DNA of 64,000 nt from Hamiltosporidium tvaerminnensis FI-OER-3-3 (lineage: Eukaryota; Fungi; Microsporidia): assembly GCA_022605425.2 (NCBI GenBank), contig JAKIMF020000007.1, forward strand, positions 496,001 to 560,000, given 5' to 3'. The notes beneath the pieces were generated by a model. The model was not told the origin of the DNA. It saw only the letters and a program-made list of their open reading frames with translations, and made no database searches. Positions 1 to 64,000 of the stretch are shown here, one piece after another. A program made the position numbers and the translations under genes. Within the stretch, counting starts at the first letter, position 1. The number at the start of each line of letters is the position of its first letter.

Positions 1-2
1 TA

Positions 3-677
3 AAAATCACTTATGATTCTGCAAATAAGCTTTTTCATACTTTTTGTAAGCAAAAAACAAATTTGGGTAGCAATGTTGATGATATTTTAAGAGAGAAAAT
101 GAATAATATTGTAAAAAACAAGAAAATAGAGGATTTACTAGATTTTTGTAAAATTATTCAAACTTTTATTCGTATAAGTTTTGAATTCTATTTGCAAATC
201 GATAACTTTAAACAAGAAGACGCAAAGAATTCAGTAGAAAAACTTATTTCTACTGTGATTGATGGAATGTGTAACGAGTATAATAAAACAAGCAATCAAG
301 AAGAAATTGAGAAAATCAAAACAAAAGCATAAAAAAGCTTAACCGCTGTTTTTTCATACCTTAAATATTGCTGCAAAGAAGTGCTTGAACATTGTAAGAA
401 AGAAAATAATTTTACGCAAAACCACAACAAAAACGATAAATTTGATCCTGAAAATATCAACAAAGATATTGCACTTAAATTGCTCAAAGAAAAAATTATA
501 AAAAATATATCTCCTTTTAAAAAAGATCTTATTAATATTTTAAAATGTTTTTTTATGCGGTTTAAATTCACAGCGGAAGAAATATTTACCGATTATAACT
601 TTATTTTTGCTATTTCGGATTGTTTATTGCGAAACGCCATATCATCTTTAGAAATATTACAACCAATTTTTCAATAA
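3..677 (+). pseudogene. 3' part of a hypothetical-protein gene with one in-frame stop
   Basis: ORFs 63-332 and 381-677 share a frame that is open from the window start and between them except for TAA at 330-332. No recognisable domain. Confidence 0.35.
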
Positions 678-2422
678 AATGCAATGGATCTATATTTAAT
701 TTCTTCTTGTAATTTATGTATTTGAACAATATAAACCAATTTTTTGTGCCTAAGGTGCAGTGAACATATATCAGAATTGACTTCGAAATGCTGGTTTCGA
801 TGCACCTCTCTTGGTTAGTACATGCTCGTCCTTCCAATGAGAAAGTTTGCGTCGGGCCGACACCTTAAACTATCATGTGAAAACCCAACATCAATCTCAT
901 CTAATTCACGGTTATAGTTCATTCTGGATTCTGCTTCTATATGTAGGAAACTAATAAACAGAAAGAAAATCACAATTCCTGGTAATAAATATAATAGCTA
1001 AAAATATTTCGTTTTTCACGGCTTTCATGCTAGGTTTGATCTTTTGAAATCAAAGAAACATAATTTAATGACTTTTATACATAAACCTAAAGATGATATT
1101 ACCAGAGAATATCACAACAGTACAAATGTGTCAAATTAAATGCGAAAATTATTTTCAGAGACATACAAATATAAAAACGACGGATTCTATCTAAACTTAT
1201 CCCTCGCGAAATTTTGTAAAAATAACTACAAATTATACCAGTCCTAAATTACGTTACATTTTTAATATTCGATCTATAAACCTGCCAAAAATATGGTGAA
1301 CCTGATTATTAACATTCATAACATTGAACCCGATATAATATTCACAGAAAATACCTAAGTGTTAATGAGTAAAAAAGCAAATAATCGGGATTCTTTCTTA
1401 TAAAATTATCGAAGAGATTAAAAGATTTTTATAAAAACCGAAAAGTAAATGAACTTTGTTTTAATTAGTAATTTGGTTGTGCTATCGAGGTTCTTATGTT
1501 GAAATTTGCACTAAAGTAAGCTAAAAAAAAGAAATTTAATATTATAGATGGTAAATTCCCTCAATCATAGGAGTCATTATTCTTATCGATAGTATTTTTA
1601 TAGTAACCTAAGAAAATGATTTGTTTGAGAAAAAAGGGTATAAAACGATTTAAAAGGTGGTGTCCTAGCATATAAGCCTATAAGGTTTGTAAGTTATTAC
1701 TTAAATAATGTTTAGTGAATTATCTACTATATATATTTTAAAAACCTAAATTAATTTCTATAATTTCATTATAATGCAAACCCTACTGAGTAATAGAAGA
1801 GTTAGCACACAAAGCGAATTTTAGATGTGCGATTCAGATGAGCAATTCTAAAAATCCCATATTCGTTCTAAACTTATTTTTTTCAGTGGATAGACAAGCA
1901 CTTTTGTCTTCAAAAACTAAGAATAAGTTGGGAATAAAAAGGTCTAATGATAACCTAATAAAAATGACTGCTAAAAATACAATTGAATACATGAGTCCTT
2001 GAATCTTTCCTATATAAATTATCATTTAAAAGCCTAGAATGACTTGTTAAATTTTTTTTGGGATTATTGAGTAATTAAGAAGGAATTAATAAAGAGTTTT
2101 TAGCTGTTTATATATATTTATTATGCTAATGTCGGGTTTTAGATCTTAATTTCAGTAAAATGAAATATAAAAGCTTGTAATATATAAAATTAAATATTTT
2201 ATACCTGAATAGCTCAACAAAGCAAACTTCTTATATTTATATCATCATTCATTCATATATGTTTGACCAAGTTTAGGCTTTTTTATAAATGTATAAACAA
2301 ATGAAAAATTAGAATGAAATTCTTTTCTGGTATTACAAGTCCTTATGAATAAATTATCTCTTCGAACTGTTTGAAATACCTAAAATGTTGAACAGGATAT
2401 TATTAAGCTATGTTTAAAAAAA

Positions 2423-2650
2423 TTTTTCACCATGCTGGGAGCAGAATTGGCTTGGAGTATATTCGGCTTGTGGTAATAGGCAACTAAAAGAGACTGATAC
2501 TCCATGTTGAGCGTAGAGCTAACAACCCACTCATTAAAACACCCTTGTTACGAAACCTGAAAAAATAAACAAAACCTCTGGAAAAAGACCAGAAAGCTGT
2601 ATTACTAAGAGTGGCAAAGGCTCGTATAGGGTTCTATTGCCAAGAATGTA
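2423..2650 (+). mobile_element. Short non-autonomous RTE-related retroposon (SINE-like)
   Basis: Flanked by 14-bp direct repeats TATGTTTAAAAAAA (2409-2422, 2651-2664). Core GTTGAGCGTAGAGCTAACAACC...TTGTTACGAAACC and tail AGGCTCGTATAGGGTTCTATTGCCAA resemble the element at 62418-62611. Confidence 0.7.
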
Positions 2651-3799
2651 TATGTTTAAAAAAAAATCGCGTATTAGATTGTAATTTTACACCAAATTAA
2701 CTCTAATTTATGTTCTACTTATTGGTATTAACCAAGGAAATCATGTTTGAGTATTTCGATTTTTGATTCTTTTAAAAGTAATTAAAGTGTTGCTTTTTAC
2801 CATAACTTTCTAAAATGAAAATTAAACCTAAATTAAATTTATGCCCGAATAGGCATTGGAGTGGAAACCAAAAGAACGGAAATAAAACGAATAAAACGTT
2901 TTTGGAATGTTTTAATTAACACTTAAGTAGGATTTTGCAAATCATAGTCAAAATCTTCTTATTTTCTTAATTTTTAGAAAATGAATGAGTAGCAAAGTTC
3001 TTAAAAAATTCTAAATGCCATCTTATAAGGGGATTCAAGTTGGTTAACTAGATATTTTTTGAGATTAATTCAAAACAAAAATTACAAGCTATAATAAAGG
3101 ATCTCGTTTCTATAGCATAATAAATCCCTTTTGATTTTATGAAAAATTTGGCTATTTTTGAACAACAATAAAGAAAAGAGAAACATTTAGTCTAAATTAT
3201 GCGTTTTTATCATCTTTGCATCATAAAATGCGTGCTTTAGCAAAAATGATTTTCTTCCTAGCATTTGTTTACCTAGGAATTATATCAGCCTAACTAAAAT
3301 TACTACACGATTCTGTTTGCTTAAATTTTATTCGAATCGACATTTTTTGGCTTTTAAAATAATTACTTGAAAAAACATTCAACCAATAATTCTGTTTTTA
3401 TTTACGTATATAAATTTGCATGCAAATAGTGTCTTAATATATTAATTTCTCTTGTTAAGATGCATGTTTTAGTGCATAACTCAAATATTACTCATCCGAA
3501 AGTTAATGTGTTGGAATCATGCTTAAATAGTAAGGAATATTAAAGCATCGAATTCTATTTAATTAAGTAAATATTAAAAGATTGCATGGTTAATACACTA
3601 CATTATTAGGAGCGATCTAATTTTTAAAATGCTTGTATCAAATAAAAATTTTTCATAGAACATTCCACAGATTAATTTTAGAATATATTAGAAATATTAA
3701 TTCCCTTAACAATCCCATATAAGTTAAATATTGCTCAACAGAATAGGCAAGACCTACCAAACTTTCCTGCATTTATATGTTCGAAAATTCAGCAAAAAT

Positions 3800-4423
3800 T
3801 ATCTTGTTTTACTTTAACGAATTCATTTATTTTAAATTTAAAAATGTTAGACCCAAACTTTTGCAACAAAAAAATCAAACTAGTCTTTTTCCTTGAAATA
3901 TTCAATTTTAAGAGATTATAAAATCGGTTTTTGTTACTTTTATCTTGTTCATTTTGCTTTTGAATATGCTTCGTTCAGCTTAAAAACATCTTCTCATTCT
4001 TAATTCACCTCGATTTAGATGTTTGTTTCTTAACTATCCAGATTTGCTAAGCTTTAATCTTGATATTAGAATTAATTTAAAAATTATTTTTCTATTAAAT
4101 TGAAATTGTAGATATTTATTTTACTTTTGTTTCATTTAAGCTTCGGTTTGTATTCTTTTTGATTGATATACTTAAATCAGAGTAAAAGAACCTCTTTTTT
4201 CTAATTAAGCTCTAATTCAGTTTTACTGCCAATAAAGCTAAATATATATTGATTTTGTTCTTCTAAAATATAATATATTATCTAGATCAGGGGTCTCTAA
4301 AACTACCGCCCATGGATTATTTTTATTCGGGTTGCGGCGACATTTTTCTGGCTCGCTGCGATTTTTTTTAAATAAGGAAATTAAATAAAAAAATATGGAT
4401 AAATAATACAAAATAAATTGCAA
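3800..4423 (-). pseudogene. Possible degraded secreted or LRR-like lineage-specific gene
   Basis: ORF 4238-4423 begins with a hydrophobic signal-like segment (MQFILYYLSIFFYLISLF); coding-like but interrupted sequence continues downstream. Boundary approximate. Confidence 0.2.
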
Positions 4424-4926
4424 TTATAGACAATTAGGGCATGAATTTGTAATACAAAGAAGATTCATAGAGTTTTCATTATTTTTTGAAACTAACAATT
4501 ATTTTTTTATATTATATGCTAAAAAATTAACATGAATTAACAAAATACATATGACATGATTTATTAGTAATGAGAGTGATGTATTTGAGATTTCACAGGG
4601 ATGATTTGTTGAAATTGTAGAGTAAATTTAGAAGTAGAAATTATCAGTAACGACTTCAAGTACTTATCTGTTAATTTAGATCTGTAAATGTTTTTTGTAT
4701 ATTTACCTTAGAGGATGCTTCTTCGAAAAAAAACGGTAAATCCGAAAGCGGAAATAAAACTTTGAGAAAAATTATGAACGTGATTGAATTGCTTGTCTGG
4801 AAGACTCTTATAAAATTTCAGCTATTTATGTGTCTATTTTTATCTAGAAATATCGTTAATATAAATGTTTATTTTTATGAACATTTAAATGAAGTTTTAA
4901 AAATTTGATTTAAAAATATTCATAAT

Positions 4927-7043
4927 TGTCACGGGCCAATAAACCACCACCCCCTCATGTCCAATAGAACCCCGTTATTTTCTATACATTTTTAATCTTG
5001 ATAGCAGCACCCTTTATTTTTTCATATAGCCTTTTAAGTTCTATATCCTTATAACCCATTTATTCCCTTTATTGGTATAAACTTTCCTATTTTAGTTTTC
5101 TTTCCAATATTTCATATCCATCCTTTTTTAAAATTCCTTTTGTATAAACAATAGAAGGTGTTAAATATGAATAAAATATCCAATAAAATTTATATCTTTC
5201 TTTTCAGTTCTTTTTATGCTTCTTTCAGTTTTTTGCATTTGTTAGTATTTGTAAAGCAAAATTTTGTTGTAGAATTTGATACAGGCAATAAACAACGTAA
5301 CATTGTATATAAATTAATTTAAAGCTTTCATATTATTTGTTTTTTTACCAAGTATTCAATTTATATATACATAAAAATATAATGTAATTAGAATGCCAAA
5401 GATTGTAAGTTGTAACAATAGGCAAGAAAAATAAATTTTTGCAACAAATTTAAAAACCGGTCAGTATCCAGCTGAGCATTCCAAAGAAGAAAATAAGTTG
5501 TTTAAGCAGAACATTTTACTTTGCCCGGAACTGATATTTGTTTTAAAAGGCGGGATCATCTAATAAGAGCCGTTTTTGGATTTGAAACGGCCTTGATTGA
5601 ACAAATTATTGAAACACAACATGCTGTTGAACATTTCGGTTGAATAAAATGATGGCTTTGATTGTACAAAAATACTATGGTATTCTCAAGGCATACATAA
5701 AAGAGTATGTAAAAGACTGTGAAGTGTAGTCGATTTAATTCTCTAAAAACAAATCAGCCAATATATATAAATCATATTAGCAAAAAATATGATGTTTTTA
5801 AGATGGATTGTGTAGATCTCGAGAGATACTGTGATTAAAATGATAAATATAGCTGAATTATTAATGTAATCGACACATACACCAAACATCTTGCTGCTTT
5901 AAGCTGATTAATAAAACTTCGGAATTAGTAAGAGATTCATAAAAATTTTTATTTGACAACTTTGGTGTCCCGGTGGCAATACAATCCGATAACGGTCGAT
6001 AGTTTAAAAATACACTACTTGAAGCCTTTTTAACAAATCTTAACATCAAAATTATACATGGAAGACCACGCAATCTAAAGGCGCAAGGTCAAGTGGAACG
6101 TGTAAATCAAACCATAAAAAGATGGCTAGCGAAGAAACTGCATGAAACAGGAGGAATAAGGATAACGGAACATCTTAATAATGTTTTTTGTGTCCATAAC
6201 ATAACAATACATAGTGCAACAAACAAATCTCCATTTATGCTTTTCTTCGGACAACCAGGTTTTAACAATCCACTTTCTAGAAGCATAGTAGTTGAAAACG
6301 AAGCCAAAACGATAGTGCATTCTATTATTATAGATCCTGATATAGTTTTTTCGAAGAAAAGGCAGCAGATACATAATGAATCCTGGAAATCGCCTCGGAT
6401 GTACATTAAGAATTTACTGAAACGTTAACGACCACAACCACTATAATAGCTGATGATCTTGAAATCGATAGTAAAATTTGTTCGGAGGTGGCTAAGAATT
6501 TTAAAAATTATAGAGAAAGAATTATAGAAAGCAATAATTCGAATAAACTCAAGAGAGATTTGTCTACAGAAGATCAAGTTTTGATAAAAAAAAAGACTTC
6601 GATATGAATACTAAAACTAAAAGAGTGCCTTTTGACTCTTTTTACGATAATTCGGTCTTTACAGTTACCGCTATTTTGATGAGCAACATGATTGAAGTAA
6701 AAAACAATGATGGTGACACAAGAACAGTTTTTGGAACCGTAATAAAACGTGTTTAATTTAGTTTACTTTTCAACTATTATAGGCATTTTTTATTATTTAA
6801 GTATTACTGTTAAAGTTTTTATTCTTAGTCTGGCAAAACTTGAAATATTTTTTCCGGCGAAATTCAAGTTAAAAACTATATAAGCACTTTTTAAAGAGAC
6901 CCCCCATTAAATTAAGGGAAAAAATCACTTCCTTTTTTCAAATATATGGCCTTTAGGTAAAATATATGACAATAACGGGGCTTTATAAATTATATGAAAT
7001 AACGGCGTTCTATTAAACATGGGCGGTTTAGTGGGCCGTGACA
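4927..7043 (+). mobile_element. Ginger-like (gypsy-integrase-related) DNA transposon, degenerate
   Basis: TIRs TGTCACGGGCCAATAAACC...AATAGAACCCCGTTATTT and, on the reverse complement, TGTCACGGCCCACTAAACC...AATAGAACGCCGTTATTT. 5-bp TSD ATAAT (4922-4926, 7044-7048). Broken rve integrase (QSDNGR, HGRPR..AQGQVERVNQTIKRWL, HSATNKSPF). No RT. Confidence 0.85.
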
Positions 7044-7199
7044 ATAATTAATTGTTTTTTCAATACATTAAAATAACCTAAAACACTTTAAAACCATCAA
7101 AAGATACACCGAAGTTTATTATTATAAACTCGATCTTTTCTTGTAATACAATCTGATAGCAGTTGATATTTTGAATTTTTTTTTTGAACTGCTATTAAG

Positions 7200-7990
7200 T
7201 TGCTTCTGAATCAAAGTTATACATGGGAGGCCACACAAGCTAAAAGCACCAAGTCAACTAGAAAATGTAAAACGAATTAAAAATTTATCTAGAAAAGAAA
7301 TTTCACGAAACAGGGAGAAGAAATATCGATTGAGTTTTACATTGGTATTGGCTATGCAAAATAACAGTATAAGGAGCAAAAAACAAATCAGAATTTATGT
7401 TTTATTTGAGGCAACTGGGTTCTAATAATCTACATTCCGAATGCCTAATATTGAGAACGAAGCAGGTATGATAGCATCTTTCATTCACCTAAGTTTTGTT
7501 TCTGTTATTAGATATTAAAAATAAGACAATGGCTAGTGGATCTTAAAGATCGCCTCAGATAGAGAATAAATAACCAATCGAACAGTATCGCAATAATTTT
7601 ACGAATAACTCATAATATTGAGAACATTAAAAAATTTCTGCTGAGCTTGCAAGTTTTTCCAAGACTACAAAAAGCGAATCATAAAGAACGAAAACCCGAT
7701 TAATCTCGAATTATTGTCTTTTAAAGTTCAGTGTTTAAATTTAAAAGACTTGAAAATAAATATTGAGACGAATAGACTCATTTTGACCTTTTTTAAGATT
7801 ATTCTGTTTTCAGGTAGACTGCTATTTGTAAACAATTTAACTAAATAAATAGTGAAATTGATATTAGGACAGTATACGATGACATAAAAAAGCATATTCA
7901 AGTTTATTTTTTTTATTTTTGAAATATTGGTATAAAATTATAACAGAATTTTTGGACGGAAGTTCAAATATACAACTATAGGAGTATTTT
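7200..7990 (+). mobile_element. Second, older fragment of the same Ginger-like integrase element (3' half)
   Basis: ATACATGGGAGGCCAC...CAAGTCAACTAGAA parallels 6054-6100, and GATCGCCTCAGAT parallels 6389-6401. Heavily mutated. Confidence 0.55.
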
Positions 7991-8099
7991 TTAAATGATG
8001 AGCCTCATTAACTGTCGAAACCATTCCAAAAACAAATTAAAAAAATATAAAAATATAATTAAATAAATCAATTTTTTTTGTTTAAATTCATGTTTTAGT

Positions 8100-9920
8100 G
8101 GAAAAAAATATATTGTTTTTTTATCAGGTAAAAATCTTATCAAACTGAAATGGATTGCGACAAATATGGAAGTAATGACTTAAAAACTTTGCAATTACAG
8201 GAAATTTATCACCCGATATGAATTATGAACAGAAAATATGGTTTTAAAAACGAACCGTCGATGTATAACATCAAAAATTGGTATGTATATACAGAAGTGG
8301 TTGGCAACGTCATCAAAACATTTATAGCGGATGATGATAACCGAGCGCAAGCCAAAATTTTTGATTGTAATATCGTTCTAGTCATATTGGTATAAAAAAT
8401 ATACACCAGGAAATCATAAGAAAATACTACAGGTCTAAATGAGAGTGAACAGTGGTGTTCGTTAAAATATGCAAATATTTCCAGAATTAACAGCCTTTGA
8501 AGCTAACTGATGCGATTCAGAAGATAACTGCAAATTTTCGTTGGAAAAAAATTAGACTGAGTTTGTTGATATACGGAAATACCCTAAAGATGGTGCCAGT
8601 TATAGATGAATCTTAGACATTCTGGATGTAGACTCTAAGTTTTTATTTGACTACCAACGAAAACAAAGCCAGTAGTTGGTGTTGCAAATGCGCTTAAAAA
8701 TCTTATTTTCCTCGAAAGTGCCATCTAATATTCTACAAACGAATAATAAAAAGATTTTTGTAAGAGAACAAATAAAACAAATATTTGTTGATCACAACGT
8801 TTCTTAATTACAGTAAGAGAAAGGCATCCAAAAAATCACGGACAGGTTGCGAGCTGTAACCAGACAATTGAACCAAGTTTTCTATAAATATAAGAACATC
8901 TAACCAAAAACGATTCGATTAATAAAAAAATTGTACTTTGCTACAATTAGACCTGAAACTGTGCGATAAACGTAACTCCGAGGCATTTAGAGGTCTTGGA
9001 GGCAAGAATGATATTGAATACGAGAAGACCTATTTAATGAAGAACTTTCTTCAACCTTTAAAATAAATTCATATCTCGAAAATACAGACCAAAATATCGA
9101 AATGTTGTTTGATGAAGATCAAGTAGCTGTTGAGAATAAAAGATCCAGTAAAAATGATATGGTTCCACCGCTTTAACATAAATATCAGAACAAATATGTA
9201 GCTTGTATGAAAAATGAAGCGAAGGCCCACTTATTTCGTTCAAAATTGTATCTTAGGGATGTGGGCTATTAAAGAGAGATTTCGAGAATAATCAAATGAC
9301 TAACAAAGGCGAAATTATTGCCTTCTGTGAGGAAAAACTTCGGAAAGTTTTTACTAGAAGCGGCATTGACAATGCTTAAGTAGAATGTGCGCAATCAGAA
9401 AATTGTTTACAAAAATCGTATTTAAAAGTATCATTATGATGAAATATCTTATATTGCAAGAAAATAAAGGATCAAAACATCTTTTCTTAACATATATCGT
9501 TTACAGCTTTAGTCGCAATATTTTTCATTTTTTTTGAATTTAGCTTCTCAATGACTGTTTTTTTGATTTTCTACTTAATTTATTTCCTAAACTAAAAAAA
9601 TAAAAAAATGTTAAACGATCAAAAAATGTTTTTAAGAAGAATTAGAGGGAATAAATGAATTTGGTACTATTAAATCGAGATAATATATTGCTTTTAGAGC
9701 TCGGTATGAAAGTTTTTTGTGGAATGGCTAATAGTTGTGGAATAGGTTCAACATTAAATTTTTAACAATACTACCTTTTTTCAAATATATGCTGGCTTTA
9801 AGTTGGTATATATGGGAAATAACCCAGGATATAAAATATTATATCAAATATAGAGAGGTGGATGTATAGGAAGTAAAGGGAATATATTAGAAAATTGTAG
9901 GATTTATTGGTCCGTGGAAA
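8100..9920 (+). mobile_element. Degenerate integrase-type (Ginger-like) element of a different subfamily
   Basis: Integrase-like remnants (LQTNN, RHPKNHGQVASCNQT). Right end GGATTTATTGGTCCGTGGAA resembles the inverted TIR of the 4927 element. Its 3' region recurs at ~34600-35210. Confidence 0.5.
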
Positions 9921-9945
9921 TCAATGAGGCATGTTAATAATTCAC

Positions 9946-11153
9946 CGAAAATATCAATGCGGCTACCGGAAAAATGGATCGACACCTGACCTGATCTATA
10001 CCCCAAAACAAATTCTAGAAAAAACATGGGAATATAAGATAAGTACCCACCATCTCTTTAAAGACTTCCAGCAAGCATATTAAAAAGCCAAAAAAAATAC
10101 TTTACAGAGCCATGAAAGAATTTGGCCTTCTCCTAAATTGGTTAGATTGACTAAAATGACGATGTTTGGATCGAATTGCAGAATCAGAGTATGTCGATTC
10201 TATCAGAATCAGTTGGAAAATTTAAGGGTCTAAATCAGTGAGAAGACTGGCGTGTCTACTGTTTAATTTAGGCCAGGAGAATGTAGCCTGTGACTTAGGC
10301 CTACAGGTAGGAGGTCACATATTTAACGATAAAATTCAAATTCTAGCGTACGCCGATGATGTTGATTTTATTGCAAAATCAGAAGCTAGTCTGCAAGGAG
10401 CGTATATAGCCTTGGAATCCGCAGCCAAGAAGATGTCCTGAATTATTAACATCCGCAAGCCCAAATATATGACATTTAGTAATGACCGAAGACTCCAACA
10501 ATTTGAAGACTGGGATATAGCTTTGAAAAAGTAGATTATTTTGTTTATTTAGGAACCCGAATAGATGCAACCAACAGCAGCTCTAAATAAATTGAACGAA
10601 GAATTCAGACGGCGAACAAGTGCTACTACAGTCTCTTCAACACTTTGAGTCCAAGCTCGTTAATGGGAAGGAAAATTCATGCTCTACAAAACGCTGCCAA
10701 GACCTGTTCTTATGTTTGAATCAGAATTTCGGGTTGTTAAGAAGACTGATGAGCAAAGACTAGCAGTGTTCGAAAGAAAAATACTGAATCATATTTAGGA
10801 ACCTGTAGAAGAGAAGGGCAGGTTGAAAAAACGAACAGCTGGAAATTTTACACCGAATTAAAGGATATGCTAGTGGTGGGCTTAGTCTGTCTAAACAGCT
10901 CCGTTGAGTAGAACACTTGCTAAAATAAGGCAACATCGCATACCTTCCAAATTTTTGAACCATATACCTGTCGGAAAAAGAAATCTGCGAAGATCTAAGA
11001 CTTGCTGGATCGATCAAATCAAAAAGATCGCCCGACTTCTGGGACTAGAGGACTGGTGGAATGTGATGCTGGAAATAGACGCTTCAGCGACATTGCTGAA
11101 GTTAAGCCAAGGCGATTGCAGGGCTGATGCGCCTGGGATAAAATAAATAAATT
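9946..11153 (+). mobile_element. 5'-truncated, degenerate RTE-clade non-LTR retrotransposon
   Basis: RT motif QILAYADDVD, LYKTL.RPVLM.GSE-like segment and GKRNLRRSKTCW.DQI C-terminus. RTE-type tail GCCAAGGC...AGGGCTGATGCGCC followed by (TAAA)n. Candidate TSD TAATTCAC (9938-9945, 11154-11161). Confidence 0.8.
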
Positions 11154-11299
11154 TAATTCACAAATAATTTTAAATTCATGCAGAAATTTAAAAAAAAATT
11201 ACAATTTTAATCTTTCAAAAAGATACACGCAAGTAAGATGGAACGAGAAATTCGATTCGTTTTCCAAAGTGTAATATCTTAAAAATTTTTTATACAACC

Positions 11300-14200
11300 A
11301 ATTTGAAATTTCTTAAAAATATAGCAACTATTCAAATTTGGTAAACCATAACTTTTTTAGTCTTATTATAGATATAAATAAAAATTATTTTCCTTGAATG
11401 CCTTTAAAAACCTTGTCTTTTCTAATTGTTTTTTCTAGTCTTTTAAACAGTTTCTAATTTTTTTTTCACACGATCCGAACTACATTATACAATATCGCTT
11501 CAAATCTTTGTCTGCGATGTTATAATATCAAATTTAACGTTAATACTTGTATATTTGTTATCTGATACTGGCCTACTTATTTTAAGTATCATCAAAAGAG
11601 TTAAGGCTGCATTATTTTTCGGCTTTTAAATGAACCCTGTGAGTATTTTTGTTAGCTCTCAACAGAACATGATCATTAACTGTGTTTCTTTTTTGTTTGA
11701 AACAAAACTTACAGCTATTTTTTGCGTACAATCCTACATATATAATTTCTATGCTTATTAATATCTAAAGAACTTGGGTTTATCTTATGGTATCCTGTAA
11801 CAATCAATTCTCTATTATCGGTTACTAAGATTTATACTAATACAAAATTATTTAAAAGAATTTGCCCATTCCCTAACAAGTTTAGCCTTCTTACTTGCCA
11901 AGATTCAAATATTTAAGCGAGTCTCATAAAATAATTCCTACCGCTAGATGTGTAATATTGTTGCAGTTGGTAATCTCAAATTAAACATTATGTTTATTCT
12001 AAATTCTAAAATTATTGTTTATCTGTATACTCTTATTACATTATACTTTTAATGAAGAATCTCTTAAATTTTGTGGCTTTCACTTATTTTTTTGGGCTCC
12101 AATTTTATTTATTTAATGAAAAAGAGCACATAACGAACACCTTCAGTGTTTGATGAGATGTGAATATGCCCAAGCATAGTCTTGTATCGTGTTAAATGAT
12201 ACTCTATAATTATAAAAAAAATCTACCAGTTAATTCATACCTTCTTTTGACTTCCTCGTATACATTTTAACCTTTTATGTAGCTAAAAACAGCCTTTTCA
12301 AATTTTGGTGTTTTTTATGTATTTTTATAATTAAAAAAATCTTTCTACGCTTTATTTCTAGCATTATATAAATTCAATGAGTTTTTTTTATTTCCAAATA
12401 TAGATTCGTTTTTGGGCTTTTTCTGTATTTTTTTTATGACTTCTCTTTCTACCTTATGTTTACTTTTGTAGAGTCATTTATTGGTGATATATAGATTTTA
12501 GTGGCGTTTTCCGTTTTTATTTTGCTGCTCTTCAAATAAAATACATTTGATTTTATTCGTTACAATTGGAAAAGCAAAAATCAAATGTGTTCCCAATGCA
12601 ACTTTTCTTCCTCTATTGACTTCAAGTTATGTTCTGGGATGATACGACGCTTTCTCTTTGAAGGCTTGATATTTGTATCTTCTTCTAAACCGTACCTATA
12701 TGTGATACATTATCTTGTCCATGTTGTTAGCATCTTCAAGTGGCATACGCCAATTAATGACTTGCCAAGGATATCACGGGTTGATTTCTTGTATGCAATA
12801 AAGACTTTTGCACTAATTAACTCTAGATAAAATCATACGAATCTTGTTTTGTGACTTTAAATTTCTTTAAATGTCATATAAGTAGCGTTTTTTTTGCAAT
12901 CTCTTATGATTTTCAATACTTGATCTAATCATTCAAACTAATGAAGAAATTTTAATCTTTATAAAGTATTAAATATAGCAGAATTTTCTTCTTTGATCTA
13001 TGTGTCAATAGCTTTTAACGAATAATTCGTCTTGGTTGCTATTAACAGGAAAATATAGTTGTTTTTCACAAGACATAGCTTATCTAATAACAAAAAATTA
13101 TCAGTAGAATAGAAAACTATACCATTCTATTTTGTCTCTTTTGTATATTTTCAATTGAATTTATTGCTTTAGAGACATGTACAAAGCACAAAGAAGAAAT
13201 TTAGGAGGTTGGCTTATTTTCATACACTCTGACTTTTCTATTTAAAAATGTTTTGGGTTGCTGAATACTAATTTTTACTTTTATATTGGCTTTTATGAAT
13301 GTAAGAAGAATCAAGAAGTCTATCTATATATTTTATTCTTTACAATATGTATGATTTATAGTACTATGTCTTCCGATTCGAATATATCGCTGATACTTCC
13401 TTTTGTATTTCTATCCCGCTAAAAATAGTTTAGTTTACGCAGTTGCTATTTGTATATTTCTCGCTGTTTCTAACCGATTGGTTTAGAGAAATTTTTTCGT
13501 CATTCTAATTAAAATAATTTCATTTCAAATTGTGTGTAAACATTTAAGAATTTAAGTACAATCTAAGTAATTTTCAGATACAAGTTAAAAACTTCATTTC
13601 CAAACTAATTTATAACTTCGATAGAAAAAATTAGCTTGAAGCGTCTACCCGAAATTATGATTTCTACAATTTCCAAACGATTCTATTCAACAGTCTTAAG
13701 TTTTTTGTAAAGAATATTATAGATACCATTGATTCTTGCAGCATTCACACCCGGAAGCCGTTTGATTTCACGATTAAAAATACAAATGACCGAAACATGA
13801 CCAGCTAAGTATCATATATAAATAGCCTTATAATATCTTTAGGTGTATTTTTATTTTTCTGACTGTCGTTGTTTATTAAAAACTTAAAAATTCCTTGTGA
13901 GAAACTTTTTTCTCCGAGGTAACATCTTCTTATAGCTTTCTATAAATTGAACATTCAACTTTTAAAGCAAACGCATTCTTTTTTTAGCAATCGGTCTTGT
14001 GTTTATACATCTTATTCTTTTTCCTTAGACTTTTAATGACTAATATTTTTAACAATTACTTTAAATTATTTTGATTTAATTCAAAGTACACCTCATGCAT
14101 GTTTTCTTTGGGTCTTTTGGTTTCAGAAGCGAAAAATTCTTTTTACCGAGGAACTTCTCATAATTTTTTGTTTAACTACTTAAGATCTTTCGCTCCACTG

Positions 14201-14400
14201 TTTTTTTAGGTTAATTTAAAATTCTAACTGTATATTGTCATATCATACCATACACTTTTGCCCCGTATAAAAACTTTAAACGTCTCTAATTTTAACTTGC
14301 ATATTGGAATGCTCATATATTTAACCAACAATTTAACAGGCCATAACGATCTAATAACAAAATCAACTAAGATTTCGAGGTAGAATTATTACTTTTCCAA
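11300..14400 (-). mobile_element. Highly eroded Ty3/gypsy-like pol remnant
   Basis: Scattered minus-strand fragments resemble RT, the integrase Zn-finger (YH...LGH) and the integrase core (VSDN). No ORF or LTR recognisable. Confidence 0.3.
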
Positions 14401-16272
14401 TTTTCGCTCCCGAAATTTCTTTAATTTTGAATAACTACTATTATGTCGGGGTTATACTAGGTAAGTAATAGCCATGAAACATAGTTCACCGAGACAAGAA
14501 GTGATCCTACATCTCTATAATCTCTTTTTGGTTTTTCTTTTTTTGATACCTCATTATGTGCTAGGTGGTATAAGATAAATAGTTCAAATGTATAAACATT
14601 CTCGTTTTAGCACCTTAGAATTTCAGGCATGTTTTTTCTAGAATTTTATATAAAAATATGTTTTTGTCAGAAACAATATTCTAGGGAATTCGTACATTAT
14701 GCTTGTAACAGAATCGAATTGTAAGAGTAATACTATCGACCGGTTTTCTAATGCAAAGGTTAAATATTTATTTTATCATTCTATCGAATTTTAACTTTAG
14801 AATCGTTTGGAAAAAAGACGATAGTATGATCAAGCAACCAGTTTGAGTTAGTCTGAAAGCTAAAACTTGATATTAAGTATAGGAGATATATATAGGCGAT
14901 CAAGAAAGATAACTTAGATATTGTTAGCATATATTATAAAGCAAATTTTTCTATGATGAACTTATTTTGGAGGTGTTTCTAACTTTTATTTTGGTTTTTC
15001 TGTGCTTTTCCTTTTCCTTAATATTTATTCTAAAAAATATAAACATTTTTTAAGAAAAGAATGTTTAATTGCTACTAATACTATTTGATTTCAGTAATGG
15101 TTCAAGAATTTAATTCGGGCAATGATTTAAAACTAAAAATCAACACTTTGATTATCTTTTTTAAATTAAATCGTTGTGCAAAGTATTATAGTTTAGGCTC
15201 TTTGTTCGGTTGCTTGATAATAGGATATACTTCATTGTTGATTTTCCATTTCATCGTTTTAATTTGAGATTTTATATCTTCTTTGTCTTTTTGGATTTGC
15301 CTTTTTGACTTAAATCGTTTCGGAACATATTTTTGCGCATCTATATTACAACAAACTTTTCTTAAAACTCTAAATTCCTCCATTAAACAAGAAAATTCAT
15401 TAAAAACAAGATCATGTAATTATCTCAAGTTTTAAAAAATTCACACAAAAAGTATTTTTGACTTTCTGCAAAAGATAAATTTTTTTTCCTAGAATATCAA
15501 CAACCTATGTATCTATTGTGTTTCTGATAATATATAGCGCTTTTATAGGACTATCAATATTATTTATAGTATCCGTTTTTATTATTCTTTGGTGATTATA
15601 GACTTTGATGGAATTATTTTATATAGATCGTATTTTGATTTGTGAAACCGTTACAGAAGATTATTATACTTCATATAATTAGATATATTGGGGAAATAGA
15701 AAATCCTAAACTACAATTTGTTGAAATCTCGATATTTATTTTCAAAAAAGTAAAAGTATTTGAATATCATATAATTGTCTAATGTTACGAAAATAATAAT
15801 CTAAAGAATCAATTTTCAAGATCTAGCGTGAAAAAAACTTTTAAATGCTTTAAAATGCCTTTTATTTTAAGTACTGAGGAGTATATCTAGATTAAAATTT
15901 AATCGACTCAATATATTTCAAATGTAAAAAGATGTGCCCTGAATTTTTTCTATAGTTTCAATCTGTTTTTAAATCACATACTAAAACTTTAGCAAATAAA
16001 ATATTGTGCATTCTTGTTTGATTATTTATTTCAATTCTCTTGTTTCTATTGAATTGCCCATTTGTTTCATATTCAGAGTATACTTATGTATACTGAAGGT
16101 AAAGAATCTTTTGCGTTTTTTTTCAAGGCAAAACACTAAATAGTCAAAGATAAAATTAAAAATGAAATTTAAATGGTTGGAGCGATTAATCTTAAAATAA
16201 TTAAATAATAAATTTTAAGCAAAAACTACGTATAAATTACAGATTTAAATACTTTGAACTAAAAAATTTATT

Positions 16273-16647
16273 TTATTTGCAACAAAAAGATCGTAATTTT
16301 TCTTCAAAGAATTTAGCTAATTTTCTTACATTCGGATCTAAAACATAAGTAATATCCTTGCCTTTTTCTATTATTTCATAGCCTGTTTTTACTTGGGAAT
16401 TTCGTAGATTTTCAAAAAACTCTGCTATACCTATAACTCGACCTAAATATTCTGTTGATCTGCAGTTACAATCTTCTTCATTGATATGTGTGAAGCAAAT
16501 ACCTTTATTATTAATCATTTTTGAATTAAATTGAGAAAACAATGTTGTTTTCTTCGATTTTTTAAACATTTGTAAGATTTCTCGATACATATTTAAATTT
16601 GCTACACTATCTGTAGTAAAAATAATATTATTTCTAATCTTTTCCAA
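16273..16647 (-). CDS. Hypothetical protein, divergent from UTP6; start uncertain
   Basis: 124-codon ORF with protein-like composition. An in-frame ATG at 16686 is separated from it by one TGA (16654-16656). Confidence 0.4.
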   Translation of the reverse strand: MEKIRNNIIFTTDSVANLNMYREILQMFKKSKKTTLFSQFNSKMINNKGICFTHINEEDCNCRSTEYLGRVIGIAEFFENLRNSQVKTGYEIIEKGKDITYVLDPNVRKLAKFFEEKLRSFCCK

Positions 16648-17209
16648 ATCGTTTCAGTTTCGACGATTCAAAATGGAAATATTCATTTGAAAGATTAATA
16701 TGTTTCATCCAAATGATTGGAAAATTGCATTTTTTGTATTAAATTTTTTATGATTTTTAATGAAGTAAATTCTCAAGAGAAAAATTGTTTTCAAATTTTC
16801 TATTTATAGAAATAAATCGAAATCCTTTAACTTCTGTTTGAGTGAATATCAATAATAAAATGTTTCAAAAAAAATCCGAATTTCATATTTCAAATTTATC
16901 GGTTTCAAGATATAAATTTGTTTTAAAAATATTTTCAAATAACAGGTTTTAAAAAATTTAGTCAATAGAATTATTTTATTTAATTTACTCAATAAAACGA
17001 AATGACTGAATTTAAAACATTTTTTATATAATTATAGCACTATTATAAATAAATTTAGCAATATAAATTATTCCGATAAATAAATGTCTTTATTCAATAC
17101 TTTTAACTGCAAAACTTACAGAATTTATTTTTAAATCCAAAACATTTTGTTACACGACAAAAAAATAAAAATTGAAATATTTTTTTTCAAAAATTAACCG
17201 CTAACAAAA

Positions 17210-17983
17210 ATGTCTGAGAGAGTAGAATTAAATTTGGAAAAAATGATGAATGAATTAAATGATTACTTAAAAAGAGGAATTTTTGACAAAGAAGAAATTA
17301 AAACGATTGTTACAACTCGTAAACGCCATGAATATAAACTAAATAGACCAGAAAAGCAATTAATTGATTTCTTACGATATATAGAATATGAAACAATATT
17401 AGAAAAAATAAAAGGTAAAAGAATGACTAAGTTAAATATAAATGTTAGTTCTAATGATAATACGCTTTTTAAACATATATTATATTTATATAAATCTGCT
17501 TTGATACATTTTGGCGAAGACAAAAAACTTTTTGTTCAATTTTTGAGATATCTTACCAAAAAAAGATGTTTAGACAAAATAAAGACAGTTATGTCCGAAC
17601 ATTGTGCTCGATACCCATTGGATGCTGATCTTTGGATATTTTGTGCAGAAAAATATTTTGCCATGAATGACATCGAAAATTGTAGAAAACTCTATCAACA
17701 AGCAATTTCATTAAATAAAAAATGTTTCAAACTTAAAATAGAATTTTTTAAATCTGAACTTAAATATGTTAATTCTTTGATAGAAACCGACGAAGAAAAT
17801 GGAATATCTTATCAAGAAGCAGTCACTTTACAGAATTATGAAATTTTGATTTCCATATACAGAGAACTATCTAACTTAAAACCAACCAAAGAAATAATTG
17901 ATGAACTTATGGATATGATAGAGAACAATCCAATTCTAACCAATAAGATTTCTCAAATCAAAAGTATTGAAATAGCAATCTAA
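17210..17983 (+). CDS. UTP6: U3 snoRNA-associated protein 6 (HAT-repeat SSU processome factor), shortened
   Basis: N-terminal pattern LEKMMNEL.DY.KRGIF...EI..I...R..HEYKL.R.....DFLRYIEYE matches Utp6. HAT-like repeats follow (LWIFCA, RKLYQQAI). Confidence 0.85.
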   Translation: MSERVELNLEKMMNELNDYLKRGIFDKEEIKTIVTTRKRHEYKLNRPEKQLIDFLRYIEYETILEKIKGKRMTKLNINVSSNDNTLFKHILYLYKSALIHFGEDKKLFVQFLRYLTKKRCLDKIKTVMSEHCARYPLDADLWIFCAEKYFAMNDIENCRKLYQQAISLNKKCFKLKIEFFKSELKYVNSLIETDEENGISYQEAVTLQNYEILISIYRELSNLKPTKEIIDELMDMIENNPILTNKISQIKSIEIAI

Positions 17984-18609
17984 TATATTTTTTAGTATTT
18001 AAATTAAAAACTTTTTTTTAATTAATCAATCATCTATTCTTTATCATATGTTATATTCCATCATCCGTTTTCATCATCTATAAAATTATTTCTTTGAATA
18101 TTTAAAGATTCATTTTTTACATTGCTGATATTAAAAAATTAAATCGCTACTTTCAGCTTTTTTAAAAACACTCTTTACTTATATATAAATTTAATTAACT
18201 TATTAAACATATGATTTTGAATCTAAGTTGTAATCAATTAAAATATTTCGGATTTAGATAAAAAATAAAAGTTTAATATTTGTTTTTGGGCTAATTCAGT
18301 TCAGAGAAATGTAAAATCATATAAAAGTTTATAAAGTAATTGAAGTGGTATTCTTATCTAAATAAGAAGAAATAATGCGGCGAAATACTTAATTTTTCAC
18401 GTCCAGCTCGGTATATGTTGCTATATTTAACATAAACCAAGGTGAAATATATAGTTTTGATAAGTTTAATTTCAACTTGGTATTCGTATGAGTATAAAAC
18501 AATATGTCTATAAATGGAAAATGTAGCCATCTGAGTATGGTTCTATCTATTTACAAATCTCTAAAAAGCTTGAATTAATACATATATTATTTTTCTATGA
18601 ATCATCAAA

Positions 18610-18838
18610 CTAAAATAACGTTATTAAATTCTATTGTATTTGTAGTTGAAAAGCAATACTCAAAATATAAAATTTTTGTAAAATCTAAAATAAAAACGTT
18701 ATTAAATTCTATTGTATTTGTAGTGAAAAGCAATATTCAAAATATAAAATTTTTGTAAAATCTAAAATACAAACGTTATTAAATTCTATTGTATTTGTAG
18801 TGAAAATTGATTCAAATATAAATTCCTGTAAAATCTAT
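18610..18838. repeat. Three tandem ~78-bp repeats
   Basis: AACGTTATTAAATTCTATTGTATTTGTAGT(T)GAAAA...GTAAAATCTA occurs three times. Confidence 0.9.
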
Positions 18839-19571
18839 AGAAATCTTTAACATAAGAATTATATAAAGAGGACAGAGTCACAACTTTTAAAATTCCTTAA
18901 AAATTAAAATTAAACTAACAATTCTCAAGGAAATAAATTTTTGGAAAAATTTTAAATTCTAATACTTAAAAACGTATTAATAGTAACCTAACAGTAAAAA
19001 TTAAAATTAAATTTTCAATTCATTATATAATATAAGTCAAAAGTTCGTTTTAAACTCCTTAGAAATTCCAAAAAATCATCCTCTTTTTACATCGCTAAAG
19101 ATAATCTTTGGATTGTCTATTTTTTCTATATTAAGGATATTTCACTGTGGTTATTTCCTATAAAATATATTTTATATCATTTAAATGGTTCTAAATCTTT
19201 ATTAATATTTAAAAGTGGTTTATAAAAAGTTTTAATTTAAAGAATACAAATACATTCACAATTCGGGTGAAGTGTAAATATATTAATCGCAGAATAAGAT
19301 TATATTGAAAAATGGTATTAAATATACCTCTCTGGGCTTGAAATATTTAGAATTGTTAAATCAGAAATATGATATCCTGTATTTTATGATTAATTGATTA
19401 AATATAGCAATATCATATATTTCTATATTTTTATAAAAATTCTTACAATTCAAAGAAATTAATTAATTATTTTTTTTGTTAAAAAGTATAAAAATTTTAT
19501 CAAAAACTAACTTTAGAAAAAAATTTATACAAAAAAAATATTTTACAAAGTTTATTTTAGATTGAAAATTA

Positions 19572-21398
19572 TTACAAAAAATTAGTAAACGTATATTTAT
19601 CCAAGTCATCAGATATAGAATCTTCTATTTCTAAATCTATATCTTCTCTATTTGAATCAGGACTATCTTCAGGGGTATTTTGCTTTTGAAATAATTCTTT
19701 GGCAGTAAGTAGTGTGGTTTTAAAAACTGGTTTAATTGGATCTTCATTTGTATTTTCTGAAAATTTGGTTTTTTTATTTTTTCTTTGCGTTTTTTTATTT
19801 TCCGGTTTCTCAAATCTTTTCGAAATATTTTCATTTTCTGATGAATTGCTTTCATTTTTAATAAAATTTGATTTACTATTTACAGAACTTAAATTCTTAA
19901 AATTTTTTTTGGTCAAAAAATTTTGATTTTCTATAAAAATATTTTCTTCTTTTCCAGAAATTTCTTTGGCAAATTCCAGTGCCTTTTCATTTTTAGATTG
20001 AAGCACATAAGTTTGTATTTCCTCAACCAAGCTTTCTTCCGTCGATTCAATTTTTTTAACAACGTTTTCTAAAACAGTTTTAACCAACTCTTCAAATACT
20101 TCTTTGTCATCTTTATCCACAAATCTTTTTAAAGCTTCGACTAATATAATTTCTGGGATTGCTTTTAGTTCAATCGATTTCAATATCTCTTTAAAAATAT
20201 CGGTTATTTGAAGTTTTGTTTCTACATTTTGTATTTCAATATCAACTTTTTTGGTTTTTCTAACAAAATGAATAATTTCATTGCAATTCGCTACTCTTTT
20301 TTCAAAAAGCATTCCAAATTTGATTTTATTTATCGGTTCTCCATTTATAAGCTCAATTCTTAATCTTAAAAGTGGTAAATTTAAATTTTCAAAATGTCTC
20401 ATATTTTTACTGTTTTGTCTCAAAATTTCCATTTCTAATGATTCTTCTGTATTACAATTATTTAAAGCCAGTTCAATCATACTTTCTACTTTGTTTATTA
20501 ATATTTTTTCAACGTTTGAAGAATCAAATACTTTTATAAAATCCATAAAAAAAGGCCGCACGCTTTTAAGATTTATACTTTCTATTTTTATTCTTTCATC
20601 TAAAGATGAATTATTAAAAATATCTAAAATATAAACAAATTTATTTCCACTCTCACCTTCACATAACGAAGTTCTAACCGTTGATCCAGTTTGTATGACA
20701 TAAAAACCATTTTTTTCACTTTTAAAAATTATACTTTCATGCTCGTGTCCGTACATTACGATATCAAACATCGGATCTATAAAATCAATCGGAAGATTTT
20801 CTTTATCGGAATGAGGAATTCTATTTTGATGCACAACAAGAATATTGACATAATCTTCTTTATTTTCTGGAACAATATAACTTATTTTGTTTTGTAGAAA
20901 TGCTCTATACAGCCTATTATCTCTAATATATCCTAACGAATAAATAGCTACTTTGATACCATCGTTTTCTATAAGTACTGGTTTAATTTCAATTAAATCC
21001 AAATTCTCTGTTTTACCAACGTAATTAACTAATCCTGCCGTGTGTAAAAGATCAATTGGAGATAGCATTCGAACTGGATCATCATGATTACCGTGGATAC
21101 AAATAATTGGAATAGAAATGTTTATATTTGGATCGTAGAAATTTAATGGTTGAATTGAAGAAATTCTAATGGTTTTGTCGCCAAAACAATGTTTTTTAAT
21201 TAATTCTATGGTTTTATTTAATGTACTTCTTGATGGTTTATTTTCGTGAAAAATATCACCACCTTGTATTATTAAATCTACATTTTTATTTTTGGCTATT
21301 AAGAGAACTTCTTCAAATGAAATAAATGAATCCTCGCCACGTATTGGATCGTTCTCTTTAAAACCGAGATGATTATCGGAAGTCAATAAAATTCTCAT
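19572..21398 (-). CDS. MRE11: Double-strand break repair nuclease Mre11
   Basis: Phosphoesterase motifs SDNHLG, GGDIFHENKPS, IHGNHDDP, HQNR, GHEHE; Mre11-specific GSTVRTSLCEGE and LPLLRLRIE. Confidence 0.97.
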   Translation of the reverse strand: MRILLTSDNHLGFKENDPIRGEDSFISFEEVLLIAKNKNVDLIIQGGDIFHENKPSRSTLNKTIELIKKHCFGDKTIRISSIQPLNFYDPNINISIPIICIHGNHDDPVRMLSPIDLLHTAGLVNYVGKTENLDLIEIKPVLIENDGIKVAIYSLGYIRDNRLYRAFLQNKISYIVPENKEDYVNILVVHQNRIPHSDKENLPIDFIDPMFDIVMYGHEHESIIFKSEKNGFYVIQTGSTVRTSLCEGESGNKFVYILDIFNNSSLDERIKIESINLKSVRPFFMDFIKVFDSSNVEKILINKVESMIELALNNCNTEESLEMEILRQNSKNMRHFENLNLPLLRLRIELINGEPINKIKFGMLFEKRVANCNEIIHFVRKTKKVDIEIQNVETKLQITDIFKEILKSIELKAIPEIILVEALKRFVDKDDKEVFEELVKTVLENVVKKIESTEESLVEEIQTYVLQSKNEKALEFAKEISGKEENIFIENQNFLTKKNFKNLSSVNSKSNFIKNESNSSENENISKRFEKPENKKTQRKNKKTKFSENTNEDPIKPVFKTTLLTAKELFQKQNTPEDSPDSNREDIDLEIEDSISDDLDKYTFTNFL

Positions 21399-21415
21399 CG
21401 ATTTAGGGTAAAGTA
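21399..21415 (-). promoter_or_regulatory. CCC-like motif upstream of the MRE11 ATG
   Basis: Minus strand reads CTTTACCCTAAATCG-ATG. Similar motifs precede GPN3 (TAGCCCTTTGCTACC-ATG) and RPC1 (AAACCCTTCCCACC-ATG). CCC-like motifs near the ATG are a known microsporidian signal. Confidence 0.5.
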
Positions 21416-21989
21416 TTTAAAATATTAAAATATTTTTTTATAAGAATTTTAAATGGGTGTAAATAGAAAGTTGGCTGTGAAAACCAAAAATATAATAAAA
21501 TAAACACTGCAAATGACGCTAATGAGGTGGATAATAGTAAAAAAATAGCCCAAAATAATAAACGCTGTTAACATGTGCATTCTCTGTATTTCTACTTCTA
21601 CACGAAAATAACATATCTATCATCCAGCCAAAGAGGCAATAAGACGCAATGTAATAGCCTGACACCGATTCTTCTCTATTACACCTCGTTCTCTTCTGTT
21701 GAAGTCTTTACGGACAAGCCATCATATGGAATGACAAAACCTTAATTCTAGTAATTCTGAACGAAGAATCACGTATTTGAGATGTTCCAAAGCCGATTCT
21801 ATCGTGGTTTATCCGAGCGGTTGAATTTGAGCATATGTTTAGTCGTGAAGGAATGAGAGTTTTTGGTTTATGATTTGGAATAAATTCATGACACGGTCAC
21901 ATATGAGAATAATTTGATTCAATTTGTTTCAACTAATCATTTGATAATGTTCCTTTCACTTGATGAATTTGTAGGTATAATCAATTAGC

Positions 21990-24260
21990 TTCCAAATTGA
22001 AAAGCTGCTGGAATTAATGGTATTTTCAATGTCTTTAATAAGAAACTTACAACTCTTAAAAATTTATTTATGATATTGTGAAAGTTATTATTAGAAAATA
22101 TACCTAGGGTGTATTATTTTTTGTGTTTATGTTTTTCATCTCAAAAAAAATTTTACGAAGAGGCTCTCACCGCCTTCTAATTACTTTTATCAAAAGCTCC
22201 ATAACTAAACGAAAAAGTGTGAAGAAGGCCTTTAACTTTAATTTGAAGGCAAAAGTAGCCTGCTATAAATTAATTAGTTGTAGTTTAGCATATACGGGGA
22301 ATATTATTAAGCCGGGTAAAGTTCTATTTTGTTAAAGAATAAGAAATCAAATGGCCTGATGAGAGTTCCTTACAAAATAATTCTGATGATTCAATAAAAA
22401 CCCATTAATTCGCTTGATTGGGTTTCGAAATTCATTAAAGTAATTATTTCAAAATTGAAAATTGATGTATCACCAGAGCCTGAAAAAATCTTGAGCAAGA
22501 AGATTGTGAGAGGAATTCTGCAAGGGAATAGTTTGTGCTCTTTTTTGTTTGTGGTGATTATGGATTCTTTGAGCCGCAAACTTAATGAGAAATATTCTAA
22601 AGTGACAATACATAATGATGCAGATCCCAATACTATAAATCATATCTTGTTCATTGATTATCTTAAGTTCATCAATACAGATAGCTCTATATTGGAAGCT
22701 ATGACAGGTGAAATATAATGATTCCGAAAGTTATTGCATTAGAGAGAAATAGAGGTAAATGAGCCCAAAATTATGCGTATTGCAAAGATACTGCTATTCT
22801 TCTAGAAAGTCTTGGTGTTTATAAATATCTAGAGGGAAATAAAATATAGAAATGTAATCTTGAACTTACTCATTCGAAGAACTCCAGAAAAAAATATCGA
22901 GTTGAAAAACCTTGTCACATTAGTTTAATGACAAAAAAAATATTTTTGTGAATTAATCAACATGCTATATCTTTAACAAGTATCATATAGGAATACTTCG
23001 ACTTGAACCGGCTGACTTCTCTAAGCTAGATGATGCAAAATTGGTGTTGGTAAAATCAGAAAATCATTCATTTAGGTTGTAAAAGGCGTATGTACCTTCC
23101 TAGAACATAACTTAGAAGAGAATTACATAATATTGAGTTTCGAAGAGAACATATGCTTTTGCAACTCTCAGATTATCTAGAAAATAGTAATAAAAGTCAT
23201 TTTTCACACAAAAAGCTGCTTAAATGTAAATTAGAGGTCGAAGGAACAAGTATTAAAGAAGAATTTAGAAGAAGCGCAACTTGCAAGTTATGTAGTCTAA
23301 TTGAAGAAAGAACACTACATTCAAAGTTATATAATTCGAGGGAATATTAACTTGTAAGTTTTGGTGAAATTTCCAGGTGGATAAAGAAAGGACAAATTGG
23401 GTCACGTGATAAAGCAGTGTTCTGCTATATCTAGGCTAGAAATAATTTTGAAAAGCAGAGTATATATACTAACACAGTAATAAATCTGGAACAAGCGTAC
23501 CATATCACTACTCGATGTTAGAAAATTCTAGATTAAGACTACACTAAACGAAATATTTGCCTGATTAGATTCCTGCACCTTATTCTTCATAATAGATATA
23601 AATAAAAGTTCCTTCAACGAATTAGGAGCCAATCCGTTAAAGAAATTCCGAAAAGGAGCATTTGAAGTTAAGAGCTGAAACAAGAATCAAAGCTGATGTC
23701 AAAATTATGAATATTAGAACTGAGCTATTTAGTTATAATAAGAGTAGAAAAAAATGGATCTCATTGAAGCTGGAATTTCTTCTCGTGATTTATTTTAAAT
23801 ATTTCAAAGCAAAAAAATCCTAGAATTACAGTGCATAGTAAGGTTTCGGGTTTTTTTTGAATGTTTTGCATATAAATCAACTACGGTATAATCCAGCGGT
23901 CTAGAGAGAAATACTACAAAAGATTGCAAATATTTTAGAATTTAGACTATGAATTTAGTCGATAGTGCTTAGTAGATATTCGAAATGATTGACTGTGATC
24001 TTCGAAGAAGACCTAGTCACATTCACATTCTGAGGAGAGCGCGACAAAAGCTTATATGCTAAGCATTAGAAAAATTGAAAATGCAATAGAACGCAATACC
24101 TTTTTTAGAACAAACAAATAACAAGAGAATGTTATAAACATGTAAAATGAAAAAATAGAAACTTCCTATTTTATTCATTGGACCACACTAAAGAAACTAC
24201 AATAAATTTAAAAGATGATTCAGATTAAAAAAAATAAATTAATGTACTTTAAAAATAGAA
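21990..24260 (+). mobile_element. Degenerate RLE-type (R4/Dong-like) non-LTR retrotransposon
   Basis: RT motifs RGILQGNSLCSFLFVVIMDSLS and INHILFIDYLK. Eroded endonuclease region (23560-24000) parallels 40634-41100. Confidence 0.75.
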
Positions 24261-24381
24261 AAAGAAATTGAAGATTAGAAATAATTACCGATCTATTATT
24301 CTATAAAATAAAATTAAAATGCTTGATTTTTTGAACTGATAATTAAAATATGATATTCTTTCATACCCAGTTCTAAACGCT

Positions 24382-26695
24382 TTAACCAAATTTTTCGTAT
24401 ACAATTTTGAGGTTAGAATTTAATTTTTTATCACAACTTAAAGAAATATTGAATAATTTAAGAGCTAAAAAATTATTTCTTTTGAATTTAAAAATGCTTA
24501 AATTTTCTATCTCACATCCATAAAAATTAAAATATGCTAAACATTTCAATTCAAAAATAAAAATTATATCCATATCGGTTAAACTGCAATCTATCAGAGA
24601 AATTGACTTTATATTATATTCTTTCACTCTGTAAAATAGTTGATTAAATTCAATATCTTTAAATTGACAGTTTTCAAATTCTATGTTTTCTAAATGCTGA
24701 AAATTAAAGCAAAATCTATCAGTTTCATAAAATCACAGCTCTTAAAAATCAAAGTAGCTACTCGTAAAAGTTCATGATTTAAAAAAAGACCCGAAAAGAA
24801 ACCTTCATGGTTTATTTCTCGAAATTCTATTTTTTTTGTATTCTTGAAATAAGATAGCTCAGTTATAGCCATAATTGTAACCTTAGTACATACAAAGGTT
24901 AGAAGATTTAGATCTTTTACACTTCTAAATAAAACAGTAGAACATTTTTCTTTTCCAATTAAATCTTCATCTAAATATAAATTCAAACTTTCTAACTTAT
25001 TGAAACAATGTATAAAATCATAGATTTTAGTTTTCATGGAAATTTTTGGTGCAATTATTTTTAAATTTAGTAGAGACTGGTTGTTTTGATTTATTTCAAA
25101 GTTTTGAATTATCTGAATAATTTCTATCTCATTTAACTCCAGTTCTTTTATACACGGAAAATCTACTATATTTATCAAAGCTTCAAACGTTACCTCGGAT
25201 TGGAATATTTTTAATGATTTTATATTCATAATGACATGATTTTTTAAGGTACATAAGTTTCTGATTTTTGCATTTGTATATTCGATAGATAGATATTTAA
25301 CTTCATTTTTATCTGTCAAAAATCCGAAGCAGCTGCAGTAAGAATATTTAAAATTAAATCTTGCTAGTACTTTAATTTTCGACATTTTATCTTTTTGTAG
25401 CAAAACATGCTTATTTTGATTACAATTTTCAATGAGATAATATTCTGGGGATTTTAACTCGGAATCCTCGGAAAAATTCTTTTCGATAATTCCAATATTC
25501 AATGATTTTTCATTTATCAAAAGCTTTAGCTTGTCTATAGATTCTGATGATTCGGAAGAAAGGTATTGTAAGTTTTGATTCTCCAACCAATCAACCAAAA
25601 AAACCTTTTTTATACCAAGCGATTTATTTAAAACATCAGTTATTTCAGTGAAACTATAGCAATAAAAGTATAGATTGGTTATCTTTTTAAAAATATTATT
25701 GCTATTTATGAAGCTAATAACACTATCTTCTATAGAAATATCATAAAATACGATCGTGTTAACACTATTAGTAATCATAAATAAGCATTTATCTAAAGCC
25801 TTTGTATCCAATAAATTATAATTCTCTATAAATATTACTTCAGCATTAAATAATGCAAGGAAAACTGTAATAAAAAAATTGTCGGTCTCCCTAGCTAATA
25901 TTATATTTAAAAATGTCTCGTCTATTTTTAATATTCGATATTTTTTATTTGTCAAAAGAAAATCGTATGTTTCGAACGATAAATAACTTTCAAAATTTAT
26001 ATAATCATTTAAAATATAAGCATTATTGAAACTGACATAAGCGAGATAAATGTCAAAAACAATATTAAAAAAATTTAAAGAATCTTCGTTTGAAACCAAA
26101 AAATCAATCTAAAACTTCATTTGAATATTCATTTCATTTTTACAAAATATATTTAAATTCTAAAAGAGACAATTGATTATTTTCTAAAATTGATATTGAA
26201 TACAACCTTTAGTGAATCTAAACAATATAAAATCAAAACAAAATGATTTATCGAAAACGTTTCTTGAGACAGATAGCAAGTTTTCAGAAAATTGTCAAAA
26301 ATTTTAAACTCGGAATATTTTGTATTTTTCAATACAATAACTATATCTGATTGTGTTTTGTCTACCTTTTATGTGATTCTTTTAAAAATTATTGGATATT
26401 TTTCTATGTTCTCAACAACAAATATATTATATCTCTCTTTTAAGCTAAATTTTTTGGTTTGCCTTTCTGTCATAGTATCTTTTTCATATTTTTTGCCTAC
26501 GTAACAGTTTTCATCAGTCAATGAATTCATTTTTAACGAATCAAAATCATGATCTTCTTCTGAGAATAAAAATATGACTTTCGTTGCAGCGATCATACTT
26601 GGAAATACTATTAATATTCGGAGTAAACTATATTTATGTTTCCAACTTGAAATTGTGCAAAGAATTAAATTTAGTAAGCGCATCAGGGGCATCAA
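24382..26695 (-). pseudogene. Fragmented LRR-like lineage-specific protein gene with hydrophobic N-terminus
   Basis: Three consecutive minus-strand ORFs (26369-26695, 24690-26099, 24382-24627) with LxxLxL patterns (IKELELNE, LESLNLYL, IKSLKIF). The breaks may be decay or sequence error. Confidence 0.55.
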
Positions 26696-28099
26696 ATATA
26701 CGTTCCTTCAAATGATTTATTCGCTTCAAAAATTAGAATTTTCTAGAATCGCTTTTTTTAAATTCTTAGAAAATTCCGCATTCTTTCATTTCTTTTCAAA
26801 TTTCTCAATAATCATTCTGTTATTTTTATAAAGATATAAGTTCGTATTACAACTATTTTAACTCAGTATTACGATAATCTTGACTATAAAGTACAAATTG
26901 GTCACAAAAATAACTTATCAATAATAAAATTTCAATGTGGAATGTAGACATTTATACGTCTTCTATGTTTCTTCCAAGCTTATTAAATAAGATGTTATAA
27001 TAAAATTACTTTTATTTTTTTACAATTGTTTAAAAAGTTAGTCTAAGCTTATTCTTTATATGTGATCATGTTCTGAGTTATCAAACTTACATTTTAAATC
27101 AATGTTTCCTTAAAATTTTTCTATTAAGCAATACTAACAAAATCAATACATTCAGATATATACGTATGATATAAAAACACTAGAATGGCTATTACAGAGA
27201 AAACTTTATTAAACTTATTTAACTAACATGCGTTTTACAAGATCAACTTCATAATTTATATTCTTATTATTGTACGCATCTCAAGAAAACAAACTAAACT
27301 CTTACAATGCTATTGACAAAAAAATATTCCGGATAAATCGAAATCAACAAATGAGAACAATAAATTTATAATTTATAGTTTTAATTGAAAAGATATAATA
27401 TATGATTATTTTACTGCGAAAATATTCTTGATTTCGAAAAACTATAATGACTTATACAAATACTTTTGTGAAAAAAGCAAAACAAATAGAATTTTAAATT
27501 TTATTTGTTAAATTTAAATCATTTATTGATATATTTGCAATATTTTTGTATGAAATTAACACACTTATTGGTTAAACATAGAAAACTACCACATTATACC
27601 GTTTGTATCGTTTAAATACCTCCTTCTTCTAGGTTTTTCTCTAAAAAGTATGTAATTATCATTTAATTGGCGAAATATTTCTAGATTAAGGTTTATTTGT
27701 CAACGAAGATGTGTCGTAGATCTTAAAATATTACAGGATTTACTACGACAAAAAGCCCTTTTGATTTCTCAGCAATTTTCCTTAAATAATAGACCTCAGG
27801 CTAATAAAAGCCCGGTGACTTAGATAGGATCTAGCTAGACATTGTGAAGTCACACCAATAGGTATAAAGTGTTAGTTAACATTCCTGGTTTTTTTAAAGC
27901 TTTGTTTTTTTCTTATCTCTTAGGCTATATCTTCTACCAAAGAGCAAGACTAGGTTTCATTGATTTTACATGACAATTACACACATATTCATAGGTGTTT
28001 GTAATCTAGTTACATAAAAATTAACAAGCTAAGTTGTAGAAAAAGTTTTCTATTTTGTAGACTATCTTCTCCTTTTATAAATCCCAATAGAAGAGCCAA

Positions 28100-28990
28100 A
28101 AATGTAATATGGTTTATAGTTTATAAAAATTACAAATAATGATTTTAACATAGTTATTACCAGCAGAAAGCATTTGATGTTGTTATGTTCCGCCCTGGAT
28201 TATAACCTACAAAATAATATCTTTTTGTGGTTTATATTATAATTTTTCATTTATGGCCATGAATTCTATGATATTTTAAACCGTTAGAATTTTTATAACT
28301 CTTATTACAATCTGGAAAACCACACTTATACTTTTTGGCAATTTGAAAAAGTGGATGGCCATATTTGAGATGATAAACCAGACCATTTTAATTTTTATAA
28401 CTTTTATTACAATATAGATGATTGCATTCAAACCTTTTTCGATTTTCTTTAAATCCTAGTTCATTGTTTAATACATTGGATTCTTTTGATATTTGTGCAT
28501 CATTTTTATCTATACAGAAAAATGAAATTATAAAGGCATTATTTTCTACTGTATTTCCTTGTTTTATTATCTCGTGTGTAAAATAATTGTTTTGAATACT
28601 TGAATTATAGGATTCCAGGGAAAATTCAGGTTTTTCAGAAAGTATACTTAATTTTCTTACGGGATTTCTATCATTAAAACAAACCTGTCTTTCTATTCTA
28701 AATAAAATATATTCTGTTTCTCATTGGCTTTCTGTCATAATTTCATGTGTTTTTAAATATCTTGCTCTGTTCTTCAAAAATTGATATCGCTTTGTTCTAA
28801 AAAATCTATTATCTCCTACCGTTACTTTCGCCTTTTCCCAATCTATTGATAAAAAAGGATTCATACCAAAACTCATAAAAATAAAAGGATTCATATATTT
28901 ATAAATACAAATTTTTGAATCAAAAAAATTCATTTGACATTCAATTTTGTTATATAAATTTTCTCATCCAAATATAAATCTCAGCATGGT
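28100..28990 (-). pseudogene. Interrupted hypothetical gene, partly duplicated at 63555-64000 (+)
   Basis: 70-aa ORF 28721-28933 with coding-like flanks broken by stops and frameshifts. Confidence 0.2.
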
Positions 28991-29929
28991 TTAAAATAGT
29001 AAAAAATACAAAATATTTTTATTGTTTAAATTACTTTTCTAATTTTGGAGTTTTTAATTTGAAATTTATAAAAAGTTTAAAGTTGAACTGATTAAATTCT
29101 AACGAAACATTAAAAAAGTAAGTATTATAGATTTAATTTTTTTTTGGAAGTAAAAATTTGTATTTAAAATAAATTATTGTGCTTTATTGTAGGTTAAATT
29201 TAAATTATGAAATATTGAATAAAAATAACCTGATATCTTCTATTTTTAATAGTTCCTTTTTTCTAAAAATCTTAATTACATAGAGATTCTCAACGTATTT
29301 ATATTTAAAAATCATTTTTTTCTAAATTTCTTACAGAATATTTTTTACGAATTTATTATTGCTTGAATAGACTTGTTAATTCAATTTATACGCGTTTTTA
29401 AAAAAAGATTTACTATGTTTTTGCTGTAAATCTCAATTAATTTTAATATAATTTCGTAACTTTTATCCCAAATATTCGATAGTTAATTAATTTCGAGTAA
29501 ACATATATATTTATACTATAGAAATTTTTAGTTCAGATAGTTTAATCAACCCTTTAAGTGTTTCCAAATTATTTAGTCTTTGATTCAAATAAAAATTTTT
29601 CTTGAAAATATTTATAAAAAGATTTTTGTAAGAAAATCATTTCAATTTTGATAAGCTTAGCCATAAGAAAATGCTGTGGTACTAAAAGTTTACAATTTAC
29701 TTTTTATTCAATTATTTATGGAATATATTAATCTTAAAAGTAATATTGTTAATAATACAAGATTGTAATTCATATATTTTATAACTTTGATTAAAAGGTC
29801 TGAAACAAAGTTTTGTTATAAATATTAATAGATTGGAAATTAAAATCCGTTCGTTATAAAATTGTACTTTTAATATTCTTGGTATATCAATTATAATTTC
29901 AAATAATTTAATACATTTTAAATTTTAAA

Positions 29930-30124
29930 TTACTACTACTAATTCGCGCTACGGCTCCTATAGAGCCCGAGCTTCTTTAGTGATTTTTCTAATTTATATT
30001 ATTTCGTTTTGGTTTTGTAACAATGTGGTTTTGTGAGATAGAAATGCTTGCCTTAGGCTCAACTCTCCTTCTTTATCCGGGCTTAGGAACTGCAGATTAG
30101 CACTCTTCGTATCTCAAGCGGAGC
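29930..30124 (-). mobile_element. RTE-tailed SINE-like element with a twister-ribozyme-like head (left-arm copy)
   Basis: 14-bp TSD TTTTAAATTTTAAA (29916-29929, 30125-30138), (TAG)n tail; mirror of 62418-62611. Confidence 0.8.
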
Positions 30125-30681
30125 TTTTAAATTTTAAACGGTAAATTTAATTGATTTAAACAAAATGATTCGTTCAGATTCTTAATTCATATTTGAATAC
30201 ATTTTTGAATTTGTTAAACATTGGTTATTTGATATTTTATATTTGCAAATATATGTTTCAATCTTTTTTTCATTTAAGAAAAATAAATTTAAATTTGATA
30301 TTTATAGGCAATCATATCTTATATAATCAAACCAATGAGATATTTATATTTTACTTCGTTTTTTAAGCAAAATTTAAAGTTTTGAAATCTATAGATTTAT
30401 TGTGTCCAATGAAATATATTGCTTGATATATGATATTATCAATATAATAACCAATTGAATTTATAGGTTATTAATTTATCATATAGTTTCATATTTACTA
30501 TTTTAATTTCTAAGAAAGTAAATTTCAGTTAAGGTTTTTGGCAACTGTAAATCTCACAGATTAACTTCTAATTTAATTTATACATGAATTTTTTATACTT
30601 AAGTCAAAGGATATAAATCTATAAACGAATCCGAAAAAAGACAATATTATTTTAAAGGCAAAGCTTACTTGTGTTATTATA

Positions 30682-33600
30682 TGTATCGTCCATAATGCCC
30701 CCCATGTCGTTAGTGTCCCTCGTTATTTCTAATATACCCCCTTTATTTTCAAATTGTTTATAACCTCCCATATTTTCTATTCATTCATCTTTAACGTCTC
30801 TGAATTAAAATATGAGGTATTTTGTTTTAAAATTTAATAGGGCTAAAGTGAAAATAAATGTTTATATACTTTTAATTTTAGTTTTCGAAAATTTTTATCG
30901 TAATAAATTTTAAAAATAAAACATTTCCTTCTATCTTAACATTTATTATTTTAAAATAATACATATTTAAAAAAAAAAAGAAGAATAACAAAGAAAAATT
31001 CAATCCGCTTTATTACGTCTCTCCAAACAATTATTTTTTCACCATTAATGTTTTCTAATTCTACCATATTAATACTAAAAATATTTGTTACTGTAAAGAC
31101 AGAATCATCATAAAAAAATAACGGTGAGCGTTTCGTCTTTGTATTCATGTCAAAATACTTTTTTAAAAAACCTTATAACCAACTAGAAGATTTCTTATTG
31201 GTTTATTTGAATCTTAAATTTCTATGATTCTTTTTTATTATTTTTCAGAAATTTTACTTATGTCTATATCATTTTCTATATTCTTATCAATTTCAGAAGC
31301 AGTAGTTGTTGAAGAGTAAGCAAGATATAGAGCCTCATTTAATTCATTATTATTTCAAAGGAAATATCTAAATTTGACTGTGTATATTCTGGATCATGTT
31401 TTCTTGATGTTAATGCCTCGGAACTAATTGTGTCGACAAATACTGAATAATCTTTTAATTCCTCTGTCACTATATTACCAAAAAGAAGATTATAAATTCA
31501 AGTTGACCATTAAAATGTTGAAATGACGATTTATTTGTGGTATTATGTATTGTTCTGTTATAAAACCATATAACATCATTATAAAAACCGATCAATCTTT
31601 TTTTACCAGTAACATATAACTTTTTTTCGCTAACTATCTTTTAATTTTGATTCATCCGTTCAATTTTTCCCCGGGCCTTTTATTATGTGATCTTCCACAT
31701 ATAATTTGAATGTTAAGTGTAGTTAAGTATATTTATAGAAATTGATTTTAAAGTGCGTTACCATTATCGAATTGAATCGCAGCTGAGTTACAAAAATTAT
31801 AATAGAAATTTATATAAATCTTATACGTACTATGAAGTCTTTTTTATCGTCTTACATCACCGGAAATCGTTGTATAAGTGTCGATTACATTTTTAGTCCA
31901 ATAATCCTATGATTTTGATCAGCGTATCTTGTAAGATCTACACAATTAATCATGACTAAATTATACTCCCTCTGTCCGGAAATATGGTATACATTTTAGC
32001 GATTTTTTTGTCCGGAAATATGGTATACATTTGCGAAAAAAATAAAATAAAATAAAAAAGGTAAGGACAAGTTTATTATATTACCTTTATTTCGAACATT
32101 AAATAAATATTAATGTAAATATTAAATAACGATTTAAAAAAATATATATTAAAATTAATAATTCACTCAAAATTTGATTTGGCTTTAACGTATTCTTCTT
32201 TGGAACATACATATTTTTCTAGCAGTCGACCTTCGCGACGAAGTTTTACTTTACTTAAATGAGGTATTTTATAACCATTTCCACCATCTGCTAGCATAAT
32301 TGACTCCATACATGCTTGCAATGTTGTAAAAACGTTATCGAGAGTATTCGCTTCTAATTGATGAAATGTATCTTGAACAAGATTTATTAATTCGTCAATT
32401 GTGTGTGGCGATGCTTGATATTGCAGCGATTGTATGGAGTTGAAAAAGCCTAAACCAAGAACATTTAAATTCGGGCTATTTGCCAGTTGCACCTTAAATT
32501 TAATATTCCAGTCATCAGCAGAACCAAGAGCGACAACATCTGTATCATTATGAGAAAAATAGGGTTTTGCATTGTTTTGTTGTACGTAAATTGTTTTCTT
32601 TTTGTATGCTTGCGGAAATTTAGATTTAATTACGGAAATACACTATCAATGATCATGTTTTTGCAATGACTGCTGTAACAGATTCCACATTTTTTTTATC
32701 ATTGTTCTTTAGCCCTATTCTTAGAATTTTTTTGAGCTGGTTCTTGATAAACAAATAGCCATATTCCAATTTTCCCATCAAAAAAAAGCTTTCGATGTGC
32801 ATCATAGCGTGGTCGAGCTACTGCAGCCATGAACATTATTTTCGTAATAAATGGCTTACTTTTGCAGTTTCTCTCCGGTTTTTCTTCGTTTAACATTAAG
32901 TAATAAGAGCGCTTAACTTTAGTTAGATAAAACCACTTTTCATCAATGTGAACGTAGTCGTACAAATCATCAAAAAGCAAATCTCCATTATTAGCAAGAT
33001 TTACTTTATACAAGCAAAATTTCAATCTGTCCATTTTATTTTTATCTGTTAAAGTTGGTTTAACTGTAGAAGATATTTTCTTCATATACTTTCCCGACTT
33101 GAATATATCAAACAAAGTTTATTTTGGAATATCAATTGCAAAGGAAAGACTTGTGAGCGTTCCTCGACGATTTAATAGTGTTTTCTTATTTGCGCTAAAT
33201 TGTTCGAATATTCTTTAGGTTTTCTTCCGCATCTTTTTTTCTTTTTTGAAGAAACATCGGCACATATCTTGCCTTTTTTGTATTGAGTTTATGCTGCATG
33301 CCAAATTCTGCTAACAGTTAGCCGGGAAACTTGAAAGGCAGAAGAAACTTAGTTGATCGCACCGTGTTTTAACTATTATACTTCATCTGCTGTAATAATT
33401 TTTTTAAAATACCTTGACGTTGTTCTTTAGTTAACTGTTTATATTTTGAATCTCTTCTTTCTAAATTTAACAAATTTCCTTCCAAATTTTCCATATTCGT
33501 TTTGCAGCGGTACTAATTTTTTTTACCTTAAGAAACACTGATGTTTGAGCGGTAACTTTTTAACTAAGAATGATATTAATAATGTCAAAAATTTTAGGTT

Positions 33601-34080
33601 ATATTGTTATGAATATTTACTATGACAATCTCATGACGGTTGCCTATTTATTTTTTATATTCACAATAATCTACGGTTTTTTTAAAAATGTATACCATAT
33701 TTCCGGACAGAGGGAGTATTATTTTTGTAACTTTATTCATTGGTAAAGTCATTTACTCTGAAATTCGTTTACTTATAACATGTCATTGCTTTTAAAACAT
33801 TTATTCAGTCTATAATATCAAACAACAGCAAGATGAAAAACTTTGCATTGAGATTATTTGAATGTGTATTGCCTGTTAATCGTTTATGTTCAAAGACTAT
33901 AATCCGGCCATATAAATAAACAAATATTATAGGAGCAAAAGAAGCTGGAGGAAATACGAAATAACTCGGAAATTATAGGATAGAAATATAATGAAAAAAA
34001 AGATATATCTATTATAAATAAAGGGTGTTATTAATATTTAAAATTGCATTAGAAATAACGGGGCACTAAGGATCGTGACA
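30682..34080 (-). mobile_element. Ginger-like integrase element interrupted by a mariner
   Basis: Ends TGTATCGTCC...CGTTATTTCTAAT and reverse-complement TGTCACGATCC...CGTTATTTCTAAT. DMNTKTKR.P...FYDDSVFTV matches 6601-6665. Integrase is broken. Confidence 0.75.
31966..33716 (-). mobile_element. Tc1/mariner DD39D-type (plant-mariner-like) transposon, inactive
   Basis: Perfect ~32-bp TIR CTCCCTCTGTCCGGAAATATGGTATACATTTT, TA TSD, 1751 bp. Motifs VHIDEKWFY, KIMFMAAVARPR, FDGKIGIW, QQNNAKP, NSPNLNVLGLGFF. Frameshifted. Confidence 0.95.
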
Positions 34081-34599
34081 TTTTATCTACTATTAATGAA
34101 AAAAAATATTTCGTAAATTTTAATTAAACAAAACCTAAGCATAGAAATGATTTAAAATGTAAAATTAATATTAAAAAAAATATCGAAGTTATCTATTGAT
34201 ATTTCCAATGTACAATCAAAAAATTATTTCGAAAGTCATAAATATACAATTAAAGAAATATTTTGTCCCAAATAAATATTCTGTCAATTTTAAGATAATT
34301 CAATGATAAATTGTTGAACTGAACCCATTTCAGAACCAAATTAAATAGAAAACAAAATTAAATTTTTAATAGATGAATTTTTTTATCACTGAACTTTTTT
34401 ATATTGGGGGTTTCAGTTTTTTTTGTTTATATTCATATTTTGGAAGGAAAACTATATTGTGTTTTGAAAGGATAAAATTTTGTCAAAACCAAACTGATAT
34501 AATAAATATGTATAAAATAAAGAAGGGCAAATGTTCCCAAATTTATCTTTCAAATTCAATTACAAATTTAGCTTAAAATATGTGCTTATAAAATTAATA

Positions 34600-35210
34600 T
34601 TTTTTTACCAGTCTCACCTGGATTTCGAGGCAAATATGGCTTGTATGAAAAATGATGCGTATGTACACTTTATTCGTTTAAAATTTAATCCCAATGTGTG
34701 GTACAATTTATCAACGTTTTACAGCAATCAAAAGGTGAATAAAAGTAAAATGGTTTGCTTTTATAAGGAGAACTTTGGAAAGTTATTTATAGATGTGGAA
34801 AAGATATATTTTTACTAAAATTCGAGACAACCAGAAATTTTTTTGCAAAAATCGTTTAAGAAGTATCATTATGATAAATAATTTTATATTGGCTACAAAA
34901 TGAATTATTAACAGCTCATTTCTATTTTTAAATCGTTTTTATCTCCAGAAGTGGTATTTTAAATGCTTTTATTTTTCATTTTATAGCTTAATGATCGTTT
35001 TTTCACTTTTTTTTGTTTTTGCAATAATGTGCATTTCTTAATATAAGAAAAAAAATTAGAAATTACAAGAAAATGGTTTAAAAGAAGAAATGGTCGAACA
35101 AAAGAATTTAGATGTATTAAATTGAGTCAAATATCATTTTTAGAGTTTCAAAGTCAAAAAAAATGTGGTAGTGGAATGGGTAATTGTTGTGGCATGTGTT
35201 TGACATAAAT
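34600..35210 (+). mobile_element. 3' remnant of the element family at 8100-9920 (mirror at ~57335-57945)
   Basis: CAAAAATCGTTTAAGAAGTATCATTATGATAAA resembles 9410-9445, and GTGGAATGGGTAATTGTTGTGG resembles 9719-9742. Confidence 0.55.
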
Positions 35211-35743
35211 TAAAAGCAGAATTTGAATGGTTATCGAAATTGTTTTGCTAGTACGGTATTGCTTAGAAATAGGCTACTCTCTGTGTTTTTATAATGTCTC
35301 GATTTTTTACATTAAAATTTAAATAATAAAACCCGCCTTATATTTAAATTAATACGAATTTTATTGTAATTTAAAGATCCAAAAGATAAAATCTATGGTT
35401 TCTTTATCCATACAAATGAAGCGTTTTAAAGTTTTTTTTTATTGTTCCATATTTTGAAGTAAGTGTAAACAAAAAATACTAGAATATAACTAAATACTCA
35501 AAATTAATTAATAAATTCATATTCAAAAGTGATTTTTTATACTTTTATAAAAAGAAGTACCAATAAAACAATTAGAATATAATTTTATTGTCGTATTTTA
35601 AGTCAGATTTGAAAACATTGTTAAACAATTTTATGATTTTTTTTCCAATTTATAAATATTTTTTATTTTTTTAATCTTCTAAAAAAGATGAATATTTCTA
35701 ACGGTTTTAAAAAATCATAAATGTAACTTAGCCCTTTGCTACC

Positions 35744-36514
35744 ATGGGTCAAGCTGTTTTTGTAATGGGACCAGCTGGTTCCGGTAAAACAACATTTTGC
35801 AAGAAACTATACGAACATGGTATTGCGATACATAGAAGTTTCCATTTAATAAATCTTGATCCTGCTCAAATACAAGAAAATACAGTATATTCTGTTGATT
35901 TACGAGATTTTGTGACTGTAGAAGATATAATGGAAAATTATGACTTCGGACCAAATGGTGGTCTGATTGTTGCACTTGAAGAACTATATGATAACATAGA
36001 TGAGTTAGATTTAGAGTCGTTATCAAGTGACTTTTTGATTGTGGACTGTCCTGGTCAGATTGAACTCTTTACACATTCAGATACATTTAAGAATATCGTA
36101 GAACATTTTAAAAAATATTTTACTTGTTGTATTGTATATTTAATTGAGGCTCAGTTTGTATCAGATCCTACAAAATTTATAAGTGGATGTTTTGTAGCTT
36201 TACTATCAATGTGTAGATTTTCATTACCACATTTGAATATAATAAGTAAGTTAGACCAACTCGAAATTTCAAGAGAAATATTAGAAGAATTTTGTCAACT
36301 TAGTGAGAGTATCAAAGATCATATTCAGAAAAAAAAAGGAGAATATAACCAGTTGTGTCTTAAAATGTATGATTTTATTGTAGAAAATAATTTGGTTTCT
36401 TTTTTAGAATTAAATTACGATGAAGAAAATACATTTGATACAATTTTATATTCCATAGATGAGGCTGTTCAATATTTTGATGATGTTGAACCAAAGGATC
36501 ATTCTTATAATTAA
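35744..36514 (+). CDS. GPN3: GPN-loop GTPase (GPN3-like), copy 1
   Basis: P-loop GPAGSGKTT, NLDPA, GPNGGL loop and DCPGQIELFTH. GPAG and GQIEL favour GPN3 over GPN2. Confidence 0.85.
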   Translation: MGQAVFVMGPAGSGKTTFCKKLYEHGIAIHRSFHLINLDPAQIQENTVYSVDLRDFVTVEDIMENYDFGPNGGLIVALEELYDNIDELDLESLSSDFLIVDCPGQIELFTHSDTFKNIVEHFKKYFTCCIVYLIEAQFVSDPTKFISGCFVALLSMCRFSLPHLNIISKLDQLEISREILEEFCQLSESIKDHIQKKKGEYNQLCLKMYDFIVENNLVSFLELNYDEENTFDTILYSIDEAVQYFDDVEPKDHSYN

Positions 36515-36979
36515 GGTATTTATTTCTTCTCTCAAATTCTATTTTTCCAATAATAATATTATTTGTTTGGAATTCTTTTTTAGTAAAAATATTCCATATC
36601 TATTTTAATTTTTCCCATTTGAACATATTTCATATCTATTTTAATTTTTCTCTTTTTTTATTCAAAGATATATTCTAATGTATCATAAATATTGTTCTTC
36701 GTTCACAATATATTTAATGTTAATTATTTAATTATTTCTGTAAAAAATCGAATCACTTTTCTATCTTAACTAAAATACTTATTGAGGGTTTTTAAACAAT
36801 AATAATGTTTTTTCATTGTTTTCAGACTAGGAGTTTATGTATTTGATATTATCGAAGATGCTTCCAAGAAAAACTTTTCGGCTTTTCTTACATTGTCTGC
36901 TCAAATCTTTAGGGTTTTTTTTAGTTGTTTGTATAAATTTTTGTTTTAAATATTTTATAAATATTCCTTAGTACCATAT

Positions 36980-37383
36980 GTTAAAAGACTAGAAATACCC
37001 ATGAATGTAGAGCCATACATTCAGTCTATAGTACTTAAGAAGACGGTCGAAACAATTTCCTTTGATACACGAAGAGGACTTGAGTCAGGACTAAATGCCG
37101 AAGAGACGGGAGAGAGCGTCAACGGGTGTTATTATGAGAGCAGGGATGTATGAGGAACCAAAATCCCCTTTAAAAGAAGTGAAGAGAGATGAATATGGTA
37201 TTAAAACAGAAAATCGGAAAAACAACACATCTCTTATTTCATTAAGAGGAACCACATTTGAGAAACCGACGAAAAAGACACGCAGAGTCGGATTTAGAAG
37301 AAGAAACGATAGTGGTAAAAGAGGTAGAAGAAAACATATAAAAATGGTAAAAATATTTTAACCCAGAATTTTATTAAATAAAT
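36980..37383 (+). mobile_element. 5'-truncated 3' fragment of the RLE non-LTR element
   Basis: Aligns with 41010-41414 and has the same terminus AACCCAGAATTTTATTAAATAAA. TSD TACCATAT (36972-36979, 37384-37391). Confidence 0.85.
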
Positions 37384-37449
37384 TACCATATTTAGTCATC
37401 TATTTAAAATTTTACTGCTGCACGCCAAATTTATAACATATACCCCCTC

Positions 37450-39000
37450 CTTTAATCGCTCATATTTCTGATATGATATTTTTTGCGTAATATTGTATCC
37501 AGCAGTTTAATACGTGTTTCTTAACTTTTTATGTGATTCGAACTTCTTTAACACTGAAAATAGGTCTCCTTACATAAATAAAAGAGCTTCGTATTTTTTG
37601 TGATTTAAGAAAAAAATACATTTTTTGCAAATTGATTTTCATGTAAAAAAATTACATTTTATATAACACATATAACAATATTGTTTTTATTCATGAAACG
37701 ATAGTTGTTGCTTATTTATTATAGAATTTGTTGAAAAAGGCTCTTTTTTGAAAGAGATACCATAAATCAATAATTGCTTATAGCCATTTCTTGCATTGCG
37801 GTTATATTCAAAGTTATGCCCCCCATCGAATACATTAGCAGGTAGTAGCAATTGTAGGTGTAACTAAAATAATTTTTTTGTCGACTGTCGCAAACTTTCT
37901 AACTGGATAAACAAGAATTTTTGTAATTCCAATTATTCTAATTGCTTCCGAACATTTCACTGTCATGCATTCTAATATGAATGACTTTTTTATACTTATC
38001 CTTCACCGAATTTAGGTTATAAAGAAATGGATTCAATGTCTATCTTTGCGTTTTGGTAATATTTCGTAGAAAAATATTCATTGAATGATTTACTCAAAAA
38101 GTTTAAGCGCACTGCATGTCAAGTCTAAAGTTTTTTTTTGATTTATCACAACAATTCAATCTAACAAGGAAAAGTTTACGAAATTCGCAATTTCGACTTG
38201 GCTTCAGAAATTTCTAGATTTCCAATAAATTTATATGGTTTTTCAATGGCTATTATATTTAAAAAAATCCCAGCAGATATCTTTGTTTCATTCGAACCGT
38301 CTGATATATAGGCTAAATAAATTAATCTCAAAACAACATTTTACGCTCAAAATTTTTTAATAAATGGCAATTTCCCTAGTCAGTAACTGAATTATAGTTT
38401 CCCAATTTAAAAACTCTGCTAAACATGCGTCTTTTTGAACGTGATCGTAGTTCGGGTGATATAAAAGCATAGTATGGGCGGTGACGAATTCATCACACGA
38501 GAAAAATAAAGTTCGATAGTAAGAAGCTCGTTCACATGTATATTTTGCTACATTTATTGATATAATTAGGTTTCGTTTTTAATTTTTTGGCAAATTTTCT
38601 AGGCAAATACATGACGATGTAACATGCAATATGTTATTTTAACTTGTGTTAATTTCCTTTCATGTGTATAAAAACCTCCAATGTTTTTGCCAAACATTTC
38701 CGAGGCCGCATAAGTGAATATATAGACACTTACATGGAATGGTAATTGATATTTTTAAAAAACAAGTGATCAAAAACATCAATTACTCTTGAATTTAACT
38801 CATTTGGCTCACAAAGTAGAAGTTTCATTATAAATTTATTTTTCTTTACATATCAGACAATGCTGTAAGCTTGCTTAAATATACAACATTAGCTGCTGAC
38901 TCATAAAATTGTACACTTGTTTGTCTAAGACTGACTTTAATCTCTTCTATTATCTGCAAGCGGATATCCTTAAAGAGATCTCGAGTTAAAATCGAATTAT
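37450..39000 (-). mobile_element. Possible Merlin/ISXO2-like transposase remnants (perhaps two copies)
   Basis: Eroded minus-strand fragments resemble W.FG.I, I.SD.W.AY and YL.EF..R patterns. No intact ORF or TIR found. Confidence 0.3.
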
Positions 39001-40625
39001 ATCGTGCGATAACGGAATCTGCTTGTGTATATTATGTGCTTCGAAAATAGACACTAGTTGTGGTATTATTAATAAGTAAAGTTCTATTAAGGCATTGGCA
39101 ATCATGTGAGTCTTTTCACTTTTACGCACAAATATGTCACTTGATAAGACGCTCTACCGAGAGATTTTGTATTTCTACAACATAATTTGGAGATAATACC
39201 ACCGAAATAATTTAGAGCCCTTTTTGACTTCAAGAAGTTCATGCTATTTGTATCTTCACACCCATGCATATTGTTAAAATGTCTTAAAAACTTTGATGGG
39301 TTGTGAGTGCGTTTTAAAAATATATTGAACAGAAGATACATTGAGTTGTTGTCTAACATATTTTTTGGTTCTACATATGAATTTATAAGCAGTATATATA
39401 TCGTTTATTAGCGTTTTTTACATAGTTGGGTTCTCTATAATCAATTAAATAATTTAAGAATAACAAAAAAACATACATAATATTACTTAAAATTAATCAG
39501 AAAATTAATTGGGTTTGTACTATCAATATCTTCGATCCAAGTCAAAGCTAAATTAAGAATGTATAAATTGGTAATTGATGTTCACAATGGATGTATAAAT
39601 GCGTACATGTATTTGCCGTAAAGAGTTTTCTCAACACAGCTGAAAATACACAATAGTAGAGATATAGAAAGAAAAGGAGTGAGAAAGTTTTCGTGTTTAG
39701 TAATGTTCGGCTTGTTTTGCGTAATGCACCCGAGTAACATTGAGCACAATTGTCTATCAGTGTTTCGATTATCTTAAAGATAACAACAAAATATTATATT
39801 GGTATGTTTTTTTAAGCTTTCGCATATTCGTATTATGTTGCAAAAAAATGACCAAATTTTTGATAAGCTTACTCTTCATTATTAGCCTCTAATACAGCCC
39901 AGGGTTTTGGGCACCTTCAGTCAAGAATCACACATTTAATGAAAAATTTCCCTTCCCAATTTTCATTCTTTTAACAAAAGAACAGCGAACTATATTTTAC
40001 AATCATTTTTATTCTTGTCAAAAAAATTATTTTTCAATTTAAGTTATTTTTGACTGAAGAATACAGTATAGATTTTTAAATATATAAAATATTAGAATCC
40101 TATTGCCAAATAACTCCTTAAAAGAAAATAAATAGTAAATAACATCTCATATAATCCAAACCTATGAATTTTAAAATTATTTTTATATTTCTCTGTTCAA
40201 TGCACTATAACTACCTATATTTATCCTATCTTTTCGAACACTATCAAAATATAATGAAAATCATTAAAACCAGACACATTTCCTTTTTCACAAATCAATT
40301 TTACTTTTAATATCACCATTCTCATTAATACAAGTTTATTAAATATAGTATATTAAATTAACAAAGTTCTTCTCATTATAAATAACCAGTTGTTGTAACC
40401 TCGTAGAAATAAAAACAATTTTACATCTAACAAAAGAACAAAACAAAACCCAAAGAAATGATTAATCTTCCAAAGGCACCACAACCCAATAATTTTTAAA
40501 TGCATCTAACTAAACTTTTATAACATCACCTCACCTGATATGCTCCTTTAAATTTTTTTACGCCTTCATATCAGCCTTTAACCCCCTTTTGACTTATTAA
40601 TATTTAAAAATTTAAATATTATATG

Positions 40626-41414
40626 ACAATGAAGTGGTACGATGTATACATTTGCTCTTGTTGAATAAATATAAATTCAAGTCTTCAAAACGAATCAGAA
40701 GCCACTCAGTTCAAGAAATTCTTGATAATGAGTATGCAGAGATAAGAGTGGACACCAGAATAAAAACTGATGTCAAAATTCGAAATAATAGGCCAGATAT
40801 ATTCGTTTTAGACAAGAGACGAAATAAGATTACCCTCATTGAAGTAGGAATCACCTCCCAAGACTCACTTCAAATAGTTGAAACAGAGAAACTTAGGAAG
40901 TATGACCTATTAGCAAATGAGCTGGGCCTTATTTACAAATGTAGTGTAGAGATAATTCCTTATGTGATAACATGGGACGGTATTGTGACAAAATACCATA
41001 AGACTTATCTTAAAAGATTACAAATACCCATAAATGTAGAGGCATACATTCAGTCCATAGTACTTAAGAAAACAGTCGAAATGATTTCCTTCGATCGACG
41101 AAGAGGAATTGAGTCAGGACCAAGTGCCGAAGAGAGCTGGGAGAGAGCGTCATTAAGTGTTATTATAGGAGCTGAGATGCATAAACAGCCAACACCCCCC
41201 TTAAAAGAAGTGAAGAACGAGGAAGATAGTGTTAAACAAGTAAATTCAAAAAATATTTTACCCCTTATTTTAGATGACGTAACCAGACCAGAGGAACCGA
41301 CGATAGACATTAATGATAAGTCGGATGTAGAAAAAGAGAATAAAGTGGTTAAAGTGATGGAAGAAATTAGTTAAACGAGAGAAAATTTGTTAACCCAGAA
41401 TTTTATTAAATAAA
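40626..41414 (+). mobile_element. 5'-truncated RLE (R4/Dong-like) non-LTR retrotransposon with an intact endonuclease-coding 3' end
   Basis: ORF 40634-41374 contains NNRPDIFVLDK...ITLIEVGI....EKLRKY (PD-(D/E)xK restriction-like endonuclease). 14-bp TSD TTAAATATTATATG (40612-40625, 41415-41428). Confidence 0.9.
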
Positions 41415-41656
41415 TTAAATATTATATGTAAATAACATACTACCAATCTCTGTATCATTTATTCAATAATTTTTTAATATCTTTATCTAATTAATTCCTT
41501 TTGTTTCGTTTTCGAATCTATTTCTATCTTCTTCGCTTTTATTCTATTTAAACTTCTATAACATTTTCATTCTCTAAAAAAAACAGTTTCCTTATATAAT
41601 ACCTATTATATCATACATATCTATTGTATCAAAATACATTTATATCACAATATCAT

Positions 41657-42392
41657 GTGGAGTGGATAACCACATAAAAAACTTTCTGCTTGGCAATGAG
41701 TGTGAGAAACTGGTGTAAGGTCATTGTTTGAATTTTTGGTGGGAATACAACCACACTACATCTTCGGTTGTTCCATGGGAGTTGTTATGAAGAGGAGAGG
41801 TCTAAGAGATGGAGAAACTTTTTCTACAAATTTATTTGTAGTTTTTTATGTAACCAGATTGCAGACCGCAGCTGAACATGTAGGTAATTGCCATGTAAAA
41901 GCATAGAAACCTAGCCTTGCTCACTCAAATTAGAAAACATAGCACCCGGGAAATATAAAATAAACAAACCCCTTAAAAAGACAAGGAATACTAAGTAGCA
42001 TGTTATACCTGTTGGTATGAATTGCACTGTCTAGGTGGACCCCATGTAAATCTCTGAAATATATCTTAGCTAGAAGTTTATTGGGTTCAGAAAGTGTAGA
42101 GTAAGTGGGAATGCTGCAAAGTCTTGGGGGAGCCCAGGGGGGGGGCTTCGGCCTTCGATCACACTCCATGCAACGGACATTAACGAACTCCGGGCAACTG
42201 CCTCGCCTAGTAATTAGGTTCTACACACCTGGTCGATGAAATGCTTTGGGACGTAGGTATCGCAGGGGTTACCGATAGAGTGTTGAGATAGCAGTTATTT
42301 ATGTTAAACCTAGAATTGCGTTAATGTCATAAAAACAAATATAACACTTGCCAGTATTTTAAAAAGATGGGATACTTTAAATAAAGTTCTTT
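41657..42392 (+). mobile_element. ~730-bp non-coding structured retroposon, copy 1
   Basis: Highly similar to 42676-43403, GC-rich relative to flanks, own TSD TATCACAATATC (41643-41654, 42393-42404). Strand inferred from the AATAAA-like end. Confidence 0.8.
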
Positions 42393-42675
42393 TATCACAA
42401 TATCTATTGTATCATAATACATCATAATGTATTAGTTATTTCAATACTTATATAAATTGAACTTCTCTTTATTAAGAAAAAAAGTTTTTACTTCCCCAAT
42501 CTAAATAATTCCATTATATTATCCAAAACATAATTATAATTTATATATTTACAAAAGATTATGATAAATTATAAAAAAAGTAATTTAAACTCTTATTTTC
42601 CATTATTTCCTATTATTTACTAGATCATAGTATGCAATAGAAATCTAAATAATTTAATTTTATTTAAAAAACTTA

Positions 42676-43403
42676 GTGGAGGGAGGATAACCACATAAAA
42701 AACTTTCTGCTTGGCAATGAGTGTGTGAAACTGGTGTGAGGTCATTGTTTGGATTTTTGGTGGGAATAAAACCACACTACATCTTCGGTTGTTCAATGAG
42801 AGTTGTTATGAGGAGGAGAGGTCTAAGAAACGGAGAAACTTTTTCTACAAATTTATTTGTAGTTTTTTATGTAACCAGATTGCAGACCGCAGCTGAACAT
42901 GTAGGTAATCGCCATGTAAAAGCATGGAAACCTAGCCTTGCTCACTCGGGTTAGAAGACTTAGCGCCTGGGAGATATAAAAATAAAACCCATTAAAAGCC
43001 GGGAGAGCTAAGTAGCAGGTTATACCTGTTGGTATGACATTGCACTGTCTAGGTGGACCCCATGTAAGTCTCTGAAATATATCTTAGCTAGAAGTTTATT
43101 GGGTTCAGAAAGTGTAGAGTAAGTGGGAATGCTGCATAGTCTTGGGGGAGCCCAGGGAGGGCTTCGGCCTTCGATCACACTCCATGCAACGGACATTAAC
43201 GAACTCCGGGCAACTGCCTCGCCTATTAATTAGGTTCTACACACCTGATAGATGAAAGGCTTTGGGACGTAGGTATCGCAGGGGTTACCGATGGAGTGTT
43301 GGGGTAGCAGTTATTTATGTTAAACCTAGAACTGCGTTAATGTCATAAAAACAAATATAACACTTGCCACTATTTTAAAAAGATGTGATACTTTTAAATA
43401 AAG
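42676..43403 (+). mobile_element. ~730-bp non-coding structured retroposon, copy 2
   Basis: Same GTGGAG start and TTTAAATAAAG end as copy 1; own 13-bp TSD TTTAAAAAACTTA (42663-42675, 43404-43416). Confidence 0.85.
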
Positions 43404-43549
43404 TTTAAAAAACTTAAAAAGTAAAAAAAATATTTCTATTCTTATTATATACTATGATATATTAAAAGGTATTTTAACAAGACTTATTACAAAATATTAT
43501 TTTATACTAATTTAACACTTAAAAGTAAATATTTGTTTTTCACAAGCAA

Positions 43550-43810
43550 TACTAAATTAAAATAAATAATTAAGAGTATAAACTTAATAAATTAGCAAAT
43601 TATAAGTCAAAACCTTGATAAATTAATTAAATTAAAATAACTAATTAAAAGTATAGACCTTAATAAATATACTTAGTTAACTTAGTAATTAAACGTATAA
43701 ATCTTTATAAATTAACTAAATTAAATTTTTATAATTTAGAACCTTAAACTTGATAAATTAATATTTAAAAGTTCAAACCTTAATAAATTAACTAAATTAA
43801 ATTATTTATA
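43550..43810. repeat. Imperfect AT-rich tandem repeats
   Basis: Recurrent (A)CCTTAATAAATTAACTAAATTAAA-like units. Confidence 0.6.
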
Positions 43811-43844
43811 TAGTAAATCTAAAAAAAAAGCATTAATAATAATA

Positions 43845-44168
43845 CTCACTCCCTCTCCCTATACTAACCTAACTACTAATATCTGTTCTCATAGTAGAGT
43901 TCCTCTGTCCTATTACTAACGTTATACTTACCCTATACTAACCCCATACCCTCTCTATCACTACCCTCTATCCTCATAAGACAGTTTTGTTGCCCCTGTC
44001 CCTATACTATACCCATACCCTCTCTATCACTACCCCATTACCTCTCTATCACTACCCCTATCCTCATAGTACAGTTCGGTTGCTCCTGTCCCTATACTAA
44101 CCCCATACCCTCTCTATCACTACCCCTATCCTCATAGTACAGTTCTGTTGCCCCTGTCCCTATACTAA
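43845..44168 (-). repeat. Tandem reiterations (~68-90 bp) of the RPC1 3' coding end
   Basis: CCTGTCCCTATACTA...CCCATACCCTCTCTATCACTACCCC...CCTCATAGTACAGTT occurs three to four times across the stop codon. Confidence 0.9.
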
Positions 44169-47100
44169 TACCCCTCCCCATAATAATAGACTCACTAACA
44201 CCTAAAACAGAATCTACATTTCCATACAAAGCAGCCTCAAACAAATGATCACCCGTTTGTTCAAAAGAAGCCAACATAAGTGTAGAACACTTCATCTTAC
44301 TAATACCAAACCTAGTAATACCTAGAACTTCACCTCTATATGTCATAGTATCTGCTAATAACATAACATGTCTACAATCTATTTTCATACCATGTTTACT
44401 CATCGTATACTCAACTTCATTTATTATTGACTGTCTTGCTCCTTCTATACCTAACACACTCTGTATCTCCATTATATTGTTACTACTTGTTTTTGTACTG
44501 TCTACACCTATACTACCTAATACACCTAATAATCCATTACCTTCTACTAGTAACGTATAATTTATATTTTCTCCTTTATGTAACACCACTCTTTGAACAC
44601 TCTTTAACCCACATATCACTACATTACGAACAGATCTCTTAATATCCTTCATAAAGTAATAATCAGAGATATTATTATTATATGGTGTGTTAGTAAGAGG
44701 GTGTTGTTTATATGGTGTGCTACTAACAGGGTGATAATTAGTAGTACTGTTACTAAGACCCTGTTGTTTATTGGTAGTATAGTTAACACCCTGTTGTTTA
44801 TTAGTACTATAGTTAACACCCCCATAATTACCACTACTGTCATTAACACCCCCTCCTACTTTAACACTATTATACCTTCTACTAATACCCCTTCTTATAC
44901 TCATCACAATAACGCCCCCCTTTATATACACATACTCCTTTCCTACCTTTAACTCCTCACATATTCTATTCTTAATACTAACCATATCAATATCTAAACA
45001 TAATAATTTAATAGTATTTAAATTAACACCTATTTCTATACTTATTTCATATTTACCATATATTTCTTTTATATAGGTACATACATCTTTAAGACATACT
45101 CTTTCTAACCTACCTTTAACACACCTAGCAAGAAGTTCAGGGTTATTATTATGATTAGTGTTAACAGGGTGATGAGTATTATTGGTATTATTAACAGGGT
45201 GTAAGTTATTACTTTTATCATTATCACCCTCCTGTTTACTACTCTTATAACTAACACCCTTTATATTACTATCCTTATCATTATCACCCTCCTGTTTACT
45301 ACTCTTATAACTAACACCCTCTACCATACTACCTCTATTACTAACACCCTCCTGTTTACTACTCTTATAACTAACACCCTCCTGTTTACTACTCTTATAA
45401 CTAACACCCTCTACCATACTACCTCTGTTACTAACACCCTCTACCATACTACTCTTATTACTAACACCCTCTAACATATTCTTACCCTCTTCCCCACTCT
45501 CTTGTTTACTAACACCCCCTTTACTCTCTACCACCCCCTTTATCCTTGTATTAATAATAGGTGTACTTATATTAACAGTAGCATTAATAATCTCTTTAAG
45601 TCTAGGAACACCAAGTGTTATATTCATACTAGCAACACCTGCAAAATGAAAAGTTTTAAGTGTCATCTGTGTACCAGGTTCTCCTATACTTTGACCTGCT
45701 AATGCACCTACAGCAGTACCAGGTTGTATTATACAATCATAATATCTATTAAGTACCCTAGAAGTAAACAAAGCAGCAAAGGTAGTAGTAATAGTGTTAT
45801 TGTTGTTAGTATTGTTATTGTTGTTAGTATTAGTAGTGTTGTTAGTGTTTATGTAACCGTTACTATCACCCTTATAATCATTACCCTTATCACTATCACC
45901 CCTACCCTTACTACCTCTATCCAACCTATTACCCTTACTATCACTGTTACTCTCAACTAGCTTTATATGCTTACCCTTTATAAATATAGTATCTCCTTCT
46001 TTACCCTTTAAAAAGGTATTTATTTTACTAAGAATAGTAGTGTTAGTAATAATATTAGTATTATGTATGTTGTTAGTATTAGTATTAGTATTATGTATGT
46101 TGTTATTGTTACTATATAACCTAATATCATATAACCTATTACTCTCTAACACACTACTCTCTAATACATCACCCTTTACTCCTAACATACTACTCTCTAA
46201 CACACCACCCTCTAATACATCACCCTTTACTCCTAACACACTACTCTCTAACACACCACCCTTTACTCCTAACATACTACTCTCTAATACACCACCCTCT
46301 ACTCCTAATACACCACCCTCTAATACACCACCCTCTAATACACCACCCTCTAATACACCACCCTCTAACACACTACTCTCTAATACACTACCCTCTACTC
46401 CTAACATACTATACTCCCTTATAATCTCCCCCTTTACTTCCCTGTATACCTTTTCTAAGTCAACAACACTACTCTCTTCTTCTACCAAACAAGGATCTAT
46501 ACAATCATCTCCATAAACAAACTGTACTACTTCATTACAAGAATTTCTAACACTATAATCATACTGTACAGATAAATCTTCTAAAGCTTTCATAAGTCTT
46601 CTTTGCATATATCCTGTTTCTGCAGTTTTAACAGCTGTATCTACAAGACCTTCTCTTCCAGAAACAGCATGAAAAAAGAATTCTATAGGATTTAAACCTG
46701 TAAAGAAAGAAGAACTAACAAATCCTTTACTTTGTGGTATAAGAGTCATTGGAGTGAAATGTGGTAAACTTCTTTTATAGAAACCGTTAGGTATACGATT
46801 ACCACTTATTATTTGTTGTCCTACACATGCTATCATCTGAGATACGTTTATTTTTGAACCTTTTGAACCACATGCTTGCATTATAAGAGGTGAATTCTTC
46901 TTGTTAAGTTCTTTTATACAAATGTTACCACATTTTTCTCTTATTTTACTTAAAATGCCAGATATGTTATTTTCAATGAATGTATTGTTATTTGTAATGG
47001 TTGTATTGTTATTAGTGGGTGTGATAGAGGGTGTGTTGGTTGTATTGTTAGTACTGTTATTATCACCCTTATAATTACCACTATTGTTATCACCCTGTTG

Positions 47101-50100
47101 TTCCTTATCCTTATAGTTATCACCCTGTTGTTTATTACTCTTATTACTATCACCCTTATAATTATTAGTACTGTCATTAATAGGGTGTAAAGTATTAGTA
47201 CTTATGTTATCACCCTTATAATTATTAGTACTTATGTTATCACCCTTATAATTATTAGTACTTATGTTATCACCCTTATAATTATTAGTACTTATGTTAT
47301 CACCCTTATAATTATTAGTACTTATGTTATCACCCTTATAATTATTAGTACTGTCATTAATAGGGTGTAAAGTATTAGTACTGTTATTATCACCCTTATA
47401 ATTATTAGTACTGTCATTAATAGGGTGTAAAGTATTAGTACTTATGTTATCACCCTGTTGTTCATTAGTACTGTTATTAACACTCTGTTGCTCCTTATCC
47501 TTATAGTTATCACCCTGTTGTTTACTACTAGTCTTACTATCACCCTTATAATAACTACTAGTCTTACTATCACCCTTATAATTACTACTAGTCTCACCTT
47601 CACCCCCCTCTAACACCCCCTCACCTAACACCCCCTCACCTAACACCCCCTCACCCTCTATACCCCCCTCCAATACACCACCCTCTATTATCCTTCTACA
47701 CTCTTCATACCCTTTCTTTACTATTTCATTCTTCTTCTTCTGTAAAATAACACTAGGATACACATCATCAATACCAATAGAAAACCCTATCTCCCCAATA
47801 TATCTACTACATAACCTAGATATACTATTCATAGCTCTTACACTACATATATTACTTATACACATTAATTTATACAAAATACTATTTTTCTTATTTTCAT
47901 TTCCTATTATTGATTTATCTAATTGTCCATATAAATAATAATTATTTTTAAATATTACTATACATTCATTATAAGTGTTATAAGTATATTCTTCTTTAAT
48001 ACATTCTTTATTCCTAGCATAAATATTTAGAAGGGTAGTATGTATGGTGTTAGTATGTATGGTATTAGTATGTATGGTATTAGTATGTATGGTATTAGTA
48101 TGTATGGTGTTAGTAGTATTGTTAGTATGTATGGTATTGTTATTGGTATGTGGGTGGGTAGTGTTAGTAGATATACTGTTAGTAGATATACTGTTATTAG
48201 ATATACTGTTATTAGATATACTGTTATTAGATATAGTATTGTTAGATATACTGTTATTAGATATAGTATTGTTAGATCTACTGTTATTACTATCACCCTT
48301 ATACATACTACTATTATCACCCTTATATATACTATTACCCCTATATATACTATTACTATCCCTCTTACTACTCTTATCCCTCTTACTACTATCACCCTCA
48401 CTATCACCCCCATTACTATATCTACTGTTGTTAGTATAAGGTGCTAGTGAGTCTTCTATTAGTATTTGTATTACTTGTTTACCTGTGTAAAGAGGAATAG
48501 GACGTAGTATTGTAGGGGGAAGAGTATAACGAGAGGTAGAGAAAGTAGTATAAGTAGTATTGTTAGTAGTAGTGTTAGTAGTAGTAGTGTTAGTAGTGTT
48601 GTTGTTAGTAGTATTGTTGTTAGTAGTATAAGGGTTCTTAGTATTACTTATGTCTTTACTACTATCCCGTTTACTAGTATTACCCTTATTACTACTACTA
48701 TCTCTACTACCTATATCCCTAGTATTACTTATATCCCTAGTATTACCCTTATTACTACTACTATCTCTACTACCTATATCCCTACTACTACCTATATCCC
48801 CCTCTAACATATCACTGTCCCCCTCGGTGTTTGGGGACCCGAGGAAGTAACAGATTAATTGAGAAAATCTTTGTTTTGTAAAGAATCTATCTTTACTTGT
48901 AAGTAAATAAGAAGCAGTAATAAAATCTTGTGTAGCTGCAACAAGAGGTTCTCCATTACGTGGTGTAACAATATTATTTCTTACTCGCATAAGTGTATGT
49001 GCTTCTGATTGTGCTTGTAGTGTTTGTGGGACATGTATGTTCATTTCATCTCCATCGAAGTCTGCATTATAAGGTGTACAGACACATTCATTAAATCTAA
49101 GTGTCTTATACGGCATAACTTTAACATGATGTGCCATTATAGAGAGTCTATGTAATGATGGTTGGCGGTTGAAAAGTACTATGTCTCCGTTTTGTAAGTG
49201 TCTTTCTACAATATCTCCTGGAAAAATATTTTCTGATATTTTTTTTCTGTCTCCATACTGTAAAAACCTTTTAAATTCTGTTTTTTTATTGTAAATATAA
49301 TTTGCACCGGGATGTGTGTGTGGACCTTTTATTATTAGTGATTTGAGGTGTTGTATGTTGTATTTGGTTACTGTTTCAGGAATAGTGAGTGTTTTTGCCA
49401 TTTGTATTGGAATACCTACTTGTTCTATGGAAAGATTAGGATCTGGAGATATAACAGTTCTACCTGTGAAATCTACACGTTTACCTGATAAATTACCTCT
49501 AAATCTTCCATGTTTTCCTTTAAGTCGTTGTATTAAACCACGTATCGGTTTAATCTGAGTATTGTTTGAAATTCCAGGTAAATCAGAATTTATAAGAAGA
49601 GAGACTTGTAGTTGTAAGAAATCCCAGTCTTCACTTATAATAGAGAGTTGGTTACCTTTTTGTAAACCTTTTATAAGTACCTGGTTGGTATGTATTATTT
49701 CACTTAATTTTACTGTTAAATCATCTTCATTTGAACCGTTTTCTGTTTCTGTAGCAACTGATGGTCTAATACATGCTGGTGGTATAAGTATGGTTTGTAT
49801 AAGTAAGTCTTTGGGTGGAAATGAAATACCAAGAAGGTTTGTGTCAGAAAGTGGTATTTTTTTAAAAAGATTTAATACTGTTTGTGGGTTTAATTCTTCT
49901 TTTATTTTTTCTTTTGTATTTTCTTTTGTATTTGTGGTTTTTAAAGTTTTATTTTTTTGTAAAGAATTAGTTTCTAAAATATTATTTTCTAATGAATTAT
50001 TCCCATATGAATTATTTACATATGAATTATCCCTCAGTAGATAATAAATTATTTACAATCTTATCAGAATTATTTCTACTCATAGATAATAAATTATTTC

Positions 50101-50729
50101 CATATGAACTATTCCCATATGAATTATCCCTCGTAGATAACTTATTATTTACATCCCTATATGAATTATTTCCTTCTAAATCTTTAAATATTACATTTTT
50201 TTCGTGATATAATTTAAACCCTGTTCCTTTCTTAATATTACCAGTTAATATATTCACAGATATAACATTTATGGAATTTTTTACATTCTTCCATAATTTT
50301 TTTAAGAATATTTTTATAAAAAATAATATTATTTCTAAGTGATTGTACTTTTTGAGTGTAAAAATGTTTTTTTAATGGAGAAAGAAGTATATTACCACAG
50401 TTTTTACATATACATTGTAATATATGACATGTGTGTTTAAAGAATCCTATATGGAATACTGGAAGTATTAATTCGTAAGAACCGAAATGACCAGCACAGT
50501 CTTTTATTGATTGGTTGCATGTAGAACACGTACCGGTTTTGTTGCTTATACCTAAACGTGTGTCTAATACACCGTTGGGCATTGGTTGTTTTGTGGTTGA
50601 GTCGTACATTTCTTTTTTTGTGAGTTTGAGAACTGAAAGACGGTTTATTTGGTCGGTGGAAAATATTTTAAATTTAATTTCTTTTATTTTTGTTGAGGTT
50701 GTGTTGTATGAAGATAATGTTTTTTTCAT
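44092..50729 (-). CDS. RPC1: DNA-directed RNA polymerase III largest subunit (~2211 aa after removing two single-base insertions at 50243 and 50036)
   Basis: CSTC..C.GHFG Zn site, RLKGKHGRFRGNLSGKRVDF, catalytic YNADFDGDEMN, GREGLVDTAVKTAETGY. Pol III-type TLKTFHFAGVASMNITLGVPR and GITRFGISKMK..LASFE.T.DHLF. No CTD heptads. The span of 6638 nt minus 2 gives 2212 codons. Confidence 0.93.
47190..47450 (-). repeat. 30-bp coding minisatellite (GDNISTNNYK)n inside RPC1
   Basis: TTATCACCCTTATAATTATTAGTACTTATG occurs about five times, plus variant units encoding TLHPINDS. Confidence 0.95.
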
Positions 50730-50844
50730 GGTGGGAAGGGTTTTTGTTTGTATTTAAATGGGGAAATGTTTTTTTAAAAATTGTGTTTTTTTTTAAAAAA
50801 TACTGGTTTTTTTTAGAAATTTAGATTATGGGTTTGATAGAGAT

Positions 50845-51070
50845 ATCTTACATCTTACTTCTTACTTCTTTCTTCTTACTTTATATTTTATTATCTTACT
50901 TCTTACTTATTACTTCTTACTTTGTATTTCATTTATATTTCTTCTTTCTTCTTACTTATTACTTATTACTTATTACTTCTTACTTCTTACTTCTTACTTA
51001 TTACTTATTACTTATTACTTCTTACTTATTACTTATTACTTCTTACTTCTTACTTCTTACTTCTTACTTT
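50845..51070. repeat. (CTTA/CTT/TTA) compound microsatellite upstream of RPC1
   Basis: TTACTTCTTACTTATTACTT reiterations. Confidence 0.9.
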
Positions 51071-51344
51071 GTATTTCATGTATCTTTTCTTTCATTTATT
51101 TCTTTTATACACTTTTATATTTCTTTAATAAGTTTCTTTATTGGTTTTTTTAAAAAAGACTTTATTTTTATATTTAATTTAAAATATATTTTTAATTTAT
51201 TTAATATAAAAAAATCTATAAAAAAGTAATTTTACTTATGTTTTATTTCATTGTTTTTAGATAAATATATTTCTTAAATTATATTAAATGTACTTTATAT
51301 TAATTTGTATATTGAAGGTGGATTTGTAATTTTGTATTATTTTT

Positions 51345-51595
51345 GAGAATTTTAGAATTATAATAAGAATTATAATACTTTTGGTTTATATCTTTATGGT
51401 CTGATATGTAGAATTATAATAAGAATAAGAATTATAATACTTTTAGTTTATATCTTTATGGTTTCTATGAGTTATTTATACTAAGAATTATAAGACTTTT
51501 GGTTTATATCTTTATGGTGTGATATGTAGAATTATAAGACTTTTGGTTTATATCTTTATGGTGTGATATGAGTTATTTATAGTTAAGAATTAGTG
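51345..51595. repeat. Tandem ~50-60 bp repeats
   Basis: AGAATTATAA(T/G)ACTTTTGGTTTATATCTTTATGGT occurs four times. Confidence 0.9.
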
Positions 51596-51639
51596 TTTTA
51601 TTACTTCCTTTTCGTGTGACATAATATTTTGAGTTATCT

Positions 51640-53250
51640 CGACAATAATGTATTTTCTCTTATTCTTAATTTACTTTCTTTAATCAAAGAAAATTATTTA
51701 GATTGGATTTACAGAGACTATCGACTGAATATATCTTTATTTTTGATTGTATTCTGTTCTTGATAAGGTAAATGATAAATTATTTTGTCATTGTGAATCG
51801 TTTTCTTTAAATATAAAAATGATTTTAGTAGTATATTTATCGGGAAGATACAATTATTTTGAAAAGTAGTAATTACAGCTTTAAATATAAAAATGATTTT
51901 AGTAGTATATTTATCAGTAAGATACAATTATTTTGAAAAGTAGTAATTACAGCTTTTATCTTTAAAAAAAGTAGAAGAATCTTAGAATGTAATTCTGAGT
52001 TAAATATTCGCTATAATTCCACATTTTATTAATTAAGGATAAAGATATAGGAGATTACTATTGCTAATTATCACATCTTTTTTGTTCTAATGTCTAAATA
52101 TTTTACTATTTAATGTTGATTCATTTGAAAAAAAAATTGATTCATTTGAAAAAAAAAGGTTTTATTTATAAAAACCTGAATATTAATCTTATAAATCATC
52201 TTTACTCCTGTTATTGTCATATACCAATGTTTTTTGTATCTAATATCAATTTTTAGATTTATATTTCTGTGATTTTACGGTTCAATCTGTATTTCTGCTT
52301 TTAAAATTACCGGCTGATATAAACTTTGAACTGTAAACCTTTGGTTACAGCAGCATTACATTATTACTATATTCAAATGAATTATTAAGCTAAAAAAAAC
52401 TCGTGGATACAAGATTTTGTATTCCACAAATGTCTAATTTTGCCTGTTGTTCGTTATATAAAGATAAAGGTCTGTTTTTACAAGTTCACTCTAATTAGAA
52501 CTATATCAAGTCTCAGATTTACACTACAACGTTTTTTTTAAAGCTTCTTATAATTTTTATTAAAGAAATTTTTCTTTCCTTATAATTCTTCAGTTATTTT
52601 AGCAATATTTTCTTATCTTTATTAAGAAAGTCAAAGATTAACAAATCAATATATTTCCTCAACAGTTCATCAAAGTATAAACATTTTTTCGAAAATGAAG
52701 CTAAATAAAAATACTTTTCAATAAAGATTTTCTATTTACATTGTGTTAGAATTATAACAGGAGAAAATTATTGATATAATCTAAACAATCAATCTTTTTA
52801 AAGATTAATTTTTTTCTTATAATATGAGTTTTATTAAAAAAATGTATTACATTATCATGTTTCATCATTTATATTGAATCACTCATATAATATTCAAATA
52901 TTATTTGCTAGAATAAAAATATTTAATGTAATTTCTTTAATACAGGATAATATATTGTCTTTTTTTCGTTTTACTCGATATGTTCTTATTATTGTAACTA
53001 CGATGTTTAAATATTTAGAAAAGTATTTGAATTTAAATTGTATTTTAGACTTTTTAATATAGATAATCATAAATTATCTTAACTGATAAACCACGTTTCT
53101 TTACATTTGAATCAATTCATTCTTTTTCATAAGAAATATGAATAACTGAGGATTTAATAATATGTAAAAGGAGATAAACTTTTATATTTTTACTTTCTTC
53201 AAATATTTATTTAGATTTTCCTTACAATTAAATCTTAGAAATAAAAATCA
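51640..53250 (-). pseudogene. Eroded LRR-like lineage-specific gene remnant with an internal ~75-bp duplication (51810-51955)
   Basis: Fragmented coding-like minus-strand sequence similar in composition to 24382-26695. Confidence 0.25.
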
Positions 53251-54269
53251 GTTGTAAATAATACGCATTCTTTATAAATACTTCTATTTATTTCATTTTT
53301 TATTTTTAAGAAATAATCTACAATAAGAATATTATTTTATTTGAGATTATTTTATTTGAGATTATTTTATTTGAGATTATTTCATTTAAACTATAAATGT
53401 TTTAATTAATTATATTAAAATGCAATATGTTTAGATATTTAATATATTTTTTATTTATAATTATAACACCTTAAATTCTTTAAATATTTCTTATATAAAA
53501 CAGTAATAAGTTTTATTTTGAGTTTTCCTATATTACTAGTATACTAGTGATTTTGTGTTGGAATTATATTTCTTTTTATAATTTTACATTTTTAAAATAA
53601 ATATGGTATTTTATTAGGTGAATAAGAAATAAGGAAATTTATTAGTTTATATTTATCTCTCAGATATCTTAATAATATAATATAGACCGGTGATATAACA
53701 GATTTTTCAAATATCATAATAATCTATTTAATATCTTATATCAATAAAAAATAAAATTTAAAAAATCATACTTTTCATAGAGATTTCTTTGAAATATTAG
53801 AATTCTGATAATTAATTTATTAACTTTAGAAAAAAGTTAAACTCTTTTCAATACCAAACTCATAATAAAACTATTAAATTATTTATTAATCTTTTTCAAA
53901 GAATTTATTTTAAGAATTTAGATTCTTTAAATTACATTTATAGTTGCTTGAATATACTAAAAGAAATCAAAAATTTTTATGGATTTAAAGCTGGATTAAA
54001 TCCGTTCTTTCTGTTATACTCTTAGCGTTTATACTATCATAGCACTTAGAAAGCACAAACATGCTATCTTTTTTCTTTGAATCTATATAAAGATAAATTA
54101 AATTTGACTAAAAAATATTTGCAATACAGAATTTTACAAATATCTTGGTTTAAATTTAATTTAATTAATTTAATTAATTCAAGTTATTTTTAGTATTCTA
54201 TAGGTTATAGGAATATTTTTTTTGTAATATTTTATGTTGAAATAATAAGTTTCTGTGATTAGAAAATAT

Positions 54270-54420
54270 TACAAATACATAGAGATTTATAAATATTTAG
54301 AGATTTACAAATACTTAGAGATTTAGAAATATTCAAAGATTCAAAGATTCAAAGATTTACAAATGTTTAGAGATTTAGAAATACTTAGAGATTTACAAAT
54401 ATATAGAGATTTACAAATAT
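54270..54420. repeat. ~18-bp minisatellite AGAGATTTACAAATA(C/T)TT
   Basis: About seven imperfect tandem copies. Confidence 0.85.
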
Positions 54421-56028
54421 TTGTATGTTTTACTTTAGAATGATATGATAGGTTTATATACTAAGATCTGACATCTCATATATATTTTGATTTTTATATT
54501 TATGGATATATTTTATATTTTAATATTAGTAGTATCAATATGTTACCATGTATCATATTTACAGTCTAAAGTCTTATTACTAGATCAGATGATTATTAAT
54601 CTTTGATTCTGACATTAAAATTTATTTATTAGCAAAAATTTCTTAATTTTGATAGTTTTTCTGATAAATAAAGACTGATCAAAACAATGAAACAATATAT
54701 AGAAAATAAATTAAAAATTTGATTTTTTTCTAAATACTTTTACAAGTTTTAATAAATCTATACACATAAGAGGTATTTTATATATAATTCGTGGTTAAAT
54801 ACTATTGCGAATTAATAAATCTATACACATAGGAGGTATTGTATATATAATTCGTGGTTAAATACTTTTACGAGTTTTAATAAATCTCTATATGAAAGAT
54901 GTATTGCATATTAAATTTACAGATATATTTAATGATATTTATACTCTGTCTCTAACATTTGTAATTTTGAATTATACTTTATGAATTCATCTGTGAGCTG
55001 TAAAAATATTTTGTTGATTTATATTTATCAGTTATCTAAAAAAAAGGAAAAAGTTCGGCAAATTTTATAGGCATGACTTAAAGATTGAGCTTTTATTCTC
55101 TTTTATCAGATTAGTGTTTAAATGTTTAATCTAAAAAACAAAAAAGTAAAATTTTATCAAAAATTTCGCAAAATAAAAAAATAATTCAAGCTTGACAAAT
55201 ACCCAGAATTTGAATTACGTTCTTTTTAATTATAAACCGTTTTTTTAATTATAAACCGTTTTTTTAAATTATAAACCGTTTTTTTAATTTTTTAATTTAA
55301 ATGATATTTCTAGTGTTTTACTAAATTCTAAAGATTAATACTCTGAATTTAAAACCCCATTATTTGAAAAAAAATACTTTAAGTATATATTTTCAACAGA
55401 CATAACAAGCTATAAAACTTTATTTTTGGTTTTATCTAAAATATATTTTATTTAATTAAAATAATATAAATACTTGATGTACCTCTCAGTCTTTTAAAAT
55501 ATTAATTTTCAACTAAAAACTTTGTAAGTAATCTTAAAGAAGAATATATTAAATCTTTAAAATACTAAAATGATAAAAGAATTACAAAATATTTGTAAAT
55601 AAAATATTTTTACACTTAAAAAATATAAAAGAACTATAATTGTGCTAAAATAAAGTAAATAAACAAATGATATTTTATATGTGATATCTTCTTATATCAA
55701 ATACATAAACTCCTAGTCTGGAAACAATAAAAAAACATTATTATTGTTTAAAAACCCTCAATAAGTATTTTAGTTAAGATAGAAAAGTGATTCGATTTTT
55801 TACAGAAATAATTAAATAATTAACATTAAATATATTGTGAACGAAGAACAATATTTATGATACATTAGAATATATCTTTGAATAAAAAAAGAGAAAAATT
55901 AAAATAGATATGAAATATGTTCAAATGGGAAAAATTAAAATAGATATGGAATATTTTTACTAGAAAATAATTCGAAACAAATAATATTATTATTGGAAAA
56001 ATAAAATTTGAGAAAAGAAATAAATACC

Positions 56029-56799
56029 TTAATTATAAGAATGATCCTTTGGTTCAGCATCATCAAAATATTGAACAGCCTCATCTATGGAATATAAAAT
56101 TGTATCAAATGTATTTTCATCATCGTAATTTAATTCTAAAAAAGAAACCAAATTATTTTCTACAATAAAATCATACATTTTAAGACACAACTGGTTATAT
56201 TCTCCTTTTTTTTTCTGAATATGATCTTTGATACTCTCACTAAGTTGACAAAATTCTTCTAATATTTCTCTTGAAATTTCTAGTTGGTCTAACTTACTTA
56301 TTATATTCAAATGTGGTAATGAAAATCTACACATTGATAGTAAAGCTACAAAACATCCACTTATAAATTTTGTAGGATCTGATACAAACTGAGCCTCAAT
56401 TAAATATACAATACAACAAGTAAAATATTTTTTAAAATGTTCTACGATATTCTTAAATGTATCTGAATGTGTAAAGAGTTCAATCTGACCAGGACAGTCC
56501 ACAATCAAAAAGTCACTTGATAATGACTCTAAATCTAACTCATCTATGTTATCATATAATTCTTCAAGTGCAACAATCAGACCACCATTTGGTCCGAAGT
56601 CATAATTTTCCATTATATCTTCTACAGTCACAAAATCTCTTAAATCAACAGAATATACTGTATTTTCTTGTATTTGAGCAGGATCAAGATTTATTAAATG
56701 GAGACTTCTATGTATCGCAATACCATGTTCGTATAGTTTCTTGCAAAATGTTGTTTTACCGGAACCAGCTGGTCCCATTACAAAAACAGCTTGACCCAT
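56029..56799 (-). CDS. GPN3: GPN-loop GTPase (GPN3-like), copy 2
   Basis: 256 aa; differs from copy 1 at three residues (RSFH/RSLH, YDEEN/YDDEN, DDVEP/DDAEP). Confidence 0.85.
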   Translation of the reverse strand: MGQAVFVMGPAGSGKTTFCKKLYEHGIAIHRSLHLINLDPAQIQENTVYSVDLRDFVTVEDIMENYDFGPNGGLIVALEELYDNIDELDLESLSSDFLIVDCPGQIELFTHSDTFKNIVEHFKKYFTCCIVYLIEAQFVSDPTKFISGCFVALLSMCRFSLPHLNIISKLDQLEISREILEEFCQLSESIKDHIQKKKGEYNQLCLKMYDFIVENNLVSFLELNYDDENTFDTILYSIDEAVQYFDDAEPKDHSYN

Positions 56800-58458
56800 G
56801 GTAGCAAAGGGCTAAGTTACATTTATGATTTTTTAAAACCGTTAGAAATATTCAGCTTTTTTAGAAGATTAAAAAAATAAAAAATATTTATAAATTGGAA
56901 AAAAAATCATAAAATTGTTTAACAATGTTTTCAAATCTGACTTAAAATACGATAATAAATTATATTCTAATTGTTTTATTGGTACTTCTTTTTATAAAAG
57001 TATAAAAAATCACTTTTGAATATGAATTTATTAATTAATTTTGAATATTTAGTTATATTCTAGTATTTTTTGTTTACACCTACTTCAAAATATGGAACAA
57101 TAAAAAAAAACTTTAAAATGCTTCATTTGTATGGATAAAGAAACCATAGATTTTATCTTTTGGATCTTTAAATTACAATAAAATTCGTATTAATTTAAAT
57201 ATAAGGCGGTTTTTATTATTTAAATTTTAATGTAAAAAATCAAGACATTATTAAAACACAGAGAGTAGCCTATTTCTAAGCAATACCGTAATAGCAAAAC
57301 AATTTCGATAACCATTTAAATGTTGCTTTAAATTTATGTCAAACACTGCCACAAAATTACCCAATCCACAACCACATTTTTTTTGACTTTGAAACTCTAA
57401 AAATGATATATTAACTCAATTTAATACATCTAAATTCTTTTGTTCGACCATTTCTTCTTTTAAACCATTTTCTTGTAATTTCTAATTTTTTTTCTTATAT
57501 TAAGAAATGCACATTATTGCAAAAACAAAAAAAAGTGAAAAAACGATCATTAAGCTATAAAATGAAAAATAAAAGCATTTAAAATACCACTTCAGGAGAT
57601 AAAACGGTGTAAAAATAGAAATGAGCTGTTAATAATTCATTTTGTAGCCAATATAAAATTATTTATCATAATGATACTTCTTAAACGATTTTTGCAAAAA
57701 AATTTCTGGTTGTCTCGAATTTTAGTAAAAATATATCTTTTCCACATCTATAAATAACTTTCCAAAGTTTTCCTTATAAAAGCAAACCATTTTACTTTTT
57801 TTCACCTTTTGATTGCTGTAAAACGCGCTTAAATTAGACCACACCATCGGGATTAAATTTTAAACAAATAAAGTGTACATACGCATCATTTTTCATACAA
57901 GCCATATTTGCCTCGAAATCCAGGTGAGACTGGTAAAAAAATATTAATTTTATAAGCACATATTTTAAGCTAAATTTATAATTAAGTTTGAAAGATAAAT
58001 TTGGGAACATTTACCTTTCTTAATTTTTTTAATACATATTTATCACATCGGTTTGCTTTCGACAAAATTTTTACATTTCAAAACACAATATAGTTTTTCC
58101 ATCCAAAATATGAATATAAACAAAAAAAAATTAAACCCCTAATATAAAAAAGTTCAGTGATAAAAAAATTCATCTATTAAAAATTCACTTTTGTTTTCTA
58201 ATTAAGTTGGTTCTGAAATGGGTTTAACAATTTATCATTGAATTATCTTAAAATTGACAGAATATTTATTTGGGACAAAATATTTCTTTAATTGTATATT
58301 TATGACTTTCGAAATAATTTTTTGATTGTACATTGGAAATATCAATAGATAACTTCGATATTTTTTTTAATATTAATTTTACATTTTAAATCATTTCTAT
58401 GCTTAGGTTTTGTTTAATTAAAATTTACGAAATATTTTTTCATTAATAGTAGATAAAA

Positions 58459-61400
58459 TGTCACGATCCTTAGTGCCCCGTTATTTCTAATGCAATTTTA
58501 AATATTAATAACACCCTTTATTTATAATAGATATATCTTTTTTTTCATTATATTTCTATCCTATAATTTCCGAGTTATTTCGTATTTCCTCCAGCTTCTT
58601 TTGCTCCTATAATATTTGTTTATTTATATGGCCGGATTATAGTCTTTGAACATAAACGATTAACAGGCAATACACATTCAAATAATCTCAATGCAAAGTT
58701 TTTCATCTTGCTGTTGTTTGATATTATAGACTGAATAAATGTTTTAAAATGCAATGACATGTTATAAGTAAACGAATTTCAGAGTAAATGACTTTACCAA
58801 TGAATAAAGTTACAAAAATAATACTCCCTCTGTCCGGAAATATGGTATACATTTTAAAAAAAACCGTAGATTATTGTGAATATAAAAAATAAATAGGCAA
58901 CCGTCATGAGATTGTCATAGTAAATATTCATAACAATATAACCTAAAATTTTTGACATTATTAATATCATTCTTAGTTAAAAAGTTACCGCTCAAACATC
59001 AGTGTTTCTTAAGGTAAAAAAAATTAGTACCGCTGCAAAACGAATATGGAAAATTTGGAAGGAAATTTGTTAAATTTAGAAAGAAGAGATTCAAAATATA
59101 AACAGTTAACTAAAGAACAACGTCAAGGTATTTTAAAAAAATTATTACAGCAGATGAAGTATAATAGTTAAAACACGGTGCGATCAACTAAGTTTCTTCT
59201 GCCTTTCAAGTTTCCCGGCTAACTGTTAGCAGAATTTGGCATGCAGCATAAACTCAATACAAAAAAGGCAAGATATGTGCCGATGTTTCTTCAAAAAAGA
59301 AAAAAAGATGCGGAAGAAAACCTAAAGAATATTCGAACAATTTAGCGCAAATAAGAAAACACTATTAAATCGTCGAGGAACGCTCACAAGTCTTTCCTTT
59401 GCAATTGATATTCCAAAATAAACTTTGTTTGATATATTCAAGTCGGGAAAGTATATGAAGAAAATATCTTCTACAGTTAAACCAACTTTAACAGATAAAA
59501 ATAAAATGGACAGATTGAAATTTTGCTTGTATAAAGTAAATCTTGCTAATAATGGAGATTTGCTTTTTGATGATTTGTACGACTACGTTCACATTGATGA
59601 AAAGTGGTTTTATCTAACTAAAGTTAAGCGCTCTTATTACTTAATGTTAAACGAAGAAAAACCGGAGAGAAACTGCAAAAGTAAGCCATTTATTACGAAA
59701 ATAATGTTCATGGCTGCAGTAGCTCGACCACGCTATGATGCACATCGAAAGCTTTTTTTTGATGGGAAAATTGGAATATGGCTATTTGTTTATCAAGAAC
59801 CAGCTCAAAAAAATTCTAAGAATAGGGCTAAAGAACAATGATAAAAAAAATGTGGAATCTGTTACAGCAGTCATTGCAAAAACATGATCATTGATAGTGT
59901 ATTTCCGTAATTAAATCTAAATTTCCGCAAGCATACAAAAAGAAAACAATTTACGTACAACAAAACAATGCAAAACCCCATTTTTCTCATAATGATACAG
60001 ATGTTGTCGCTCTTGGTTCTGCTGATGACTGGAATATTAAATTTAAGGTGCAACTGGCAAATAGCCCGAATTTAAATGTTCTTGGTTTAGGCTTTTTCAA
60101 CTCCATACAATCGCTGCAATATCAAGCATCGCCACACACAATTGACGAATTAATAAATCTTGTTCAAGATACATTTCATCAATTAGAAGCGAATACTCTC
60201 GATAACGTTTTTACAACATTGCAAGCATGTATGGAGTCAATTATGCTAGCAGATGGTGGAAATGGTTATAAAATACCTCATTTAAGTAAAGTAAAACTTC
60301 GTCGCGAAGGTCGACTGCTAGAAAAATATGTATGTTCCAAAGAAGAATACGTTAAAGCCAAATCAAATTTTGAGTGAATTATTAATTTTAATATATATTT
60401 TTTTAAATCGTTATTTAATATTTACATTAATATTTATTTAATGTTCGAAATAAAGGTAATATAATAAACTTGTCCTTACCTTTTTTATTTTATTTTATTT
60501 TTTTCGCAAATGTATACCATATTTCCGGACAAAAAAATCGCTAAAATGTATACCATATTTCCGGACAGAGGGAGTATAATTTAGTCATGATTAATTGTGT
60601 AGATCTTACAAGATACGCTGATCAAAATCATAGGATTATTGGACTAAAAATGTAATCGACACTTATACAACGATTTCTGGTGATGTAAGACGATAAAAAA
60701 GACTTCATAGTACGTATAAGATTTATATAAATTTCTATTATAATTTTTGTAACTCAGCTGCGATTCAATTCGATAATGGTAACGCACTTTAAAATCAATT
60801 TCTATAAATATACTTAACTACACTTAACATTCAAATTATATGTGGAAGATCACATAATAAAAGGCCCGGGGAAAAATTGAACGGATGAATCAAAATTAAA
60901 AGATAGTTAGCGAAAAAAAGTTATATGTTACTGGTAAAAAAAGATTGATCGGTTTTTATAATGATGTTATATGGTTTTATAACAGAACAATACATAATAC
61001 CACAAATAAATCGTCATTTCAACATTTTAATGGTCAACTTGAATTTATAATCTTCTTTTTGGTAATATAGTGACAGAGGAATTAAAAGATTATTCAGTAT
61101 TTGTCGACACAATTAGTTCCGAGGCATTAACATCAAGAAAACATGATCCAGAATATACACAGTCAAATTTAGATATTTCCTTTGAAATAATAATGAATTA
61201 AATGAGGCTCTATATCTTGCTTACTCTTCAACAACTACTGCTTCTGAAATTGATAAGAATATAGAAAATGATATAGACATAAGTAAAATTTCTGAAAAAT
61301 AATAAAAAAGAATCATAGAAATTTAAGATTCAAATAAACCAATAAGAAATCTTCTAGTTGGTTATAAGGTTTTTTAAAAAAGTATTTTGACATGAATACA

Positions 61401-61859
61401 AAGACGAAACGCTCACCGTTATTTTTTTATGATGATTCTGTCTTTACAGTAACAAATATTTTTAGTATTAATATGGTAGAATTAGAAAACATTAATGGTG
61501 AAAAAATAATTGTTTGGAGAGACGTAATAAAGCGGATTGAATTTTTCTTTGTTATTCTTCTTTTTTTTTTTTAAATATGTATTATTTTAAAATAATAAAT
61601 GTTAAGATAGAAGGAAATGTTTTATTTTTAAAATTTATTACGATAAAAATTTTCGAAAACTAAAATTAAAAGTATATAAACATTTATTTTCACTTTAGCC
61701 CTATTAAATTTTAAAACAAAATACCTCATATTTTAATTCAGAGACGTTAAAGATGAATGAATAGAAAATATGGGAGGTTATAAACAATTTGAAAATAAAG
61801 GGGGTATATTAGAAATAACGAGGGACACTAACGACATGGGGGGCATTATGGACGATACA
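58459..61859 (+). mobile_element. Ginger-like element with nested mariner (right-arm copy)
   Basis: Mirror of 30682-34080. Confidence 0.75.
58824..60574 (+). mobile_element. DD39D-type mariner (right-arm copy)
   Basis: Same TIRs, TA TSD, length and frameshifts as 31966-33716. Confidence 0.95.
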
Positions 61860-62416
61860 TATAATAACACAAGTAAGCTTTGCCTTTAAAATAATATTGT
61901 CTTTTTTCGGATTCGTTTATAGATTTATACCCTTTGACTTAAGTATAAAAAATTCATGTATAAATTAAATTAGAAGTTAATCTGTGAGATTTACAGTTGC
62001 CAAAAACCTTAACTGAAATTTACTTTCTTAGAAATTAAAATAGTAAATATGAAACTATATGATAAATTAATAACCTATAAATTCAATTGGTTATTATATT
62101 GATAATATCATATATCAAGCAATATATTTCATTGGACACAATAAATCTATAGATTTCAAAACTTTAAATTTTGCTTAAAAAACGAAGTAAAATATAAATA
62201 TCTCATTAGGTTTGATTATATAAGATATGATTGCCTATAAATATCAAATTTAAATTTATTTTTCTTAAATGAAAAAAAGATTGAAACATATATTTGCAAA
62301 TATAAAATATCAAATAACCAATGTTTAACAAATTCAAAAATGTATTCAAATATGAATTAAGAATCTGAACGAATCATTCGGTTTAAATCCATTAAATTTA
62401 CCGTTTAAAATTTAAA

Positions 62417-62484
62417 AGCTCCGCTTGAGATACGAAGAGTGCTAATCTGCAGTTCCTAAGCCCGGATAAAGAAGGAGAGTTGAG
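62417..62484 (+). ncRNA. Degenerate twister (P1-type) ribozyme, 3' cleavage-product portion
   Basis: CTCCGCTTG-AGAT..ATCT-GCAGTTCCTAAGCCCGGATAAAGAAGGAGAGTTG aligns with the recalled eukaryotic twister pattern CTCCGCCTG-[P3]-GCCGGTCCCAAGCCCGGRTAAAGGAGGAGGGTTG with about six substitutions. Confidence 0.7.
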
Positions 62485-62611
62485 CCTAAGGCAAGCATTT
62501 CTATCTCACAAAACCACATTGTTACAAACCAAAACGAAATAATATAAATTAGAAAAATCACTAAAGAAGCTCGGGCTCTATAGGAGCCGTAGCGCCAATT
62601 AGTAGTAGTAA
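62418..62611 (+). mobile_element. RTE-tailed SINE-like element with a twister-like head (right-arm copy)
   Basis: TSD TTTAAAATTTAAAA (62404-62417, 62612-62625); tail GGGCTCTATAGGAGCCGTAGCGCCAAT(TAG)n. Confidence 0.8.
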
Positions 62612-64000
62612 TTTAAAATTTAAAATGTATTAAATTATTTGAATATATAATTGATATAACAAGAATATTAAAAGTACAATTTTATAACGAACGGATTTTT
62701 ATTTCCAATCTATTAATATTTATAACAAAACTTTTTTTTTTCAGACTTTTTAATCAAAGTTATAAAATATATGAATTACAATCTTGTATATTTAAAATAT
62801 TACTTTTAGGATTAATATATTTAATAAATAATTGAGTAAAAAGTAAATTTATAATTTTTAGTACCACAGCATTTTCTTATGGCTAAGCTTATCAAAATAG
62901 AAATGATTTTCTTAAAAAATCTTTTTATAAATATTTTCAAGAAAAATTTTTATTTGAATCAAAGACTAAATAATTTGGAAACACTTAAAAGGTTGATTAA
63001 ATCATCCGAACTAAAAATTTCTCTATAGTATAATTAAATATGTTTAATCGAAATTAATTAACTATCGAATATTTGGGATAAAAGTTACAAAATTATATGA
63101 AAATTAATTAAGATTTAGAGCAAAAACATAATAAATCTTTTTTTAAAAACACGTATAAATTGAATTAACAAGTCTATTCAAGCAATAATAAATTCGTAAA
63201 AAATATTCTGTAAGAAATTTAGAAAAAATGAATTTTCAAATTAACATAAGTTAAGAATCTCTATGTAATTAAGATTTTTAGAAAAAGAACTATTAAAAAT
63301 AAAGATATCAGGTTATTTTTATTCAATATTTAATAATTTAAATTTAACCTACAATAAAGCACAATACTTTATTTTAAATACAAATTGTTGGTTTCGAAAA
63401 ATTTTTAAATCTATAATAGTTACTTTTTTAATGTTTCGTTTGAATTTAATCAGTTCAACTTTAAACTTTTTATAAATTTCAAATTAAAAACTCCAAAATT
63501 AGAAAAATAATTTAAACAATAAAAATATTTTGTATTTTTTACTATTTTAAACCATGCTGAGATTTATATTTTTATGGAAAATAATTTATATAACTAAATT
63601 GAATGTCAAATGAATTTTTTTGATTCCAAAATTTGTATTTATAAATATATGAATCCTTTTATTTTTATGAGTTTTGGTATGAATCCTTTTTTATCAATAG
63701 ATTGGGAAAAAGGCGAAAGTAACGGTAGGAGATTATAGATTTTTTAGAACAAAGCGACATCAATTTTTGAAGAACAGAGCAAGATATTTAAAAACACATG
63801 CAATTATGACAGAAAGCCAATGAAAAACAGAATATATTTTATTAAGAATAGAAAGATATGTATATTTTAATGATAGAAATCCCGTAAGAAAATTAAGTAT
63901 ACTTTCTGAAAAACCTAAATTTTCCCTGGAATCCTATAATTCAAGTATTCAAAACAATTATTTTACACACGAGATAATAAAACAAGGAAATACAGTAGAA

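What the first reader, a model, noticed from the sequence alone, without database searches (positions are those of the whole stretch)
44668..50190. RPC1 is expanded by seven in-frame repeat insertions, most with G-rich/C-rich self-complementary polarity
Seen: low-complexity inserts at about 49900-50190, 48525-48838, 48030-48445, 46978-47685, 45781-46420, 45139-45545 and 44668-44880 sit between conserved blocks and together add roughly 2.5-3 kb. The six downstream inserts keep frame. On the coding strand these six begin with G-rich, C-poor sequence (Gly/Ser/Val/Glu/Asp/Arg) and end with C-rich, G-poor sequence (Thr/His/Pro/Asn). The halves share reverse-complementary words: AACAGGGTG 44725-44733 vs CACCCTGTT 44787-44795; TAGTAGTATAAGGGT 48621-48635 vs ACCCTTATTACTACTA 48682-48697; AGGGTG ('EGV/GD') vs CACCCT ('HP') in several inserts. 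Separate inserts reuse the same AGGGTG(A/T)TA vocabulary. Inference: this is not simple slippage but a family of hairpin-forming intragenic elements. They could be in-frame palindromic parasites analogous to Rickettsia palindromic elements, fold-back-driven expansions, or structured segments removed or bypassed at the RNA level.
Basis: partly seen in the sequence, partly recalled or inferred. Interest (0 to 1): 0.8.

Follow-up and report, generated by a model that had tools for sequence, protein, structure and literature searches.

The report
In-frame repeat inserts swelling microsporidian RPC1
The largest subunit of RNA polymerase III of the microsporidian Hamiltosporidium tvaerminnensis is about 60% longer than in its relatives because its surface loops carry translated tandem-repeat inserts; these belong to a genus-specific repeat family found in many genes, and they almost always run from G-rich to C-rich for a reason that is still unknown.

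Summary
Six in-frame, stop-free inserts, plus a seventh that is frame-broken in the assembly, lie between conserved RPC1 blocks and add about 2.5 kb. Each runs from G-rich/C-poor to C-rich/G-poor.

The genome is a microsporidian, almost certainly Hamiltosporidium tvaerminnensis. It is not Plasmodium.

The hairpin reading mostly fails:
- Only 1 of 4 inserts run through strand folding (1 of 7 units in my own shuffles) folds clearly better than dinucleotide shuffles.
- The inverted words are no longer than codon shuffles give.
- Both arms are A>T and share one codon phase, so they are not reverse complements.

The C-type units look like G-type units with a short core flipped (NAG-GGT to NAC-CCT).

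The "family" reading is supported:
- The inserts are 15/30-nt tandem arrays.
- The insert-5 array recurs at 143 or more places in the genome. About 134 of these lie in open frames of at least 300 codons.
- In 5.8 billion proteins it matches only Hamiltosporidium proteins.
- H. magnivora and H. tvaerminnensis orthologues of another gene keep inserts at the same sites and differ by whole 10-residue units.

The polarity is general: 25 of 44 coding low-complexity regions run G>C and none runs C>G. Core pairs give 151 versus 46.

RNA-level removal is unlikely. RNA reads could not be obtained. Other first readers of this scan noted the same polarity in Argonaute and TOP2.

The parts
44092..50052 (-). 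Main open frame of RPC1: 1986 codons stop to stop, with an ATG-started ORF at 44092-49401. It carries Rpb1 domains 2-5 and inserts 1-6.
50238..50729 (-). N-terminal piece of RPC1 (163 aa, Rpb1 domain 1). In the assembly it is in a different frame from the rest of the gene.
49900..50190 (-). Insert 0. It is Asn/Ser/Tyr-rich and is a 97-nt tandem duplication (1.9 copies). Its G-to-C trend is weak. It contains the second +1 frame break, near 50030.
48541..48837 (-). Insert 1 (99 aa): a G arm of the (S/G/D/R/K) type, then a Thr/Asn arm. It is the only insert that folds clearly better than shuffles.
48040..48408 (-). Insert 2 (123 aa): 15-nt arrays, with a G arm followed by an (NNSIS)n and (TNTIH)n C arm.
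46996..47679 (-). Insert 3 (about 228 aa): a GVLEG-type start, then 30-nt units NYKGDNISTN interleaved with TLHPINDSTN, then a Thr/Asn/Pro tail.
45793..46404 (-). Insert 4, composite. It holds a (GVLEG/SSVLE)n array with no C, then an Asn/Thr/His tail, then a short non-repetitive piece, then a second G-then-C unit.
45148..45534 (-). Insert 5 (129 aa): 8.9 copies of a 30-nt unit (EGVSYKSSKQ type), then an LHPVN tail. This was the query that revealed the genome-wide family.
44689..44895 (-). Insert 6 (69 aa): 30-nt units that switch from KQQG(V/L) to YHPV and KQHPL. This is the clearest case of a flipped core with directly repeated flanks.
43814..44168 (-). Tandem duplication (periods 68 and 90 nt) of the last RPC1 codons and the G-rich tail. 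It runs past the stop codon.
50846..51069 (-). A 7-nt satellite (32 copies) just upstream of the start codon. Its period is not a multiple of 3, unlike every array inside the CDS except the frame-breaking 97-nt duplication in insert 0.

Best explanation
The inserts are translated, lineage-specific low-complexity expansions sitting in permissive loops of RPC1. They are tandem arrays of 15- and 30-nt units, that is 5 or 10 codons. They belong to a Hamiltosporidium-specific family of coding minisatellites that sits in the sense strand of many unrelated genes.

Shown:
- Arrays grow and shrink by whole units.
- The family is shared at the nucleotide level between genes.
- It is nearly confined to open reading frames.
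- The inserts existed before H. tvaerminnensis and H. magnivora split.

Inferred:
- Units spread between genes by ectopic recombination or templated repair between look-alike arrays. That process keeps sense paired with sense.
- Only in-frame, hydrophilic, loop-located copies survive, in a parasite whose selection is thought to be weak.
- C-type units arise from G-type units by an in-place flip of a quasi-palindromic core (AACA-GGG-TGTT to AACA-CCC-TGTT; NAG-GGT to NAC-CCT).

The G-then-C order is real and general, but its cause is not established. Inheritance of a founder architecture is my preferred guess. The modest arm-to-arm pairing is a by-product of composition.
For: - Inserts are absent from 12 orthologues.
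- No stops in frame and all lengths are multiples of 3.
- Both arms show strong codon periodicity, R-N-T in the G arm and A-N-Y in the C arm.
- Periods inside the CDS are multiples of 3, against 7, 20 and 22 nt outside it.
- Insert 5 matches at least 95 places at 67-84% DNA identity.
- At the protein level there are 143 matches. About 134 lie in open frames of at least 300 aa, and only 5 have stops.
- Where the host gene's strand is known (SNF2 and helicase genes), the matches lie on the same strand as the gene.
- All 20 database hits are Hamiltosporidium proteins of diverse function.
- In the H. magnivora and H. tvaerminnensis orthologues the blocks are almost identical, the inserts sit at the same sites in the same order, and they differ by indels of 10 or 20 residues. 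The DNA of the H. magnivora copy shows the same G>C order.
- Core spacing is quantised at 29 and 31 nt and the codon phase is shared.
- Pure GGG or CCC cores number 157 against 22 mixed ones.
- Iso-Seq in this species gave 98 predicted and 17 confirmed introns, mean length 28 bp (PMC10542269).
Against: - There is no RNA or peptide evidence for RPC1 itself.
- Spread by ectopic recombination is inferred, not observed.
- Descent from one founder does not easily explain why arrays with quite different units (GDIGV, RDIGN, EGEG...DKKK) show the same order.
- A cruder amino-acid proxy on 20 deposited proteins gave only 44 G>C against 22 C>G.
- Two frame breaks in the N-terminal part are unexplained.
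Confidence: 0.62

Rival explanations
1. The inserts are copies of a hairpin-forming, palindromic mobile parasite comparable to Rickettsia palindromic elements. It inserts anywhere and is tolerated when it lands in frame.
For: - A shared core and the G-then-C order occur in many genes.
- Adjacent G-type and C-type cores can form 8-9 bp stems.
- Insert 1 folds better than all 200 shuffles.
- One degenerate copy lies outside any intact frame (L024).
- Copies also occur in a broken MULE-like transposase gene (L022).
Against: - Six of seven units are within about 2.5 SD of dinucleotide shuffles.
- Inverted words are at chance level.
- The arms are not reverse complements.
- Cross-gene matches are same-sense, with almost none in reverse complement.
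- About 94% of the protein-level matches lie in long open frames, although only about a quarter of the genome is coding.
- No defined ends or target-site duplications were seen.
- Copies differ in unit type and number, not as copies of one element.
Confidence: 0.1
2. The inserts are removed from the transcript or bypassed by the ribosome. The arm pairing would bring the flanks together.
For: - Predicted folds pair the two arms.
- Ab initio gene finders once predicted 890-5,708 introns of about 200-300 bp in Hamiltosporidium (PMC6944219).
Against: - Excised or bypassed segments do not need to keep frame or avoid stops, yet all six do. The same holds in two species.
- Iso-Seq cut the intron count to 98 predicted and 17 confirmed, mean length 28 bp.
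- Deposited protein models contain the arrays.
- No Rfam family matches the region.
Confidence: 0.03
3. The G-then-C order is a mutational footprint rather than an inherited one. Recurrent breaks inside the arrays would be followed by 5'-3' resection and loss of cytosine from the single-stranded 3' tails. This depletes C to the left of a break and G to the right, on both strands.
For: - It predicts a gradient with the observed symmetry on both strands. The G and C counts do change gradually along inserts 2, 3 and 5.
- C arms are somewhat richer in A than G arms.
Against: - The predicted spill-over into conserved flanks is absent. With blocks defined by ungapped matches in RPC1, RPB1 and RPA1, third-position G/C is 73/28 before inserts and 52/18 after them (p = 0.86).
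- Weaker earlier signals came from boundary contamination.
- Depletion alone cannot explain arms with 25-42% G or 25-32% C in a genome with 26.6% G+C.
Confidence: 0.07
4. The decapeptide arrays are a selected protein module, for example a disordered spacer with a Gly/charged half and an Asn/Thr/His/Pro half. The order would then be a property of the protein.
For: - The family is nearly confined to coding sequence and always in sense.
- It is kept at the same sites with the same order in two species.
- The order also holds for arrays with unrelated units.
Against: - The host proteins are functionally unrelated.
- The arrays change copy number quickly while their flanks stay almost identical.
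- They also occur in a decaying transposase gene.
- No function can be tested with these tools.
Confidence: 0.12

Closest known systems
Low-complexity inserts in conserved Plasmodium proteins, including the enlarged largest subunits of P. falciparum RNA polymerases II and III (from my own knowledge of the literature, not checked here)
   Same: In-frame, hydrophilic, repeat-rich inserts between conserved blocks of housekeeping enzymes in an AT-rich parasite genome. They are absent from orthologues and evolve quickly by slippage.
   Different: - The host here is a microsporidian, a group known for shortened proteins.
- The units are a shared 30-nt family with an AGGGTG/CACCCT core rather than mainly Asn runs.
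- Every insert has a G-then-C order. I know of no report of that for Plasmodium.
Rickettsia palindromic elements
   Same: A dispersed family of short elements found in frame inside unrelated protein-coding genes, at sites that tolerate them.
   Different: - Those are single copies of a defined consensus of about 100-150 bp that folds into a long hairpin, and they also lie in non-coding DNA.
- Here the inserts are tandem arrays of variable unit and length.
- They are not palindromic and are nearly confined to the sense strand of open frames.
Coding minisatellites that evolve in concert, such as fungal adhesin repeats and parasite surface-antigen repeats
   Same: Units are multiples of 3 nt. Copy number changes by whole units between close relatives, and nucleotide-level homogeneity is higher than the peptide would require.
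   Different: Those repeats belong to one gene or gene family. Here the same unit family sits in loops of dozens of unrelated housekeeping genes.
Repeat-rich coding regions of Eimeria: homopolymeric amino-acid repeats and telomere-like heptamers (from my own knowledge)
   Same: A genome-wide simple-repeat vocabulary that invades coding sequence in frame.
   Different: - No telomere-like words occur here. GGGTT, GGTTA, TAACC and CCTAA are absent from the arms.
- The unit length differs.
- The polarity rule is not a feature of Eimeria repeats as far as I know.
Translational-bypass 'byp' elements of Magnusiomyces mitochondria and phage T4 gene 60 (from my own knowledge)
   Same: G+C-richer inserts with pairing potential inside genes of an AT-rich genome.
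   Different: - Bypassed elements are short and break the frame or carry stops.
- These inserts are 200-700 nt long and open in frame.

Membership tests
Lineage-specific in-frame low-complexity insert (Plasmodium type) | Lies between conserved blocks and is absent from orthologues | tested here: met
   Alignment with 12 orthologues and with yeast RPC1.
Lineage-specific in-frame low-complexity insert (Plasmodium type) | Keeps the reading frame and has no stops | tested here: met
   0 stops in 852 codons against 29-300 in the other frames. All lengths are multiples of 3.
Lineage-specific in-frame low-complexity insert (Plasmodium type) | Built of tandem repeats that change in copy number between close relatives | tested here: met
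   TRF periods of 15, 30, 60 and 90 nt. Whole-unit indels separate the H. magnivora and H. tvaerminnensis copies of another host gene. No RPC1 orthologue from a close relative could be found.
Lineage-specific in-frame low-complexity insert (Plasmodium type) | Retained in mRNA and protein | not testable with these tools
Indirect evidence only: deposited protein models contain the arrays and Iso-Seq found few, short introns.
Palindromic in-frame mobile element (Rickettsia palindromic element type) | Sequence folds into a long hairpin beyond what composition gives | tested here: not met
   z = -3.25 for insert 1 only. The others are +0.89, -0.30 and -0.70. Inverted words are at chance level.
Palindromic in-frame mobile element (Rickettsia palindromic element type) | Copies share one consensus with defined ends | tested here: not met
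   Only a 30-nt unit and its core are shared. Exact matches between genes are 18-21 nt. Arrays differ in unit type and number.
Palindromic in-frame mobile element (Rickettsia palindromic element type) | Found in coding and non-coding DNA, in either orientation | tested here: not met
   About 134 of 143 protein-level matches lie in open frames of at least 300 aa. Matches are same-sense (against 31, 34). A few degenerate copies exist. The DNA-level census was only partly checked.
Intron or other intervening sequence removed from RNA | No constraint on frame or stops, plus splice or processing signals | tested here: not met
   Frame and stop constraints are strong. There is no Rfam match. Confirmed introns of the species average 28 bp. 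Splice signals were not searched.
Interstitial telomeric repeats from telomerase-healed breaks (head-to-head arrays would give G then C) | Arms made of TTAGGG and CCCTAA or close variants | tested here: not met
   TTAGGG and CCCTAA are absent from the RPC1 arms. GGGTT, GGTTA, TAACC and CCTAA occur 0 times, below the shuffle means. The enriched core is AGGGTG.

The most novel reading that the evidence does not exclude
Hamiltosporidium harbours a self-propagating, coding-strand-specific minisatellite. It is a 30-nt in-frame cassette with a built-in G-then-C architecture that colonises the loops of housekeeping proteins through a repair or template-switching route. That would make it a new kind of selfish element, one that lives only inside open reading frames. 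Its orientation rule would then record the mechanism of insertion.
Probability: 0.2. Interest if true: 0.8.

Novelty: new variant of a known kind. Interest (0 to 1): 0.55.

Why it matters
Microsporidia are the textbook case of protein and genome shrinkage. Here a large-genome microsporidian has lengthened core enzymes (RNA polymerases I, II and III, topoisomerase II, helicases and trafficking proteins) by about half, using one shared repeat family.

The family may explain why ab initio gene finders once predicted hundreds to thousands of long "introns" in this genus. It is also a trap for annotation and orthology pipelines.

The strict G-then-C order was 25 to 0 in my sample and 151 to 46 for core pairs genome-wide. 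It is a simple quantitative rule with no accepted mechanism. It holds on both strands, so it points to a DNA-level process or an inherited architecture rather than to transcription direction. It can be tested directly with the population and long-read cDNA data that exist for this Daphnia parasite.

Tried and rejected
1. Plasmodium origin. Rejected: the best hits are microsporidian, and the assembly statistics and named hits identify Hamiltosporidium tvaerminnensis.
2. True palindrome or fold-back origin. Similarity between a G arm and the reverse complement of a C arm is weak and not insert-specific. Direct similarity with G and C swapped is stronger. A/T composition and codon usage do not fit.
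3. Telomerase-healed breaks giving head-to-head telomere repeats. There are no telomere-like words.
4. Resection and deamination footprint. There is no skew in strictly conserved flanks. The earlier positive signals were contaminated by insert edges.
5. General genomic polarity. In 200 kb of random DNA, weak G>C and C>G switches outside long frames were balanced, 8 against 10. A looser run-based count was uninformative.
6. A second, insert-free RPC1 copy. None exists: the genome has three Rpb1-type genes, one per polymerase.
8. More genomic sampling. The census therefore rests on about 300 kb plus coordinate-only searches.
9. Close RPC1 orthologues. None appeared in two protein searches, so the RPC1 inserts themselves could not be compared between species.
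11. The N-terminal pieces of the gene were analysed separately.
Full report
**What is there**

The region encodes the largest subunit of RNA polymerase III on the minus strand. An ATG-started ORF at 44092-49401 (1769 aa) carries Pfam Rpb1 domains 2-5, and a separate ORF at 50238-50729 carries domain 1. Solved yeast and human RPC1 match at E 6e-248 and 3e-241, in blocks separated by long unmatched stretches.

The best database relatives are microsporidian RPC1 proteins of about 1200-1360 aa, from Astathelohania, Encephalitozoon, Vairimorpha and Nosema. They are 66-71% identical over the blocks.

The genome has 21,638,905 bases in 17 contigs, with a third-largest contig of 1,444,059 bases. These figures match the published assembly of Hamiltosporidium tvaerminnensis: 17 contigs, 21.64 Mb, N50 1.44 Mb, GC 26.6% (PMC10542269). 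A later search returned proteins named H. tvaerminnensis. One of them has a longest contig of 1,973,229 bases, which is exactly the length of contig 1. The genome holds a single RPC1 gene.

**Checking the observation**

I aligned the 1986-codon open frame with 12 orthologues. Lineage-specific inserts fall at 48541-48837, 48040-48408, 46996-47679, 45793-46404 (composite), 45148-45534 and 44689-44895, together at least 737 residues. A seventh insert lies at about 49900-50190.

- All six insert lengths are multiples of 3.
- The coding frame has no stop in 852 codons. The other two sense frames have 50 and 300 stops, and the antisense frames have 29, 29 and 106.
- On the coding strand each insert starts G-rich with almost no C and ends C-rich with almost no G. 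The change is a gradient rather than a step in inserts 2, 3 and 5.

**Is it self-complementary and hairpin-forming?**

Mostly not.

- Folding. Strand folding gives z = -3.25 for insert 1 (0 of 200 shuffles fold as well), +0.89 for insert 2, -0.30 for insert 5 and -0.70 for insert 6. My own runs on seven units gave dinucleotide-shuffle z-scores of -2.75, +1.43, -1.47, -0.69, -2.42, -0.02 and -0.27. Energies per 100 nt were like those of the conserved blocks.
- Inverted words. The longest exact inverted words (8-11 nt) are no longer than in codon shuffles.
- Arm similarity. Local similarity between a G arm and the reverse complement of its own C arm is low. It is no higher than with the C arm of another insert.
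- Composition. Both arms have more A than T on the coding strand, which a palindrome cannot have.
- Codon pattern. Both arms share one codon pattern, purine-rich first position and T-rich third.
- Reduced alphabet. With G and C treated as one letter, the arms are more alike in direct orientation than in reverse complement. Insert 6 gives z = 10 direct against 5 reversed.

The C-type units are G-type units whose short core is flipped in place. KQQG-V (…CAA CAG GGT GTT) becomes KQHP-V (…CAA CAC CCT GTT) with identical flanks. AGGGT and ACCCT sit in the same codon phase in each gene. Pure GGG or CCC cores number 157 against 22 mixed ones. Because AACA-GGG-TGTT is a quasi-palindrome, such a flip creates the "reverse-complementary words" without any inverted arm.

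**Is it a family?**

- Array structure. Tandem Repeats Finder shows arrays of period 15, 30, 60 and 90 nt inside the CDS. Outside it the periods are 7, 20 and 22 nt. The one exception inside the CDS is the 97-nt duplication in insert 0, discussed under open points.
- Other polymerases and TOP2. RPB1, RPA1 and TOP2 of the same genome carry 3, 9 and 7 inserts of the same kind.
- DNA matches. Insert 5 as a DNA query finds at least 95 places at 67-84% identity over 45-350 nt, mostly 200-330.
- Protein matches. As a protein query it finds 143 places. About 134 of these lie in open frames of at least 300 codons, and only 5 contain stops.
- Orientation. Where the host gene is known from my Pfam searches (SNF2 and helicase genes), the match is on the gene's strand.
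- Short shared words. Exact matches between genes are same-sense 18-21-mers, such as those encoding STNKQQG, MLEGVS, TNTLHP and GDIGVGD. Reverse-complement matches are almost absent.
- Taxonomic range. Against 5.8 billion proteins the insert-5 region matches 20 proteins, all from H. tvaerminnensis or H. magnivora. They have unrelated functions: VPS13, AAA ATPases, Sec7, an RNA polymerase beta-type subunit, a DIS3-like nuclease, PI4-kinase and others.
- Comparison between species. For a midasin-like ATPase, the two species' copies are almost identical in the conserved blocks. They keep inserts at the same sites and in the same G-then-C order, and they differ by indels of 10 or 20 residues, that is whole units. 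The H. magnivora DNA shows the same skew pattern.

The inserts are therefore older than the species split. They are maintained in frame and turn over by unit gain and loss.

**The polarity**

I took all low-complexity segments inside open frames of at least 200 codons in the roughly 300 kb I held. Of these, 25 run G to C, none runs C to G, and 19 are neutral. The neutral ones are mostly single arms of split inserts.

Genome-wide, AGGGTG followed within 10-40 nt by CACCCT occurs at 151 sites, and the reverse order at 46. The backwards-read controls give 0 and 1. Spacing is quantised at 29 and 31 nt, as expected for a 30-nt unit in one frame.

A sequence that runs G then C reads G then C on the other strand too. 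The rule is therefore not tied to the direction of transcription.

Outside long open frames, weak switches of either sign were balanced at 8 against 10. The few degenerate family copies I could inspect kept the order.

A crude amino-acid proxy on the 20 deposited proteins was less clean, 44 against 22. I attribute this to poor segmentation, but it is a caution.

**Why the order exists is not settled**

I tested two mechanisms that would give this symmetry.

- Head-to-head telomere repeats from telomerase-healed breaks. This fails because telomere-like words are absent and the enriched core is AGGGTG.
- Loss of cytosine from resected single strands around recurrent breaks. This predicts skew in the conserved flanks. 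With strictly defined blocks in three polymerase genes there is none: third-position G/C is 73/28 before inserts and 52/18 after them, p = 0.86. Earlier apparent signals came from insert edges counted as flank.

What remains is either inheritance of a founder architecture spread between arrays, or selection on the peptide. Neither was tested.

**RNA-level removal**

The indirect evidence is against removal:

- The frame and stop constraints are strong.
- The inserts are conserved in frame in two species.
- The arrays are present in deposited protein models, including those of the Iso-Seq-guided annotation.
- The published finding is that this species has only 98 predicted and 17 confirmed introns, mean length 28 bp. 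Ab initio prediction had given 890 or more introns of about 200-300 bp. I infer that many of those phantom introns were inserts of this kind.
- No Rfam family matches the region.

**Open points in the gene itself**

The assembly shows two +1 frame breaks in the N-terminal part.

- The first lies in the conserved zinc-binding motif near 50240. Orthologues there read C-x-x-x-N-G-x-I-K-K-G.
- The second lies inside insert 0 near 50030, in the second copy of a 97-nt duplication.

The remaining 1986 codons are intact and this is the only RPC1 gene. I therefore take the breaks to be consensus errors or something corrected at expression, but I could not test this.

**Verdict**

The hairpin, parasite and excision readings are not supported. 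The family and the polarity are real and extend across the genome and the genus.

The kind of thing, in-frame low-complexity expansion of a housekeeping enzyme in an AT-rich parasite, is known from Plasmodium. Three features appear to be undescribed: its occurrence in a microsporidian, the shared 30-nt coding unit with a flippable core, and the near-absolute G-then-C order. I found no paper describing them.

Noticed in passing
window 50235-50245 and 50025-50035: Two single-base (+1) frame breaks in the N-terminal part of the only RPC1 gene. The first is in the conserved C-x-x-x-N-G-x-I-K-K-G motif. The second is in the second copy of a 97-nt duplication inside insert 0. They may be assembly errors or something corrected at expression. 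Reads were not available.
   Followed up: partly
window 43814-44168: The last roughly 20 codons of RPC1, with a G-rich tail, are tandemly duplicated 2-3 times past the stop codon (periods 68 and 90 nt).
   Followed up: partly
window 50846-51069: A 7-nt satellite (TCTTACT on the plus strand, 32 copies) lies directly upstream of the RPC1 start. A C-rich stretch follows on the coding strand, so the promoter region also runs G then C.
   Followed up: no
L022 (G000:C8:200001-210000), about 400-6300: A broken Mutator-like transposase gene (SWIM zinc finger, FAR1-like domain) carries the same repeat family in several frames. The family therefore also sits in transposon genes.
   Followed up: partly
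L024 (G000:C9:200001-210000), 8060-8760 minus strand: A degenerate copy of the insert-5-type array (27-nt units, then AAGGGT units, then CACCCTC units) with stops in all frames. It keeps the G-then-C order outside any intact open frame.
   Followed up: partly
L028/L029 (G000:C1:338053-343080): TOP2 is split in the assembly into two overlapping open frames of 405 and 939 codons. The break lies inside a C-rich low-complexity arm. This is a second essential gene with a frame break.
   Followed up: no
G000:C12:239600-257300 and C12:2460300-2472900: Open frames of 2408, 4388 and 5245 codons hold many insert-5-like arrays. They may be giant repeat proteins or arrays that stay open by composition alone. 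I saw coordinates only.
   Followed up: no
literature (PMC6944219 against PMC10542269): Ab initio prediction gave 890-5,708 introns of about 200-300 bp in Hamiltosporidium, whereas Iso-Seq supports 17 introns of about 28 bp. The in-frame inserts described here are a likely source of the phantom introns. This is an inference.
   Followed up: partly
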